Source of the DNA: an uncultured Bacteroidales bacterium
Lineage (GTDB): Bacteria > Bacteroidota > Bacteroidia > Bacteroidales > WCHB1-69
NCBI GenBank assembly: GCA_946186495.1
Contig: CAMHNQ010000007.1
Coordinates: 8,161 to 72,160 of the forward strand
Reading direction: 5' to 3'
DNA length: 64,000 bases
Part shown: positions 1 through 64,000 of the stretch, in pieces
Layout: the number at the start of each line of letters is the position of its first letter
Numbering within the stretch: the first letter of the stretch is position 1
Position numbers and translations under genes: made by a program
The notes under the pieces: generated by a model
What the model was told of the DNA's origin: nothing
The model's input: the letters and a program-made list of their open reading frames with translations, nothing else
Databases searched by the model: none

Positions 1-1868
1 TCGGCCTCAAAGTCTGCGTGTGGAAGCGGATGGAAAATCACCAGCACGGTGTCGCTGCTCCCGCAGCTGAGGTCTGCTTCGTTGTCCACGGATACGTTCA
101 GGATATATTCGCCGGAAGTGATGACCTCGATGGAGTCGCCCGTGTCTCCTGTATTCCAATAATATTGTGCGCCGTCAGTGGCGTAATTGGCCATGAGGAC
201 AGTGCTCTCGCCGGTGCAGAGATACTGATCAGGGCCAAGGTCGGGCTTGTAGGAGTTGATCAGTCGTATGCGGATGCTGTCCTTCACCCACGTCTCCTCG
301 CATCCGATAATGCTGTGGGCGAGAAGGAAGTAGTAGCCGGTGTCGGCCAAGGTGAGGTCACTGATGAGATAAGGCTCTTGGGTGAGTGTGTCGCCGCTTG
401 GGGTGACAAGGTGTACGGTGTCAATGTTCTCGGTGATGTAGTGGAATGCCACGGAATCGTGGAGGCAGTAGATCTCGCGCATGGCGATGTCGATGCGCCC
501 GATGCTGCTGTAGTCGCTGAAATAGCCCAAGGAGGAGGACATTCCGGAGTAGTAGTCGAGGATGCCGAGGTGGAACGGCCCCATGGAATTCTGTAGAATC
601 ATCACGGTCTGATTGGGTACGGAGGAGGCGAAGTCGCGGTAGCAGTACGACCAGCTGTTGTCATAGGGCAGAACGGTGAAGTAGGAGGCCGGGACAGGGA
701 TGTTGGTGCTGCCGACCGTCATGGTGAAGCCGTTGACGTAGATGGTGGGCACCACAATGGAGAGGCGCAGGTGGGTGGAGTAGGAGGGTCGTGCATAGAC
801 GACCTCCTGGGAACCTGTGCAGCCCAAGGCGGGCAGTTGCGTGCCGCCCGCTTCCCCGTCGGAACCGGTCACCTGGAACACGTGGATCGGCTTGTCGGAG
901 GTGACCATCGTCGCAATCGTCGGCGAGTTACTCGGCATGTATGTGAAACTCTGCCCCACATTCAGCGTGGCCGATGGCGTGGGACTGCCGTTGATAAAGA
1001 CGCGGGTGGAGTCTTGTGTGGGAATGATGCAGAGGTTTTCGAAAAGACGGTTGTTGTACATGGCGATGAAGAGGGTACCCGCATAATCGTTGGGTACAAT
1101 CTGCTCACCTACAAGGTCTTGGCCAGAGTATCCCGATATCTGGTTGCTGGCTACAGAGTCGTCGGTGGTGTTTACCGCAATGGGCTTGTCGGAGGTGATG
1201 CGCGTGTTTGTGAGATGCCCTGCGGCCGACTGGTCCAGAGACTTGATGCAATAGGATTGACCGGCATTGAGGGTGATGGTGATGGGTGTGCCGGCTGCAA
1301 TGCCGCCGGATAATGGCTGTGAAGGGATGATGGTGACTGTCGTGTTGTTTTCGGTGGCCACAATCTCAATGCTGTTGCGAGGATCCGAAGGAGGGCCGTC
1401 CACCAGGAAGTTCTGCATCGGGATGGTGAAGTCGGTGCCTAAACCGTTGCGCCCCTTCAACGTGTAAATCTCGCTGTTGTTCGCCCCTAACTGGTAGTAA
1501 GTCGTGATGTTGGCAGTGGAAACAATCTTGAATCCATGGTTGCAGACCGTGTTCACCGGTGCGGTGGAGACGGTGTTCTCCTGGTTGGTCACGTCCAGAG
1601 CGTAGTAACTGTAAGGGTTGAGGTTGACCGTGACAGGCGTGAACGCCGGGTTGGCCGGCTGGGAGATGGTGACGGTGGCCGGGCTGCTGAACGAGGTGAA
1701 GCAGAAGGTGATGGGATTGTGCGCGTGATTGGGTGAAATTTCCGGCGCTGCAAACCAGAACAGGTTGTCAATCTGCCCGCGAAGAGGCACGCTCATCGAC
1801 AAGAGGATGATAATGCCTAAAAGACCATGGAATCGGAGTATTCCTGATGGCAAATGCTGTTTGTTCAT
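1..1868 (-). CDS. Secreted multidomain surface protein, N-terminal ~620 aa only (the gene continues past the window start). It has an IgGFc-binding-N-terminal-like region and is probably a paralog of the T9SS type B cargo proteins.
   Basis: My own minus-strand translation from the ATG at 1868 reads MNKQHLPSGILRFHGLLGIIILLSMSVPLRGQIDNLFWFAAPEISPNHAHNPITFCF... and stays open to nt 1. It is absent from the ORF track because it has no stop codon in the window. The N-terminus looks like a signal peptide. The segment CLHDSVAFHYITENIDTVHLVTPSGDTLTQEPYLISDLTLADTGYYF matches CLHDDIVFNFTAQNVDSVHLITPSGDTLREQPFVIHDALVSDTGYYY in the 38507-40984 protein. Plus-strand ORFs 18-596 and 771-1313 are shadows of this gene. 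Confidence 0.75.
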   Translation of the reverse strand, partial: MNKQHLPSGILRFHGLLGIIILLSMSVPLRGQIDNLFWFAAPEISPNHAHNPITFCFTSFSSPATVTISQPANPAFTPVTVNLNPYSYYALDVTNQENTVSTAPVNTVCNHGFKIVSTANITTYYQLGANNSEIYTLKGRNGLGTDFTIPMQNFLVDGPPSDPRNSIEIVATENNTTVTIIPSQPLSGGIAAGTPITITLNAGQSYCIKSLDQSAAGHLTNTRITSDKPIAVNTTDDSVASNQISGYSGQDLVGEQIVPNDYAGTLFIAMYNNRLFENLCIIPTQDSTRVFINGSPTPSATLNVGQSFTYMPSNSPTIATMVTSDKPIHVFQVTGSDGEAGGTQLPALGCTGSQEVVYARPSYSTHLRLSIVVPTIYVNGFTMTVGSTNIPVPASYFTVLPYDNSWSYCYRDFASSVPNQTVMILQNSMGPFHLGILDYYSGMSSSLGYFSDYSSIGRIDIAMREIYCLHDSVAFHYITENIDTVHLVTPSGDTLTQEPYLISDLTLADTGYYFLLAHSIIGCEETWVKDSIRIRLINSYKPDLGPDQYLCTGESTVLMANYATDGAQYYWNTGDTGDSIEVITSGEYILNVSVDNEADLSCGSSDTVLVIFHPLPHADFEA

Positions 1869-1899
1869 ATGTTTATATATTATGTAGATTGTTGAGCGG

Positions 1900-1907
1900 C
1901 AAAGATA
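1900..1907 (-). promoter_or_regulatory. Bacteroidota -7 promoter box (TAtcTTTG on the minus strand)
   Basis: CAAAGATA on the plus strand is the reverse complement of TAnnTTTG. It lies 32 nt upstream of the ATG at 1868. Confidence 0.55.
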
Positions 1908-1937
1908 CATTTTTTTTATATGGGAGATAAGGGTCGC

Positions 1938-2693
1938 TTATGTTCCTTGACCTCCCAATCCTAAATAAGCGATTTGCTTGTACTCATACACGCGAACGCT
2001 GCCGTCGTGGTGCTCCAAGACCAGTCGGCCGTAATGGTCGATGTCGCGGATGATGCCGAGAACCTCCTCTCCGCCGACACGGTAGCGGTGAGGTTCGCCG
2101 TAACGGTACAGGTGCGAGATGTACTCCTCGCGGAGACTCTCCCTGTGCTTCATGGAGAGCTGCCGGCGGTGTGCCCGCAGCACTTCGAGGTACTCGTCCA
2201 TTAGCGTGTCAATGTCATGACGGACGCCGGTTTCGAGGAACAGGGAGGTGGGGTTCGGGATTTCCCGGGGGAAAGTCTCCTCGTTCACGTTGATGCCGAT
2301 ACCCGCCACGGTATAGTCGAGCCTCCCTCCGGTGACAGCGTGCTCAGTGAGGTCTCCAGCCAGCTTGCGGTCGTGGACGTACATGTCGTTGGGCCATTTG
2401 ATGAGGATGTCGGGTACGTACCTGGAAAGGAACGCACGGGTGGCCGTGGCGAACCAAAGGTTGAAGAGAAACTGGTCTCCAGCCGCGAGACCAGTGTCGA
2501 AACAGATGCTGGTCAAGATGTTACATCCACGCGTGCTGTGCCATGTGTTGTGCCCTGCCCCACGTCCATGCGACTGGAAATCTGTATAGACAGCCCATAG
2601 GTCGGGGACCGCCTCGCCACGCTGGCGCAACTCCCGAACATGCGACATGAGCCAGCTGTTGGTGGAAGGTATATCCGCTTTGAAATGCTTCAT
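1938..2693 (-). CDS. birA: Biotin--[acetyl-CoA-carboxylase] ligase
   Basis: Motifs GRGAGHNTWHS and IKWPNDMYV..RKLAGDL are typical of BPL/LplA-type biotin protein ligases. I place the start at the ATG (MKHFKADIP) rather than the upstream TTG used in the ORF track. Confidence 0.85.
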   Translation of the reverse strand: MKHFKADIPSTNSWLMSHVRELRQRGEAVPDLWAVYTDFQSHGRGAGHNTWHSTRGCNILTSICFDTGLAAGDQFLFNLWFATATRAFLSRYVPDILIKWPNDMYVHDRKLAGDLTEHAVTGGRLDYTVAGIGINVNEETFPREIPNPTSLFLETGVRHDIDTLMDEYLEVLRAHRRQLSMKHRESLREEYISHLYRYGEPHRYRVGGEEVLGIIRDIDHYGRLVLEHHDGSVRVYEYKQIAYLGLGGQGT

Positions 2694-2738
2694 TGTCTGT
2701 TTGTGGTTATTGTCAAAATAATCTGCTGAACCAAACGG

Positions 2739-2746
2739 CAAAAATA
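2739..2746 (-). promoter_or_regulatory. -7 promoter box for birA
   Basis: CAAAAATA on the plus strand, 46 nt upstream of the ATG at 2693. It sits back-to-back with the plus-strand box at 2748-2755. Confidence 0.5.
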
Positions 2747-2747
2747 C

Positions 2748-2755
2748 TATTTTTG
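2748..2755 (+). promoter_or_regulatory. -7 promoter box (TATTTTTG) for the lipoprotein gene at 2784
   Basis: Exact TAnnTTTG match, 29 nt upstream of the ATG at 2784. Confidence 0.55.
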
Positions 2756-2783
2756 CCGTTTGAAATAAAGGAATATAAAGAAT

Positions 2784-3476
2784 ATGAAAAAGCTGAATTT
2801 TATATTAGGACTTGTCCTTGTCGCGGTTGCGACCCTCTGCTCCTGCAAAGATGAAACTGGTGATTTTGTGGAACAACTTTATACGAATAGCCAGAAGGAG
2901 ACGGCAATAAAAGCCTGTTTGCGGGCATCGGCCGACAGCGCCTTCCGCCACCTCTGTGTCGTCGACGGCTTCTACAGCTATAAGGACTCAGCCTATTGCA
3001 TCGACTACATAGAGCTCCAGAACTCCCTTTTCGACACGCTTTCGAATCATGGTTACGGCAACCTGGCAGACACCCTCATTTTGTTCACCAACCGCATGGC
3101 GGAGAGTTGTGGCGCACAGCTCTCCCCCAGCTTCAAGACAGCGATCGAGGAGTTGGAAATCATCGACTATGATCGTCTGCTCAACGGTGACGACGGCTCC
3201 ATTACTGAATATTTCCGCCTCTATAAGTCGGATTATCTGAAGAGCGCATTCCAGTCCCCCATAGCTATCCGAATGGCCCTCTACCGGGTGAACGAGACAT
3301 GGAACGAGATGATGCGGATATATGTGCAATATTCCACCATCCCTTTGAATTTTGACATTCAAAACTATCTGATTAATAGTATGTTGAATTCTTTTATCCA
3401 AGAGATGCGTGTTGAAGAGTCCCTCGTTCGTCACGACAGCACGCACCGGGACACCTATATGTTGCCGTTTGAGTAA
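2784..3476 (+). CDS. Hypothetical lipoprotein
   Basis: N-terminal MKKLNFILGLVLVAVATLCSCKD looks like a signal peptide plus lipobox Cys. The rest has ordinary coding-like composition. I recognise no family. Confidence 0.7.
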   Translation: MKKLNFILGLVLVAVATLCSCKDETGDFVEQLYTNSQKETAIKACLRASADSAFRHLCVVDGFYSYKDSAYCIDYIELQNSLFDTLSNHGYGNLADTLILFTNRMAESCGAQLSPSFKTAIEELEIIDYDRLLNGDDGSITEYFRLYKSDYLKSAFQSPIAIRMALYRVNETWNEMMRIYVQYSTIPLNFDIQNYLINSMLNSFIQEMRVEESLVRHDSTHRDTYMLPFE

Positions 3477-3502
3477 GCCTTTTCCACGAATAGTGCATAA
3501 CA

Positions 3503-4786
3503 ATGACCAAAGAAGAAAGAGCAAGGATTATCGCGCTGGTGAAGCGTGAAGTGGTGCCTGCGATTGGGTGTACAGAACCGATGGCTGTTGCCCTGGCAGT
3601 TGCTAAGGCCAAGGAGGTTCTGGGCGGTTTGCCCAAACAGGTCGCCGTTTCCCTGAGTGCCAACATGTTGAAGAATGCCATGGGGGTCGGAATCCCAGGC
3701 ACCGGTATGGTGGGGCTGCCCATCGCCATCGCCCTCGGTGCACTCATCGGAAAGTCTGAGTACCAATTGGAAGTACTCAAGGACGTGACACCCGAGCTGG
3801 TGGAGAAGGGCAGGGAGTATATTGCCCAGAACCGCATCAAAATCATGCAGAAGAAGGATGTCGCCGAAAAACTGTTCATAGAGGTCGAATGCCATAATGG
3901 TGAAGACAATGCCACAGTGATTATCAGCGGGATGCACACCCATTTCAGCTATGTTGCCAAGAATGGGGAGACTCTGTTGGATGAAAGGTCGAAGGCATCC
4001 GATGCGAATGTTGATTCTTGTGACCCGAAGTTGGACATGCGGACGGTCTATGACTTCGCGATGACCGCCCCGATACAGGAGATTCACTTCATATTGGAGA
4101 GTGCCGAGTTAAACAAGAAAGCGGCGGAGATGTCGCTTAACCACCATTACGGCCATGGACTGGGCCGCACCATTTTCATGGAGCCAAAGGCGCAGTTTTT
4201 CGGCAATGGGGTCTATTCCAAGATATTGTCTTACACTTCAGCGGCTTGCGATGCCCGCATGGCCGGTGTGAAAGTTCCCGTGATGAGCAATTCCGGCAGC
4301 GGTAACCAGGGCATCGCGGCGACCTTGCCCGTTTGGGTGTTCGCCAAAGAACGCCTGAAATCCGAGGAGGAACTGATAAGGGCGTTGATGCTCAGTCATT
4401 TGACGGTAGTGTACATAAAGCAGAGCTTCGGCCGCCTCTCCCCGCTTTGCGGGTGTGTCGTGGCCGCCACTGGTTCCGCCTGCGGGCTTACCTATCTGCT
4501 TGGTGGCACCTATGAACAAATCGTGTATGCGGTGAAGAACATGATTGCCAACATCACGGGTATGATCTGCGATGGGGCGAAACCGAGTTGCTCGCTGAAA
4601 GTCGCCACGGGTGTCTCCACAGCAGTACTCTCTTCCATGCTGGCCATTGACGACGAGGTGGTCACCCCTGCCGAAGGCATCATTGACGAGGATGTGGACA
4701 AATGTGTGCAGAACATGGCCGACATTGGCCTGTACGGAATGAAGGCCACCGACAGCCTCGTGCTCGACATTATGACGCAGAAGTGA
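3503..4786 (+). CDS. UPF0597 / L-cysteine desulfidase family protein (serine dehydratase alpha-chain-like)
   Basis: The N-terminus ...VKREVVPAIGCTEPMAVALAVAKA... and the later SNSGSGNQGI and CDGAKPSCSLK segments are characteristic of this family. The length (427 aa) also fits. Confidence 0.8.
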   Translation: MTKEERARIIALVKREVVPAIGCTEPMAVALAVAKAKEVLGGLPKQVAVSLSANMLKNAMGVGIPGTGMVGLPIAIALGALIGKSEYQLEVLKDVTPELVEKGREYIAQNRIKIMQKKDVAEKLFIEVECHNGEDNATVIISGMHTHFSYVAKNGETLLDERSKASDANVDSCDPKLDMRTVYDFAMTAPIQEIHFILESAELNKKAAEMSLNHHYGHGLGRTIFMEPKAQFFGNGVYSKILSYTSAACDARMAGVKVPVMSNSGSGNQGIAATLPVWVFAKERLKSEEELIRALMLSHLTVVYIKQSFGRLSPLCGCVVAATGSACGLTYLLGGTYEQIVYAVKNMIANITGMICDGAKPSCSLKVATGVSTAVLSSMLAIDDEVVTPAEGIIDEDVDKCVQNMADIGLYGMKATDSLVLDIMTQK

Positions 4787-5222
4787 CCGTCTGCTTGTAT
4801 GTCGTTTCCATGATTTGTGCGGAATCGGCGCTCTTCGTGGAGAAGGAGAGAGCCAGCATGGAGAGGTTCAACGCCTTAGTGCTGAAGGCCGTCACCGGGC
4901 TGGTCATCAGCTTCAAAGCCTGCTCGTTCAGCTCGGCGGTCTTGAAGTCTACCAGTTCCTGAACGGAAGGAAGTTGAGGAAGCTGTTTCATTATGTCCGC
5001 CATGGAGGTTAGGGCTTCCTGCACTTGCATCTCTTCAGCATCTTTGGGAGTCTTGTTTTGTTCTATCGCTTTCACCGTTTTGTCGGTGGCTTTCTCGACC
5101 GCCTTTTCAGCGGCCTTTTGCGCCGCTTTGTTAGCGGCCTGGCGCAGGACACCGCCTAACTGGGCGTTTGCTGTGAACGTGCAGATAATCAGACAGAAGA
5201 TTGATAATAAACCTTTTTTCAT
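4770..5222 (-). CDS. Small secreted protein, function unknown
   Basis: Start placed at MKKGLLSIFCLIICTFTANAQ (signal peptide), followed by an Ala/Lys/Glu-rich helical-looking region. The 313-aa track ORF extends upstream through an AT-rich spacer and across the rpsA terminator, so I treat that extension as non-coding. Confidence 0.6.
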   Translation of the reverse strand: MKKGLLSIFCLIICTFTANAQLGGVLRQAANKAAQKAAEKAVEKATDKTVKAIEQNKTPKDAEEMQVQEALTSMADIMKQLPQLPSVQELVDFKTAELNEQALKLMTSPVTAFSTKALNLSMLALSFSTKSADSAQIMETTYKQTVTSAS

Positions 5223-5333
5223 GATGTTGTTGTCTATGAATGCGCGGTAAAATAGTAAAATTATGGATATTTTTTTTATCTTTTTTGTTTTTTCTGATAT
5301 TGCATCTGTCCCGTATTTATATATGGATAGGGC

Positions 5334-5362
5334 AAAAAAAAGACGGCCAATGACGGCCGTCT
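5334..5362 (-). terminator. Intrinsic terminator downstream of rpsA
   Basis: Hairpin agacggcc-aatgac-ggccgtct (8-bp stem). On the minus strand it is followed by a T7-8 run. Confidence 0.75.
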
Positions 5363-5385
5363 TTCTTTGATATAGGATGGAAATG

Positions 5386-7338
5386 TTATTTTCCTTCTTT
5401 TTCGAGGTCCTCTTTGAGGGATTGAAGGATGTTGAGGTCTCCGAGAGTGACTTTCTCCACATTGCTTTCGTTGACTTTTTGGATGTCACGCTCTTTCTGT
5501 CTTTCCTCGTCATTCTTGGCTCTCTCTTCAGTATCTCTGTCGGGTTGCCAGGTCTTGGTGTGGGAAAGGTGGATTTTTTTGGCATCCTTGGAGAAATCGA
5601 CAACCATGAACGGGAGGGTTTCGCCTTCCTTAGCGGTGGTCTTGTCCTCCTTGAGCAGGTGGCGGTTGAAAGCGAAGCCTTCGATGTTGTGAGGCAGCAT
5701 GACGGTCGCACCTTTGTCGTTCAGCCCGGTGACAGTACCTTGGTGCACGGAACCGACGGTGAAGATGGTTTCATAGACATCCCAAGGGTTCTCTTCCAGT
5801 TGTTTGTGGCCTAAGCTGAGACGGCGGTTTTCGGTGTCGACTTCAAGGACGACCACGTCGATGGATTCGCCCACTTTCGTGAATTCGGCCGGATGTTTGA
5901 TCTTCTTGTTCCAGGAGAGATCCGAGATGTGGATGAGGCCGTCAACGCCCTCTTCGAGTTCCACAAAGATACCGAAGGTGGTGAAGTTGCGGACAGTTGC
6001 GGTATGGCGGGAACCGACCGGGTATTTCTCCAGAATGTCAGCCCACGGGTCAGGGATGAGTTGTTTGATGCCGAGAGACATCTTCTGGCCTTCGCGGTCG
6101 AGGGTGAGCACAACGGCTTCCACTTCATCGCCGACCTTGAGGAAGTCGTGAGCGGTGCGCAGGTGCTGTGACCAGGACATTTCGGAAACATGGATGAGGC
6201 CTTCGACACCAGGGAGGATTTCCACGAAAGCGCCGTAGTCGGTGATGACGACCACTTTGCCTTTGACCTTGTCACCCACCTTCAAGTTGGGATCGAGTTT
6301 CTCCCAAGGTTGAGGAGTGAGTTGCTTGAGACCCAAGGCGATACGCTTCTTGCCCTCTTCGAAATTAAGGATGACGACGTTGACTTTCTGGTCAAGTTCC
6401 ACCACTTCGGAGGGGTGGTTGATGCGGCCCCAAGAAAGGTCGGTGATGTGGATGAGGCCGTCCAGGCCGCCGAGGTCGACGAAAGCGCCGTAGGAGACGA
6501 TATTCTTGACGGTACCTTCGAGGATTTGGCCGACTTCGAGCTTGCTGATGATTTCTGCCTTTTGGGCTTCGATTTCAGCTTCGATGAGGGCTTTGTGGGA
6601 GACGACAACGTTCTTGTAGTCGTGGTTGATCTTCACGACCTTGAACTCCATGGTCTTGCCGACATAGACATCGAAGTCGCGAATCTGTTTCACGTCTATC
6701 TGGGAACCGGGCAGGAAGGCTTCGATACCGAATACATCGACAATGAGACCGCCTTTCGTCTTGCCTTTCACGTAACCGGTGATGACTTCTTGGTTGTCGA
6801 ATGCTTCGTTGACGCGCTGCCATGACTTCAGGATGAGGGCGCGTTTGTGAGAGAGTTGCATTTGGCCGTTGGCATCCTCTTGGCTTTCCACGTATACCTC
6901 GATCTCGTCGCCGATCTTGAGGTCCTTGTTGTAGCGGAGTTCGGAGGCGTTGATGACGCCGTCGGATTTGAAGCCGATGTTGATGACCACTTCGCGGTCG
7001 TTGATGGAGACGACCTTGCCGGTGATGACGTCACCTTGTTCGAGCGACTTGAAGGACTTGGTGTAAACATCCTCTAAGCGGTTCTGCTCTTCTTTGGAAT
7101 AGCGGTCGTTCTGGTCAGAAACCTTGTCCCAGCTGAAATTCTCGAGGGCGTTGGCATAAGCGTTCTCAAAGTCGCGCATTTTGCGGGGGGCTTTGGGGGC
7201 CTTCTCCTCGGCGGGGGCCTCTTCGGTCATGGGAAGGGCTTCCTCGGCTACGTTTTCAGCTACGTTTTCGGCAACGTTCTCCACGTTTTGTGCAATTTCT
7301 TGAGTCTGTTCAGGAGCATTCAATAATTCTTCTGACAT
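5386..7338 (-). CDS. rpsA: 30S ribosomal protein S1
   Basis: Six repeated S1 OB-fold modules (...G.V..I...GAFV.L..GV.GL.H.SE.S...). N- and C-terminal acidic extensions, including NVAENVAENVAE. Confidence 0.95.
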   Translation of the reverse strand: MSEELLNAPEQTQEIAQNVENVAENVAENVAEEALPMTEEAPAEEKAPKAPRKMRDFENAYANALENFSWDKVSDQNDRYSKEEQNRLEDVYTKSFKSLEQGDVITGKVVSINDREVVINIGFKSDGVINASELRYNKDLKIGDEIEVYVESQEDANGQMQLSHKRALILKSWQRVNEAFDNQEVITGYVKGKTKGGLIVDVFGIEAFLPGSQIDVKQIRDFDVYVGKTMEFKVVKINHDYKNVVVSHKALIEAEIEAQKAEIISKLEVGQILEGTVKNIVSYGAFVDLGGLDGLIHITDLSWGRINHPSEVVELDQKVNVVILNFEEGKKRIALGLKQLTPQPWEKLDPNLKVGDKVKGKVVVITDYGAFVEILPGVEGLIHVSEMSWSQHLRTAHDFLKVGDEVEAVVLTLDREGQKMSLGIKQLIPDPWADILEKYPVGSRHTATVRNFTTFGIFVELEEGVDGLIHISDLSWNKKIKHPAEFTKVGESIDVVVLEVDTENRRLSLGHKQLEENPWDVYETIFTVGSVHQGTVTGLNDKGATVMLPHNIEGFAFNRHLLKEDKTTAKEGETLPFMVVDFSKDAKKIHLSHTKTWQPDRDTEERAKNDEERQKERDIQKVNESNVEKVTLGDLNILQSLKEDLEKEGK

Positions 7339-7441
7339 AAAAGGGTTGTCTCAAATTAGCCTGAGACTGGGCTTTTTTAAGATGAAACAATGAGGTTAAT
7401 TGTTTAGGAATCAATTGAAGAGCCTCTTTCAATTGAAGCGG

Positions 7442-7449
7442 CAAAAGTA
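7442..7449 (-). promoter_or_regulatory. -7 promoter box for rpsA
   Basis: CAAAAGTA on the plus strand (TActTTTG on the minus strand), about 100 nt upstream of the rpsA ATG. This leaves a leader that contains the hairpin gtctca...tgagac at 7348-7367. Confidence 0.5.
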
Positions 7450-7509
7450 CAAAAAAAATGCAGACGAAAAAAATTTTTTTTATGGTGAGGTTCGGATTGA
7501 AAAAAAGTG

Positions 7510-7517
7510 TATTTTTG
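7510..7517 (+). promoter_or_regulatory. -7 promoter box (TATTTTTG) for tRNA-Met
   Basis: Exact TAnnTTTG match, 14 nt upstream of the tRNA 5' end. Confidence 0.6.
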
Positions 7518-7530
7518 CAGCCTGAAACAT

Positions 7531-7603
<73 letters not shown>

Positions 7604-7611
7604 GAAATCTG

Positions 7612-7651
7612 GCGCAACTTGCTGTAAAACAGGATGTTGCGCTAATTTTTT
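7612..7651 (+). terminator. Intrinsic terminator after tRNA-Met
   Basis: Stem gcgcaac / gttgcgc with a 17-nt loop, followed by taatttttt. Confidence 0.65.
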
Positions 7652-7815
7652 GAAGCCCGAACGGGACAGGATCGGGACAGTTCTCACAATCCTTTCCAAT
7701 GCCCAAAAACACCATGCCTTCAATCCTGCTTGGTTTCAGGTCTGCCACTTGCCACAAAGTCAATGAAATCTGCCTGCGTACAATAGCTAAGCTATAGCAG
7801 TGTGCACGTTTCATT

Positions 7816-7855
7816 TTTATTATATGGTAAACAGGTTTATTATATGGTAAACAGG
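7816..7855. repeat. Perfect 20-bp tandem duplication (tttattatatggtaaacagg x2)
   Basis: Read directly: 7816-7835 is identical to 7836-7855. Confidence 0.95.
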
Positions 7856-7870
7856 GTGCCAATTGGCCTG

Positions 7871-7917
7871 AACGAAAAGCCCCTGGGGATGACAGCGCGA
7901 TGGCCTCCCCAGGGGGC
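7871..7917 (-). terminator. Hairpin terminator candidate downstream of the aldo/keto reductase gene
   Basis: gcccctgggga ... tccccagggggc forms an 11-bp stem with one bulge. On the minus strand it is followed by cttttcgtt. Confidence 0.5.
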
Positions 7918-8063
7918 TATGGCATTACACCCTTCATTGACTATCCCAATAGTGGGTTCGGAGCGGATGTCGGCAAGTTAGGAGAATCAGCTTGCAGGCA
8001 GCGGGAGAACCTGTTTTCTAAATAGGTAGGAATCCAAAAACAATCATCAAGGCAGTGTCTCCG

Positions 8064-9308
8064 TCAATACCCGAACACTGCCTGCGCCTCGTCCATCTTT
8101 TCCCGCACGGGCACGCCGAATGGGCATCGCTCCTCGCACTGGCCGCAGCCCACGCAGTCGCCGGCATGATGCTCTAACTTCTTGTACTTGGCCGCGAGTT
8201 CCTCGCTCACCACGCCGCCGTTCTGCTGCGCCTCGTCCAACAGCTCGTTCACCGCCGCGATGTCGATGCCTATCGGGCAGGGGGCGCAATGGTTGCAGTA
8301 GGTGCAGCCGGTGCTGCCCGCGGTGGTTTGGGCGGTCTCCTTGTTGAGGGCGGCATTGTAGTCCTTTTCCTCGTCGGTGGCCTTCAGGTAGTGCAGGTCG
8401 GCTTCCAACTCCTCGATGTTGTCGGCGCCGCAGATGGCCACGGACACGCACGGTTTCGCCATGCAGTAGGCAATGCACTGCACCGGCGAGAGGGCGACTT
8501 TCAAGGGCGACTTCTCGGCCTCAAGCAGCTTGCCGCCGCCGCCGAACACCTTCATCACCGTGATGGCGATGTTGTGCTGGGCGCAGTAGTCGTAGAGTTC
8601 CACGCGCACAGGGTCGATGCCGGGCAGCATGTTCTCGAAGCTCTTCGGGTCCCACGGGTTGTTGCCCGACAGCACGCGGTCGAACGCGGGGTTGAGACTG
8701 AACATGATGACCTCCACGAGCCCGCTCTTGGCGGCCGCGAGTGCCACTTCCGCGTTATGGCTGCTCATGCCGATATGCTGGATCTTGCCCTGCTTTTTGA
8801 GGCTCTTCACATACTCCAAGTAGGGGCTGCCCTCCAAGGCTTTCCAGTCCTCCATGTTGTCGATGATGTGAATCATGCCCACCTCGATGTGGTCGGTGCC
8901 GAGCCGTTCGAGCAGGTCGTTGAACCCCTTCTTGCACTGCTCCACGTCGCGAGTGCGTTCGTAACTGGAGCCGTTCCACCAGCAACCCACATGGCCCTGG
9001 ATTACCATCTCGTCGCGGCGGCCCTTGAGGGCGTAGCCGATGTTGCTGCGCACCGTGGGGTCTGCGTCGTAGATGTCGATGTAGTTCACACCGTGGTCGA
9101 GGGCGTAGGCCATGTACTTCCGCGCCTCGGCAGTGTCCATCTTGCCGAACGCTCCACAGCCGATGCCGATCTCGCCGACGCGGATGCCGGTGCTGCCCAA
9201 TGTGCGGTAGGACATGTCGGGGTTTTCTTTGAAAGCCTGCTTCTTCTGGCAGGAGATGCTCACCAGTGCTAACAGGATGAGCAGGATGGGAGTCATGATT
9301 CTTTTCAT
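8064..9308 (-). CDS. Aldo/keto reductase with a C-terminal 4Fe-4S ferredoxin-type Cys motif. The N-terminus is lipoprotein-like if the long start is used.
   Basis: AKR-like core (YRTLGSTGIRVGEIGIGCG..., GVNYIDIYD, HIGMSSHN). C-terminal CTYCNHCAPCP ... CVGCGQCEERCP. Start chosen at MKRIMTPILLILLALVSISCQ, downstream of the promoter box. An alternative internal start is MSYRTLG at 9215. Confidence 0.8.
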   Translation of the reverse strand: MKRIMTPILLILLALVSISCQKKQAFKENPDMSYRTLGSTGIRVGEIGIGCGAFGKMDTAEARKYMAYALDHGVNYIDIYDADPTVRSNIGYALKGRRDEMVIQGHVGCWWNGSSYERTRDVEQCKKGFNDLLERLGTDHIEVGMIHIIDNMEDWKALEGSPYLEYVKSLKKQGKIQHIGMSSHNAEVALAAAKSGLVEVIMFSLNPAFDRVLSGNNPWDPKSFENMLPGIDPVRVELYDYCAQHNIAITVMKVFGGGGKLLEAEKSPLKVALSPVQCIAYCMAKPCVSVAICGADNIEELEADLHYLKATDEEKDYNAALNKETAQTTAGSTGCTYCNHCAPCPIGIDIAAVNELLDEAQQNGGVVSEELAAKYKKLEHHAGDCVGCGQCEERCPFGVPVREKMDEAQAVFGY

Positions 9309-9331
9309 TGATTCATTTTTTTTTGAAAGCG

Positions 9332-9339
9332 CAAAAATA
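9332..9339 (-). promoter_or_regulatory. -7 promoter box for the aldo/keto reductase gene
   Basis: CAAAAATA on the plus strand, 24 nt upstream of the ATG at 9308. Confidence 0.55.
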
Positions 9340-9488
9340 CGAAAAATAATCGACATGCCCACGCTGACATTTTGGCAGGTTCTGTTGCCACGTCAGTCAG
9401 GCCTTCGCGAAGCAGGGCTTCTCACATGCTCGTTTTCGTAACATAATGTGCGCCGTTGAGGTGCGCCCCATGCTCTCATTCTAAAGTT

Positions 9489-9504
9489 TGGCACAGAATT
9501 TGCA
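9489..9504 (+). promoter_or_regulatory. Sigma54 (RpoN)-type -24/-12 promoter candidate upstream of groES
   Basis: TGGCAC-agaat-TTGCA matches the TGGCAC-N5-TTGCW consensus exactly. It lies 52 nt upstream of the groES ATG. Confidence 0.45.
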
Positions 9505-9555
9505 ATGTTGTAAGCCGTCATCTTTGACAGAAATCAAACCAAATAAAGTAATAAT

Positions 9556-9834
9556 ATGAAAAGTACAATCAAACCTTTAGCAGACAGAGTTCTGGTGAAA
9601 CCTGCGGAAGCAGAGCAGAAGACCGCCGGCGGCATCATAATCCCCGACACCGCCAAGGAGAAACCCCAACAAGGCACCGTCATTGCCGTGGGTCCCGGCA
9701 AGAAAGACGAACCCATGACTGTCAAGGTGAAGGACACCGTCCTCTACGGCAAATACTCCGGCACCGAAATCCAGCTTGACGGCGAAACATACCTTATCAT
9801 GAAAGAAAGCGATATTTACGCGATTTGCAAATAA
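9556..9834 (+). CDS. groES: Co-chaperonin GroES
   Basis: [43 protein letters not shown]... is a canonical Cpn10 sequence. Confidence 0.97.
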
Positions 9835-9920
9835 TGATGAACAGTGATTGGTGGGGGGCAATGGTGCCAATGGATGGCAACGGCGTCGTATCACAAATCA
9901 CCTTAAATAACGAACCTTAA

Positions 9921-11573
<1,653 letters not shown>

Positions 11574-11650
11574 TAGAAAGGTAAGAGGTTAGTGGTTAAG
11601 GGTTAGTGATTTAGGCCCTGGAACTTGAAACCTGAAACCTGAAACCTGAA

Positions 11651-11680
11651 AGGGGCATCGCTTGCGGTGCCTCTTTTTTT
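11651..11680 (+). terminator. Intrinsic terminator after groEL
   Basis: aggggcatcgc-tt-gcggtgcctc hairpin followed by a T7 run. Confidence 0.75.
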
Positions 11681-11700
11681 GTCGCTACTGAAAAAAAGTT

Positions 11701-11708
11701 TATCTTTG
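11701..11708 (+). promoter_or_regulatory. -7 promoter box (TATCTTTG)
   Basis: Exact TAnnTTTG match, 49 nt upstream of the ATG at 11757. Confidence 0.55.
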
Positions 11709-11756
11709 CCGCCGTGTTTAGAGCTTAGAACTTAGACAATAACTGACTAACCCATT

Positions 11757-12848
11757 ATGCATTTAACAGAAAACCTTAAGAAACAGTATACTCAAGAGAG
11801 GCTGAGTGCATACGAGGCGCAGCGTCTTGCGCAGATTTACGCTTTCGGGCCGATTATGTTCCAAGTGGCACGTCTGATGGTGAAATGGGGGCTTTTTGAA
11901 CTCCTGGAAACGCCGATGACGCCGGATGAGGTGGCCGAAAAGGCCGGCATCTCGGTATATGCCGCCAAGTGCCTGTTGGAGGCTTCGCTGACCATGCGCA
12001 CGCTGACCGTCGATACGGAGACTGGGCGCTATGCACTGGCCAAGGCCGGTTGGTTCCTCGTGCATGACGAGTCCATTCGCGTGAACATCGACTTCAATCA
12101 CGATGTCAACTACTTGGGAATGTTTTATTTGGAAGATGCCCTGAAAGAGGGCAGGCCGGCGGGCCTGAAGTGTCTTGGCGATTGGCCGACAGTCTATGAA
12201 GGCCTCTCCTCTTTGCCGAATCAGGTGCAGAAAAGCTGGTTCGCGTTCGACCATTTCTACAGCGACGGTGCCTTCGACCAGGCTCTGGAGCTGGTTTTCT
12301 CGGAACCCACGCGCACACTCATGGACGTGGGCGGCAACACCGGCCGCTGGGCCCTGCAGTGCGTGCAGCACAGCCCAGACGTTGAGGTCACGGTGGTTGA
12401 CCTTCCCCAGCAGATTGAGATGATGCGCCAGCAGACTGCCGGCCGGCCCGGTGCAGACCGGATATGCGGTTATGCCGCAAACATGCTGGACGACAACTGC
12501 CCGCTGCCTGACGACAAAATCTACGATGCCATCTGGATGAGCCAGTTCCTCGACTGTTTCGGCGAAGAGGAGATTGTTAGCATCCTCCGCCGTGCCGCCG
12601 CTGTGATGGCCCCAGACACGCGTCTCTACATCATGGAGACTTTCTGGAACCGCCAGCGTTTCGACACTGCCGCGCTCTGCCTTGCCCAAACAAGCCTCTA
12701 CTTCACAGCCATCGCTAACGGCAACAGCAAGATGTACCATTCCGACGACATGGAGCGCCTCGTGCAGGAAGCCGGCCTGGTGGTCGAGGAAGTCCACGAC
12801 TTCCTCGGGCTCGGACACTCGGTGATGGTCGTGCGTCGCCTGGGGTAG
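11757..12848 (+). CDS. Class I SAM-dependent methyltransferase (O-methyltransferase family 2-like, with an N-terminal winged-helix/dimerisation region)
   Basis: Motif I-like LMDVGGNTGRWA, then VTVVDLP, and a later DAIWMSQFLDCF acidic motif. Length 363 aa. Confidence 0.75.
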   Translation: MHLTENLKKQYTQERLSAYEAQRLAQIYAFGPIMFQVARLMVKWGLFELLETPMTPDEVAEKAGISVYAAKCLLEASLTMRTLTVDTETGRYALAKAGWFLVHDESIRVNIDFNHDVNYLGMFYLEDALKEGRPAGLKCLGDWPTVYEGLSSLPNQVQKSWFAFDHFYSDGAFDQALELVFSEPTRTLMDVGGNTGRWALQCVQHSPDVEVTVVDLPQQIEMMRQQTAGRPGADRICGYAANMLDDNCPLPDDKIYDAIWMSQFLDCFGEEEIVSILRRAAAVMAPDTRLYIMETFWNRQRFDTAALCLAQTSLYFTAIANGNSKMYHSDDMERLVQEAGLVVEEVHDFLGLGHSVMVVRRLG

Positions 12849-12925
12849 GGGGCAAACGGGACTCGGACTGTGGGTCTGCCTTGCGCCCGGCAGGTAAAAT
12901 TTTTTAAAATACAATAATCAAGAAT

Positions 12926-14944
12926 ATGGAAGAAGAAAAATCTACAATCGAACAAGCCGAAAACGAAATCAAGTTGCCCGAAAACGCGTACCGCGAACTC
13001 AAGGAGGGCGAAGAGTACAAGCCTATCCTATTGGGTGACAGGAAGTATCCCGAACTCAACGGCTGGACCATCTTTTGGGGCATCTTGATGGCGGTCATCT
13101 TCTCGGCGGCCACGGCCTACTCCGGACTTCGCTTCGGACAGGTGTTCGAGGCGGCCATTCCGATTGCCATCATCGCCGTGGGCATCTCTACCATTGCCAA
13201 GCGCAAGAGCCCGTTGTCGGAAAATGTGCTCATTCAGTCTATCGGCGCAAGTTCCGGCGTGATTGTGGCAGGCGCGATTTTCACGCTGCCGGCCATCTAC
13301 ATCATCAAGGAGACTAACCCCGTTGCGGGCGCTGAGATCCAGGTCAACTTCTTCCAGATTTTCATGTCGTCGCTGCTCGGCGGGTTTCTCGGCATCCTTT
13401 TCCTGATTCCGTTCCGCAAGTATTTCGTCTCCGACATGCACGGCAAGTATCCGTTCCCGGAGGCCACGGCGACCACAGAGATCATCGTGTCGGGCGCGAA
13501 AGGCGGTAACCAGGCCAAGCTGCTGCTCATCAGCGGTTTGGTAGGCGGTCTCTACGACTTTCTGATGACCACTTTCCATTTTTGGGCCGACACCATCTCC
13601 ACGCGCATGGCAGGGTGGGGCGAGCAGTTGGCGATGAATCACAAGTTCGTCTTCAAGATGAGTGCGGAGTCCATCCTGTTGGGTACGGGTTACCTGATCG
13701 GGCTGAAGTACGCGGCCGTCATCTGTGCCGGGTCCGCGCTTTCCTGGTGGGTGCTGACCCCGCTGCTCGGCCATTACGGCATGATGGAGGTCGATGGCGT
13801 GGCCACGGCCATGAGCACGCTTGACCCCGACCTGATTTTCTCTGGCTATGTGCGCTACATCGGCATCGGTGGCATCGCCATGGCCGGCATTTTGGGCGTG
13901 ATCAAGTCTGCCGGGGTGATTAAGAAGTCGGTGGGCGTGGCGTTGAAGGCCGGCAAGGGCGCGGGCGAGAAGAGCGAGGTGTTGCGCACACAGCGCGACC
14001 TCTCCATGAAGATTCTCCTGTTCGGCTTTTTGGCAGTCATTGTGATGATGCTCCTCTTCTTCTTCCTTGGTGGCATGCACATGAACCTCACGCAGGTCAT
14101 TGTTGCGTTGTTGGTGGTGTTCCTGTTCGCGTTCCTGTTCACCACGGTGGCGGCCACGGCCATCGCCACGGTGGGCACTAACCCTGTGTCCGGAATGACA
14201 ATGATGACGCTGATTCTCAGCTCCTTTATTCTCGCTTCCGTGGGTTTGAAAGGCGGCACTGGCATCATCACGGCCTTGGTGGTGGGCGGCATCGTCTGCT
14301 CCGCGCTCTCCATGGCCGGCGGTTTCATCACCGACTTGAAGGTCGGTTACTGGATCGGCACGTCGCCCTACAAGCAGCAGGCTTTCAAGTTCGTGGGCAC
14401 GTTCGTTTCCGCTTTGACGGTCGGGGCGGTCATCATGCTGCTTTCCAAGACCTACGGCTACACGGGCGAGAACGCCTTGGTGGCCCCGCAGGCCAACGCC
14501 ATGGCGGCCATCATCGAGCCGATGATGTATGGCGGCTCCACGCCGTGGATTCTCTACATCGTGGGTGCGGTGCTGGCCATTTTGCTGGATGTGATCGGTG
14601 TTCCGGCGCTGGCTTTCTCGTTGGGCATGTTCATCCCGCTGCAGCTCAACCTGCCGTTGTTGGTGGGCGGATTCCTGGCCTGGTTGGTGAAGACGCGCAG
14701 CAAGGACGAGGCCGTCAACAAGGCCCGTGCCGAGAAAGGCACGCTGTTGGCCTCCGGTCTGCTTGCCGGCGGCGCCATCATGGGCGTGTTCAGCGCCATC
14801 CTCAAGTACGCCGGCGTGGAGCCCACTTTCATGGCCGACTATATCGGCTCCCCGATGTACAACGTCCTCGCCATCGTGATGTTCCTCGGACTCTGCACAT
14901 ACCTCGTAACCCACGCCACTCGCACCGAAACCCCAAATCAATAA
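12926..14944 (+). CDS. OPT-family oligopeptide transporter
   Basis: 672-aa polytopic membrane protein. N-terminus ...PENAYRELKEGEEYKPIL...ELNGWTIFWGILMAVIFSAATAYSGLRFGQ and about 16 hydrophobic segments fit the bacterial OPT family. Confidence 0.8.
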   Translation: MEEEKSTIEQAENEIKLPENAYRELKEGEEYKPILLGDRKYPELNGWTIFWGILMAVIFSAATAYSGLRFGQVFEAAIPIAIIAVGISTIAKRKSPLSENVLIQSIGASSGVIVAGAIFTLPAIYIIKETNPVAGAEIQVNFFQIFMSSLLGGFLGILFLIPFRKYFVSDMHGKYPFPEATATTEIIVSGAKGGNQAKLLLISGLVGGLYDFLMTTFHFWADTISTRMAGWGEQLAMNHKFVFKMSAESILLGTGYLIGLKYAAVICAGSALSWWVLTPLLGHYGMMEVDGVATAMSTLDPDLIFSGYVRYIGIGGIAMAGILGVIKSAGVIKKSVGVALKAGKGAGEKSEVLRTQRDLSMKILLFGFLAVIVMMLLFFFLGGMHMNLTQVIVALLVVFLFAFLFTTVAATAIATVGTNPVSGMTMMTLILSSFILASVGLKGGTGIITALVVGGIVCSALSMAGGFITDLKVGYWIGTSPYKQQAFKFVGTFVSALTVGAVIMLLSKTYGYTGENALVAPQANAMAAIIEPMMYGGSTPWILYIVGAVLAILLDVIGVPALAFSLGMFIPLQLNLPLLVGGFLAWLVKTRSKDEAVNKARAEKGTLLASGLLAGGAIMGVFSAILKYAGVEPTFMADYIGSPMYNVLAIVMFLGLCTYLVTHATRTETPNQ

Positions 14945-14989
14945 CCCCAAATCAATAACCCATAACCAATAACCCATAACCATTACAAT

Positions 14990-15607
14990 ATGCATATAGC
15001 CGTAGCCGGTAACATTGGATCCGGAAAAACAACATTGACAGGGATGCTGGCCAAGCATTACGGTTGGGAAGCCCTCTACGAGAGCGTGGAAGACAACCCC
15101 TATCTCGCCAGTTTTTACCAGGATATGCAACGCTGGTCGTTCAATATCCAGATTTATTTTCTGAACAGCCGCTTCCGTCAGGTGCTGGACATCCGCCAGC
15201 GCAAGAAGGATGTCATCCAGGATCGAACCATCTATGAGGACGCGTACATTTTCGCGCCGAACCTTCACAAGATGGAATTGATGGCCTCGCGCGACTTCGA
15301 GAACTACGCCTCTCTGTTCGAGCTGATGAAGAAATTCCTTCAGCCGCCCGACTTGCTCATCTACCTCAAGGCCGACGTGGAGACGCTTATCTCACAAATC
15401 CTCAAGCGCGGTCGCGCTTACGAGGGCGACATCAGCCTGTCTTATTTGGAGAATCTCAACAAGCTGTACAACAACTGGATAGACGGATACGACGAGGGAA
15501 AACTTCTCGTGGTGGATGTCAATAAGCTGAAATTCGCCGAGCGTCCAGAGGATTTCGGCGTAATCATCGAGAAAATCGACACGGAACTCTACGGCCTGTT
15601 CAAATAA
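14990..15607 (+). CDS. Deoxynucleoside kinase
   Basis: P-loop AGNIGSGKTTL, and ESVEDNPYL..FY.D..RWSF..Q.YFL typical of the dNK family. Confidence 0.88.
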   Translation: MHIAVAGNIGSGKTTLTGMLAKHYGWEALYESVEDNPYLASFYQDMQRWSFNIQIYFLNSRFRQVLDIRQRKKDVIQDRTIYEDAYIFAPNLHKMELMASRDFENYASLFELMKKFLQPPDLLIYLKADVETLISQILKRGRAYEGDISLSYLENLNKLYNNWIDGYDEGKLLVVDVNKLKFAERPEDFGVIIEKIDTELYGLFK

Positions 15608-15618
15608 AACCGCTGTAG

Positions 15619-15660
15619 GGACGCGATTTGTCGCGTCCGGGTCAGCGATTTATCGCGTCC
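15619..15660 (+). promoter_or_regulatory. Two 16-bp palindrome-containing repeats (GCGATTTgTCGCGTCC / GCGATTTaTCGCGTCC) spaced 22 bp apart. The first forms an 8-bp hairpin.
   Basis: Read directly. ggacgcga-tttg-tcgcgtcc lies at 15619-15638 and the second copy at 15645-15660. No T-run follows. Confidence 0.5.
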
Positions 15661-15675
15661 GAAAAAAATGATATT

Positions 15676-16410
15676 ATGCGAGATTACAATGTTTATGGCA
15701 TCATCCCCGCGCGGTACGCCTCCACTCGGTTCCCCGGCAAGCCGTTAGCGATGATCAAAGGCAAGCCGATGGTGCAGTGGGTATATGAGCGCGTGCAGTC
15801 GTCGGAAGTCAGGGACTTGGCCGTGGCCACGGACGACGAGCGTATTGCCGACTGCGTGCGGGGCTTCGGCGGTGTAGCGGTAATGACTTCGCCTGACCAC
15901 GCCTCAGGCACCGACCGCTGCGGTGAAGCGGCGCAGGTCTTCCGCCCTGACGACAACGATGTGATTGTCAACATCCAAGGCGATGAGCCGTTCATCTCCC
16001 CGCGGGAAATCCACCTTCTCGCTTCTGCCTTCGAGAATGCGACGGTGCAGATCGCCACGTTGGTCAACCCGTTCAGCGACACTGCCTTGCTGAACGACCC
16101 GAATGTGGTGAAAGTGACGAAAACGAAGGATGGCAAAGTGTTGTATTTCAGCCGTCTGCCGATTCCGTATCTGCGTACCGGCGGCATTGCGCCGAAGCAA
16201 TATTATCGTCACATAGGCATTTATGCCTACCGCTACCATGTACTCAAGGAAATTGTGCAGCTACCCACCTCCGCACTGGAAAACAGCGAAAAGCTCGAAC
16301 AACTCCGCTGGTTAGAAAACGGCTATACGATCCGTGCGATAGAATGTGACTACCAGGGAATTGGGGTCGATACGCCGGAAGACCTACTGCAATTAAGAAT
16401 TAGGAATTAG
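15676..16410 (+). CDS. kdsB: 3-deoxy-manno-octulosonate cytidylyltransferase (CMP-KDO synthetase)
   Basis: GIIPARYASTRFPGKPL, GTDRC, NIQGDEP and YRHIGIYAYR are KdsB signatures. Start moved to the ATG at 15676 (MRDYNVYG); the track ORF starts at an upstream TTG inside the hairpin repeats. Confidence 0.92.
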   Translation: MRDYNVYGIIPARYASTRFPGKPLAMIKGKPMVQWVYERVQSSEVRDLAVATDDERIADCVRGFGGVAVMTSPDHASGTDRCGEAAQVFRPDDNDVIVNIQGDEPFISPREIHLLASAFENATVQIATLVNPFSDTALLNDPNVVKVTKTKDGKVLYFSRLPIPYLRTGGIAPKQYYRHIGIYAYRYHVLKEIVQLPTSALENSEKLEQLRWLENGYTIRAIECDYQGIGVDTPEDLLQLRIRN

Positions 16411-16419
16411 GAATTAGAA

Positions 16420-17880
<1,461 letters not shown>

Positions 17881-17906
17881 TGTACACAATGTATATATAA
17901 GTTGTA

Positions 17907-18632
17907 ATGATTAATGTTAAAGCCCATATTCCGAATACAATCACCTGCCTGAACCTGGTGTGCGGCTGTTTTTCGATTATGTCGTCGCTGAACGGAAACC
18001 TGACGTTAGCGGCCATCTGGATAGTGGTTGCGGCCATCTTCGACTTTTGCGATGGTCTGAGTGCCCGCCTGCTCAAAGTCACCTCGGTCATAGGCAAGGA
18101 ACTGGATTCCTTGTCCGATGTGGTGTCGTTTGGTGTCGCACCGACAATGATTGTCTGTAAATGGTTGATGATTTGTTATTTGCAAATGAATCCTATGGTC
18201 CGGACTCCTTTCACCTCCTATTTGACCTATTTGGTGTTCATCGTGCCGGCGCTATCGGCGGTGCGTTTGGCGAAGTTCAATGTCGATACCAAACAGACGG
18301 AGAATTTCATCGGGATGCCGACACCGGCGAACGCGCTGTTTCTCGGTTTCATTCCCGCTGCCTCCGAGCATGTCTCGATTCTCTGCAACTATTGGGTAGT
18401 CCTCTTCTTCGCCATTCTGTTTGCCATACTCTTGGTGAGTCCTATCAATATGATTTCCTTGAAATTCAAGAATTTCAAGCTTACGGGCATGAACATTGCC
18501 CGTTACTTGATTCTCTTGGTCGGCGTAGTGCTGTTTATCGTTTTCCGGTTGGGCGCGTTTCCGTTGATTATTTTCGGATACCTGCTCATATCCATTTTTT
18601 ACCATACCCTAACGAAATGGGAAGTGTTATGA
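17907..18632 (+). CDS. pssA: CDP-diacylglycerol--serine O-phosphatidyltransferase
   Basis: CDP-alcohol phosphatidyltransferase motif DFCDGLSARLLKVTSVIGKELDSLSDVVSFGVAP, plus multiple TM segments. Confidence 0.88.
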   Translation: MINVKAHIPNTITCLNLVCGCFSIMSSLNGNLTLAAIWIVVAAIFDFCDGLSARLLKVTSVIGKELDSLSDVVSFGVAPTMIVCKWLMICYLQMNPMVRTPFTSYLTYLVFIVPALSAVRLAKFNVDTKQTENFIGMPTPANALFLGFIPAASEHVSILCNYWVVLFFAILFAILLVSPINMISLKFKNFKLTGMNIARYLILLVGVVLFIVFRLGAFPLIIFGYLLISIFYHTLTKWEVL

Positions 18633-19216
18633 AATATCAATCCTTAGCTTTGTATTGTGGTTCTTCTGTGGGAAACAATCCGGCGTATGCGGAGGAAGCC
18701 GCGCGTTTCGGCGAATTGTGCGCACGAAAATCACTGACTTTGTATTATGGTGGCGGCTCCATTGGCCTGATGGCAGCGGCGGCCGATGCCGCACTCAGCC
18801 ACGGCGGCCGTGTCATCGGGGTGGCGCCCGACTTCTTCACGAAAGGCAAAATCTTGGCTACCAATCTCTCAGAGATGATTATGGTTAAAACCATGAGTGA
18901 GCGGAAACAACTGCTTGAGGAAATGGCTGATGCATTTGTGGTCTTTCCCGGTGGATTTGGCACTATGGACGAATTCTTCGAGATGGTCACTGATGCCCAG
19001 CTCGGCATGCATTTCAAGCCAATAGTCATCTATAATTACAATGGATACTATGATTTGTTGATTCAGCTGTTGGACAAGTTCTTGGCGGAAGGCTTCCTTC
19101 ACCCTTTCCATCACCGTCTGGTCGTCCACGCCGACAATCTGGATGACTTGTTTCGAGTGATCGACAACTACGAGAATACGAACGATCATACATGGTTGGA
19201 GAAAATCAAACAATAA
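18629..19216 (+). CDS. LOG-family (TIGR00730-like) nucleotide phosphoribohydrolase
   Basis: MKYQSLALYCGSS..., GGGSIGLMAAAADAA, and the PGGFGTMDEFFE motif. Its ATG overlaps the pssA stop (ATGA). The 351-aa track ORF is an artefactual upstream extension through pssA. Confidence 0.85.
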   Translation: MKYQSLALYCGSSVGNNPAYAEEAARFGELCARKSLTLYYGGGSIGLMAAAADAALSHGGRVIGVAPDFFTKGKILATNLSEMIMVKTMSERKQLLEEMADAFVVFPGGFGTMDEFFEMVTDAQLGMHFKPIVIYNYNGYYDLLIQLLDKFLAEGFLHPFHHRLVVHADNLDDLFRVIDNYENTNDHTWLEKIKQ

Positions 19217-19228
19217 AATCTTGAGAAT

Positions 19229-20386
19229 ATGCAATTTAAGGATGTGTTGGCCGATGCGGCCCTCAAACAGAAACTCATAGATCTTGCTCGTGCAGGGCGT
19301 GCGGCCCATGCACAGTTCTTTCTCGCGCAACCCGGCAGTCACGCCCTGGCTCTTGCCGTCGCTTACGGACAGTATCTATGTTGCGAAAACCCGGCCGAAA
19401 CGGACTCTTGCGGCGAATGCCCCTCATGTAAGCAGTTCGCTAAACTCTCGCACCCCGATTTGCATCTCTATTTTCCAAATTGCACTACGAAATCCGTTAA
19501 AAAGGACCCAGATTCCGTTCAGTTGGCACCGGAATTCAAGGAATATGTCCTGAAGAACGACTTCCATGTCGATATACACGGATGGCTGTCTGTTCTCGAC
19601 GGTGAGAACAAGCAGGCGACCATCAATACCCGTGACTGTTCCGACATCCTGCATCACAATAATCTGCGCTCACATCAGGATGGTTATAAAGTCTATATTC
19701 TCTGGTGTGTCGACAGACTGTACCATCTGGCAGCCCCGAAGTTGCTGAAAACGCTGGAAGAACCCGAAAGCAAATCGGTTTTCATCCTCATCTCCGAAGA
19801 GCCGGATAAAATTCTGAATACGATTCTGTCGCGGACGCAATTGGTGAAAATCCCTCGTTTGACAGATGTGGAGATTGCCGGAAAACTTCAACAGTCTTAC
19901 CCGGATATCACGCCTGACGAAGCCTCCGACATTGCCGTTTTGGCAGACGGCGACTATAATAAAGCTATCCATATTGTAACCGACAATGAGGATCAAGTGC
20001 TCATGCTTCAACAATTTGAAATAATTTTTGACAGCGTAATGGCCTTTGCGCGGAAGCAGAACTTGAATGCGGTGGGATATGATGTCGTGCAGGAGGTCTT
20101 CTCCGAAGTCGCGAAACAAGGACGCGAATATCAAAAGCAGTTCATTCAGCTGATGCTGCGCATGCTGCGTAACATATTGATGCAGAATTCCAACAATCCG
20201 GCTATGCTAAAGGTGACCCACCGCGAGCAATCTGTCATCGACAAATACCGTGGGGTGTTGCATCTTAAGCAAATTTCTGCCATGACTGAAATTTGCAATC
20301 AGGCTGTTTACCATATCTCCAGAAACGGAAATTCGGCACTGATTTTTACAGACTTGTATTTCCAACTCGTGAAAAGTTTCTCCTGA
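19229..20386 (+). CDS. holB: DNA polymerase III subunit delta-prime
   Basis: AHAQFFLAQPGSHALALAVAYGQYLCCENP...CGECPSCKQFAKLSHPDLHLYFP (zinc module), LLKTLEEP, and SRTQ sensor motifs. Confidence 0.85.
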   Translation: MQFKDVLADAALKQKLIDLARAGRAAHAQFFLAQPGSHALALAVAYGQYLCCENPAETDSCGECPSCKQFAKLSHPDLHLYFPNCTTKSVKKDPDSVQLAPEFKEYVLKNDFHVDIHGWLSVLDGENKQATINTRDCSDILHHNNLRSHQDGYKVYILWCVDRLYHLAAPKLLKTLEEPESKSVFILISEEPDKILNTILSRTQLVKIPRLTDVEIAGKLQQSYPDITPDEASDIAVLADGDYNKAIHIVTDNEDQVLMLQQFEIIFDSVMAFARKQNLNAVGYDVVQEVFSEVAKQGREYQKQFIQLMLRMLRNILMQNSNNPAMLKVTHREQSVIDKYRGVLHLKQISAMTEICNQAVYHISRNGNSALIFTDLYFQLVKSFS

Positions 20387-20409
20387 TACCCGCTTTCAGG
20401 CTGACAGAT

Positions 20410-21054
20410 TTACAGTCTTTGATTGTATGTGTCGCAGATTGATGTGAGTGTGCAGTTCTCGCAATGGGGTTTCCGGGCGGTGCAGACATAGCGGCCGTGC
20501 AACAGTAGCCAATGGTGTGCCCGGGAAACATATTCTTTTGGGAAGTGCTGGACGAGCTCCTTTTCTACGGATTCCGGGGTCTTGGCGGAGTCATCTACCA
20601 ATCCTAAACGATGTGACACGCGAAAGACGTGTGTATCTACAGGCATGGCGGCCTGGTTGAAAGCGAACGCAAGCACTACGTTTGCAGTCTTGCGCCCGAC
20701 ACCTGGCAATTTTGTCAAATCCTCCATGTTGTCTGGTATCTCCCCTCTATAGTCTTCGACGGACATACGGGCCATCTCGACCAGATGGTGTGCCTTACTG
20801 TTTGGATAGGAGACTGATTTGATGTACGTTAGAACATCCTCTTCAGTCGCTTTTGCCAAGGCCGTCGTGTCAGGGTATGCTGCAAACAAGTCCGGTGTGA
20901 CCATGTTCACGCGTTTGTCGGTGCATTGGGCTGCAAGCATGGTGGCCACGAGTAGCTCGTAGGGGCTTCGGAAGTTCAATTCTGACGACACATCGGGCTG
21001 TGTTCTTGAGAAGTGGTCGATAATGTGTTTGTATTTTGATGTTTTAGTGGGCAT
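20410..21054 (-). CDS. nth: Endonuclease III
   Basis: HhH-GPD region LTKLPGVGRKTANVVL, catalytic PVDTHVFRV, and a C-terminal Fe-S cluster loop CTARKPHCENCTLTSIC. Confidence 0.93.
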   Translation of the reverse strand: MPTKTSKYKHIIDHFSRTQPDVSSELNFRSPYELLVATMLAAQCTDKRVNMVTPDLFAAYPDTTALAKATEEDVLTYIKSVSYPNSKAHHLVEMARMSVEDYRGEIPDNMEDLTKLPGVGRKTANVVLAFAFNQAAMPVDTHVFRVSHRLGLVDDSAKTPESVEKELVQHFPKEYVSRAHHWLLLHGRYVCTARKPHCENCTLTSICDTYNQRL

Positions 21055-21056
21055 TG

Positions 21057-22097
21057 CTAATTGTCGCTATTGTTGATGAAATAGGCTGTCACGGAATCAA
21101 GGTAAGTTTTGGATACAGGAATCTGGGGCAGGTTCGGTGCGCCGAAATCAAGGTAAGGGCCATCCTTGTCCTTACGAAGCAGTGCGATGTTCTCGAAATT
21201 GACGAGGTAACTGCGATGGCAGCGGATAAAGCCGTACTTCTCGAGTTTTTCCTGCTGTTTCTTCATTGAGCTCCGCAGGGTGAAGCGTTCGGTGTTTTCC
21301 TTGTTGCGATAGTGGATTTTGACGTAGTTTTCGGCGGATTCGATGAAATAGATGTCGTCCAACCGCAGAGACAATTGCAATTCCTCCTTTTCATCGAAAA
21401 AGTTGATGATTTTGTTTCCGGGCGGTGTCGATTCGGCGGTCTTCTCGGCCTGCTCAGGCTCTGGAGAAGGGGTTCCTGCAGCCGGGCCGGCTTTGCCGGG
21501 GTTGGCTGGGGTTATGTGGTTGTCCAGCACAAACTCCTCTCCTGCGAAGTCTCCGGAAAAGGAAATATCCTCTGGGGTGCCGTGTTCGTTCTGTGGGGTG
21601 GGGGAGACCTCCTCTGCACTCTTCCGGGACTCCAGTTCCGATATTTTCTCGTCCTTGTGCTTCGTATCCATATACAGGTGGGAAATCACGGTTGGGATAA
21701 TCAGGATGGAGGGCACGTAAAAGACTGCCCGCGTGAATATTTCCGAGAAGTTCCGGGTGTCTTTGACTACGAAGTGGACGATGATTGCATAAAGGAAAGC
21801 GATGACAAAGATCTCCACAATCAGCCAGAATACATATTGCAAGTAGTTGAGGGAGCTGTTTTTGTGAACTTTGTTCATGATGGCACGGCTTATGAGCAGT
21901 ACCATCGTCCCTCCGCTGACAATGGCTAAGGTGTCGGTGAACAGTCGTCCCCGAGAGTAATGCTGGATATTATACCAAGCCCCTTGGAACGGTGTGAAGA
22001 TGTTGACAAACAGGAGGGAAAAGAGGAAGACAAAAATCAGGTGGCTGATGATGTTCTCTCTTGACGTGAAGTATTCAGGAATATTCTTGTGCAACAT
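21057..22097 (-). CDS. Membrane-anchored LytTR-family DNA-binding protein
   Basis: Four or five N-terminal hydrophobic helices and a Pro/Glu-rich linker. The C-terminus reads LSLRLDDIYFIESAENYVKIHY...FTLRSSMKKQQEKL..YGFIRCHRSYLVNFENI (LytTR domain). Confidence 0.82.
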   Translation of the reverse strand: MLHKNIPEYFTSRENIISHLIFVFLFSLLFVNIFTPFQGAWYNIQHYSRGRLFTDTLAIVSGGTMVLLISRAIMNKVHKNSSLNYLQYVFWLIVEIFVIAFLYAIIVHFVVKDTRNFSEIFTRAVFYVPSILIIPTVISHLYMDTKHKDEKISELESRKSAEEVSPTPQNEHGTPEDISFSGDFAGEEFVLDNHITPANPGKAGPAAGTPSPEPEQAEKTAESTPPGNKIINFFDEKEELQLSLRLDDIYFIESAENYVKIHYRNKENTERFTLRSSMKKQQEKLEKYGFIRCHRSYLVNFENIALLRKDKDGPYLDFGAPNLPQIPVSKTYLDSVTAYFINNSDN

Positions 22098-22116
22098 GTT
22101 CTAAAAAATCAGCTTG

Positions 22117-22124
22117 CAAAGATA
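22117..22124 (-). promoter_or_regulatory. -7 promoter box for the LytTR gene
   Basis: CAAAGATA on the plus strand, 20 nt upstream of the ATG at 22097. Confidence 0.5.
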
Positions 22125-22177
22125 GTCTTTTTTTCATTGTGACGGACTACGAAATCTTGTCCGTGTCCCTTTCTTGT

Positions 22178-22210
22178 GATTTTCGTCCCTGCATAAAGAT
22201 TTTCGTCCCT
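22178..22210 (+). promoter_or_regulatory. 13-bp direct repeat GATTTTCGTCCCT x2 with 20-bp phasing, in the divergent LytTR / acyl-CoA ligase intergenic region
   Basis: Read directly: 22178-22190 and 22198-22210. A degenerate third copy (cttgtccgtgtccct) lies at about 22156-22170. Confidence 0.55.
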
Positions 22211-22299
22211 TTACACGGCGGAATTGTCACATTCTTGGCTTTCGTTAAGACAAAAAGTGTCTTTTTGCAGCCTGATTTTTCTGAAGAACTTTCATTACA

Positions 22300-24084
22300 A
22301 TGAGTGAAATGAAACACATTTACGACATCATGCTGCAGTACGAGCAGCGTCATCCCGAACAGAAGATAGCCTTGTCGGGAAAGATAGGCAAGAACAAATG
22401 GAACGAATATACTCCCCAGCAGTATAAGAAAACGGCGAACGAATTGAGCTGCGCTCTCTTGGCGAAAGGCATCGGCAGGGGGGACAAGGTTGCGTTGATT
22501 TCCACGAACCGTCCCGAATGGACCATCACCCAGATGGCTGTGACCCAGATTGGTGCGGTGCTTGTCCCGATATATCCTACTATCACCGCCGAGGATTATC
22601 GTTACATACTGAATCATTGCGAAGCCAAGTTGGTCATCATGGAGGGTGAGATAGTGATGCGCAAGGTGCAGTCTGTGGCCGGCGAGTTGCCTGGCTTGAA
22701 GGACATTTACACTTTTGCGGACCGCAAGGAGTATCCTTATTGGGATCAGCTGGTTGCTTTGGGGCGGGACAATTACGACGAGGGCAAGCTTCAGGACCTC
22801 AGGTCCGCCGTGGGCGAGAAGGAATGCGCCATGATTATCTACACTTCCGGCACCACAGGTGTCCCGAAGGGTGTGATGCTTTCGCATTATAATATTATGT
22901 CCCAGCTTGAGAATCTGAAGCAAATCCCCTCCCCATGGTCGAAGAAGGGGTTGAGCTTTCTGCCTCTTTGTCATGCCTACGAGAACATGATTGTACTGCT
23001 GTATCAATATCTTGGCATGACGGTCTATTATGTTTCCAATTTGGCTACGATTGCCGAGGCCATGCGAGAGGTCCATCCGACGATGATGACGGCCGTGCCG
23101 CGTGTGTTGGAGAAATTCTATGAGAAGATCGAGGCTTCCGGGAGGGCTAAGACGGGTGTCGCGCGCTCAGTCTTCGATTGGGCCGTCAAGCTGGCCCTGA
23201 AGTACCATATCGAACCGGAAGACCGGTCAGAAGCCTACAACATGCAGCATGCCCTCGCGGACAAACTGGTGTACAGCAAGATCAGGAAAGGCCTTGGGGC
23301 CGACAATTTCGACATTCTTGTCTCCGGTGCCGCCTCCCTCAAACCGGAACTTTGCTCTTTCTTCTCCGCAATCGGTATGCCGGTGTTCGAGGGATATGGC
23401 ATGACGGAAACCTCCCCGGTCATTGCCGTCTCCTGCCGTGAGAAATACGGGCGTCAAGCCAACACTGTTGGATTCCCGCTCGGAGGTGTCGATGTCGCCA
23501 TCACCAAGGATGGTGAAATCATCTGCCGCGGCCATAACGTGATGTTAGGCTACTACAAGAACGAGGAACAGACACGGGAAATCATCGACGAGAGCGGCTG
23601 GCTCCACACCGGAGACATGGGACGTTTCACGGAACGCGGTCAGTTGGTGATTACCGGCCGCATCAAGAATATCTTCAAGACCTCTATGGGCAAATATGTC
23701 AATCCCCAAGTAATTGAGGAAAAAATAGCCCAGTCCAAGTACATCGACCAGGTTCTGGCCGTGGGTGAGAACGAGAAGTTTGTAGCAGCCCTGATCGTAC
23801 CTGATTTCGCCGCTGTCAAAGAATGGTGCGAGTCGGAGAGGATTGTCTACTCCCATCCGAAGGAAATGATCGGGAACCTGAATGTGAAGAACCTCATTAA
23901 AGAGGAGGTGGCCAAGAGTAACAAGGAGTTGAGCAAGACCGAGAATGTGGTGCGTTTCGAGCTCATTGCGGACGAATGGACCCAAGACAACGGGTTGCTT
24001 ACCCCGACGCTCAAGGTGAAACGGAATAAAATTGCCAAAAAATATGCTGATGTGATTCAAAAGATGTTTGAGCACAATCAGTAG
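22300..24084 (+). CDS. Long-chain fatty acid--CoA ligase (AMP-forming acyl-CoA synthetase)
   Basis: AMP-binding motifs IIYTSGTTGVPKGVMLSH, EGYGMTET and GWLHTGDMG, and a C-terminal LTPTLKVKR. Confidence 0.88.
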   Translation: MSEMKHIYDIMLQYEQRHPEQKIALSGKIGKNKWNEYTPQQYKKTANELSCALLAKGIGRGDKVALISTNRPEWTITQMAVTQIGAVLVPIYPTITAEDYRYILNHCEAKLVIMEGEIVMRKVQSVAGELPGLKDIYTFADRKEYPYWDQLVALGRDNYDEGKLQDLRSAVGEKECAMIIYTSGTTGVPKGVMLSHYNIMSQLENLKQIPSPWSKKGLSFLPLCHAYENMIVLLYQYLGMTVYYVSNLATIAEAMREVHPTMMTAVPRVLEKFYEKIEASGRAKTGVARSVFDWAVKLALKYHIEPEDRSEAYNMQHALADKLVYSKIRKGLGADNFDILVSGAASLKPELCSFFSAIGMPVFEGYGMTETSPVIAVSCREKYGRQANTVGFPLGGVDVAITKDGEIICRGHNVMLGYYKNEEQTREIIDESGWLHTGDMGRFTERGQLVITGRIKNIFKTSMGKYVNPQVIEEKIAQSKYIDQVLAVGENEKFVAALIVPDFAAVKEWCESERIVYSHPKEMIGNLNVKNLIKEEVAKSNKELSKTENVVRFELIADEWTQDNGLLTPTLKVKRNKIAKKYADVIQKMFEHNQ

Positions 24085-24147
24085 TGAGACAGCGGGTCTG
24101 TCTTTCCCCTATTGGCGGATCCGCAGTTTTTGTGTTGTGTTATGTGT

Positions 24148-24179
24148 GACGGAGGCCTTTCGAGGGCCTCTGTCATTTT
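24148..24179 (+). terminator. Intrinsic terminator after the acyl-CoA ligase gene
   Basis: gacggaggcc-tttcgag-ggcctctgtc stem followed by atttt. Confidence 0.65.
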
Positions 24180-24204
24180 AAAAAACCGACTTGTTTGAAG
24201 TCGG
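24180..24204 (-). terminator. Intrinsic terminator after the HATPase-like gene (minus strand)
   Basis: ccgactt-gtttg-aagtcgg hairpin. On the minus strand it is followed by a T6 run. Confidence 0.65.
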
Positions 24205-24232
24205 TTGGCCAAGATGTTCCAGGGATGAGGGA

Positions 24233-24778
24233 TTACCGGATGTTCTCCTCCACCATCTCTTTGATATAGGACATCACTTCGGGTTCTTGCAGCGAAACAC
24301 CGTCCAGTGCTTCGTACAACTCGTCAGTATCGAGGACGTAGTCGGTGGTCTGCTCGCCGCCTTGGGTCCGCTGGAAGTGGAAAACGAAGTGTATTTCGGG
24401 GTGTGCGGCGATGGTGAGTACCATGGTGCCGGCCAGGTCGCCCATTGGCGGGCGGTCTAAGTGTGTGAGCCCGAATATGGCGGTGACTGTCGTGCCTACA
24501 CCCAGTGTGCTGTCTATTTTCATAGAACCGCCGGTCATCTCGGAGTTCTGCTTCAGCAGTGGCAGCCCGAGGCCCACTTTGCGCGTGGTGCGCGTGGTGA
24601 AGAATGGGTTGACGACCTTCTCCACCGTCTCCTGGCTCATGCCGCATCCGTCGTCCTTGAAGACGAGCGTCAGCGTGTCCGCATCGTGGTTCTCCAAAAC
24701 CTCAAGGGTGATGTTCTTCGCTTTTGCACGCGTGGAATTCTGCAGAATGTCCATGATGTGCATCGACAAGTCTTTCAT
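24233..24778 (-). CDS. Histidine-kinase-like ATPase (HATPase_c) domain protein, anti-sigma-regulatory-factor-like
   Basis: MHIMDILQNSTRAKA...FKDDGCGMSQETVEKVVNPFFTTRTTRKVGLGLPLLKQ matches the Bergerat-fold N, G1 and G2 boxes. Confidence 0.78.
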   Translation of the reverse strand: MKDLSMHIMDILQNSTRAKAKNITLEVLENHDADTLTLVFKDDGCGMSQETVEKVVNPFFTTRTTRKVGLGLPLLKQNSEMTGGSMKIDSTLGVGTTVTAIFGLTHLDRPPMGDLAGTMVLTIAAHPEIHFVFHFQRTQGGEQTTDYVLDTDELYEALDGVSLQEPEVMSYIKEMVEENIR

Positions 24779-24780
24779 GC

Positions 24781-25116
24781 TTACGCGTTTAAGTATTTGT
24801 AGATTTGCCCGGCGACCTCGAAGGTCTGTTCGGTGGTGCCTAAGACGGGGATGTCCTCCTCTTTAGCCTGTTCCAGCATGTCGTCGTCGGGTTTGTTGCC
24901 TTTCACGAGGATGACACATGCCAATTCCTTCAGTGAAGCGATGGCGATGACGTTTTTGTGGGTCTGCAGGGTCACCCACACGTGTCCCTCCTGTGCAAAG
25001 CCCATTACATCGCTCAGCAAATCAGAGACATAGCCACCCTTAATCACGGTGTCCATGTTGTCCTCACCACAGTAGACTGTGAGGTTCATTTTTTCTACTA
25101 ATTCTTTTACTGTCAT
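24781..25116 (-). CDS. DRTGG domain protein
   Basis: 111 aa. ...GGYVSDLLSDVMGFAQEGHVWVTLQTHKNVIAIASLKELACVILVKGNKPD... resembles DRTGG-domain proteins. Its stop lies 3 nt upstream of the downstream HATPase gene. Confidence 0.7.
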   Translation of the reverse strand: MTVKELVEKMNLTVYCGEDNMDTVIKGGYVSDLLSDVMGFAQEGHVWVTLQTHKNVIAIASLKELACVILVKGNKPDDDMLEQAKEEDIPVLGTTEQTFEVAGQIYKYLNA

Positions 25117-25204
25117 ATTTATTTTTGTTAGATTGTTCCTTTACGTTGTTTGTCGTTGATGCACAGGCGACGTCCTGTTATCGCCAATTGCGAGACGGCC
25201 GGGA

Positions 25205-26593
25205 TTATGCCTCAAGGGTGTTGGGAGAGGCGTTCTTTTTCAGTAAGACGAGTGCTTCGTCCATGGTGATGGTCTGTTGAGAGCCGGTTTGCATGTCTTT
25301 AAGGGTGTAGAGGCCTTGGGTGCGTTCGTTTTCGCCGGCCATGATGACGAATGGGATGCCTTTGGCGTTGGCGTAGTTCATCTGTTTGCCGATTTTGGCG
25401 TTGTCGGGGTAGATTTCGGAGGGGATGCCGGCTTTCCGGAGCTGTTGGAGTCCTTCCAGGGCGTACAGTTCGTCTTCGCCGCCGAAGTTCACGAAGATGG
25501 CGGTGATGGGGGTGAGGATGTGTTGCGGGAAGAGGTTCAGCTCGTTAAGGACGTCGTAGATGCGTTCTGCGCCGTAGGAGATGCCCACACCGGACATGTT
25601 CTTCAGTCCGAAGATGCCGGTGAGGTTGTCATAGCGGCCTCCGCCGGAGATGCTGCCCATGGCCACGTCCTTGGCTTTGATTTCGAAGATGGCGCCGGTG
25701 TAGTAGTTCAGTCCCCGGGCCAGCGTCACATCGACCTGCAGTTCCGTGGATATCCGCATTTTTTCGGCGTAGCAGAGCACTGTCCTCAGCTCCTCCACTC
25801 CTTTGAGGCCGGTTTCGGAGGCGGACAGCATTTGGCCGAGGCGGTCCAGCACCTCGCCGTTGGAGAGGCCGTCGAGTTCGAACAGGGGGGCCAGCCCGTT
25901 GACGGACTCCTGCGAGATGCCTCGTTCCAGCATCTCCTCGCAGACCTTCTCCCGCCCGATCTTGTCAAGCTTGTCGAGGGCCACGCAGAGGTCGGTGACC
26001 TGTTCGGCGTTGCAGAAGATTTCAGCGATGCCGCTGAGAATCTTCCGGTTGTTGATTTTCATCACGATATTGATGCCGAAGGCGCGGAAGATCTCGTCGG
26101 TGATTTCCACCAGCTCGGCTTCGTTGAGCAGGGAGTTGCTGCCAATGATGTCGGCGTCGCACTGATAGAACTCGCGGTAGCGGCCTTTTTGCGGGCGGTC
26201 GGCGCGCCAGACGGGCTGCATCTGGTAGCGCTTGAAGGGCATCGTCAGCTCGTTCTGGTGCTGCACCACGAAGCGGGCGAAGGGGACCGTGAGGTCGTAA
26301 CGCAGGCCCTTTTCGCAAAGTTGGGCCGCAAGTTTGTTCGTGTTCTGGATGCCGTCTTGGAAATCCACGCCTTTGGTGAAATCACCCGAATTGAGAATCT
26401 TGAAGAGCAGGCGGTCTCCCTCTTCGCCGTATTTGCCCATCAGCGTGGAGAGGTTCTCCATTGCCGGGGTCTCGATGGGGAGATAGGCGTGTCGGTGGAA
26501 GACGGTGCGGATGGTGTCGAAGATATAGTTGCGCCGCATCATCTCGACGGGCGTGAAATCGCGTGTACCTTTTGGAATAGAGGGCTTTATCAT
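25205..26593 (-). CDS. hisS: Histidine--tRNA ligase
   Basis: Start placed at [13 protein letters not shown]. Class II motifs ([35 protein letters not shown]) and an anticodon-binding C-terminus. The upstream 29 codons of the track ORF lie 5' of the promoter box. Confidence 0.95.
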
Positions 26594-26621
26594 AGTTTCG
26601 TCATTACTATTGTTAAGGAGG

Positions 26622-26629
26622 CAAAGGTA
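26622..26629 (-). promoter_or_regulatory. -7 promoter box for hisS
   Basis: CAAAGGTA on the plus strand, 29 nt upstream of the ATG at 26593. Confidence 0.55.
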
Positions 26630-26774
26630 CACAAAATATGAATATGCCGGGATGACCAAGCCCTGTTTTTTTTCTCTCATGCGGATTCACCACCCTTGAT
26701 GAACAAAATGTTCGCGAAGCTGGGGTTTCTTTTCCGAAAAAATCCTATCTTCGCGCTTTGAAAAACTGTGACCT

Positions 26775-29540
26775 ATGGCTGAAGAATTCGAAGATGAGGA
26801 ATTGACCGGAGAATCGATGGAAGAATCAGGGGAAATCATTATCCCTGAGGAAGATGCAGACACAAACGCACAGGACGAGTCAGGATTGCACAAGGTGATT
26901 TTCGCGCAGTCGATGTACCGCGAGTGGTACTTGGACTATGCTTCCTATGTCATCCTGGACCGCGCCTTCCCCGACGTCTATGACGGACTGAAGCCCGTGC
27001 AGCGCCGCATCCTGCACTCCATGGACGAGCTGGAGGACGGCCGTTTCAACAAGGTGGCCAACATCGTGGGCAACACCATGAAGTACCATCCGCACGGTGA
27101 CGCTTCCATCGGCGCGGCCTTGGTGCAGCTGGGGCAGAAACATCTGCTCATCGACACGCAGGGGAACTGGGGCAACATCCTCACCGGCGACGATGCGGCG
27201 GCCCCCCGTTACATCGAGGCACGCCTCACCCCGTTCGCCAAAGAGGTCGTCTTCAACCATAAGACCACCGAGTGGCAGGTCTCCTACGACGGCCGTAACC
27301 GCGAACCCATCGCGCTGCCTGTCAAGTTCCCACTGTTGCTCGCCCAGGGCGTGAAGGGCATTGGCGTGGGCATGTCCACCCTCATCCTGCCCCACAACTT
27401 CAACGAGCTCATCGACGCCTCTGTGCACATCCTGCGCGGAGAGGATTTCGAAATCTACCCAGACTTCCCAACCGGCGGCGCCATCGACGTGAGCCGCTAC
27501 AACAACGGGGCTCAGGGCGGCAAGGTCCGAAATCGCGCCAAAATCAGCATTGTTGATAACAAAACACTTGTAATCAATGAAATACCATACGGTACCACTA
27601 CCGAGGACCTCATTTCCGAGTCCACCAACTCCATCACCAAGGCCATTGACAACGGGAAGCTGAAAATCAAGAAAATCGACGACAACACAGCGGCGCAGGC
27701 CGAGATCTACCTCCATCTGCAGCCTGGCGTCTCCCCTGACCAGACCATTGACGCGCTCTACGCCTTCACCGACTGCGAAATCACCTATTCGACTAACGCC
27801 TGCGTCATCTGGAACGGCAAGCCCGTCTTCACCAACGTCAAGGACATCTTGCGCATCAACACCGAGAATACGCTCAACCTGCTGCGTAAGGAATTGGAGA
27901 TCGAACTTGACGAGTTGCGCCAGCAGTGGCACAAGATTTCCCTTGAGAAAATCTTCTTCGAGAAGCGAATCTACAAGGAGTTGGAAAAAGACGCCGACTC
28001 CTGGGACGTGCAGATCGACCGCATCGAGCGTGCCTTCGATCCCTACCGCCCGCTTTTCCGCCAGGAAATCACCCGCGACGACGTGCTCGCGCTCTGCGAA
28101 AAACCCGTCCGCAAAATCTCCAAGTTCGACATCAAGGCCGCCATGGACAAGATTGCCGAAATCGAGCTCGGCATGGATGAGGTGCAAAACCATCTTGACC
28201 ATCTCGTCGATTATGCCATCAACTATTTTCTGCAACTGAAAAAGAAGTACGGTGCTGATTACAAGCGTCTTACTGAAATAAAGAGTTTCGACACCATCAG
28301 CGCGGTCACCGTGGCGGTGGCCAACCAAAAGCTCTACGTCAACAAGAAAGAGGGCTTCATCGGCACTAACCTCAAGAAGGACGACGACGTGGAGTTCGCC
28401 TGCCTCTGCTCCGATTTAGACGACATCATCGTGTTCCACGAGAACGGCGAATGCTCCATCAGCAAGGTGGCCGACAAGCATTTCGTGGGCAAGCACATTA
28501 TCCACGCCGAGGTGTTCCGGCGCGGCGATGAGCGGCAGATATACAACATGATCTATTCTGCCGGCGTGAACGGCCCCGTGTATGCGAAGCGTTTCAACGT
28601 GGGCGGTGTCACCCGCGACAAGAAGTACGACCTCGTGAAGGGCAACAAGAACGCCAAGGTGATTTATTTCACCTCCAACCCCAACGGTGAGGCCGAGGTG
28701 GTTCGCGTGAAACTCAAACCCAAGCCCAAACTCAAGAAGCGGGAGTTCGACTTCGACTTCGGGACTCTTGCGGTGAAGAACCGCGCAGCCTTGGGTAACA
28801 TCGTCACCCGCTATCCCATCTCCTCCATCACGCTGGCGCAGAAGGGCGTCTCCACACTCAGTGCTATCGACGTCTATTTTGAGTCGGCCGTGATGCGCCT
28901 CAACACCGACGGAAGAGGCGAGTTAGTGGGTTCTTTCCATGAAGACGACAAGATTATAACCGTTTACAAGTCTGGAAATTACAGAATTACCGGCTATGAA
29001 ACGACCCTTCATTTCGAGGACGACCTCGATATCATCCGCAAGTGGAAACCTTCGATGGTCATCACTGCCGTTTATATGCTCAAGAAGGAGAAAAAATACT
29101 TTATCAAGCGTTTCCAGCCGGATGTTCTGATGAGGAAAATCGATTTCTACCCCACCGACGGAACCGCCAAGTTGGTTGCCTACTCCATCGACTACCTGCC
29201 GCAAATTGAGGTGATTTACCATGCGAAGAAAACGGACACGGAGGACACGGTCACGGTGATTCCTTGTGCAGAGTTTGTGGAATCCACTACAGCTCGCGCC
29301 AAAGGTAAACGCCTTAACTTCAATGATATAAAGGCTGTGAGATTCATTGAACCCTTGCCTTACGACGAACCCGATGAAGAACAGGAGGAGGAGAACCTTC
29401 CCGACGACGTGGACCCCGTCACCTCCATGGATGAGGAAATCGCCAAGGAGGTGTTCGATACCATCACTGCCGAAAAGTCTGACATCCCGACTGAAGCAGA
29501 AGGTGCAGGAATGCAATTGGGCCTGTTTGACGAAGAATAA
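26775..29540 (+). CDS. parC: DNA topoisomerase IV subunit A (GyrA/ParC family)
   Basis: DGLKPVQRRILHSM and KYHPHGDASI, with the catalytic region AAPRYIEARL. There is no GyrA-box region and the C-terminal tail is acidic. Size and layout fit the Bacteroidota ParC-like paralog. Confidence 0.88.
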   Translation: MAEEFEDEELTGESMEESGEIIIPEEDADTNAQDESGLHKVIFAQSMYREWYLDYASYVILDRAFPDVYDGLKPVQRRILHSMDELEDGRFNKVANIVGNTMKYHPHGDASIGAALVQLGQKHLLIDTQGNWGNILTGDDAAAPRYIEARLTPFAKEVVFNHKTTEWQVSYDGRNREPIALPVKFPLLLAQGVKGIGVGMSTLILPHNFNELIDASVHILRGEDFEIYPDFPTGGAIDVSRYNNGAQGGKVRNRAKISIVDNKTLVINEIPYGTTTEDLISESTNSITKAIDNGKLKIKKIDDNTAAQAEIYLHLQPGVSPDQTIDALYAFTDCEITYSTNACVIWNGKPVFTNVKDILRINTENTLNLLRKELEIELDELRQQWHKISLEKIFFEKRIYKELEKDADSWDVQIDRIERAFDPYRPLFRQEITRDDVLALCEKPVRKISKFDIKAAMDKIAEIELGMDEVQNHLDHLVDYAINYFLQLKKKYGADYKRLTEIKSFDTISAVTVAVANQKLYVNKKEGFIGTNLKKDDDVEFACLCSDLDDIIVFHENGECSISKVADKHFVGKHIIHAEVFRRGDERQIYNMIYSAGVNGPVYAKRFNVGGVTRDKKYDLVKGNKNAKVIYFTSNPNGEAEVVRVKLKPKPKLKKREFDFDFGTLAVKNRAALGNIVTRYPISSITLAQKGVSTLSAIDVYFESAVMRLNTDGRGELVGSFHEDDKIITVYKSGNYRITGYETTLHFEDDLDIIRKWKPSMVITAVYMLKKEKKYFIKRFQPDVLMRKIDFYPTDGTAKLVAYSIDYLPQIEVIYHAKKTDTEDTVTVIPCAEFVESTTARAKGKRLNFNDIKAVRFIEPLPYDEPDEEQEEENLPDDVDPVTSMDEEIAKEVFDTITAEKSDIPTEAEGAGMQLGLFDEE

Positions 29541-29550
29541 AGTTATTGGT

Positions 29551-29598
29551 GTCCGCTAAAAGTCTCGCGCGTGCGCATGTGCGGAACTTTTAGCGGAC
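29551..29598 (+). terminator. Long hairpin downstream of parC (13-bp stem, 22-nt GC-rich loop), with a T8 run 8 nt later
   Basis: gtccgctaaaagt ... acttttagcggac is a perfect inverted repeat, followed by atcaataattttttttaaac. Confidence 0.6.
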
Positions 29599-29781
29599 AT
29601 CAATAATTTTTTTTAAACTTTATTTTCGGATTGATTCATAATAGAATTAATCAGTGCCGTGAACACTTCTTGACTCTTTTTTGATAACTATGGCGGTTGC
29701 TTTCCTTTTAACTAACTTTAACTGACATTGTATAATAAGGCTGTTGAAGCTTGGAGTCCTTGAGGATGATATTCAAATGTG

Positions 29782-30105
29782 TCACGAACGGACAGTGGCG
29801 TATTCAATTCTAAAATCATGCTCCCTGATATAGTCCATGTCTATGTCAATGTTTCTGGAACCGACATATTTATAGCGTTTTTTACCTGACTTCGCAAACG
29901 TATGTTGAGTAATAAAAGACTCAACTATTAATACATTGATATTAGGTGGCGTATTACTGCACGTGGGCAATAACAGGGAGAAATTTCGTTTTCGATTAGT
30001 CGTTCCAGATGATTCAAAATAGAAAAGAGAGGTGATCGTGTCCAAAAATACGGTCAAATTAGTCGGGTTGAAATATATCACTTTAATTCCGTAAACTAAT
30101 TTCAA
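29782..30105 (-). CDS. Doubtful small ORF in an AT-rich island (TTG start, no family recognised)
   Basis: It is the only ORF of at least 100 aa in the AT-rich segment 29600-30260. A CAAAAATA -7 box at 30233-30240 (minus strand) could drive it. It has no ATG start and I recognise no motif. Confidence 0.25.
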   Translation of the reverse strand: MKLVYGIKVIYFNPTNLTVFLDTITSLFYFESSGTTNRKRNFSLLLPTCSNTPPNINVLIVESFITQHTFAKSGKKRYKYVGSRNIDIDMDYIREHDFRIEYATVRS

Positions 30106-30436
30106 TTTTAACTATTTATAAATCAGTGAGTTATTGTTGATGAATAAATTAGCAATGACTTGCTGTTCTCATATTTTTCACCTGTTTTTGCGATTGCTTA
30201 CTTCAACAAACAATTGGTGAAAGATAAGGCTGCAAAAATACAAATTAAAAACGACAGAATCAACAGTTTCGGCGGAATTTTTTCGCCATGGGGCATTCAA
30301 AATCACCCCCGACTACCTCTTCTGCAGCGCGGACACCCGCCATCCGTGCCGGCTCTCCGCGCGCCGCCGTGCGGCCTTGCGGCACCCGCCGGAAGCAGGG
30401 AGAAGAGTTTGCGGAATTCAGATATTGTATTTTATG

Positions 30437-30444
30437 TATTTTTG
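30437..30444 (+). promoter_or_regulatory. -7 promoter box (TATTTTTG) in front of the ATPase gene stub
   Basis: Exact TAnnTTTG match, 25 nt upstream of the ATG at 30469. Confidence 0.5.
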
Positions 30445-30468
30445 CAGAAAAATAAAAATGACGAAACA

Positions 30469-30510
30469 ATGATTGGACGAGAGAAGGAATTTCAAGAGTT
30501 GAAAGCCTGA
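30469..30510 (+). pseudogene. 13-codon stub of an AAA-type ATP-binding protein gene (MIGREKEFQELKA-stop)
   Basis: It has a promoter box and an ATG, and the N-terminal peptide MIGREKE.QEL is typical of Bacteroidales ATP-binding/AAA proteins. The reading frame ends after 13 codons and the next gene starts about 45 nt later. Confidence 0.4.
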
Positions 30511-30553
30511 CCTGAGTCCGCCCGGGTTGAGAGCAGCGAACCCTGGGCTTTGG

Positions 30554-32056
30554 ATGAATGAAATGAATGATACGAAAAGAACGGCAATGGAATACGTCAA
30601 CAAACAATGGTTCATCACCTTGTTGATATGCGGGTGCACCCTGATTAGCTACGCCCAGAATTTCGAGGATGCTTTCAATGCGTTTGCCCGACAGAACGAG
30701 CAGTCGTTCAGTCGGTTCACGGACAGCATCAACCGGGCGTTCGCAGAGGCGATGGTAACCGACATTCAAGCGTTCAAAGGGGAACGGCCCAAGGTGCGCG
30801 ACCCGGAGCCGAAGCCTGCGAGTATTCCTGGAGACAAGGAGCAAGTTCCTGCATACCAGGTGCATCCAGGATTCAAACCCACTCATCCTGAACAGACCGC
30901 AAGGCTGGAATCTGACCAGCCTTCCATTCCCGACGTACAGCTACCTGAGCCTGTGCATCCGTCTTCTCCCGAGCCGCCTGCCGAACAGCTCAACTATACC
31001 GAGTTCGACTTGTTCGGCGACAACATCCGATACGTCATTATGCCCTTTCCGGAAAGGATGAAAGGAATCGCCCCGGAAGATGTCTCCGCTTTTTGGATCC
31101 AGCTTTCCGAATGCGACTACGAACCCTTGTTGCAGTTGTGTCGCGCAGCGCGTATGGAAAGAGATTTCAACGACTGGGCCATCTACCAGTTGGTGTTGGA
31201 GATGGCGCGGCAAGCCTACCCGCGACAGTACAACGAGCAGGTGGTCTTGGCCGTTTTCCTGCTCAATCAGTTCGGCATTGAGGCAAAGGTGGGGTTTGGA
31301 TACGCGCATCTGTTCTGTCTTTTGGCTGTGGAGCAGCAGCTCTACGGTCTCTCTTTCGCCGACATTGCCAAAAACCGATACTATCTCCTGGAGGCAGTTC
31401 CCGGCGACATCGACAGCGAGGGCTCATTCTCGTTCCGCACCTACGGCACCCCCTTTCCAAAGCCTACTAAAGCCTTGGATATGAATGTCAGGGTGCCCTT
31501 GAAATCATCCTATTTCCCCGACATCATAGATTCCGCCATCAATATCAGCACCAACATGATAGAACTGTTCCGCACCTACCCGCAGGTGGACATCTCGGTG
31601 TATGCCAATGCCCAGCCGAGCGATGTGTTCTGCCGATCCGTGGAGCGGGTCTTCAAACCGTATCTTCAAAGCCTTTCAACCGTGGAAGCGGTGGATTTCC
31701 TGCTGGCATACGTGCAATATGGCTTTGAATACGCCGCCGACAACGAACAGTTCGGTTACGAGAAACCGTTCTTCTGCGAAGAGAATTTCTATTATCCGCA
31801 GAACGACTGCGAGGACCGTAGCGTGCTGTTCGCCTTCCTGGTGCACCACCTGCTGCACTTGGACGTGGTGCTGGTTGACTACCCCGGGCATCTTGCCGCA
31901 GCAGTGCATTTTGACGAAGATGTCATCGGCAGTTCCCTGATGTACAATGGGAAACGCTACGTCATATGCGACCCCTCCTACATCGGTGCGCCCATTGGGT
32001 TGGAGATGCCGGATTTCGGGCAAGGTGACAGGACGGTGGTGCCTGTTGGGTATTGA
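30554..32056 (+). CDS. Secreted protein of unknown function with a C-terminal transglutaminase-like Cys-His-Asp pattern
   Basis: Signal-like WFITLLICGCTLISYAQ. The C-terminus is YYPQNDCEDRSVLFAFLVHHLL..VVLVDYPGHLAAAVHF......RYVICDPSY (C...H...D in the order seen in transglutaminase-like cysteine peptidases). The start is uncertain (30554, 30563 or 30587; the track uses a TTG at 30527). Confidence 0.65.
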   Translation: MNEMNDTKRTAMEYVNKQWFITLLICGCTLISYAQNFEDAFNAFARQNEQSFSRFTDSINRAFAEAMVTDIQAFKGERPKVRDPEPKPASIPGDKEQVPAYQVHPGFKPTHPEQTARLESDQPSIPDVQLPEPVHPSSPEPPAEQLNYTEFDLFGDNIRYVIMPFPERMKGIAPEDVSAFWIQLSECDYEPLLQLCRAARMERDFNDWAIYQLVLEMARQAYPRQYNEQVVLAVFLLNQFGIEAKVGFGYAHLFCLLAVEQQLYGLSFADIAKNRYYLLEAVPGDIDSEGSFSFRTYGTPFPKPTKALDMNVRVPLKSSYFPDIIDSAINISTNMIELFRTYPQVDISVYANAQPSDVFCRSVERVFKPYLQSLSTVEAVDFLLAYVQYGFEYAADNEQFGYEKPFFCEENFYYPQNDCEDRSVLFAFLVHHLLHLDVVLVDYPGHLAAAVHFDEDVIGSSLMYNGKRYVICDPSYIGAPIGLEMPDFGQGDRTVVPVGY

Positions 32057-32142
32057 GCGCTGCGGTGGAAATGGCAAAGCCCCATTCCGTGAATTCTTAT
32101 GCGGACGGTCTCCGTGCGTGGGGTGTTAGGTCCTTTTTGCAG

Positions 32143-32179
32143 AAAAAAAATGGGAGCAGGTACGTGTTTCCCTGCTCCC
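32143..32179 (-). terminator. Intrinsic terminator after thrS
   Basis: gggagcagg-N10-cctgctccc (9-bp stem). On the minus strand it is followed by a T8 run. Confidence 0.8.
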
Positions 32180-32202
32180 ATCATCATTTCAATTTTCAGA
32201 GC

Positions 32203-34140
32203 TTAATTCTCCAACTCTGCCTTGATGGCCTTGTTGATGAGGGTCACGAAGTCGCCAAGCGGCATGGTGCCGTCGTTGAGGTTGCCGTGGCGGCGCACGC
32301 TGACGGTGCCGTCCTTCTCCTCATTCTCGCCCACGATGAGCATATAGGGGATCTTGGCGGTTTCGGCGTCGCGGATTTTGCGGCCGGTCTTCTCGCTGCG
32401 CTCGTCGATGTAGCAGCGGATGTCCTGCTCGTCGAGGGCGGCGCGCACTTTCTGCGCGTAGTCCATGTACTTCTCGCTGATGGGCAGGATGACGACCTGG
32501 TCGGAGGTGAGCCAGAGCGGGAAGTTGCCGCCGGTGTGTTCCAGCAACACGGCCACGAAACGCTCCATGGAGCCGAACGGGGCGCGGTGGATCATCACCG
32601 GGCGTTTCTTTTGGCCGTCGGCGTCGGTGTATTCGAGGCCGAAGCGCTCGGGCAGGTTGTAGTCCACTTGGACAGTGCCCAGCTGCCATTCGCGGCCGAT
32701 GGCGTCCTTGACCATGAAGTCGAGTTTCGGGCCGTAGAACGCGGCCTCGCCCTCCACCTCGATGGTGTTGAGTCCTTTCTCGGCAGCCGCCTCGATGATG
32801 GCGCGTTGAGCCTTCTCCCAGTTCTCGTCGGTGCCGATGTACTTCTCCTTGTTGTTGGGGTCACGCAGGGAAACCTGTGCCTTGTAGTTCTCGAACTTAA
32901 GGGTCTTGAAGATGTAGAGGATGATGTCGATGACCTTACAGAACTCCTCCTTGATTTGGTCGGAGGTGCAGTAGAGGTGGGCGTCGTCCTGCGTGAAGCC
33001 GCGCACCCGCGTCAGGCCGTGCAGTTCACCGCTCTGCTCGTAGCGATAGACGGTGCCGAACTCCGCCAAACGGAGGGGCAGTTCCTTGTACGAGCGGGGG
33101 CGCGCGGCGTAGATTTGGCAGTGGTGCGGGCAGTTCATCGGCTTGAGGAAGAACTCCTCGCCTTCCTGCGGCGTGGTGATCGGGCGAAAGGAATCAGCAC
33201 CGTATTTGGCGTAGTGGCCGGATGTTTTGTAGAGGTTTACATTGCCGATGTGCGGGGTGATCACCTGCTGGTAACCGTATTTTTTCTGAACTTTGCGGAG
33301 GAACTGTTCAAGGCGGTCGCGCAAGGCGGCGCCTTTGGGCAGCCACAGCGGCAGGCCTTGTCCCACGAGCGGGGAGAAGGTGAAGAGTTCCATCTCGCGG
33401 CCGAGCTTGCGGTGGTCGCGCTTGGCGGCCTCTTCGAGGAGGGCCAGGTATTCGTCGAGCTCCTTTTTCTTCGGGAAGGTGACGGCGTATATGCGGGTCA
33501 GTTGCTTGCGCTTCTCGTCGCCGCGCCAGTAGGCTCCGGCGGTTTTCAGCAGTTTGATGGCCTTGATCATGGAGGTGTCGTGCAGGTGCGGGCCGCGGCA
33601 GAGGTCGGTGAAGGGGCCGCTCTCGTAGAAGGAGATCTGGCCGTCTTCCAAGCCGTCGATGAGTTCCAGCTTGTATTCGTCGCCCTTCTTCTGGAAATAG
33701 TCGAGGGCTTCGGCTTTGGGTACCTCGCGGCGCACGAACCGGATTTTCTGGGAAGCCAGCTCCTTCATCTTCTCCTCGATTTTCGGGAAATCGTCGGAGG
33801 AAATGGAGTAGTCCATAAAGTCGATGTCGTAGTAAAAGCCGGTCTCGATATGTGGTCCGATGCCGAACTTGACGCCGGGGTAGAGCGACTCGATGGCCGC
33901 CGCCATAAGGTGTGCGGAACTATGCCAGAAGGTGTCCTTACCTTCGCGGTCGTTCCAGGTGTAGAGCGTGAGGGTGGCGTCTTCGCCGATGGGGCGGTCG
34001 AGCTCCACCAGCTGGTCGTTTACTTTGGCCACCAACACGTTACGGGCCAAACCTTCACTGATGGCCTGCGCCACCTCGTAAGGGGTGCAGCCTTTTTCCA
34101 TTTGTTTGATTGAGCCGTCAGGCAGTGTGATGTTTATCAT
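32203..34140 (-). CDS. thrS: Threonine--tRNA ligase
   Basis: Start placed at [17 protein letters not shown] (TGS domain). HSSAHLMA editing motif, class II core ([34 protein letters not shown]) and an anticodon-binding C-terminus. Confidence 0.96.
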
Positions 34141-34176
34141 ATCAATAACGATTAATCCTATGTTCAAAACAAGCGG

Positions 34177-34184
34177 CAAAGATA
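34177..34184 (-). promoter_or_regulatory. -7 promoter box for thrS
   Basis: CAAAGATA on the plus strand, 37 nt upstream of the ATG at 34140. Confidence 0.55.
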
Positions 34185-34385
34185 CTATTTTTTTGATAAC
34201 GGGAACAGGCGGCCGTTTGCCATTTTTTTTATGAACATGAGCAAAAGAAACCATTATTTTCTTAACTTTGCATCTGGAAAAAACTTCGTGAAATTACGTT
34301 TTGTTTTTTGTGTAATATATTGTATTTAAGTATGTCGATTTTAAAAATATGATTTCCGGTTCTGATAACCGGGATTAAAGCATCA

Positions 34386-35693
34386 ATGATGAAAAAAGAG
34401 ACTTTTTCAGTGCTGGTATTGCTCTTGGCAATCGGAATCGCCACGGCTCAGGAGCCTGTTGTCATCCATCCTCCGGTAGGTTCGGTAACGGCAACCCAGG
34501 ACAGTTCGCTGGTGATACGCCTTCACCACAAACTCCAGCAATACAATTGGCAGGACAAATCCACTTTGGATGGGGACATTAACTCCCCGAAGTCGGTGAG
34601 TTTCCACCCTGACGGGGAAAAGTTCTACGTCAACTCTTTGGAAGGCTGTGCCACAGTTGTTTACGAGACAGGAACGTGGAAGAAGCTCAAGACCATCCAT
34701 TATCAGATCACTGGCAGGCATCGGGATTTGTGGGGCGCACCGAGTGGCTATTTCCCGTTCACGCACTACAATCCAGACAGCATGAACGTGAACCGGTTTT
34801 CAGGAAAGCCGGTGGAGAGCACATTCTCTCACAACGGCCGCTATCTTTGGGTGCCGTTTTACAGGCGCACGTTTGACATCAACGCGCAAGATCCGTCCGC
34901 ACTGGCGATTGTGGACACGGAGACCGACAGCATCGTCAGGCTGATGGAAACGGGGCCGCTGCCAAAAATGATTGCCTGTTCCCATGACGGGAGGCATGTC
35001 GCCGTCACGCATTGGGGCGACAACACAGTGGCGGTGATCAATGCGGAGAGCAAAAAAACTTCCGACTGGCACTACGAGAAACTATATGTGATTGATTATC
35101 AGTTAAAGCTGAATTACAGTCTGAAGGAATCCGTCAACAGGGACGTCAACAGCGGCTATTGTTTGCGCGGGACTGTCTTCACGCCCGACGACCGTTATTT
35201 GTTGGTGGGCTGCATGGGTGGTGCCGGTGGTGTGGCGGTCATTGACATGCAGCATCAGAAGTACTTGGGTCGGGTGCTGGGGATGCGGTCCAATGTGCGG
35301 CACCTGCTGATTTCCAACGGATGGCTGTACCTCAGCTGTAATGCCTCAGGGATTGTCCAGCGTATCCCGTTGGAGCGGTTCCTGCGTGCCCTGCCGGACA
35401 TGCAAAGCCGGACGGTCACGGTCAAGGGATGGGAAGAGTGTGCCGTGCTGAAAGGGGCGCGGACAATTTCCTCGGTGCCGAGCGGAAGATACCTTTTTGC
35501 GGCCTGCAACGCGGACAGCCGCCTTTGTGTGATCGACACCCGCACCATGAAGATGGTGGCATCGGCTGCGGTGGACAGCTATCCGGTGGGGCTGGATGCC
35601 TCCCCCGACGGCAAATATGTCATCACCACTTCGCAGGGGCGCAGCAACAAAGGCGGTAACGCGGTGGACATTTTCCGGTTGGAATTCCGCTAA
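34386..35693 (+). CDS. Secreted beta-propeller protein (YncE/YVTN-like repeats)
   Basis: Signal peptide MMKKETFSVLVLLLAIGIATAQ. Repeated blades appear as ...SHDGRHVAVTHWGDNTVAVI..., ...TPDDRYLLVGCMG..GVAVIDM..., ...PSGRYLFAACNADSRLCVIDT... and ...SPDGKYVITTSQG... Confidence 0.75.
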   Translation: MMKKETFSVLVLLLAIGIATAQEPVVIHPPVGSVTATQDSSLVIRLHHKLQQYNWQDKSTLDGDINSPKSVSFHPDGEKFYVNSLEGCATVVYETGTWKKLKTIHYQITGRHRDLWGAPSGYFPFTHYNPDSMNVNRFSGKPVESTFSHNGRYLWVPFYRRTFDINAQDPSALAIVDTETDSIVRLMETGPLPKMIACSHDGRHVAVTHWGDNTVAVINAESKKTSDWHYEKLYVIDYQLKLNYSLKESVNRDVNSGYCLRGTVFTPDDRYLLVGCMGGAGGVAVIDMQHQKYLGRVLGMRSNVRHLLISNGWLYLSCNASGIVQRIPLERFLRALPDMQSRTVTVKGWEECAVLKGARTISSVPSGRYLFAACNADSRLCVIDTRTMKMVASAAVDSYPVGLDASPDGKYVITTSQGRSNKGGNAVDIFRLEFR

Positions 35694-35787
35694 CGCAAAG
35701 CCAACCCTTTCTGCGAAACCTCGGAACCGAGGCTTTTGACTTTTGATATTCCCTGACCCAACAGCGAAGCTGACCGACAGCCCCAGG

Positions 35788-38222
35788 CTACAGCACCGAT
35801 ATGCTGCCGGTGCGGCGGAATGGGCGGCCTGTCGTGTCGGTGTATCGGATGACGTAGTTATATACCGTCTGGTACTGGATTACCCCGCGATACTCGCCGT
35901 TCCAATGGAAGTTCTTGTCTGTGCTGTAATAGACTATCTCGCCCCAGCGGTTGAAAATGCTGATCTCAAACAGATTGATTTCTCGCAGATTGGTTTCCGG
36001 AATACAGAAGTAGTCGTTCAGACCGTCAATGTTCGACGGGGTGATGGCATTAGGCAGGTACAGTTCGTTTTGGCAGTTCTCTATCCGGAAACTGGCGGTG
36101 TTCGAGCAACCTCCCTGCGTGGCCGTCACCGAGTAGAACCCGGCATGGGTCACCGAGATGGCCGGCCCCTCCTCGCCCGTGTTCCAGACGTAGTCCGGCA
36201 TCGGGCTGACTGCCGACAGTTCCATGACCATCTCTTCGCAGAAATCCTCCGTCAGCGGGACGACGCGCAAGGATGTGTCAATGAATGTCAAGTGCAGCGT
36301 TACCACGCTGTCGCAGCCGGCCACGCCGTATGGTAGTTGTACGTCGGGGCTGTCGCAGGGGTCGCCGTATATTCGACACCGTGCCACTCGAAGCTCCCGC
36401 ATTCCGTGGCTACCGTGTCGTTGACGGCACTGTTGTTGACCGTCAGATGCAGCGAGAAGATGCTGTCACAGCCCACCGGAGAGGGGTTATGAACCGTAAA
36501 GTCGCCCGACTGCGTGTAATTCACCGACCGCCAAACATACGAATCGCAAACGGTCACAGTCGTGTCTTCGTTGTACGTCGCGTACACCTGCACCGGCACG
36601 ATGCTGTCGAAGATGCAACCGTCCGAGTCGTAAAAATGCAAGATGCAGTTGACGACCGTGTCATTCTCCAAACTGGCTGGAGGAGACATGATAAACGTCG
36701 TGTCCGACGTGGTCGTGGTCCAAGGGGCTTCCGGGACAATGGAAGCGACATCGAAGCCGACATTGGTGGCATATTCATCCGTCAGAGCCAGCTCCCAACC
36801 GAAGAGATAGCCGTTGTCGGATCCACAGCCGTCCATCACTTCGATATACCACGCGCCGTTCAACGGGCAACCGATCAGGCTTTCGGACGACTGTCAGGAT
36901 GGTAGAACTGGGTGCCGGCCGCCACGTTGGAAGAGTCCACCTTGCCGCCATGGACATTGGCGGTCCGATAGACCAGACTTCCGGCGCTGGCGGCGTAGGT
37001 GTAGCCCTGCGTCGTGTTGTTCGACCAGCAGTAGTTCCACGGCGTTTCAGGGGCATTGTCCGGAGCGTTCCTGTCACAGGAATTGGCCGCCTCGTAATCG
37101 TATGCGACCCCAAAATAGGCACTCTCGGAATTGCTTCCGGGCTGCAGTCTCTGGAAGATTGCGGGATGAGGTTGCTGCACTGCGTGGAGCCGTTGCCCGA
37201 CCACCGCATGATGTCCGCCTTCTGCCCGTTCGGACAGGTGATATTGATGTAGAGATCGCCAATGTAGGAATGCTCCAGCTTGATTCTCACATAGTAGATG
37301 TCGTCGACACTCTCCACCACATCGCCATCATGGTAGTCGGTGAAGGTCAGGTTGGAACGATAGGAGCACCCGTAGGGAGTGCACGGAACTCCGTCGGGCA
37401 GGAAGGCCGTGTCCGCAATGGACAGGGTGGACTGCAGGTGGAACATCTCAATCTCGCTGCCGGCTTCGTAGCTGCCGGTGATGGGATAGTCATCGCCCGC
37501 ACACATCAAAGGGAAATTAATGGCTTGGATGAATTCCGAGATGGGCGAAATCTTGTGGCTGGCCGTCCCGATGCATCCCCCTATTGTCGGTGACGGTCAC
37601 GAGGTAAGTTCCGAGTTCCTGAACGTCAATAGACGGGGTGGTGGCACCCGTACTCCAGAGGTAAGAGACGGCATTGCTCGCCGTGAGGGTGATGGCGTCC
37701 TCCCCGCAGAAGTATTGCGCGCCCGAAATGGAGACAGGGATTTTGGGCTGCACAAGGACCCCCACCGCAATCGGCGTCCCGTCCTGATCCGTGCGGGACA
37801 GGATATGCAATCCCGAGGTGGAGAACGTGGTGTCGAAGCCATGCAGCTGGTAGGGAGTGCCCACACAGGTGGTGTCAATCTCGCAGATACAGAATTCGGT
37901 CAGCTCAAAACCGCTTTTCGTTGTGGAGCCGTCCGAATGGAACTGCACGGTGAGGTAGCCCGTGGAGGCGGTGGAGATAATCGGGGGATTGATGCTCCCC
38001 GACCCCGTAAATTCCGCAATCGGGGTACCTGTTATCGAGTTGCCATTATAGACACGGATGTAGTCGTATGAGCTTTCGGTGTTGTAGGTGCCGCCGGGGT
38101 CCAAGAGCACCCCGGAGCAGGCGGTGATGGTCTGGCTCCCGCTGGAGCGGCATCGTGTAGCTCTGCCCCCAAACCGTCGCGGCGGTCAGGAACAAAATGA
38201 AGAAGAGTATGTTTTTTCGCAT
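35788..38222 (-). pseudogene. Frameshifted T9SS type B cargo gene (CUB-like domain + proprotein-convertase P-domain-like + Cys-rich repeats + gliding-motility C-terminal sorting domain)
   Basis: One protein can be pieced together from at least five overlapping minus-strand ORFs in different frames. 38222 gives MRKNILFFILFLTAATVWGQ. 38110-37517 gives LLDPGGTYNTESSYDYIRVYNG...GFELTEF. 37509-~37150 gives ...YINITCPNGQKADIM. 37204-36875 gives ...WNYCWSNNTTQGYTY. 36863-36300 gives NGAWYIEVMDGCGSDNGYLFGWELAL. 36402-35788 ends LPNAITPSNIDGLNDYF...IFNRWGEIVYYS...WNGE (type B sorting domain). After each break the old frame turns into Arg/Pro-rich nonsense. Confidence 0.75.
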
Positions 38223-38256
38223 CCTTAGATAAATTACGGACCCGCGCCTCGCCGCG

Positions 38257-38266
38257 CCCCCCCCCC
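38257..38266 (-). repeat. Homopolymer: C10 on the plus strand (G10 on the coding strand) in the 5' leader of the frameshifted T9SS gene
   Basis: Read directly. It lies between the -7 box (38292-38299) and the ATG (38222). Confidence 0.95.
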
Positions 38267-38291
38267 TTACTCGAGCCAAGATTACACGCCG

Positions 38292-38299
38292 CAAAATTA
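38292..38299 (-). promoter_or_regulatory. -7 promoter box (TAatTTTG on the minus strand)
   Basis: CAAAATTA on the plus strand, 70 nt upstream of the ATG at 38222. Confidence 0.5.
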
Positions 38300-38506
38300 G
38301 CATTTTTTTATCACAAAACAACACGAACATCTCCTCGTCAATCAAATTTAAATTTTCACTCACATTTCGCAAGTTTGTTTTTCACAATAAATTAGGGATT
38401 CGCAGCCCGTCAGCCTCCCCGCACACCTACCGGCGTGCGTGTCCCGTCGCGGTCGTTCTTCCCTACCGAGCCCGGCAGACCTAACGGCCTGCCAATGCCT
38501 GCGGGC

Positions 38507-40984
38507 TTATAACACCGTGACGCCTCCCTTGAGCACGTATGGCTTACCGCTGAAGTTTTTGTAACGGATAATGTAGTTGTATGTCGTACCGACGAACAGC
38601 TTCCCCTTCACCTCCCCGTTCCACCGGAAGGACTTGTCGGCACTATGGAAAACCTGCTCGCCCCAACGATTAAAAATACGGATCTCAAAATCGTAAAGGA
38701 AGGGCTGCAGGGTTTCGGGAATGCCGAACCCGTCGTTGAGACCGTCACCTTTGCTGGGAGTGATGGTGTTGGGAAGAAACAGCTGCAAAGCGCAACCCTC
38801 TATCTGGATATGGGCGGTCGCCCGGCAGCTGTTCCCCGAGGCAGTTACTGAATAGACACCAGGAACGGTCACCGTGATGTTCGGAGAATGCTCGCCCGTG
38901 TTCCAGACGTAGTCCTCGAAACCGGTGACCACCATCAGCTCCGCCGACATGTTCTCGCAGAAATCCTCCGTAAAGGAGACGATGGACAAAGCCGTATCCA
39001 TAACATCCAAATGCAGCTGCACCACACTGTCACAGCCATCCGCCGACTGGAGGAAGAGTGTCCGCTCCAAAGAATCCACGCCAACAGTCTCTACCTCGGG
39101 AATCACAAAGCCTTGGGCTGTATAGCCATCCCCTTCGCAGATTACGTCGTTAAGAACAATATCAAACTTCCGATTGACAAACAATTGGTAAACATTCACA
39201 CTATCCGATCCCCACACAGTCAACAATGTGTCCGTGAAAGTCCCCTCTTCCGCGTACAGGTGCCCGCGCCACTCCAACGGAAGATCCGACTCACATACCG
39301 CCGTATCAAAAGTCTGCTCCACGTTATAATACACCAACACCGTCTGGGTGATGACCGAGTCGCACTGGTACTGCGTGGGCAGCGTATAGACAAACTGCTG
39401 GAAAGCGGGTGCATCGGAAGAGACAGTTACATCGGCGGAGGCGAAATAGTATGGCAGCTGGTTCTCCACCAGCACGAGTGTATCCGCAACTGCCTCATGA
39501 TGGTGAATCGCCAAATACAGTGTCACCAAACTGTCACAACCTCCCACACTAGTGAAGGTTCTATTGTAAGTGCCGGTTGTTTGACATAGGGTGTCGCCCC
39601 ACAGAAAATTCTCGCAAGCCGATGTGTCAACAAAGGAATGTTTCAAAGCCATGTATTGCACATTCACGGTCGTGTCGAAATGACAGCCATAGTCATCATA
39701 CATATTGAACCGGTAAGAGATGACAGTGTCGTGCGGGAGCGTGGCAGGAGGATTGAGGGTGAATTGCGAGGTTCCGACATAGCCGACCCACGGTCCCTCA
39801 ATCGTATCATGAGAATAGGAAAACGAAACCACATCCCCGGCACAGACTTTTGGTCCATCACAAATTGCAGAAACACAGGGAATTCTCACTGAAACAAAGA
39901 CACTGTCAGACACCCATGGGTTGCCATTGCACCCCACCGCCTTCTTAGACCATAGGTAGTAGTAACCGGTGTCGGAGACCAAAGCGTCGTGTATGACAAA
40001 TGGCTGTTCCCGAAGGGTGTCGCCCGACGGGGTGATGAGATGCACCGAATCGACATTCTGCGCCGTGAAATTGAAGACGATGTCATCGTGAAGACAATAG
40101 AACCCAGACAGCGACAACGAGGGATCAGGCACACTCTCGAAACTATTCTCCTCAAGGAACACCCCCGAGTCATAGTTCTCGTCCCCCACGTCACCGATTG
40201 TCAGTTTCATGTGGTAGTTCGTACAGGCCTGGACGGGACTGCCCGCCTCCAAAGCTGCCGTATAACCATCGAACTGAATCCCGTTGGTAGCCGAATTGTG
40301 GACAAAATACTGGGAATAGGAAGGTTGGGAACCCGGCCCTAACCCATCTTCATGATACCCGTGGTTCACGTTATTGATGGACACTGGGATGCCGTTAGGA
40401 TTGGCAGCGGATACCGAACCCGGAATGATAGCCACATTCTTTGTGGTATTGACATGAGTAACCGGATCCGGCCCAGTCAAGAAAAAGGCGAAAATATCGT
40501 TATATTGCGAATTCACATACTCACAATACTCTTCCGAGGCGAAAATGTAACGGAAAACAAAAGTGTCCGAGTTTGTCATAAAGTCGAAGTCCAAAGAAGC
40601 ACAATCATACAAGTCCTCAGAAACCATTGGAGTCAACAAGGGCTCCACATAGCTGCCGGTCACCGCAATACCAGCACTGATGGAATTGTTGGGTCCCTGC
40701 GCCACCGTCGCCTTGCCCGTACACATCACCAGCCCTGATTCAAAAGGGAACTGCGTAAAGCCATTCCGATGAAACACCCCAATCTGGTTGGAATTTATAT
40801 TTCCTTGATGGTTGTTGAACCTCCCATTTGAGAGTTGCACCCCTTCTCCAGCCAGATAAAGGTTCAGCACCGTGTCAATGTGCGTCCCCGTCAGCAACTG
40901 CACTGAGAGATTCGGACTTTGGGCAAAAACCGGAAAAAAAGCCCAAAGCAGCAAAAGCGAAAAAGCAACATAACGAACATTCAT
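38507..40984 (-). CDS. T9SS type B sorting-domain protein with an N-terminal choice-of-anchor-L-like domain
   Basis: Start at MNVRYVAFSLLLLWAFFPVFAQ. The N-domain ...FRYIFASEEYCEYVNSQYNDIFAFFLTGP...VSINNVN...DGYTAALEA...IGDVGDENYDSGVFLEENSF matches the choice-of-anchor-L pattern. Cys-containing repeats (GCDS..T..L) follow. The C-terminus LPNTITPSKGDGLNDGFGIP...IFNRWGEQVFHS...WNGE... is the gliding-motility C-terminal (type B) domain. Confidence 0.85.
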   Translation of the reverse strand: MNVRYVAFSLLLLWAFFPVFAQSPNLSVQLLTGTHIDTVLNLYLAGEGVQLSNGRFNNHQGNINSNQIGVFHRNGFTQFPFESGLVMCTGKATVAQGPNNSISAGIAVTGSYVEPLLTPMVSEDLYDCASLDFDFMTNSDTFVFRYIFASEEYCEYVNSQYNDIFAFFLTGPDPVTHVNTTKNVAIIPGSVSAANPNGIPVSINNVNHGYHEDGLGPGSQPSYSQYFVHNSATNGIQFDGYTAALEAGSPVQACTNYHMKLTIGDVGDENYDSGVFLEENSFESVPDPSLSLSGFYCLHDDIVFNFTAQNVDSVHLITPSGDTLREQPFVIHDALVSDTGYYYLWSKKAVGCNGNPWVSDSVFVSVRIPCVSAICDGPKVCAGDVVSFSYSHDTIEGPWVGYVGTSQFTLNPPATLPHDTVISYRFNMYDDYGCHFDTTVNVQYMALKHSFVDTSACENFLWGDTLCQTTGTYNRTFTSVGGCDSLVTLYLAIHHHEAVADTLVLVENQLPYYFASADVTVSSDAPAFQQFVYTLPTQYQCDSVITQTVLVYYNVEQTFDTAVCESDLPLEWRGHLYAEEGTFTDTLLTVWGSDSVNVYQLFVNRKFDIVLNDVICEGDGYTAQGFVIPEVETVGVDSLERTLFLQSADGCDSVVQLHLDVMDTALSIVSFTEDFCENMSAELMVVTGFEDYVWNTGEHSPNITVTVPGVYSVTASGNSCRATAHIQIEGCALQLFLPNTITPSKGDGLNDGFGIPETLQPFLYDFEIRIFNRWGEQVFHSADKSFRWNGEVKGKLFVGTTYNYIIRYKNFSGKPYVLKGGVTVL

Positions 40985-41033
40985 AGAAACGACAGGCTTT
41001 TTGTAAAATCCCAACCCTTTCATCTTCAGAATG

Positions 41034-41041
41034 CAAAAATA
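41034..41041 (-). promoter_or_regulatory. -7 promoter box for the 38507-40984 gene
   Basis: CAAAAATA on the plus strand, 50 nt upstream of the ATG at 40984. A second box, CAAATTTA, lies at 41127-41134. Confidence 0.5.
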
Positions 41042-41222
41042 AAGGGGACCTCTATTTTTACCATTTTCGCGCCACATCTCCAGACCATGCGAGGTCCGTT
41101 GAACAAAATCTGAAAATATGACGCTGCAAATTTACATAATATTCTTTTAGTTCGGTCTGTTTTTTGATTTTTTCTTCTTTTTAATGGGTGATATGTTTCT
41201 GATTATCAATTAGTTATTATGT

Positions 41223-41945
41223 TTAATTCATTCCGAGTCGCATTATTTGCTCGTACCGGCACAGGTTGTAGACCAGGTTTGTCAGGGTGTTGTAGGCCAC
41301 GTTCTGCGCAAAGCCGACCACTCGGCTGGACATTCCGTGAAGGCACTCTTCCATGTACCCGAACACATGTTCCACCCTCACGCGCAGCTTCGAGTTCTTC
41401 CTGTTGATGGTTTCCTGCTATTTGCTGATCTTCTTGCCTCTGGTGTTCCGCTTGATCACCTTGTCCTTCATCCCGAACTTCCGCATCACCCTCTTCACCC
41501 CTTTGCCGATGTAGGTGTTCTTCTCCTCCTCGGTGTCGCCCTCTTCCGGGTTCCACAACTCGCCGCCCCTGTCTTCCTTGATTATTTTGTTCTCTTCGCG
41601 TGTGTTGTGCTGGCGCGGTACCTCCACGAAGCTCCCGTCTATCATGGTGCCCTCATGCAAGATCAGGTTGTTCTCCTCCAGAAAAGCGTAGAATTCATTG
41701 AACAATTGCCCAAAAAGACCTTTCTTTGTCAATTCCTCCTTGAAAGCCCATATTGTTTTCTCGTCGGGCACCTTATCGCCGCTGGCCAGTCCGAGGAAGT
41801 CGCGAAACGAGAGCCTGTCCAAAGGGTTGCCCAACTTGTTGAGTTTCTCCATTGTCTCGTCGCTGTCGAAAAGCCCGACGTTACCTTGCTGTTTGTATGT
41901 TGGTTTGGTCTGATTCATTGTCCTTTCTAATTTGCGGCAAATATA
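41223..41945 (-). mobile_element. Decayed IS5-family transposase gene (InsH-type N-terminus), with an in-frame stop and an apparent internal deletion
   Basis: The N-terminal part (41918-41421) reads MNQTKPTYKQQGNVGLFDSDETMEKLNKLGNPLDRL...MIDGSFVEVPRQHNTREENK. A TAG at 41418-41420 is followed in the same frame by QETINRKNSKLRVRVEHVFGYMEESLHGMSSRVVGFAQNVAYNTLTNLVYNLCRYEQIMRLGMN-stop (41223). The total is only about 231 codons, and I see no DSAY-type second-Asp block. Its own -7 box, CAAATATA, lies at 41938-41945. I could not identify terminal inverted repeats with confidence. Confidence 0.7.
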
Positions 41946-42154
41946 CAAATAATTCTTTGAATGACAATGGGTTGCGAGAAATTTTCATCATAAAAAGTTC
42001 ATCTGTCGCAAGTTGACCGAAACGGGGATTTTAGGTGTCGTTTTTCAGCGGATTTCAGCTCATAAGAAGCTGTCAATCAGTAAGAAATAATTAGAAGTCC
42101 CCTTGTGATTACTGACAACACGAAGTAAACAACACGAAGTAATCAACAGCAGGC

Positions 42155-42811
42155 TCACCAATAGGTTATCGTTCGCATCTCCACCCGGTCTTCGAAGTGC
42201 ACGGACGGGCAGTGTGCGACCCGGACGAGCCAGTTGCCCTCTTTGTCGAACTGCTTGTAGGTGTAGGTTGTTGTTGGCGGGGTCGTCTTTGTCACATTGC
42301 CGTTCTCATCGTAATAAATGCGGGTGTAGCCCGGTTCGACTTTGACATCAGGGTCGTCGCCAATGTAAATTCCCGTAGACTTGACAGCGACTATCCAGCC
42401 TTTGCTGTCATACAAGAACGTCTCTGTCGGGTCGAAATCGCATGCCCCCCAATAGGAGACCTGGGTTATTCTGCCATTCCCGTCCCTTTTCAAAAAGTAA
42501 GTTGTCTCATACTCTCCATATTCGTTCGCCACATTTACGAATTCCTCCTCATAGATCTTATTTCCTTGTTCATCTTCCCTCCATTCTTTTTTAAAAACAC
42601 TGTCCCCGACACTGACCAGTTTTCCCGTCATGTCGAATTCCAAATCGAGGCTTTCCATCGGGTTATGAGTGTATGCGCGATGGTTGAGATCCTCGTTTTG
42701 AATCACCTTTTTCACGTTCCCCTTCAACCCGAACGTGGCGCGGTCGTTTTGGGCGGAGAGAACTCCTGCCAAGAGGATAGCCGCTAATAGTAGAAAATGT
42801 TTCTTCATCAT
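42155..42811 (-). CDS. Secreted hypothetical protein
   Basis: MMKKHFLLLAAILLAGVLSAQ signal peptide. The body is rich in Y/D/G/N beta-hairpin-like segments (YYDENGNVTK, LYDSKGWIV). I recognise no family. Confidence 0.65.
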   Translation of the reverse strand: MMKKHFLLLAAILLAGVLSAQNDRATFGLKGNVKKVIQNEDLNHRAYTHNPMESLDLEFDMTGKLVSVGDSVFKKEWREDEQGNKIYEEEFVNVANEYGEYETTYFLKRDGNGRITQVSYWGACDFDPTETFLYDSKGWIVAVKSTGIYIGDDPDVKVEPGYTRIYYDENGNVTKTTPPTTTYTYKQFDKEGNWLVRVAHCPSVHFEDRVEMRTITYW

Positions 42812-42855
42812 GTTTTGGTTTTTGAATCGTTTTTGTAAAAAATTGGGGATTCCTT

Positions 42856-44010
42856 CTACCTGACATTTTTGCAATAGTTGTGCGCAAGGTATGCAACGGA
42901 AGGATAGTTCGCCATAGCACTCTCCTGCACCTCCTGTTGCGGGTAGTAATGATCGTTTAAGGAGAACAACATCGGAGACTTCACCGCAACGGGTTTCCCC
43001 TTTTCATCGATGATTCTCATCCAGATGCCGTCTTCGCTGACAATGGCTTTCCCGCCGGTGAAAGGACAGGCATACGCATATTGGAAATCGATGACCACTT
43101 CCCCTTTTTTGTTGATGAATCCCCAATAGCAGTCCTCGTTTTTCACCGCTGCAAGGTTGGCGCCGGCGAAGGGGAGGGCCACATGCCAGGGGGCATCAAT
43201 CACCCAGTTCCCGTCTTTGTCTATCCAACCGGCCTTGTCGCCTTTTTTCACCATGAAGAGGTCTCCGTCAGCCTCCATCTCACTGTATTCAAACGGGATG
43301 ACGCACTTGCCCGTTTTGTCGATGACACCCCAACGAAACGACGGGTCCTTCACAACGGCCAAACCGTTGTGGAATGGCTTGGTTTCGTAGAATTGTTCGG
43401 GGATGACCATGTTGCCTTTTGTGTCAATGAAGCCCCAGTGATTTTCTTTTTCCACAGCGGCGAGCCCGTCCGAGAACCAAGCCACCTTCTTGTAGAAGGG
43501 TTCGATGGCCACGTTGCCTTTCGTGTCAAGGAAGCCCCACCGGGGGTTGAAAAGATCTCCCGAAAGCCAAGCTGCTGCCAAACCTTCCGAGAAGCAACGG
43601 ACATGTTTCGCGTCCTTGGCCTCGAACAGCACATTTCCTTTGGTATCGATGGCTTTGGGACAGCCGCCTTCCTCCACCACCCAGGCCAACCCGTCGTTGA
43701 ACTGTGTGGCGTCCTTATATTGGGGTTTGAGGAGAAAGTCCCCGTTTTCCTTGATGTATCCCAAGCAGATTTTCCCATCTTCCTGTGCCTCCTCCACCAG
43801 CGCGAGGCCGTCGCGGAACACATGGCCGTAAACGAATTTCGGTTCAACGACTATCTTGCCGTCAAGCCTGACATACCCGGTTTTTCCGGCGGCATCCCCG
43901 AACGGGAACAAGCTGGCCTTCCCCGCCTTTTCCGACGAGGGACCGCAACCGACGAACAGGAAAGCGAAAACGGCTGCAAGAATGATAGTTGTGAGTTTGT
44001 GGTTTCTCAT
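42856..44010 (-). CDS. WG-repeat (KWG-like) lipoprotein
   Basis: Lipobox AFLFVGCGPS. At least seven repeats of the form WGFIDTKGNMVIPEQF, WGVIDKTGKCVIPFEY, GWIDKDGNWVIDAPW and WGFINKKGEVVIDFQY. Confidence 0.82.
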   Translation of the reverse strand: MRNHKLTTIILAAVFAFLFVGCGPSSEKAGKASLFPFGDAAGKTGYVRLDGKIVVEPKFVYGHVFRDGLALVEEAQEDGKICLGYIKENGDFLLKPQYKDATQFNDGLAWVVEEGGCPKAIDTKGNVLFEAKDAKHVRCFSEGLAAAWLSGDLFNPRWGFLDTKGNVAIEPFYKKVAWFSDGLAAVEKENHWGFIDTKGNMVIPEQFYETKPFHNGLAVVKDPSFRWGVIDKTGKCVIPFEYSEMEADGDLFMVKKGDKAGWIDKDGNWVIDAPWHVALPFAGANLAAVKNEDCYWGFINKKGEVVIDFQYAYACPFTGGKAIVSEDGIWMRIIDEKGKPVAVKSPMLFSLNDHYYPQQEVQESAMANYPSVAYLAHNYCKNVR

Positions 44011-44037
44011 AAAGTTTTTTTTCTTGATGATGAATAA

Positions 44038-44100
44038 TCTCCGCGTATCTCGCGTATCTGCGCGGAATGCTATTCTCGTGATTCGCGAGATACACGGAGA
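44038..44100. repeat. 17-bp near-perfect inverted repeat (tctccgcgtatctcgcg / cgcgagatacacggaga) separated by 29 nt
   Basis: Read directly. It lies between the FISUMP gene A stop (44131) and the WG-repeat gene start (44010). Confidence 0.85.
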
Positions 44101-44130
44101 TTGGTTGTTTGAATGCCTTTAGTTTTGCAG

Positions 44131-46071
44131 TTAGTCTTTCAAGCAGCGGACGGAATAGGCATTCCACGAATTATTTGTCCCCACAGTCACAGAAGAAGAA
44201 GTGTAGCCCAATGATAGCGTATAGATACTTTCGTTGTCATAGGTACCTGTCGTGACGTTGTAATAAGCTCTGGTAGTCCAAAAATAGCCATTGGAATTGA
44301 GAGAACTTGCCAGATTGTTACTTGGATTTGTAATTTGTTGGTAATAACTACAGCTGCCGGCACCTCTGGCCGAGAAACCAGAAACGTTATTAGTCTCCAA
44401 CACCAATCCCACATTACAATTATTATAACCGTAATTTGTCCATCCGACAGTGTCAGCCATGGCTTTGGCAATGTATGTCTGGTTCAAATCACAGATATAT
44501 TCACTATTGTCGCTTAAATAGTTCGTCAAGGTAGTGAATTCAGCGTCAGAGGGTACATGCCAACCTGTAGGACAAATACCTTGTACTCCGCTCGGAACAG
44601 AATTGCTTTGGGTTGCTCCATTCATTACTGCGGTCCAGTTGTAGAGCATACCATAGAAGTTTTTGTTTGTGGGAGTATTGCCGGGATAATAGCAATAAGA
44701 AGTGGAGGTGGTCAATATGCTGCCGACAGGAATATTCGTTCCATCCGAATAATGTGTGGTCTTCATGTTCTCCTTCATCCAGCACTGGGTGCCGATCTGC
44801 ACGGTGTTGTAGGTGTTGCCGTCGTAGTCGGTGACGGTGGGGGTGCCGGGGCAGGAGACGCCGGGCGTGAAGGAGAGGGTCTCGCCGTAGGCCGTGCCCG
44901 CGCTGTTGGTGGCGTAGGCCCGCACGTAGTAGGTGGTGTTCACCGTGAGGCCGGCGACGTTGCTGGTGAACTCGCCCAGACCGCTGCCGTCGGAGGAGTG
45001 CTGTCCCATGACCGACGGGTTGGCGGAGGTGCTCCAGCAGACACCGCGCTCGGTCACCGGCGCACCGCCGTCAGCGGTCACCATGCCGCCGCACATTGCG
45101 TGGTTCTGGATAATGTTGGTCACGGGCGAAGTAATCACCGTGGGCAACTCCGCCACGGCGGTCACATCGTTGGTGGTGAAGGTGACCTGCTGTCCGTAGG
45201 CCGTGCCGAGGCTGTTGGTGGCGTAAGCGCGGGCGTAGTAGGTGGTGTTCGGGGTGAGACCGCTCATCAGTCCGGTGAAGCTGCCCACACCGGCGCCTTC
45301 GTTCGTGTGTGTGCCGGAGATTGTCGGCTGCGGGTTAATACCCCAGCAGATGCCGCGTTCTGTCACGGGGTCGTTGCTCATGCTGGTCACGATGCCGCCG
45401 CAATAGGCCGAGGTCTGGGTGATGTAGCTGACCACCGTGGTGGTCACCATCGGGGTGCTCTCGATGTATGGGTTGGTGAGTGCCTCCACCGTGGCCTGCA
45501 GCAGGGTGATGGTGTCGCGCAGGGCGGCGAGCGTATCCTGCAGGTCGCACAGCGAGACGTTCTCGCAACCTACCGCCGTCACGAATCCCGCATCGTTGGT
45601 GAGCTGGCTGAGGCTGGTGGGCACTGCAGGTGCGTTGGTCAGGTCGTTGTAGTCGCCGCTGAAACCGTTGCCTGCCGCCTTCGCGTATAGCGCGTATGGC
45701 ACGCTCAACAGCTGCTGCGTGGAGGTCACGCTGTAGTTGCTCCCGCCGTTGGGGTCGGTCTCGGATTTCAGGAAGTAGGGGCCGTTCGCCCAGTTGATGT
45801 CGGCGAAGACGCCCTGCTGCGCGTTGCCGCCGCCGATCTCCACGGTCATCAGGCCGTTGGCGTTCGTGGTGGCCGTCAGGGTCTCCACATACACGGCGCT
45901 GCCGCTGGCGCTCCCTTGCAGGATGCTCACGCGGACGCCCACTTGTGTGTTGGTCACCAGCACATTGCCGGCGTTTCTCACCATCGCTTGGTAGGTGAGC
46001 TTTTCGGGTGTCTGGGCCATCAGCGTCGCGACGGCCAGCACCATGATTGTCATTGTGATAAGTTTCTTCAT
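44131..46071 (-). CDS. FISUMP-domain surface protein A (signal peptide, shared N-terminal module, two Ig/Fn3-like YVRAYATN repeats, one C-terminal FISUMP domain)
   Basis: Start at MKKLITMTIMVLAVATLMAQ. Repeats GG.VT.DGGAPVTERGVCW...TTYYVRAYATNS.GTAYG...FT. The C-terminus VTDYDGNTYNTVQIGTQCWMKENMKTTHYSDG...YGMLYNWTAVM...QGICPTGWHVPSDAEF matches the Fibrobacter succinogenes major paralogous domain pattern. The protein ends VRCLKD. Confidence 0.85.
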   Translation of the reverse strand: MKKLITMTIMVLAVATLMAQTPEKLTYQAMVRNAGNVLVTNTQVGVRVSILQGSASGSAVYVETLTATTNANGLMTVEIGGGNAQQGVFADINWANGPYFLKSETDPNGGSNYSVTSTQQLLSVPYALYAKAAGNGFSGDYNDLTNAPAVPTSLSQLTNDAGFVTAVGCENVSLCDLQDTLAALRDTITLLQATVEALTNPYIESTPMVTTTVVSYITQTSAYCGGIVTSMSNDPVTERGICWGINPQPTISGTHTNEGAGVGSFTGLMSGLTPNTTYYARAYATNSLGTAYGQQVTFTTNDVTAVAELPTVITSPVTNIIQNHAMCGGMVTADGGAPVTERGVCWSTSANPSVMGQHSSDGSGLGEFTSNVAGLTVNTTYYVRAYATNSAGTAYGETLSFTPGVSCPGTPTVTDYDGNTYNTVQIGTQCWMKENMKTTHYSDGTNIPVGSILTTSTSYCYYPGNTPTNKNFYGMLYNWTAVMNGATQSNSVPSGVQGICPTGWHVPSDAEFTTLTNYLSDNSEYICDLNQTYIAKAMADTVGWTNYGYNNCNVGLVLETNNVSGFSARGAGSCSYYQQITNPSNNLASSLNSNGYFWTTRAYYNVTTGTYDNESIYTLSLGYTSSSVTVGTNNSWNAYSVRCLKD

Positions 46072-46116
46072 TGTTTTATCGTTTTGGTTTGTATTGTTGG
46101 TTCCCCACACTGCGCT
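45766..46116. repeat. 351-bp block identical to 49204-49554 (5' coding part plus leader of FISUMP genes A and B)
   Basis: Base-by-base comparison at a +3438 offset. The flanks remain recognisably similar, with scattered mismatches, back to about 45640/49078. Confidence 0.9.
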
Positions 46117-46130
46117 TCGCTTGTGTGGGG
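46103..46130 (-). promoter_or_regulatory. Single copy of the leader hairpin unit (ccccacac-N12-gtgtgggg), 31 nt upstream of the gene A ATG
   Basis: An 8-bp GC-rich stem read directly. The same unit is present four times upstream of gene B. Confidence 0.7.
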
Positions 46131-46177
46131 TTAATTGCACTGCGTGCGTTTAGCCTCTCCGAGGCTATGGTTTCGTA

Positions 46178-46666
46178 TTACTTTCGGATGATTTTGAAGG
46201 TTTTAAGGATGCGCTTCTCGTCGCGCACTTCCAGGTAGTAGGTTCCGGTGGCGTACTGGCCGATTTGGAAGGGGGTGAGGTCGTCGGTGACGGGGAGGGT
46301 CTGCAGGCGTTTGCCGGTGCCGTCGTAGAGGGTGGCGCGGAGACCGCCAGCGGGAATCTCGAAGCCGTTGAGCTGCAGCTGCGCGAGGTTCTCGGTGGGA
46401 TTGGGATAGACCACCGCGTTGAGCGCAATCTGCGGGTAGTCATCAACCCCCACGGTCATGATTTCGTAGGGTTGTTGCACGCCCTCCGCCACGGAAACGG
46501 AGCCGTTGCTATTTGAGGCGGTCTGCACCGCGATCTGCCCGACGGTGTAGCTCACGCTGCCGCCGTTACTTTGGGCGTCGCCGCCCACCGGCACGATGGC
46601 CGACTGGGCGGAGACCATCCCTGCAAGAAAGAGCAGGGGAAGGATTAGAAGGATTGTCCTGTTCAT
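46178..46666 (-). CDS. Small T9SS type A sorting-domain protein
   Basis: Signal MNRTILLILPLLFLAGMVSAQ. A short GG/SVGQ/GVQQPYE module. The C-terminus VVYPNPTENLAQLQL...ATLYDGTGKRLQ...GTYYLEVRDEKRILKTFKIIRK has the Por-secretion-tail pattern. Confidence 0.82.
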   Translation of the reverse strand: MNRTILLILPLLFLAGMVSAQSAIVPVGGDAQSNGGSVSYTVGQIAVQTASNSNGSVSVAEGVQQPYEIMTVGVDDYPQIALNAVVYPNPTENLAQLQLNGFEIPAGGLRATLYDGTGKRLQTLPVTDDLTPFQIGQYATGTYYLEVRDEKRILKTFKIIRK

Positions 46667-46698
46667 AATGAATTGCTATTTTGAGTGTTAATTGATGC

Positions 46699-49509
46699 TT
46701 AGTCTTTGAGACAGCGGACGGAAAGGCCATAAGTAAGACTGTATAGATTATTCCTATTCACACCTATCCCCCCATTATATAAATAAAAAGTGTATCCTGA
46801 ATTAGCATCTCCCAGCGTTGAAGTCCAAAAATAGGCATTGGTACCAAATGTAGCGTATAATCCATTGGTTCCATTGCGGCGTCCTGCAGGTAAAGCGCCA
46901 AAACCGGATGCATTGTTTGCAGACAAATCATTCCCGATTGCACAATTGGAAGTACTGGCGACCCAACCATTTGTACCCGCAAGGGCCTTACCGATATATG
47001 CGCTATTATTGTCACACAAATACTCGTTTTGACCACTCATGTAATCGCACAATTGCAGCCATTCTGGCTGACTTGGGACATGCCAACCGGAAGGGCAAAC
47101 TCCCTGTACTCCAGATGGATTGGCATGGCTCGAAGAAGCACCATGCATCAGAGCGGACCAATTGTAAAGGTAACCGTATGCAAGTAAGTTGTCTGAATTA
47201 TTATCCGGATAATAGCGATAAGGAGTAGTGGCGCTGGTTTCCGTACCCAATGCGATGACTGTGCCGTCAGAATAGTGCGTGGAACGAATATTTTCCTTTA
47301 TCCAACATTGTTCGCCTATCTGCACTGTGTTATAGATATTGCCGTCGTAATCTGAGACGGTAGTTTCGCCATGGCAAGGTGAAGGATTAACAGATGATGT
47401 GTCAGGAATTATTTCGTCAGCAGCCGTACCACGGACGCAGCGTACAGACTTTCCCGAATATTTTACACTTGTGGAACGCATATCAAGCGAGAGATTGTAC
47501 CGAAACTCTTCATAGACTGCCGTTTCAAGGCCATTGTCGGTAGCGCTCCAAAATTGCGCACGTTGCCCGAAGTAGTTGTTGGAATAGTAGCTGTTGTAGT
47601 ACCCGGCGGGAAGGGCGGAGAATCCTGTGGCGTTTGTGGTGGCGGGACTGCCACCAATGTCGCAGCCGCCACTGCTTGTGTTCCATCCGTCTGCAGCCGC
47701 CAAAGCCGCTGCTATCCCATCACAATCATAGTCATTTTGGCCAGCCACGTAATTTGTAAGCTGAATCCATTCAAGATTACTTGGAACATGCCAGCCATTA
47801 GGACAAATACCCTGAACATCGGATGGATTTGTCGTGCTGGAATTAGCATTCCTCATAACGGCTTTCCAATTGTAGAGATAACCATAAACCGACACATTGT
47901 TTGTGTCGTTGTTGGGCGCATAGAGGTATGGGGTAGTGCTGCTGGTGGAGAAATTGCTTTCTATGAGGGTACCATCCGAATAATGCGTGGTCCGCAAATT
48001 CTCCTTCATCCAACATTGCGTCCCAATTTGCACCGTGTTATAGATGTTTCCGTCGTAGTCGGTGACTGTCGGGGCTTCTGGGCAAGGAAGCGCAGTCACA
48101 GGGGCAGCAGCAGTGGTGAAGGATATCTCTTCGCCATAGGCCGTGCCGACACTGTTGGTGGCATATGCACGAACATAATATGTCGTTTCTGGTTGCAAGT
48201 CAGTTAATGCGGAGACAAAAACGCCAGTGTCAACCCCGTCGGTAGTATGGTTTCCATCAAGTGTGGGACTTTGGGAGATGCCCCAACAAACACCTTTTTC
48301 GGAGACTTCTGCTCCTCCATCGGATGTGACACGTCCACCTGCCACAGCAGTCGTGGAAGTAACATCACTCACTTCAGAGGTAAAGACGGTAGGCAATTGG
48401 ATAACAGGGGTCGGAGGATTTTGTCCTTCTTCCAACTCTTCTATTCTGCTGCGCAGACTGTCGATGGTATAGTTTATAGATGCGAGAAAATCAGCAAGTT
48501 GTGCTTCGGTAATGTAATGCATATCATTGTTGAATGCACTCACATCCACAGGAATCTGAGGGCGATTGGTCAAGTCGTTGTAGTCCTTGTCCCATGCGGT
48601 GAATAGCGGGTCGGTTTCGGAATATGCAGTCAGATACGGCACATCATTTTCAAACGCACTCACATTTGTGGGTACCGTCGGAATCACCGGCTTGTTAATC
48701 AGGTCGTTGTAATCTTTGTTCCACGCATTGTATTGCGGGTCTGTTTCAGTGTAGTCGGTCAAATAATCCGCATCATTGACAAAGGCACTCACGTTTGTCG
48801 GAACCGTTGGAATTGTCGGCTTGTTAACCAATGAATTGTAATCACCGTCAAAACCGGCCGGCAGCTTCACGAAACTGCCGCCTGTCAGGAAGATGGTGTC
48901 GTGGCTGATGCTCAAAATCTGCTGTTCAGCGGTCAGATAGGGGACATCGTTGGTGAACGCACTCACATTGGTGGGAACCGTCGGAATGGTGGGGATATCC
49001 TGCGTAGTGATGTAACCCGCATCATTCGTGAACGCGCTCACATTCGTCGGAACGGTGGGAATTACAGGCGTGTTCGCTAAATCGTTGTAATCTCCGCTGA
49101 AGCCGTTGCCCGCCGCCTTCGCGTACAGCGCGTACGGCACGCTCAGCAGCTGCTGCACGCTCGTGACGCTGTAGTTGCTGCCGCCGTTGGGGTCGGTCTC
49201 GGTTTTCAGGAAGTAGGGGCCGTTCGCCCAGTTGATGTCGGCGAAGACGCCCTGCTGCGCGTTGCCGCCGCCGATCTCCACGGTCATCAGGCCGTTGGCG
49301 TTCGTGGTGGCCGTCAGGGTCTCCACATACACGGCGCTGCCGCTGGCGCTCCCTTGCAGGATGCTCACGCGGACGCCCACTTGTGTGTTGGTCACCAGCA
49401 CATTGCCGGCGTTTCTCACCATCGCTTGGTAGGTGAGCTTTTCGGGTGTCTGGGCCATCAGCGTCGCGACGGCCAGCACCATGATTGTCATTGTGATAAG
49501 TTTCTTCAT
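46699..49509 (-). CDS. FISUMP-domain surface protein B (shared N-terminal module, five P-x-VSAF-x-ND-x-x-Y-(I/L)-T repeats, one YVRAYATN repeat, two FISUMP domains)
   Basis: Start at MKKLITMTIMVLAVATLMAQ (49509). The first ~170 aa are nearly identical to gene A. FISUMP cores are VTDYDGNIYNTVQIGTQCWMKENLRTTHYSDG...GICPNGWHVPS and VSDYDGNIYNTVQIGEQCWIKENIRSTHYSDG...GVCPSGWHVPS. The protein ends VRCLKD. The 53-codon N-terminal extension in the track ORF is the translated hairpin repeat and I reject it. Confidence 0.85.
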   Translation of the reverse strand: MKKLITMTIMVLAVATLMAQTPEKLTYQAMVRNAGNVLVTNTQVGVRVSILQGSASGSAVYVETLTATTNANGLMTVEIGGGNAQQGVFADINWANGPYFLKTETDPNGGSNYSVTSVQQLLSVPYALYAKAAGNGFSGDYNDLANTPVIPTVPTNVSAFTNDAGYITTQDIPTIPTVPTNVSAFTNDVPYLTAEQQILSISHDTIFLTGGSFVKLPAGFDGDYNSLVNKPTIPTVPTNVSAFVNDADYLTDYTETDPQYNAWNKDYNDLINKPVIPTVPTNVSAFENDVPYLTAYSETDPLFTAWDKDYNDLTNRPQIPVDVSAFNNDMHYITEAQLADFLASINYTIDSLRSRIEELEEGQNPPTPVIQLPTVFTSEVSDVTSTTAVAGGRVTSDGGAEVSEKGVCWGISQSPTLDGNHTTDGVDTGVFVSALTDLQPETTYYVRAYATNSVGTAYGEEISFTTAAAPVTALPCPEAPTVTDYDGNIYNTVQIGTQCWMKENLRTTHYSDGTLIESNFSTSSTTPYLYAPNNDTNNVSVYGYLYNWKAVMRNANSSTTNPSDVQGICPNGWHVPSNLEWIQLTNYVAGQNDYDCDGIAAALAAADGWNTSSGGCDIGGSPATTNATGFSALPAGYYNSYYSNNYFGQRAQFWSATDNGLETAVYEEFRYNLSLDMRSTSVKYSGKSVRCVRGTAADEIIPDTSSVNPSPCHGETTVSDYDGNIYNTVQIGEQCWIKENIRSTHYSDGTVIALGTETSATTPYRYYPDNNSDNLLAYGYLYNWSALMHGASSSHANPSGVQGVCPSGWHVPSQPEWLQLCDYMSGQNEYLCDNNSAYIGKALAGTNGWVASTSNCAIGNDLSANNASGFGALPAGRRNGTNGLYATFGTNAYFWTSTLGDANSGYTFYLYNGGIGVNRNNLYSLTYGLSVRCLKD

Positions 49510-49554
49510 TGTTTTATCGTTTTGGTTTGTATTGTTGGTTCCCCACACTGCGCT
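49204..49554. repeat. 351-bp block identical to 45766-46116
   Basis: See the feature at 45766-46116. Confidence 0.9.
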
Positions 49555-49658
49555 GCGCTTGTGTGACCGTCCCCACACTGTACTGCGCTTGTGCGACTGG
49601 CCACACACTGCGCTGCGCTTGCGGGGAAAGTCCCACACTGCGCTGCGCTTGTGTGGGG
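49541..49658 (-). repeat. Four tandem ~30-bp units of the leader hairpin (ccccacactgcgctgcgcttgtgtg...)
   Basis: Units lie at 49541-49570, 49571-49600, 49601-49631 and 49632-49658. The last retains the full ccccacac/gtgtgggg-type stem. Upstream of gene A there is only one unit. Confidence 0.9.
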
Positions 49659-49705
49659 TTAATTGCACTGCGTGCGTTTAGCCTCTCCGAGGCTATGAGT
49701 CCGTT

Positions 49706-49798
49706 TTACTTTCGGACCAGTTTGAAGGTTTTCAGGACGCGCTTCCCGTTGCGCACTTCCAGGTAGTAGGTTCCGGTGGCGTACTGGCCGATTTGGAA
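49706..49798 (-). pseudogene. Remnant (last ~30 codons) of a second copy of the small T9SS type A gene
   Basis: The minus-strand translation ...FQIGQYATGTYYLEVRNGKRVLKTFKLVRK-stop parallels the end of 46178-46666. Homology stops abruptly at 49798, 4 nt from the stop codon of the FISUMP C gene. Confidence 0.75.
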
Positions 49799-49801
49799 CG
49801 A

Positions 49802-52273
49802 TCAGTCTTTGAGACAGCGGACGGAGCAGCCAACATCAGGCAACCACGGCCGCATGTCCACGGTACTCTTGTCATAGCCCCAAGACACGGAATACGGTCC
49901 CAGTTCTTTCCCATACTGTCCACAAGTGGAGCTCCAGAAGTAGGCGCTGACCGTCATGGATTCATAATCACCGCCGTAATAGCCGGCGGGCAACGCGGAA
50001 AAACCGGTGCCGTTGTTGGCGGTCATGTCCTTGCAGACGTGACAGTTGGGGTAAAAGCCTAACCCCTCCTCCCACTTCTCTTGCGCAGACAAAGCCTTTG
50101 CGATGCTGTTCTTGCTTTTCCCGCTCACCCACTTGGGCTGTGCCTTCACATAGTCGAACATTTTCTGCCATTCTGCCTTGTTGGGAATATGCCAGCCGTT
50201 CGGACAGAGCCCCTGCACGCGTTCGGAGGATTCACTGCTCATGGTGATGTTCCGCACAGCCGCAGGCCAGTCATACAGATAGCCATACACGGGTACGTTT
50301 GCGCTGTCCCATCCTGGCGACACCATGCCGTCGGGATTCACTTCGGTACCATCCGCATAGCGGGTGGCCCGCATGTTCTCCTTCAGCCAGCATTGGCTGC
50401 CGACCTTCACTGTGGCATACGTATTGCCGTCAACATCGCTGACCGTGAACTGCCCACAAGCAGGCTTGGTGCGGAATGCCTGGTCGTTGCCATACAGAAC
50501 CGCGTCGTTGTCGAGAATGACGTACGCACGGATGTGGAAGTCCGTGTTGGGTTCCAGCCCGTCGAGGACGGACTTCCAGGAATCGTTCTGCACGTCCCAG
50601 GAAGCGGTGACGACCCGGTAGTTCTCCACAGTGGGGTTCGGACGGTAGCTGCAACACACACCTTTTTCGCGAACCTTCACGCCGCCGCGGTCGTACAGGT
50701 CGTACCCGCCGGTCATGACGGAGGTGTCGGTGATGTTGTAGGCGGCAGTAGTGTTCAACGCCGCGCGCGTGTGAAAGGACTGGTTCTCCCCGTAGTCCAC
50801 ACCATCGGCGTGTTGCACATACGCCCGCACGTAATAGACGGTTCCCGGGTTCAGGTTCGAGAGCGTGGTGGTGAACTTGCCTGTCCCCGACCCGTCGGAA
50901 GTGTGGTTTGAGGAGACGGTAGGGTTGAGAACTGTATCGTAGCATATTCCGCGCCCCACTATTGTTTTGCCGACATACTTCTCCCCGTGGATTTCACCAC
51001 CGCATAGTGCAGAAGTGGCGGTCATGCCTTCCGGGTTCAGTGTCACAACTGCAGGAATCTCAGCCTTGGTGGTGAACTCAACCTGTTCCCCGTACGCGGT
51101 TCCCGCCGCATTGGTCGCGTAAGCCCGAACGTAATAATGTGTGCTGGGGGTTAGACGGTCCAGTGTTGCACTGAAGTGTTTCTGACCATCGTTCGATGCC
51201 TTGACACAAAAGGCCTTCCCGAGGCCAGGGTCAGCTGTTTTGCCGAAACAGAACCCGCGTTCCGTCAGCTCTCCGCCGTCGTAGTCGATTTTACCTTTCG
51301 CCATGGCCGAATATTCCGTGATGGTAATCGGGAAACCCGTCTCTACAGAGGGCAGTTGAATCGTCGGTGTGACGAGGGTGTCGAGCTTTAGAGTGGTGTC
51401 GGCCGTTGCTGTTGCCAATTCCGGTTTCTGCTCGACTGTTTTCTCTTGAGCAGAAGAGTCGGCGGCAGACCGTTGAACCGAAGGCATTTCAACAGATGTC
51501 GCAGTATTTGAGGATTGTGCCGATTCCGGAGCCGACTTTGGCGCGACAGAGGTGCCCGTCTCTGGAAGCACATATCCATAATGCTCCAGCAACTGCCGTT
51601 TCCCTTCCGAAGTTTGCAGGCTGAATCCGATTCCGACCTTGAAGCCTAACGATAACAGATCTTTGAACTGGTAACCACTCGCTTTGCTGTGATTTATGTC
51701 ATAAAACCCGACAAATTCCGCTGAGAGAAGAAACCCATTCATGTCGAACATGAACCCTGTGGCAAGCATCGGACCCATTTCCACCTCGTCTTTCAGGTGG
51801 AAATGCCGCTCGTCGTAATAGAAACTTTTGTAGTTGAACGTCCGATAGCCGAATCCGGCACCGAGCTGCCAAGTCACAGGTTTCCATACGCGGAAAGACA
51901 TGCCCAAAAGGCCGTCCAAATACGACTTGGAGGCGACCTCCGGATTGTAGTTGCCTGGCACCTCGGTAGAGAAGGCTCCTTTGAAACGGAAATTCGACAT
52001 GGCGCTCAAATACCAGCCCACATGCTTCATGGTGCCGATCTTGAAGCCATAACCCATGTTCCTGAATGAGGATTGCGCCCATAGTGCCTCCGTGTTGAAT
52101 GTCATGTAGAAATCCTGCATCGCCGCATACTCCTTTTGGCTCGGAGGACGTTGGGCGGAACCAGTTCCCATTGTCAGTCCGATTAGCAGAACGACGAGGG
52201 GCAGTGCACCTCCGACAGTGCACTTCCCCCTGCTGTTATTATTTGTCGCTCTCATAGTCAAGAACCTTTGCAT
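49802..52273 (-). CDS. FISUMP-domain protein C with an N-terminal outer-membrane beta-barrel-like domain, three YVRAY repeats and one FISUMP domain
   Basis: The N-terminal signal-like region is followed by about 200 aa of alternating aromatic/Gly beta-strand pattern (GYGFKIGTM..WYLSAMSNFRF..LLGMSFRVW..WQLGAGFGYRTF..ATGFMFDM..LSAEFVGFYDI..LSLGFKVGIGFSL). A Ser/Thr/Ala-rich linker comes next, then the repeats ...HYYVRAYATNAAGTAYGEQVEFTT and ...VYYVRAYVQH. The FISUMP core is VSDVDGNTYATVKVGSQCWLKENMRATRYADG...GLCPNGWHIPN. The protein ends VRCLKD. The start may be 52273 or 52255. Confidence 0.82.
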   Translation of the reverse strand: MQRFLTMRATNNNSRGKCTVGGALPLVVLLIGLTMGTGSAQRPPSQKEYAAMQDFYMTFNTEALWAQSSFRNMGYGFKIGTMKHVGWYLSAMSNFRFKGAFSTEVPGNYNPEVASKSYLDGLLGMSFRVWKPVTWQLGAGFGYRTFNYKSFYYDERHFHLKDEVEMGPMLATGFMFDMNGFLLSAEFVGFYDINHSKASGYQFKDLLSLGFKVGIGFSLQTSEGKRQLLEHYGYVLPETGTSVAPKSAPESAQSSNTATSVEMPSVQRSAADSSAQEKTVEQKPELATATADTTLKLDTLVTPTIQLPSVETGFPITITEYSAMAKGKIDYDGGELTERGFCFGKTADPGLGKAFCVKASNDGQKHFSATLDRLTPSTHYYVRAYATNAAGTAYGEQVEFTTKAEIPAVVTLNPEGMTATSALCGGEIHGEKYVGKTIVGRGICYDTVLNPTVSSNHTSDGSGTGKFTTTLSNLNPGTVYYVRAYVQHADGVDYGENQSFHTRAALNTTAAYNITDTSVMTGGYDLYDRGGVKVREKGVCCSYRPNPTVENYRVVTASWDVQNDSWKSVLDGLEPNTDFHIRAYVILDNDAVLYGNDQAFRTKPACGQFTVSDVDGNTYATVKVGSQCWLKENMRATRYADGTEVNPDGMVSPGWDSANVPVYGYLYDWPAAVRNITMSSESSERVQGLCPNGWHIPNKAEWQKMFDYVKAQPKWVSGKSKNSIAKALSAQEKWEEGLGFYPNCHVCKDMTANNGTGFSALPAGYYGGDYESMTVSAYFWSSTCGQYGKELGPYSVSWGYDKSTVDMRPWLPDVGCSVRCLKD

Positions 52274-52279
52274 TTACGA

Positions 52280-52825
52280 TCAGAAAAACAGGAGCTTTTT
52301 CTTCTTGGCAGAGTTTTGGCCGGAAGAGTTTTTCTCCTTGGTGGGCAGCGGCGAAATCTCGGGGTTATAGCCTTTGCCGGATTTGCCGATATTATAAAGC
52401 GTGTTGTTGATCATCAACCAGTCCGCGCTGTAAGTCAATCCTTCTTCCGTTTGGATGTCCATCAGCTTACCCTCCTTGTTGAAAAAGAGGTACAGGTTCT
52501 TCGGTTCGCCGTAATAGACTAACTCACCCGTCCACTCATGGCCCTTTCGGTCATAATTGTCGGGTCGGACCTCGCGGAAATAGGTTCTGTACTTGTACAG
52601 ATAGATGGAATAACCGTCTTTCTGGCGGCTGATCACATCGTAGGGAAGCCCGTTCGGAAGTCCCCCGAACTGTTGCACCACTTGGTCGTAGGTACTCCCC
52701 AACTCAAGCGAAAGCACCTTGTCGAGAGGCACATATCGCGGCATGGGTACAGTGGTTTTGCATCCAGTGAAAGTCATGGCAATCATTGCCATGGCGAATG
52801 CTGCTAAAAAAAGTCTTTTCTTCAT
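52280..52825 (-). CDS. Hypothetical lipoprotein
   Basis: MKKRLFLAAFAMAMIAMTFTGCKT (lipobox). The stop lies 6 nt upstream of the FISUMP C start, so the two are probably co-transcribed. Confidence 0.7.
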   Translation of the reverse strand: MKKRLFLAAFAMAMIAMTFTGCKTTVPMPRYVPLDKVLSLELGSTYDQVVQQFGGLPNGLPYDVISRQKDGYSIYLYKYRTYFREVRPDNYDRKGHEWTGELVYYGEPKNLYLFFNKEGKLMDIQTEEGLTYSADWLMINNTLYNIGKSGKGYNPEISPLPTKEKNSSGQNSAKKKKLLFF

Positions 52826-52884
52826 AATTTTAAGTTTTTGATATTAAATTGGATTTTTAAGATTGAATATGCTGCTTGTTTGTT

Positions 52885-54156
52885 TCAAAACCCTTTCCCC
52901 TTCTCCGTCCTGTTGTCGGTGTTTACTTCTGATTTCACACTGGAAGTCGTAGAAGGAGAAACCTGTCTGGGGGACTGCACATGGCTTGGGACATTGCCCT
53001 CAGTCCTGTTCGGTTGCGCGGTTGGAGTCGCTTTTTTTGCCGGTTCGGGTTTGCTGGGTATCGGCATGGGTTTCATGTCGGTCGGGGTCACTTCTGATTT
53101 CTTGGATGTCGCTGACGTCTCCGTTAGGGATTTGGCATCGGTGGAATCTGAATCAAGCCCCTCCTTCGCCGCCGTTGTTTGGGAAGTTGAGGTGGCGAGG
53201 TTTTCATTCTCCTTTCCCGGAAGGGTTTTGACGACAAGAAAAACTATTCCGCACACGGTCGCCACGATTAAGGCTATAAGCATGGCGGACAGGGGTTTCG
53301 GCTTCTTTTTGGCAGGTTCTGCTAACGAGTCATTGCCCTGAGCCAATCCGGACGGGTCGATCTTCTGCGCAGCCATTCGGACAATGTCTTTGGCAAACGG
53401 GCGCTCCCAGGGGTGGAAGTCCAAGCATTGGGTGATGAGCGCACGGAGGTCCTGCGAGAGTTGTCCGGGCAGTTCAGGGACAGGAGTATCCTCATGCTGG
53501 TCCAAGCCACCGCTCCTGAACGGCAGACGTCCGGTCAGCAACTCGAACGCGGATGCCCCGAGAGCCCAGATGTCGCCGGCCATCAAAGGGGCGGAATCCT
53601 CCAAGAACTTCTCCGGCGGCATATAAGGCTTGGTGCCTTTCACCACCTCCTCCTCAACCTCTCCGGCCAAAGCGTTTTTCATGTTGAAGCTGATGCCGAA
53701 GTCGGTGATGACAAATTTGCCGTGGTCAAGCAAGATGTTGTCCGGCTTTATGTCCTGATGGATGATGGGCGGATGCTGATCGTGGAGGTGAGCCAAACCG
53801 GCGGCCACATCGTGGAGGAACTCCCAGCATTTTTGTTCGGTACACTTCCCGACAAGCTTCTCTGCCGAACCGCCCTCATAGTAGGGCATCACTAAGTAAG
53901 GACAACCGTCAGCCACACCTAAGTAGGTGCATTTGAGCAGGTTGGAATGGTTGAGGTTGTAGATGACCGTAAACTCGTTACGAAACAATTCGATGCCTCG
54001 CTCGTCCAATTGCGCCGACGGAAGGAAAATCTTCAGGGCGAGCTTTATCTTGGCGAAGGTGTCTTCCACATACCACACCTCCGAATAGCCGCCTTCTCCT
54101 AATTTGCGCAACAGCTTATATCGCTTGTCAAACAGGGTGTTTTCTGTCAATTTCAT
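52885..54156 (-). CDS. Hanks-type Ser/Thr protein kinase (non-RD: HQD), with one TM helix and an extracytoplasmic S/T/P/K-rich tail
   Basis: LGEGGYSEVWYV (G-loop), LALKIF, HQDIKPDNILL, TDFGIS and GTKPYMPPE. TM helix LSAMLIALIVATVCGIVFLVV. The tail is TSTSQTTAAKEG...KPMPIPSKPEPAKKATPTAQP. The start overlaps the PP2C stop (ATGA). Confidence 0.88.
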   Translation of the reverse strand: MKLTENTLFDKRYKLLRKLGEGGYSEVWYVEDTFAKIKLALKIFLPSAQLDERGIELFRNEFTVIYNLNHSNLLKCTYLGVADGCPYLVMPYYEGGSAEKLVGKCTEQKCWEFLHDVAAGLAHLHDQHPPIIHQDIKPDNILLDHGKFVITDFGISFNMKNALAGEVEEEVVKGTKPYMPPEKFLEDSAPLMAGDIWALGASAFELLTGRLPFRSGGLDQHEDTPVPELPGQLSQDLRALITQCLDFHPWERPFAKDIVRMAAQKIDPSGLAQGNDSLAEPAKKKPKPLSAMLIALIVATVCGIVFLVVKTLPGKENENLATSTSQTTAAKEGLDSDSTDAKSLTETSATSKKSEVTPTDMKPMPIPSKPEPAKKATPTAQPNRTEGNVPSHVQSPRQVSPSTTSSVKSEVNTDNRTEKGKGF

Positions 54157-55454
54157 ATACTGTCCTTGTTGGTTTCGTTTGAATTACTTTCACTCTCATC
54201 GTGGGAATCGTTTTTGCCGGTCGAAAAATCACCGCCCGTTGTCTTCCCTTGTTTGCCTTTTCCCATGTTATCCGAGGGGCTGCCTGCGTTTTCCTGCGAG
54301 AGGGAGTCCTCTCCGGGAGAGGCGGATTGGAGAGCCGACGTGTCAAGCAGTTCTGTCTGCCGATTCGGAATCTCTTTCTCCCGTATTTTCCCTCTTACGA
54401 CAAACAACAGGGTGGTCGCCAAGACTGCCAGCACAGCGAATATGGCCAGCCACTTCAGGATGGGCTTGCTTTTCTCCGACATTTTTGTCTGGGTCAGTGT
54501 TGTCTGTTCCTCCATGTCGGTTTCTTTCTCCGTGCCGGTGAGGACATCCGTTTCGGCATCGGATCCGCAGTGACTGACGTGGCAGAGTATAGAGGTGACA
54601 TTGTCGTGCCAACGTTCTTCGGCCGCTTCCCACAACAAGTCGTTCCATTTGTCTAACTGGCTGGGGGCGAACACTTCAGAGGCATGGACGAGAATGCTTT
54701 CTATGCTCAACTTCTTGGGTTGCTTACCTGTCAGAGGCTTGTCCGGGATGGCGCCGTGCAATCCGTCGCTACAGAGCAGGAAGACGTCCCCGTTGTGGAG
54801 GGGGATGGCCTTTTTGCGTGTTTCCGGCTTCACCTTCTCTGCGGAATCTCCCAGGCTTCGCATAATAATGTTGCTCTTCGGGTGGTTGAACGCATCAGCT
54901 TCCGTGATGTCCCCCTCATCGACCAACATCTGCACCAAAGAGTGATCATGGGTGAGCCGTTCCAGCTTCCCCGTGAAGGTGTTGAATCGGTATATCCTGC
55001 TGTCGCCGCACCAACCGACGTAGGCATTCCCCCTCAGTAGCCACAAGATGGCTATGGTAGTGCCCATGCCGCTATGTTCAGGGTTTTGCTCGGCATCGAA
55101 CTTGATGCTCATGTCCGCATACTGGATGGCCTCTTCAATTTTGCGGAGAAGTTCCTCGTCTGTCTTGCCTGAAATGTTCTCCAATTGGGTGCTGAAGAAA
55201 TTGAAAACAGACTCTACGGCCGTGCGGGAGGCCACTTCACCGGCATTCATGCCGCCCATCCCGTCAGCCACCACCAGCAGACAACCTCTCTCGCCCAGAT
55301 CCATCATGTCCGAGAGATAGGGGGGATTTCCGTCACCTGAATACATCGAGTCCGGCTGTGACAGGTTGGCACACACCAGACAACTGTCCTCGTTGTTGGC
55401 ACGTGCCGCCTTGTCACAGTGTGCGGTAACAATGATTTGTGGGATATTCTGCAT
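54153..55454 (-). CDS. PP2C-family Ser/Thr phosphatase with a C-terminal TM helix and a low-complexity tail
   Basis: ANNEDSCLV, LLVVADGMGGMNAGEVAS, GTTIAILW, LLCSDGLHG and DNVTSILCHV. TM helix ILKWLAIFAVLAVLATTLLFVV. Confidence 0.88.
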   Translation of the reverse strand: MQNIPQIIVTAHCDKAARANNEDSCLVCANLSQPDSMYSGDGNPPYLSDMMDLGERGCLLVVADGMGGMNAGEVASRTAVESVFNFFSTQLENISGKTDEELLRKIEEAIQYADMSIKFDAEQNPEHSGMGTTIAILWLLRGNAYVGWCGDSRIYRFNTFTGKLERLTHDHSLVQMLVDEGDITEADAFNHPKSNIIMRSLGDSAEKVKPETRKKAIPLHNGDVFLLCSDGLHGAIPDKPLTGKQPKKLSIESILVHASEVFAPSQLDKWNDLLWEAAEERWHDNVTSILCHVSHCGSDAETDVLTGTEKETDMEEQTTLTQTKMSEKSKPILKWLAIFAVLAVLATTLLFVVRGKIREKEIPNRQTELLDTSALQSASPGEDSLSQENAGSPSDNMGKGKQGKTTGGDFSTGKNDSHDESESNSNETNKDSI

Positions 55455-55468
55455 CTTATGACTTCTGG

Positions 55469-56566
55469 TTAGTTTCGTCCTCCATCCGGTGAATCCATGC
55501 CGCGGTCTCTGTCTCGGGGGGATTCGCCTCCCGTGCTGCGCGGGTCAGGGGAGTTGTTGCTGAAATCCCGTTCATTAGTCGCATTGTCCGTGTATCCCCG
55601 CTCTCCTTGCCCGCCACGGCTGTCTGAACGAGGGCCGGCCGGCTGCTGCTTGCCAGACGAGGTGTCAGGACTTTGGATGCCGCTTGCCACCGTTTTTGCC
55701 GGTTTGACGACAGCTTGGCCCTTGGCGGAGACACCCGGCTCTGCGCTCACCTTGGCCAATACCCATTGCCCTTGCATTTTCTGCGCCACTCCGAGGAGGA
55801 GAATGTCTGGCGTGTCGCCCATGCTTTGCTCCTTGATGAAAAAGCCGGCCACCACATCCCCTTCAGGCTGAACAAGGTCGTAGTAATTCTTGTCCTCCGT
55901 GAACGTAATCTCCTCCCAGACAGGATAGACAAATTCACCCGCATAGTTTCGTCCAAACCAAAACACGTAACCTCCCGTTTTCACTTTGTTCACTGGCTTT
56001 TTTAGCTGAAAGGAGCTGCCCCCGGAGGATGCCAATGGTGTCTTCAGACAGGCAAAACCAGATGCATACTCGTAGAAAGTCTCCGGCATTGCCAAAGGCA
56101 CACTTTTTTTGTCCGGGGTGCTGGCCTCCACGTTGTCAACTGTCCCGAGACATTCGGCCACAGGATAATTGTCCTTGTCGAAAAGGTCGGGCAGGTTGTT
56201 GAGCAAGGCCACGTCTCCCGACTTCAAAACGAGGGCCAATGCCAAGCGGGAACCTCCGGGGAAAGAGAGATTCGTGCGAACGAGTTGGTCCGCAATGGCA
56301 AAGTTGAGTTCGGAGATGTATATATCTTCGTGCGAACAGCCTGGATCGGTTTCGTCTTTAGGTTCCTTGTTGGAGTTTTTGGTGGGCTTGTTCGTGTTGT
56401 CCGAGGACTGCACGGTTGTTTTCTGAGTCCTTATTTCTGGCAGTTTTTTCGACTCCTTGTTGGCCTTGGACGGGTTGATGGCCGGCAGTCTTGAACCCGG
56501 TGCCTGCCCGAAACCCGTGTACATCAGGAGTACAAAACCCATTAATGGCAATATTCTTTTCATCAT
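55469..56566 (-). CDS. Exported protein of unknown function, embedded in the FHA/kinase operon
   Basis: Signal peptide MMKRILPLMGFVLLMYTGFGQA. A Lys/Asn/Thr-rich linker, a globular-looking core of about 230 aa, and a Gly/Arg/Asp/Ser-rich C-terminus. I recognise no motif. Confidence 0.7.
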   Translation of the reverse strand: MMKRILPLMGFVLLMYTGFGQAPGSRLPAINPSKANKESKKLPEIRTQKTTVQSSDNTNKPTKNSNKEPKDETDPGCSHEDIYISELNFAIADQLVRTNLSFPGGSRLALALVLKSGDVALLNNLPDLFDKDNYPVAECLGTVDNVEASTPDKKSVPLAMPETFYEYASGFACLKTPLASSGGSSFQLKKPVNKVKTGGYVFWFGRNYAGEFVYPVWEEITFTEDKNYYDLVQPEGDVVAGFFIKEQSMGDTPDILLLGVAQKMQGQWVLAKVSAEPGVSAKGQAVVKPAKTVASGIQSPDTSSGKQQPAGPRSDSRGGQGERGYTDNATNERDFSNNSPDPRSTGGESPRDRDRGMDSPDGGRN

Positions 56567-56582
56567 GACCGTGTATTGTTGA

Positions 56583-57920
56583 TTACTTGATTTGAGAAAT
56601 GGGGATAATGACGCTTCCATTATCGCCGATGGTGGAAGAGACCATGCCCACCAAATAGTATTTCCCGTGCCTCTTGCAGAAAACGGGCGAGCCTGAGCTG
56701 CCTGCGTCGATATTGTTGTCGGTCACAATCTTGCCTTCTAACAGACCCGTGTTGGAGGTTGTGACCATGCGGTATTGGGGTTCCAGCTTGTTGGCAGTGG
56801 CTCCCAAAGAGAACGGGAATCCGAGGATATGCAGTTTTGTGCCAAACTTCATTTTTTCCGACAGCTTTTCGTTGGGGACGATTTTGCTTGGCTGGTTCAT
56901 CTTCACGTATGCATAGTCGTTGGTTGAAAGCGCTTTGCGGACGAAATCTCCGACATGGATGTTCCGGCCTTTCGGCAGTGCGAGTTCCTCGAACTGGGCG
57001 GGGTTGCAGGTGCAGTCGGTAGTCTTGAAGGAAAAACGTTTTCCGTCTCTTGATTCCGCCTCGAATTTGGCGTTCACTCGGCCGCCATATACGGAAAGCA
57101 CAAGATTCACGTAGCAATACGGGTCGCTGAGATCCGGGTTGCCCCAATCCACCTGGTAATACCACGGTTCTACCACATGGCGTGCGGTGATGAAGCGGTT
57201 GTCGCAGGTCATGAAACCCGTGGCTGCCGGCTCCACTTCTCCTTTGTCCATATAGTTGTAGGTGTACGGTTCCCCGTTGTTGATGGCGGGGGAGGTCAAG
57301 GTGAACTCTGTCATGCGGACCAGATAAACGTCGTCTTTCAAATTCTCGATGTTAGGGCCTCCGCCGCTCAACAGCAAGTAGGCGGTCACGCCGGCAATAG
57401 CGGCGACCAGAACGGCGCACAATGCAATGATGGCGGCCTTGTAGGGACGGAGCGCCTGCTGGCCGAAATCCTTGATGCGCTCCCCGACACCGATGGACTG
57501 GGAGTATGAACCATCGGAAATGATAAAGCCCACTCTCGGCCCACCTTCGGAAAGCTGAATCTCGTCACCATTTTGCAAATAGTATTCATTGGTGATTGAA
57601 GTGCCGTTTACAAACGTCTCGTTGGTGTTTGAAAGATGCTTCAGCTTCCAGTTGTCGCCGTCCCTGACGATGACGGCGTGTTCGCGGCTGACAGTCGGAC
57701 AGTTTTCCGTGTCAAAGCGTATCTGGCATTTCGAGTCACGTCCTAAGAAGGCTTCGTCGATGATGATACGCTGCTGGTCTCCACGATGATGGAATCGGGT
57801 TTCGTCCTTGTATTCGATGGTGTAGAACTTCTTGCTTTTATTTCCAAAAGCGTTTCTGACTCCAGCGGAAATTGTCCCGGACAGGCTTCTCTTGAATTCG
57901 GTAGTTTTGGTGTCTGACAT
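56583..57920 (-). CDS. FHA domain - TM helix - trypsin-like (S1) serine peptidase fusion
   Basis: FHA region: FLGRDSKCQIRF...VSREHAVIVRDGDNWKLKHLSNTNETFVNG...LQNGDEIQL. TM helix AAIIALCAVLVAAIAGVTAYLLL. Peptidase region: FITARHVVEPW (His), then ...ILGFP... and DAGSSGSPVFC (Ser). Confidence 0.85.
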   Translation of the reverse strand: MSDTKTTEFKRSLSGTISAGVRNAFGNKSKKFYTIEYKDETRFHHRGDQQRIIIDEAFLGRDSKCQIRFDTENCPTVSREHAVIVRDGDNWKLKHLSNTNETFVNGTSITNEYYLQNGDEIQLSEGGPRVGFIISDGSYSQSIGVGERIKDFGQQALRPYKAAIIALCAVLVAAIAGVTAYLLLSGGGPNIENLKDDVYLVRMTEFTLTSPAINNGEPYTYNYMDKGEVEPAATGFMTCDNRFITARHVVEPWYYQVDWGNPDLSDPYCYVNLVLSVYGGRVNAKFEAESRDGKRFSFKTTDCTCNPAQFEELALPKGRNIHVGDFVRKALSTNDYAYVKMNQPSKIVPNEKLSEKMKFGTKLHILGFPFSLGATANKLEPQYRMVTTSNTGLLEGKIVTDNNIDAGSSGSPVFCKRHGKYYLVGMVSSTIGDNGSVIIPISQIK

Positions 57921-57956
57921 AATTTTTGATTTTTATTGTGAATAATCTGAATTCTC

Positions 57957-59252
57957 TTATTCTGTTTCCACACGCAACTTCACCTCCCCGATGGAGAGGA
58001 TATCTCCTTCGGAAAGAATCCTGTCGGATTCCGCGTCGTGAAGCTCCGCAGTGTTAACAAATGTCCCGTTCAGCGAATTGTGCCACTCTCCCCCATACCA
58101 CTGGCCGTCTCGCAGGTGCCATTTTCTCCCGGCAACATCATATTCCAGGGTACAATGTCTTCTGGAGATGTAGGAGGCGTCTGTGTCTTTCAGTTCCACA
58201 TCGTTGCTGAATCCGCTGTGTTCCCTGCCGATCGTCACCACGTACTTGCCGGCATCTGCGAACGACCGGAGAGAAATGGTGCGGCCGGATTCGGAGCCAT
58301 AGACAATCCTTAGCAGACAATTTGTCGTGACTTTCCGTGCAGGATTGCTTGCCTGCCTTGCCACTGAACCGACATTGCCTTGCAGGTGGCAGGGAATCAG
58401 GGACAGGATTCCATCAACCGTTTGGATGCGTTTCTGAAAGTTGGGCTGGAGACAGCCGTCCAAAATCTCGTACCAGTATTCGGGACAATTGTGCAAATGG
58501 AAGACGGTTTCGTTCCACTTGCCCGCCTTTACCTTTTTGATATAGTTGTCAATGTCCGTTTCCTTTTCCAAATCCCCGAAAGGATATTGGTGGAACAGCA
58601 TCTCGTAGAGCACCACGCCGAAAGAGAAGATGTCCGTGGTGGGTAGCACGGTGGAGATGGCTTTCTTAGGGTTGATCTGTTCTGGAGACATGTAGGCCAA
58701 TGTCCCGAAAGTCTGTATTTTGGAGAAAATGCCTCTTCTTTCTGGCTTTACACGACAGTTTCCGCTCGTCCCGAAATCCGACAAGGCGAATGTCCCCGTC
58801 TTTTTTCTCAAAATGTTGGCCGGCTTCAAATCCCGGTGTACCTTGCCGTTACGATGCAAGTCTCGCAGTCCGTACAGTATCTCACAGACCACTTTTTCAA
58901 CGTCGGTATCTGGATTCTTCATGAATCGCTGCAGGCTTGTTTCACTGCATAACTCCATCACAATGTATGGGTTCCCCTTCACCCAGTCGGAGTGATAGGA
59001 ATAAACGATATAGTCGCTCCGAATCCTACCGGTCTCGAATTCCAGTTGGAAACGGTTCACCAGCTCTTCACGAAGGTGGGCCTCCCGTTTCCACAGCGGA
59101 AGTATCTTGAGCGCGAAATGCCGGTCTTGGCGGTCACAGACATCATAAACCATGCCGAAGCTTCCCTCGCCCAGGAGCTTCTTCACTTGGTATTCCCTGT
59201 CTATGTATTCGCCAGGCAGGAAACTGCATCGTTCGGGGATTTCTCGCAACAT
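57957..59252 (-). CDS. Soluble Hanks-type Ser/Thr kinase with a C-terminal FHA domain
   Basis: LGEGSFGMVYDV, FALKIL, HRDLKPANIL, LSDFGTS and GTLAYMSPE. C-terminal FHA: VTIGREHSGFSNDVELKDTDASYISRRHCTLEYD...SLNGTFVNT...LSEGDILSIG. Start placed at MLREIPER (59252), after the upstream gene's stop. Confidence 0.88.
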   Translation of the reverse strand: MLREIPERCSFLPGEYIDREYQVKKLLGEGSFGMVYDVCDRQDRHFALKILPLWKREAHLREELVNRFQLEFETGRIRSDYIVYSYHSDWVKGNPYIVMELCSETSLQRFMKNPDTDVEKVVCEILYGLRDLHRNGKVHRDLKPANILRKKTGTFALSDFGTSGNCRVKPERRGIFSKIQTFGTLAYMSPEQINPKKAISTVLPTTDIFSFGVVLYEMLFHQYPFGDLEKETDIDNYIKKVKAGKWNETVFHLHNCPEYWYEILDGCLQPNFQKRIQTVDGILSLIPCHLQGNVGSVARQASNPARKVTTNCLLRIVYGSESGRTISLRSFADAGKYVVTIGREHSGFSNDVELKDTDASYISRRHCTLEYDVAGRKWHLRDGQWYGGEWHNSLNGTFVNTAELHDAESDRILSEGDILSIGEVKLRVETE

Positions 59253-59259
59253 GACTTTC

Positions 59260-59946
59260 CTATTTGGTTTCTTCGAACACGAACATTCTGTTGCCCAACA
59301 GGATGACATCACCGTCTTTCAGCACTGTTTTTCGCGAAGCGCGCACAAATGTCGTCCTTTGTGAACTCCGGTCTTCTATAAACCATTGACCGTCTTCATA
59401 CGTGACCGACGCTTGCGCCTTCCCCGTGATGGAATTGTTGTCGGGCTCTGTGTTCTGCCGGTTCAGCAAAACAGAATTGCCCGTAAAAGAGACTTTCTCC
59501 AAATTCAATTCTTCCCCCTCTTGGGCAACTGGGGTAAGCAAAAAGCCAGTCCCGCCCTTTTTGTCCTTAGGTCGCAGGTATGGATTGTACGTCTTCTTGT
59601 CCACATTCTCATTCGTGCGCTCCTCTGCTTGGTTTGCCACTTGTTCGGACGGGTTTCCTTCCGTTGCGACGACCGGGAAGTCTTCCGCCCGAAGTTCATA
59701 TTTGCATTGAGGACATACGGTCATTCCTCGCAATAACGGATAGCTGCAATTCGGGCAGCGGTGTCTTTCCGATACCGCATCACGGTGTCCTCTCCTGAAC
59801 ACCACGGTCTTTTTGTCATCAACGTCGCCATCGCTTCGTTCAGACGACACCACGGCTTCTTCTGTTCCACCCTCGGTGGGATTCCCGCATTTCTCACATT
59901 GGGTTACATGGTCGGGGTTTGACCATCCACAAAACTTGCATCTCAT
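59260..59946 (-). CDS. Double zinc-ribbon protein with a divergent C-terminal FHA domain
   Basis: CKFCGWSNPDHVTQCEKCG and CPNCSYPLLRGMTVCPQCKYEL. The C-terminus is VLLNRQNTEPDNNSITGKAQASVTYEDGQWFIEDRSSQRTTFV...LKDGDVILLGNRMFVFE. The fold pattern is FHA-like, but the canonical GR and S-x-x-H positions read NR and T-G-K-A-Q. Confidence 0.78.
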   Translation of the reverse strand: MRCKFCGWSNPDHVTQCEKCGNPTEGGTEEAVVSSERSDGDVDDKKTVVFRRGHRDAVSERHRCPNCSYPLLRGMTVCPQCKYELRAEDFPVVATEGNPSEQVANQAEERTNENVDKKTYNPYLRPKDKKGGTGFLLTPVAQEGEELNLEKVSFTGNSVLLNRQNTEPDNNSITGKAQASVTYEDGQWFIEDRSSQRTTFVRASRKTVLKDGDVILLGNRMFVFEETK

Positions 59947-60090
59947 AATCTTCCTTGTTTGTTCTTGAGTTCACTCTATAAAAACGAAAACGGTATCGAC
60001 GATTTGAATTTATTCTGATTGAAAACCAGTCGGTTACAGAATATTTCCGCTTTCATTCACAGACACAAAAAAATCGTGAGCCTGTTTTGC

Positions 60091-60206
60091 GCTGCACGAA
60101 GGTCTGGACACCTATACCACAAACAAGAAAGCTCACGATCCACATCGCAAGCGATTCGTTTCTTTCTTCGTGGTATTGCTGAAAATTGTCCAGATTTTCG
60201 TGCAGC
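60091..60206 (-). promoter_or_regulatory. Extended imperfect ~116-nt hairpin in the ~365-nt leader of the FHA/kinase operon
   Basis: Outer arms are gctgcacgaa-gg-tctggaca (60091-60110) and tgtccaga-ttt-tcgtgcagc (60187-60206). Inner arms are taccac..aagaaag and ctttctt..gtggta. Confidence 0.5.
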
Positions 60207-60311
60207 AGAAGAAAAGCGAAAACGCCTTACCTTATTAAATTATGTATAATTATTATCTGTCTATATCCTTGTTATTTGTCTTTTTGTTGATAATCCGTTG
60301 AAATTTCGCCG

Positions 60312-60319
60312 CAAAGATA
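60312..60319 (-). promoter_or_regulatory. -7 promoter box (TAtcTTTG on the minus strand), the nearest box upstream of the FHA/kinase operon
   Basis: CAAAGATA on the plus strand, 366 nt upstream of the ATG at 59946 and 54 nt downstream of the SDR gene stop. Confidence 0.5.
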
Positions 60320-60372
60320 CATTTTTTTGTAATGTGTAGCTCGCGGTTTGTGATTTTTGTTGGCCGTGGCCT

Positions 60373-61128
60373 TTATTTTCTGACGATGACGCTGCCGCTG
60401 CCCTGGTGGGTGGCGAGGATCAGCACTTCGGCAATCTGCACGTGGGCGGGAGCGTTGGCGGCGTAGACGGCCACGTCGGCAATGTCGTCACCGGTCAGCG
60501 GCTTGATGCCCTTGTAGACGCTGGCGGCGCGCTCGGTGTCTCCGTGGAAACGGGTGTTGCTGAAGTTGGTCTCCACCAGGCCGGGCTTGAGGTTCGTCAC
60601 ACGCACGGAGGTGCTCGCCACATCGATGCGCAGCCCGTCAGACAGGGTCTTCACCGCCGCTTTCGTGGCACAGTAGACGTTTCCGTTGGCGTACGCGGCG
60701 TCGCCAGCCACGGAACCCACGTTGATGACATGGCCTCGGTCGCGCGCCACCATCCCCGGCACGATGAGGCGCGTCATGGTCAGCAAACCCTTGATGTTGG
60801 TGTCTATCATGGTCTCCCAGTCCTCGAAACTCCCCTCCTGTTCCGGCTCCAGCCCAAGGGCCAGTCCCGCGTTGTTCACCAGCACGTCAATCTCTTTCCA
60901 CCCGTCGGGCAGCCCGTTGATGGCGCGGGTGGCCGCCTCGCGGTCGCGCACGTCGAAGGCCAGGGTCAGCACTTCCGCGCCCTTGCCGGACAACTCCTTG
61001 CGTATGTCCTCTAAAAGCTGCTCCTTGCGGCCCGTCAGGATCAGCTTGTCCCCGTTTTCGGCAAATTTCCTCGCGCAACCCAGACCGATACCGCTCGTTG
61101 CGCCTGTAATTAATACGATTTTATTCAT
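60373..61128 (-). CDS. Short-chain dehydrogenase/reductase (YdfG-like, NADP-dependent)
   Basis: ITGATSGIG, NNAG, and the catalytic S...YCATKAA. Confidence 0.88.
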   Translation of the reverse strand: MNKIVLITGATSGIGLGCARKFAENGDKLILTGRKEQLLEDIRKELSGKGAEVLTLAFDVRDREAATRAINGLPDGWKEIDVLVNNAGLALGLEPEQEGSFEDWETMIDTNIKGLLTMTRLIVPGMVARDRGHVINVGSVAGDAAYANGNVYCATKAAVKTLSDGLRIDVASTSVRVTNLKPGLVETNFSNTRFHGDTERAASVYKGIKPLTGDDIADVAVYAANAPAHVQIAEVLILATHQGSGSVIVRK

Positions 61129-61172
61129 AATCAGTGTTTTAAGATATTTTCTTTCCTTTTTTTTGTCGTTGA

Positions 61173-61180
61173 CAAAGATA
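61173..61180 (-). promoter_or_regulatory. -7 promoter box for the SDR gene
   Basis: CAAAGATA on the plus strand, 45 nt upstream of the ATG at 61128. Confidence 0.55.
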
Positions 61181-61308
61181 CTATTTTTTTGCGGCGGCGC
61201 AACAAGGTCAGGAAGAATAGCGTGGCAGAGGCCGGAAAAAAGGGAACGCTTCCGGACCTCTTGGTGAAATAACTGTTTCTCGCATGACTGCGTGACCGTT
61301 AAAAATTG

Positions 61309-61316
61309 TATCTTTG
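61309..61316 (+). promoter_or_regulatory. -7 promoter box (TATCTTTG) for ffh
   Basis: Exact TAnnTTTG match, 44 nt upstream of the ATG at 61360. Confidence 0.55.
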
Positions 61317-61359
61317 CAGCCCCGAAATTAGCAAATGTTTTTAGACTGAAATTGGAAAT

Positions 61360-62700
61360 ATGTTTGAAAGTTTATCCGACAGATTAGAACGGTCATTTAA
61401 GATACTGAAAGGCCAGGGCAAGATTACGGAAATCAACGTGGCCGAGACCACCAAAGAGATTCGCAAGGCACTCATCGATGCGGACGTGAGCTACAGCATC
61501 GCCAAGGAGTTCACCAACAGCGTGAAGGAGAAAGCCATCGGCATGAACGTGATCAATGCCGTGTCGCCCAACCAGCTCATGGTGAAGATCACCTACGACG
61601 AACTCATCGCCCTCATGGGAAGCCAAGCGGTCGATATCAACCTCAAGGGTTCGCCCGCCATCATCCTCATGGCCGGTCTGCAGGGCTCCGGTAAGACCAC
61701 CCATAGCGCCAAACTCGCCAACCTGCTGAAGACGAAGCGCGGCAAAAAGCCCATGCTCGCCGCCTGCGACGTCTATCGCCCCGCCGCCATCGACCAGCTG
61801 AAGGTCCTCGGCGACCAGATTGGCGTGGAGGTCTATTCCGAACCCGACAACAAGAAACCTGTCGAGATCGCCAAGAACGCGGTGCGTCATGCCAAGGACT
61901 ATGGATATGACGTGGTCATCATCGATACCGCCGGCCGTCTTGCGGTTGACGAGGAGATGATGCGCGAGATCACCAACATCAAGGAGGCCGTCAACCCGCA
62001 GGAGATACTCTTTGTGGTGGATGCCATGACCGGCCAGGACGCCGTTAACACGGCCAAGGCTTTCAACGACCGTCTCAACTTCGATGGTGTCATCCTCACC
62101 AAACTCGACGGCGACACCCGCGGCGGTGCCGCGCTCACCATCCGCAAGGTCACGGAGAAACCCATTAAGTTCGTCGGCATGGGTGAGAAGATGGAGGCGT
62201 TGGACGTCTTCCATCCCGAACGTATGGCGGAGCGTATCCTCGGCATGGGTGACATCCGCTCCTTCGTGGAACGCGCCCAGGAACAGTTCGATGACGAGGA
62301 GGCCGCCAAACTCTCCAAGAAGTTGGCCAAGAACCAGTTCGACTTCAATGACTTCAACCAGCAGATCCAGCAAATCAAGAAGATGGGGAACGTCAAGGAC
62401 CTCATGGGCATGATTCCCGGCATGGGCAAGCTGGTGCGGAATATGGACATCGACGACGATGTCTTCAAGAGTGTGGAGGTGATGATTCAGTCGATGACCC
62501 CGGAGGAAAGGGCCAACCCCGACATTATCAACGGCTCGCGGCGCAAACGTATCGCTCGCGGCTCCGGCCGTGACATCCAGGATGTCAACCGCCTCATCAA
62601 GCAGTTCGATGACATCCGCAAGGTGATGAAGGCCGTCAACAACGGCTCAGGCAAGACCAGAGGGATGATGCGTGCGATGCGTGCCCGGGGCAGAAGATAG
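61360..62700 (+). CDS. ffh: Signal recognition particle protein Ffh
   Basis: N domain, then G domain (GLQGSGKTT, DTAGR, TKLDGD), a Met-rich M domain and a basic C-terminus. Confidence 0.97.
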   Translation: MFESLSDRLERSFKILKGQGKITEINVAETTKEIRKALIDADVSYSIAKEFTNSVKEKAIGMNVINAVSPNQLMVKITYDELIALMGSQAVDINLKGSPAIILMAGLQGSGKTTHSAKLANLLKTKRGKKPMLAACDVYRPAAIDQLKVLGDQIGVEVYSEPDNKKPVEIAKNAVRHAKDYGYDVVIIDTAGRLAVDEEMMREITNIKEAVNPQEILFVVDAMTGQDAVNTAKAFNDRLNFDGVILTKLDGDTRGGAALTIRKVTEKPIKFVGMGEKMEALDVFHPERMAERILGMGDIRSFVERAQEQFDDEEAAKLSKKLAKNQFDFNDFNQQIQQIKKMGNVKDLMGMIPGMGKLVRNMDIDDDVFKSVEVMIQSMTPEERANPDIINGSRRKRIARGSGRDIQDVNRLIKQFDDIRKVMKAVNNGSGKTRGMMRAMRARGRR

Positions 62701-62738
62701 GGGAGGTGTCTGGCTGCCTGCAAAAGGGCGCGTCGTTC

Positions 62739-64000
62739 CTATCTTGCCTGCATTGTGCGGATTTCCGGCACGTCAAGGCGTACTTTCAGCCATTCGCAAA
62801 GGCGTTTCTCTGCCTCCGGATGGCTTTTTCCGTCTTTCCAGCTTACGTAAACGACAGGCATCTGCTTGTGGGTCAGGGCATCGGTGTCGTAGCATTCCAT
62901 TTCGCCAATGGCAAGCTGGTCAATGTCGGGATATTGCGTGTGAATCTCCTTGATCAGCAATTCAGTACCCTCCGCCGACCCGGTCATCTTGCCGATTTTG
63001 GTGCGGAGCATGTTGATGGTGGAGTCCTGGGAGGCAATCACGGCATCTTTCTTCTCGATGAGGTCTTCCACCAACTGGGTCTGCTGGGCGATGTCAACAA
63101 CGCCGCCGGTCTGCCGGACGACCAGCTTGGCGCGCTCCAGTCCATATTCAGTCCGCATGATATGCTGGAGTTTGGCGATATCCTCCACCGACAGCGGTTT
63201 CCCGATGACCCGCAACAATACGGTTTGCGTTTTGTTGGTGTACTCCATCTGCGAATCAATGAGTTGTACGTCACTGAAAAGCTCGTGCTGTTGGATTTCG
63301 TTCACAAAGCGGATGCTCTGAGACTTGAAAGCGGACTCCCGTACGAGATTGACGGCCATGATGAGGCTGGGTATCATGACGAGAATGGCGAAGGCGTAGA
63401 TCATCCGTTTCACCGCGTTGAGCCGGGAGTTGTCGATGTAGCGCACTTGCGGGAATCCTAAGAAGCGGATCATGATGAAGGTGGCCATTGCAATGAAGAA
63501 TGAGTTGATGAAGAAGAGGTAGAAAGCCCCGCCGAAATAGCGTAACTGCCAGGTCGCCAGTCCGTATCCGGCGGTGCAGAGCGGTGGCATCAGCGCGGTG
63601 GCGATGGCGACGCCAGAGATTACCGTGAAAGGCTGTGACTTTCGGGAGGTGGCCACAATACCTGCCAGTCCACCGAAGAATGCGATGATGACGTCGAAGA
63701 TGGTGGGACGGGTGCGCGCCAGCAACTCCGACTGCGCCTCGCTAAGCGGAGAAATCAGGAAGTACAGTGTGGAGGTGACCAGGCTGATGATGACCATCAG
63801 CAGGAAGTTCCTCAAGGATTTCCGCAAAAGGTCTTCGTCAAGGATGCCGACGGAGAGGCCGATGCCGGTAATGGGGCCCATGATCGGCGAAATCAACATG
63901 GCCCCGATGATCACCGCCGTGGAGTTCACGTTCAACCCTACGGAAGCCACGATGATGGCGAATGCCAGCACCCAAAGGTTGACACCACGGAACTCCACGT
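62739..64000 (-). CDS. DUF389-family integral membrane protein, partial (5' end beyond the window)
   Basis: ...NSTAVIIGAMLISPIMGPITGIGLS... and a second ...GVAIATALMPPLCTAGYGLA... repeat typical of DUF389. The frame is open to the window end, and the track 'M' at 63998 is a GTG. Confidence 0.75.
   Translation of the reverse strand, partial: VEFRGVNLWVLAFAIIVASVGLNVNSTAVIIGAMLISPIMGPITGIGLSVGILDEDLLRKSLRNFLLMVIISLVTSTLYFLISPLSEAQSELLARTRPTIFDVIIAFFGGLAGIVATSRKSQPFTVISGVAIATALMPPLCTAGYGLATWQLRYFGGAFYLFFINSFFIAMATFIMIRFLGFPQVRYIDNSRLNAVKRMIYAFAILVMIPSLIMAVNLVRESAFKSQSIRFVNEIQQHELFSDVQLIDSQMEYTNKTQTVLLRVIGKPLSVEDIAKLQHIMRTEYGLERAKLVVRQTGGVVDIAQQTQLVEDLIEKKDAVIASQDSTINMLRTKIGKMTGSAEGTELLIKEIHTQYPDIDQLAIGEMECYDTDALTHKQMPVVYVSWKDGKSHPEAEKRLCEWLKVRLDVPEIRTMQAR

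Follow-up and report, generated by a model that had tools for sequence, protein, structure and literature searches.

An FHA protein with a predicted periplasmic HtrA-like protease domain, encoded in a Ser/Thr kinase/phosphatase operon of Bacteroidales

DegS of E. coli, a membrane-anchored protease of the HtrA family, cleaves the anti-sigma factor RseA at site 1. FHA domains usually occur on receivers of kinase signals, such as GarA, EmbR, Rv1747 and Fha1 of type VI secretion systems (T6SS); in GarA and OdhI, the FHA domain binds the protein's own N-terminal segment, which is phosphorylated. In the mycobacterial cluster fhaA-fhaB-pstP-rodA-pbpA-pknA-pknB, FHA proteins, one of them membrane-anchored, are encoded together with a membrane PP2C phosphatase and Hanks kinases, and in T6SS a membrane Hanks kinase (PpkA), a PP2C (PppA) and an FHA protein (Fha1/TagH) control an envelope-spanning output via phosphothreonine docking. 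Bacteroidales dominate mammalian gut communities but, to our knowledge, signalling by their Ser/Thr kinases has received almost no study. A survey from 2005 reported only two such kinases in Bacteroides thetaiotaomicron (PMC1262709). The protein NP_811686.1 of the same species entered a 2008 inventory of serine proteases in prokaryotes as a singleton architecture, “FHA-FHA-Tryp”, without analysis of its topology, operon or function (PMC2605481). In Clostridium (Acetivibrio) thermocellum, the extracytoplasmic S1C-like domain of RsgI9, a single-pass membrane signalling protein, is a binding sensor that binds cellulose (PMC12203970).

The gene described here shares its domain combination and its bacterial order with NP_811686.1. 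It lies in a window of 64,000 nt (the whole stretch of DNA that was analysed) from an uncultured Bacteroidales bacterium, and its reading frame, from an ATG to a TAA codon, specifies an FHA domain, one transmembrane (TM) helix and an extracytoplasmic S1 protease domain (FHA-TM-S1; Table 1). The initial annotation had proposed this layout, which is borne out by Pfam, hydropathy, AlphaFold2 and Foldseek; it had also placed the reading frame correctly, omitting only that it is on the minus strand. That the frame is more than a chance occurrence follows from the existence of more than 600 homologous clusters of identical architecture and from its coverage by sheep-gut metatranscriptome contigs; the product called on 19 metagenome contigs is identical to the protein studied. 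The architecture had first been taken for an unfamiliar one, but it is in fact widespread (at least 527 species-level genomes carry it) as well as catalogued since 2008. The carriers inspected come from across the Bacteroidales, the only exceptions being a few genomes with odd bin labels. Databases annotate the homologues as “FHA domain-containing protein” or “S1-C subfamily serine protease”, and the only literature record we found for the family is the 2008 catalogue entry for Bacteroides, with no experimental characterisation.

Table 1. Position of FHA-TM-S1, its parts and the neighbouring genes in the window.
Feature	Coordinates	Strand	Basis
Whole gene, FHA-TM-S1 protease (445 aa + stop)	56583..57920	(-)	ORF list, translation
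Conserved N-terminal motif, residues 6-25, predicted disordered	57846..57905	(-)	pLDDT and conservation
FHA domain, cytoplasmic, residues 31-135	57516..57830	(-)	Pfam FHA E 2.4e-17; AlphaFold2
Conserved juxtamembrane helix, residues 142-161	57438..57497	(-)	Conservation and model
Single transmembrane helix, residues 162-184, N-in/C-out	57369..57437	(-)	Hydropathy, flanking K/R
Periplasmic S1 protease domain (chymotrypsin-fold, HtrA-like), without PDZ, residues 198-445	56586..57329	(-)	Pfam, Foldseek
Putative catalytic His248 codon (TARHVV)	57177..57179	(-)	Canonical TNaHV context
Putative catalytic Asp335 codon (NDYAYVK)	56916..56918	(-)	Aligned with Asp of DegQ SDIALLQI
Putative catalytic Ser409 codon (GSSGSP)	56694..56696	(-)	Aligned with Ser of DegQ GNSGG
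Operon gene 1: double Zn-ribbon protein, 228 aa, FHA-like domain at its C-terminus	59260..59946	(-)	Pfam DZR, Zn_Ribbon_1, partial FHA
Operon gene 2: soluble Hanks kinase (HRD type) with C-terminal FHA, 431 aa	57957..59252	(-)	Pfam
Operon gene 4: secreted partner, 365 aa	55469..56566	(-)	Signal peptide, beta-rich core, disordered basic tail
Operon gene 5: PP2C phosphatase, TM helix from about residue 335	54153..55454	(-)	Pfam PP2C_2
Operon gene 6: membrane Hanks kinase (non-RD, HQD), TM helix from about residue 291	52885..54156	(-)	Pfam, motifs
Lipoprotein, 181 aa, lipobox Cys	52280..52825	(-)	E 8e-33 to a 190-aa protein of locus L006

FHA-TM-S1 is predicted to be a type-II single-pass membrane protein. 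Its sole strongly hydrophobic segment, AAIIALCAVLVAAIAGVTAYLLL, has a Kyte-Doolittle mean of 2.6 over 19 residues and is flanked by four K/R in the 15 residues on the N-terminal side and one in the 15 residues on the C-terminal side, and no N-terminal signal peptide was found in the protein. The excess of K/R on the N-terminal flank recurs in 71 of 81 family proteins. The single helix and this charge bias, in the query as in the family, agree with the orientation assumed at the outset, with the FHA domain inside and the protease outside.

Pfam FHA (PF00498) matches residues 59-123 with 63.6 bits, against a gathering score of 20.7, and AlphaFold2 models the domain as a beta sandwich of ten strands. 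The signatures GR, S-R-E-H and N-G, which had been pointed out earlier, are all present (G60-R61, S78-R79-E80-H81, N105-G106), and so is N100. The phosphothreonine-binding residues R61, S78, R79, H81 and N100 are invariant in all 81 species compared and near-invariant among the 120 best matches, where the sole variation affects R79, once. Judged by its sequence, the cytoplasmic FHA domain retains all the residues required for phosphothreonine binding and is predicted to bind. The nearest solved structures in a profile search are GarA and OdhI (E 8e-9) and Rv0020c (FhaA); the solved FHA structures of the mycobacterial FhaB/FipA (Rv0019c) and FhaA are among the closest ones.

As in GarA and OdhI, a disordered, conserved segment containing Thr and Ser residues precedes the FHA domain. 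The AlphaFold2 pLDDT is below 50 for residues 1-29, where the family consensus reads T-x-x-Y/F-K/R-R/K-T/S-L-x-G-S/T-V-G-A-G; T/S12, S/T16 and G20 are conserved in 81 of 81 species, G15 in 80, Y/F9 in 79 and T6 in 63. By analogy with GarA and OdhI, the motif is a candidate phospho-acceptor or FHA-ligand segment, although those two proteins are small soluble metabolic regulators and the OdhI model gives the query 26.9 against a cut-off of 200. On the other side of the FHA domain, AlphaFold2 predicts helices at 145-156 and 158-185, and the juxtamembrane stretch follows the pattern S-I-G-x-x-x-R-x-x-x-F-x-Q-Q-A-L-R-P-Y-K, in which R148, F152, Q155 and P159 are invariant in the 81 species, and A156, L157 and Y160 are found in 80 of them.

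The protease domain begins some 13 residues past the membrane helix. It exceeds the gathering score of Pfam Trypsin (PF00089; 25.6 bits versus 20.6) and falls 0.5 bit under that of Trypsin_2 (PF13365; 27.1 bits versus 27.6), the full Trypsin_2 model (1-144) being aligned over residues 233-426. With an AlphaFold2 pLDDT of about 85-94, the ectodomain is modelled as a double beta-barrel like that of HtrA and DegS: Foldseek against the PDB returned the protease domains of HtrA1, DegS, DegP and DegQ (E ~1e-8, probability 1.00), with target TM-scores of 0.6-0.66 against HtrA-family proteases. The corresponding sequence similarity is marginal in phmmer comparisons with DegQ (E 0.03-0.2), and the family profile matches mycobacterial HtrA1 (E ~4e-4) over the C-terminal barrel only.

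The S1-type His and Ser motifs reported beforehand (TARHVV and GSSGSPVF) correspond to H248 and S409. The Asp, which had been left to an alignment, is D335: in the phmmer alignment it stands opposite the Asp of the DegQ motif SDIALLQI, which we take to be the catalytic Asp, while S409 stands opposite the Ser of the DegQ motif GNSGG, replaced by Ala in the DegQ chains of 4a8a. D335 is invariant in all 120 closest homologues. The predicted triad H248/D335/S409 of the query is complete, with canonical order and motifs; it appears intact, with no sign of degeneration.

FHA-TM-S1 resembles DegS, one of its top structural matches, in that a TM anchor at the N-terminal side precedes a chymotrypsin-fold protease in the periplasm. 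At its C-terminus DegS carries a PDZ domain, which senses peptides of outer-membrane proteins, and it has only a few cytoplasmic residues, whereas FHA-TM-S1 has a cytoplasmic FHA module of 160 residues and no PDZ domain detectable with Pfam, the protein ending about 20 residues beyond the last strand of the protease domain.

The operon has the same order (Zn-ribbon protein, kinase-FHA, FHA-TM-S1, the facultative partner, PP2C-TM, TM kinase) at nearly all of the 80 species loci, and sheep-gut metatranscriptome contigs, which derive from RNA, bridge the junctions of FHA-TM-S1 with both kinase-FHA and the partner. At nearly all 80 loci the Zn-ribbon gene precedes kinase-FHA; the motifs GR, SxxH and NG were sought in its FHA-like part and not found. 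Kinase-FHA, whose start codon was taken from gene callers, matches Pfam Pkinase (1.6e-41) and FHA (4.7e-13) and includes the motifs HRDLKPAN, DFG, GR, SRRH and NG. The phosphatase scores 171 bits with NCBIfam Stp1, under the cut-off of that model, and ends in a low-complexity periplasmic tail of 80 residues, while the extracytoplasmic tail of the membrane kinase comprises about 115 residues and is rich in Ser, Thr and Pro. Sigma-70 promoter-like and terminator-like sites were fewer than in shuffled sequence, a scan that is uninformative because the Bacteroidales promoter consensus differs. The kinase, phosphatase and FHA protein recall the T6SS trio; the TagH/Fha model (TIGR03354) scores 21.7 against a cut-off of 120.25, and neither the operon nor its flanks contain T6SS genes. 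As each copy of the operon has two kinases, compared with the two counted in B. thetaiotaomicron, Bacteroidales may have in it their principal Hanks-type system.

The secreted partner is encoded beside the protease at 43 of 76 assessable loci. Its family was assembled from fetched loci; 17 members compared with Pfam gave no match, and searches of an index of 5.8 billion proteins with the single sequence and with a 17-sequence profile returned only the partner itself and one relative. The AlphaFold2 model, built on a three-sequence alignment, is unusable (mean pLDDT 33.6). The notion that the partner is a diverged copy of the protease domain was rejected, its similarity to a secreted protease paralogue being limited to the signal peptide. 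As a secreted protein of a conserved family that so often adjoins the protease, it is a sensible candidate substrate, the role initially suggested for it.

Of the 81 species, 17 have a degenerate triad and 5 are without the protease domain, these five having the form FHA-TM-coiled coil; about a quarter of species can thus dispense with the triad. Given that the FHA binding residues are at the same time invariant in 81 of 81, comparison of the sequences indicates that what the family conserves at its core is something other than proteolysis. Conservation of the cytoplasmic part (57.5% and 52.6% identity) is roughly double that of the ectodomain (29.7%). His and Ser have been lost even in relatives 72-73% identical to the query, and three members of the genus Bacteroides (L041, L044, L046) have, unlike the query, a dead triad, QSY. 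The triad is intact, for example, at the type loci of Segatella copri (L040) and Bacteroides caecimuris (L037).

The state of the triad goes together with other properties of the locus. The partner gene occurs at 42 of 54 loci with an intact triad (12 are devoid of it) versus 1 of 22 loci with a degenerate triad or no domain, and the median length of the PP2C periplasmic tail is about 130 residues with an intact triad versus 22-36 with a degenerate or absent one. These tails are mostly low-complexity sequence and, for that reason, plausible protease substrates. The Fisher p of 2e-9 for triad versus partner is inflated, since a neighbour-joining tree implies few independent events (at least four triad changes and at least eight partner changes), with one large clade giving most of the signal. 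A strict link between intact triad and partner is weakened by these few events and, additionally, by two counter-examples in three extra look-ups: P0004 (triad QDA), with L087, and P0020 (RDS), with L089, keep the partner and a long PP2C. As close relatives without an intact triad still keep both, the partner cannot be a substrate and nothing else.

We tentatively favour, with a probability of roughly 45%, the reading that FHA-TM-S1 is a membrane-spanning adaptor: a tethered protease docked by phosphothreonine, or a scaffold where the triad has decayed, which acts on co-encoded periplasmic parts. The kinases of the operon would phosphorylate threonines in their own chains, in the phosphatase or in the conserved disordered N-terminal motif of FHA-TM-S1. 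Docking of the FHA domain on such sites would place or cluster the tethered protease beside the periplasmic parts of the same complex (the disordered PP2C and kinase tails as well as the secreted partner), which it might then cut or hold. The logic would be that of DegS cutting the periplasmic domain of RseA, in that the protease of either system would cleave a neighbouring gene's product, a single-pass signalling protein, in its periplasmic tail, but with Ser/Thr phosphorylation gating the protease from inside. The phospho-state of the module could thereby become self-reinforcing or resettable, and in triad-decayed lineages the protein would serve as a phospho-dependent scaffold only. FHA-TM-S1 is the operon component with domains on both sides of the membrane; its binding or cleavage targets would reveal how envelope events are coupled to cytoplasmic phosphorylation, and it might show a new way to gate periplasmic proteolysis from inside the cell. 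Its natural active, dead and domain-less versions constitute ready-made experimental controls.

The direction of signalling was originally put as inside-out. This is mildly favoured over a sensor role by the precedent of FHA domains on signal receivers and by the membrane-kinase ectodomains of other species, which are highly variable (six Big_2 repeats, Sel1, RHS repeats, or none) and suggest that input arrives via the kinases, with FHA-TM-S1 downstream; it is one possible direction and not the only one. In an outside-in receptor, the S1-like ectodomain would be a ligand or peptide sensor whose oligomerisation clusters the FHA and juxtamembrane segments and activates the operon kinases; FHA-TM-S1 would then act as the receptor in a split receptor kinase, and catalysis would be secondary. 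The repeated loss of the triad with retention of the fold, and the fast evolution of the ectodomain, are in line with such a receptor, as is the fact that the membrane kinase and phosphatase of the query operon have low-complexity periplasmic tails only, devoid of a folded sensor. RsgI9, with its cellulose-binding S1C-like ectodomain, is a precedent and a Foldseek match (7sjy) (PMC12203970), but its cytoplasmic part is an anti-sigma domain and not FHA, it has an additional NTF2 domain and its host is Gram-positive; the N-terminus of the query is FHA and not RsgI_N, and the operon is without a sigma factor gene, hence without an adjacent sigI. Moreover, FHA domains read phosphosites and are not known to initiate signalling where none exists yet, the membrane kinases of many species bear large ectodomains themselves, the five species without the ectodomain imply that the conserved function needs no sensor domain, and the triad of the query is intact. 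We regard the receptor as rather unlikely.

The adaptor reading has a narrower form, in which FHA-TM-S1 is a phosphothreonine-gated “site-1” protease: once the operon kinases fire and its FHA domain is docked on the kinase/phosphatase complex, it would cut the disordered PP2C tail or the partner, remove a brake and lock the pathway on. This is unlikely in our estimation. If true, it would amount to regulated proteolysis in the style of DegS/RseA, driven from inside by Ser/Thr phosphorylation, and to the core switch of what is apparently the main Hanks-kinase system in gut Bacteroidales.

Slightly less probable still is a phospho-regulated structural scaffold of the envelope or of cell division, similar to FhaB/FipA or to the FHA-like cytoplasmic domains of YscD/PrgH, that would tether cytoplasmic phospho-proteins to periplasmic or peptidoglycan structures, the protease being a lineage-specific accessory. 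The two FHA proteins, membrane PP2C and kinases do parallel the actinobacterial fhaA-fhaB-pstP-...-pknA-pknB cluster, most relatives have a periplasmic linker of 50-150 residues, read as coiled coil (some consist of FHA-TM-linker only), and the PP2C tail has a peptidoglycan-binding LysM domain at its end in three species or more. The long linker is missing, however, from the clade of the query, and the matches to FhaB/FipA (NF049868; 29.7 bits) and to Yop-YscD_cpl (PF16697, the T3SS YscD/PrgH cytoplasmic domain; 30.7 bits) are weak, below the respective cut-offs of 125 and 33.2. FhaB is devoid of an extracytoplasmic domain and belongs to another phylum, RodA and PbpA genes are lacking here, the operon includes no division, cell-wall synthesis or secretion-system genes and no T3SS context was found. 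An intact triad in about 70% of species argues for selection on catalysis there.

A general quality-control protease, a DegS/DegP-like periplasmic housekeeper that the FHA domain merely localises or stabilises and that has no dedicated signalling role, would account for the HtrA-family structural matches and for the DegS-like membrane anchor. We consider it improbable: the PDZ domain is absent, many species are without an intact triad, the gene occurs strictly within the kinase/phosphatase operon, and only 320 clusters match the ectodomain in a search of 1.84 billion representatives, a clade nearly restricted to the FHA-TM-S1 architecture and its kinase/phosphatase operon.

An anti-phage or conflict system, in which the kinase/FHA/protease module is a defence of the abortive-infection type, is very improbable, as the PADLOC matches (kinases to mad6 and PD-T4-6, protease to LmuA and RT-Protease) are all generic kinase-domain or trypsin-domain ones, PADLOC matches neither the partner nor the Zn-ribbon protein nor the lipoprotein and the gene set corresponds to no system model, the operon apparently belongs to the vertically inherited core throughout the order, usually one per locus, and an extracytoplasmic protease is unsuited to the role of an intracellular effector.

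Direct fusion of the ectodomain to kinases, which would favour a sensor role, was considered too and does not occur among the ectodomain matches; the long proteins with the same ectodomain are Zn-ribbon-Sel1/TPR-LRR-Trypsin_2 proteins. Downstream of the operon, the lipoprotein gene is conserved only in the clade of the query, and similar genes exist in L087 and L088.

The target gene (gene 3 in the table) lies at the coordinates of the initial annotation, which named no strand; it is on the minus strand, reads from ATG to TAA and encodes 445 amino acids. The FHA domain claimed there is matched by Pfam over residues 59-123 (E 2.4e-17), and the proposed single transmembrane (TM) helix corresponds to residues 162-184, the sole strongly hydrophobic stretch (Kyte-Doolittle 2.6). 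We found no N-terminal signal peptide. Since one helix separates them, the FHA and protease domains must face different compartments; K/R residues flank the helix four to one (just before vs just after), by which the positive-inside rule assigns the FHA domain to the cytoplasm and the protease to the outside, the layout originally suggested. The same charge bias occurs in 71 of 81 family members.

Pfam Trypsin scores 25.6 bits on the target (cut-off 20.6), while Trypsin_2, whose full-length model aligns with residues 233-426, stays 0.5 bit below its cut-off at 27.1 bits. From an alignment of 25 sequences, AlphaFold2 produced a model (mean pLDDT 79; ectodomain about 85-94) that was compared with the PDB using Foldseek, which returned the protease domains of HtrA1, DegS, DegP, DegQ and HtrA2 (E about 1e-8, probability 1.0, target TM-score 0.6-0.66). 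The His proposed earlier is H248, within TARHVV, which matches TNaHV, the canonical context of the protease His. In the phmmer alignment with DegQ, the proposed Ser, S409 (GSSGSP), falls on the GNSGG serine, a position occupied by Ala in the 4a8a chains, and the Asp that had still to be located is D335 (NDYAYVK), aligned to the Asp of DegQ SDIALLQI, which we take to be catalytic. At the sequence level the triad is thus complete in the target, neither lacking its Asp nor degenerate. The predicted fold of the target is HtrA-like, but no PDZ domain was found, which places the protein outside the HtrA family.

Conservation was assessed in 81 sequences (the query plus 80 species), two of which end at contig edges. 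The phosphothreonine-binding residues R61, S78, R79, H81 and N100 are invariant (81/81), the pocket of the target being intact, whereas the residues at the His248-Asp335-Ser409 positions are intact (HDS) in 57 species and degenerate in 17. Bacteroides- and Prevotella-type long forms carry QSY, QCL, QSL, QLI or QAF; other degenerate triads are RDS, RDD, DNS and RNS. Degeneration also reaches 16 of the 120 closest clusters, including P0004 and P0005 (72-73% identity to the query). In five species the protease domain is missing, and what remains is the FHA domain, the TM helix and a charged linker interpreted as a coiled coil. Against the query, the FHA domain is 57.5% identical and the juxtamembrane segment 52.6%, compared with 28% for the TM helix and 29.7% for the ectodomain. 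Two unannotated cytoplasmic elements accompany the FHA domain: a disordered N-terminal motif, T-x-x-Y/F-K/R-R/K-T/S-L-x-G-S/T-V-G-A-G, and a juxtamembrane helix with invariant R148, F152, Q155 and P159. Given the invariant FHA residues and the triad losses, the family's fixed core, as far as sequence tells, is phosphothreonine reading and the cytoplasmic face; catalysis appears dispensable, though common, and the target's triad residues predict that it is kept there.

In loci L060, L062, L063, L068 and L071 (Alistipes/Prevotella-type), only FHA, TM and a charged periplasmic stretch of ~130 residues resembling a coiled coil occur, and the extracytoplasmic tail of the membrane kinase is nearly absent (0-5 residues).

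The target belongs to a tightly packed operon in which neighbouring genes overlap by up to 4 bp or stand at most 59 bp apart. Its core order (Zn-ribbon, kinase-FHA, FHA-TM-S1, PP2C-TM, TM kinase) is kept in nearly all 80 species loci. The organism's habitat is the gut of sheep and goats, and sheep-gut metatranscriptome contigs cover the operon, spanning both the kinase-FHA/target junction (57603-57998, 57675-58148) and the target/partner junction (56387-57283, 55890-56921), with DNA carry-over in the libraries possible.

Genes of the operon in the window
Gene	Product	Position	Strand
1	Zn-ribbon / FHA-like protein	59260-59946	-
2	Soluble HRD kinase with intact FHA domain	57957-59252	-
3	Target	56583-57920	-
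4	Secreted 365-aa protein (partner)	55469-56566	-
5	PP2C, TM helix, 80-residue low-complexity periplasmic tail	54153-55454	-
6	Non-RD (HQD) kinase, TM helix, tail about 115 residues	52885-54156	-
7	Lipoprotein	52280-52825	-

The operon's kinases belong to different classes, a non-RD membrane enzyme (HQDIKPDN) and a soluble kinase-FHA of canonical RD type (HRDLKPAN), the latter with an intact FHA pocket (GR, SRRH, NG). The FHA match of the Zn-ribbon protein is partial (profile positions 21-67), with none of the GR, SxxH and NG motifs; this domain is therefore unlikely to bind phosphothreonine.

The partner family combines a signal peptide, a beta-rich core and a basic tail; it has no Pfam match, and neither homology searches with the partner nor its structure model gave anything usable. 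The partner lies between target and PP2C in 43 of 76 assessable loci: 42 of 54 with an intact triad (it is missing from the other 12) vs 1 of 22 degenerate or domain-less ones (Fisher p 2e-9, uncorrected), the bulk of this signal coming from one large clade of a neighbour-joining tree with at least four triad and at least eight partner changes. The periplasmic tails of PP2C, largely low-complexity, reach a median length of about 130 residues in triad-intact loci vs 22-36 in those with a degenerate triad or no protease domain. P0004 (QDA) and P0020 (RDS) keep the partner and a long PP2C despite a degenerate triad. These patterns are suggestive of ectodomain, partner and PP2C tail acting as a unit, which decays jointly over long times after catalysis is lost.

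In at least three species (L028, L066, L049; Pfam E 6.5e-14, 1.4e-9, 6e-5), the PP2C tail ends in LysM, a peptidoglycan-binding domain, so that the module may be connected with the cell wall. Loci L005 (9516-10454) and L009 (8203-9141) encode, directly after the FHA-TM-protease gene, a further secreted protein, a free-standing paralogue of the protease domain with 312 aa, 38% identity to the query's ectodomain and intact triad motifs; its signal peptide is shared with the next gene, the partner.

We tentatively favour, with a probability of roughly 0.45, an inside-out reading in which FHA docking places a tethered protease, of predicted activity, beside periplasmic components. The operon's kinases would make phosphothreonine sites on which the FHA domain docks; the protease would thereby be positioned or clustered near the partner and the disordered PP2C and kinase tails, and would cleave or hold them. 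The overall logic might resemble DegS/RseA, with the gate on the cytoplasmic side. In other species, membrane kinase ectodomains are highly variable (six Big_2 repeats, Sel1, RHS repeats, or none), which suggests that the kinases do the sensing and the target acts downstream. That the target is itself the receptor, not a downstream effector, is less likely: the S1C-like sensor domain of RsgI9 is also among the Foldseek matches, yet kinase ectodomain variability and precedent rank the inside-out reading first. A scaffold role is less probable still. A housekeeping protease, against which the missing PDZ domain counts, is improbable, and a defence system, for which PADLOC gave generic matches only, is very improbable.

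The target looks like a cross between DegS and FHA adaptors of the kind found in Hanks-kinase operons (FhaB/FipA, GarA, T6SS Fha1), and it shares with RsgI9, a single-pass signalling protein, the outside placement of an S1C-like domain. Its sequence and predicted fold place it with the FHA domain and peptidase family S1; it falls outside the HtrA family for want of PDZ, and likewise outside FhaB, TagH, YscD and RsgI. The FHA + S1 pairing is a variation on known systems, not a separate category.

The architecture, which the initial annotation did not recognise as a characterised one, is not rare. Relatives occur in at least 527 genomes (one genome scanned per species), and the architecture has been catalogued since 2008, when B. 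thetaiotaomicron NP_811686.1 was listed in a survey as 'FHA-FHA-Tryp' (PMC2605481). A search of 5.8 billion proteins gave at least 609 clusters, nearly all with FHA + Trypsin and annotated solely as 'FHA domain-containing protein' or 'S1-C subfamily serine protease'. The 80 loci kept represent Bacteroides, Segatella/Prevotella, Parabacteroides, Muribaculaceae, Rikenellaceae/Alistipes, Paludibacteraceae, Odoribacter, Tannerella, Azobacteroides and a few bins with odd labels. The literature searched held no functional study of the FHA-TM-protease family, which is experimentally untouched, though its architecture is on record. Searching with the ectodomain alone yielded just 320 clusters among 1.84 billion representatives, mainly of the target's own architecture, and a fusion search found no case of the ectodomain joined to a kinase.

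Proteins P0155, P0158 and P0161 (950-1050 aa) carry the target's protease-domain clade at the C-terminus, together with N-terminal double Zn-ribbons, Sel1/TPR repeats and BspA-type LRR/DUF285 repeats; Sel1 proteins also lie downstream of the operon in L004.

Sigma-70 promoter and terminator scans gave no informative signal. In the intergenic spacer (59947-60372, minus strand), TATCTTTG near 60312-60319 fits TAnnTTTG, the -7 promoter motif of Bacteroides, and stands some 370 nt before the operon's first gene. A 71-nt deletion variant of this spacer (60137 joined to 60209) occurs in metatranscriptome contigs of two runs. Downstream of the operon, members of the query's own clade encode a 181-aa lipoprotein and large fn3 / FISUMP (Fib_succ_major) surface proteins (49802-52825, minus strand, in the window), an arrangement shared with L001, L087 and L088 and absent from other Bacteroidales. 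Locus L088 (contig XIEF21-1 scaffold_1984) holds two divergently arranged copies of the system in one genome, one of them complete; the second has a triad-dead protein (NDA), a short PP2C, no kinase-FHA gene and, in the partner's place, a secreted low-complexity repeat ORF broken by an assembly gap.
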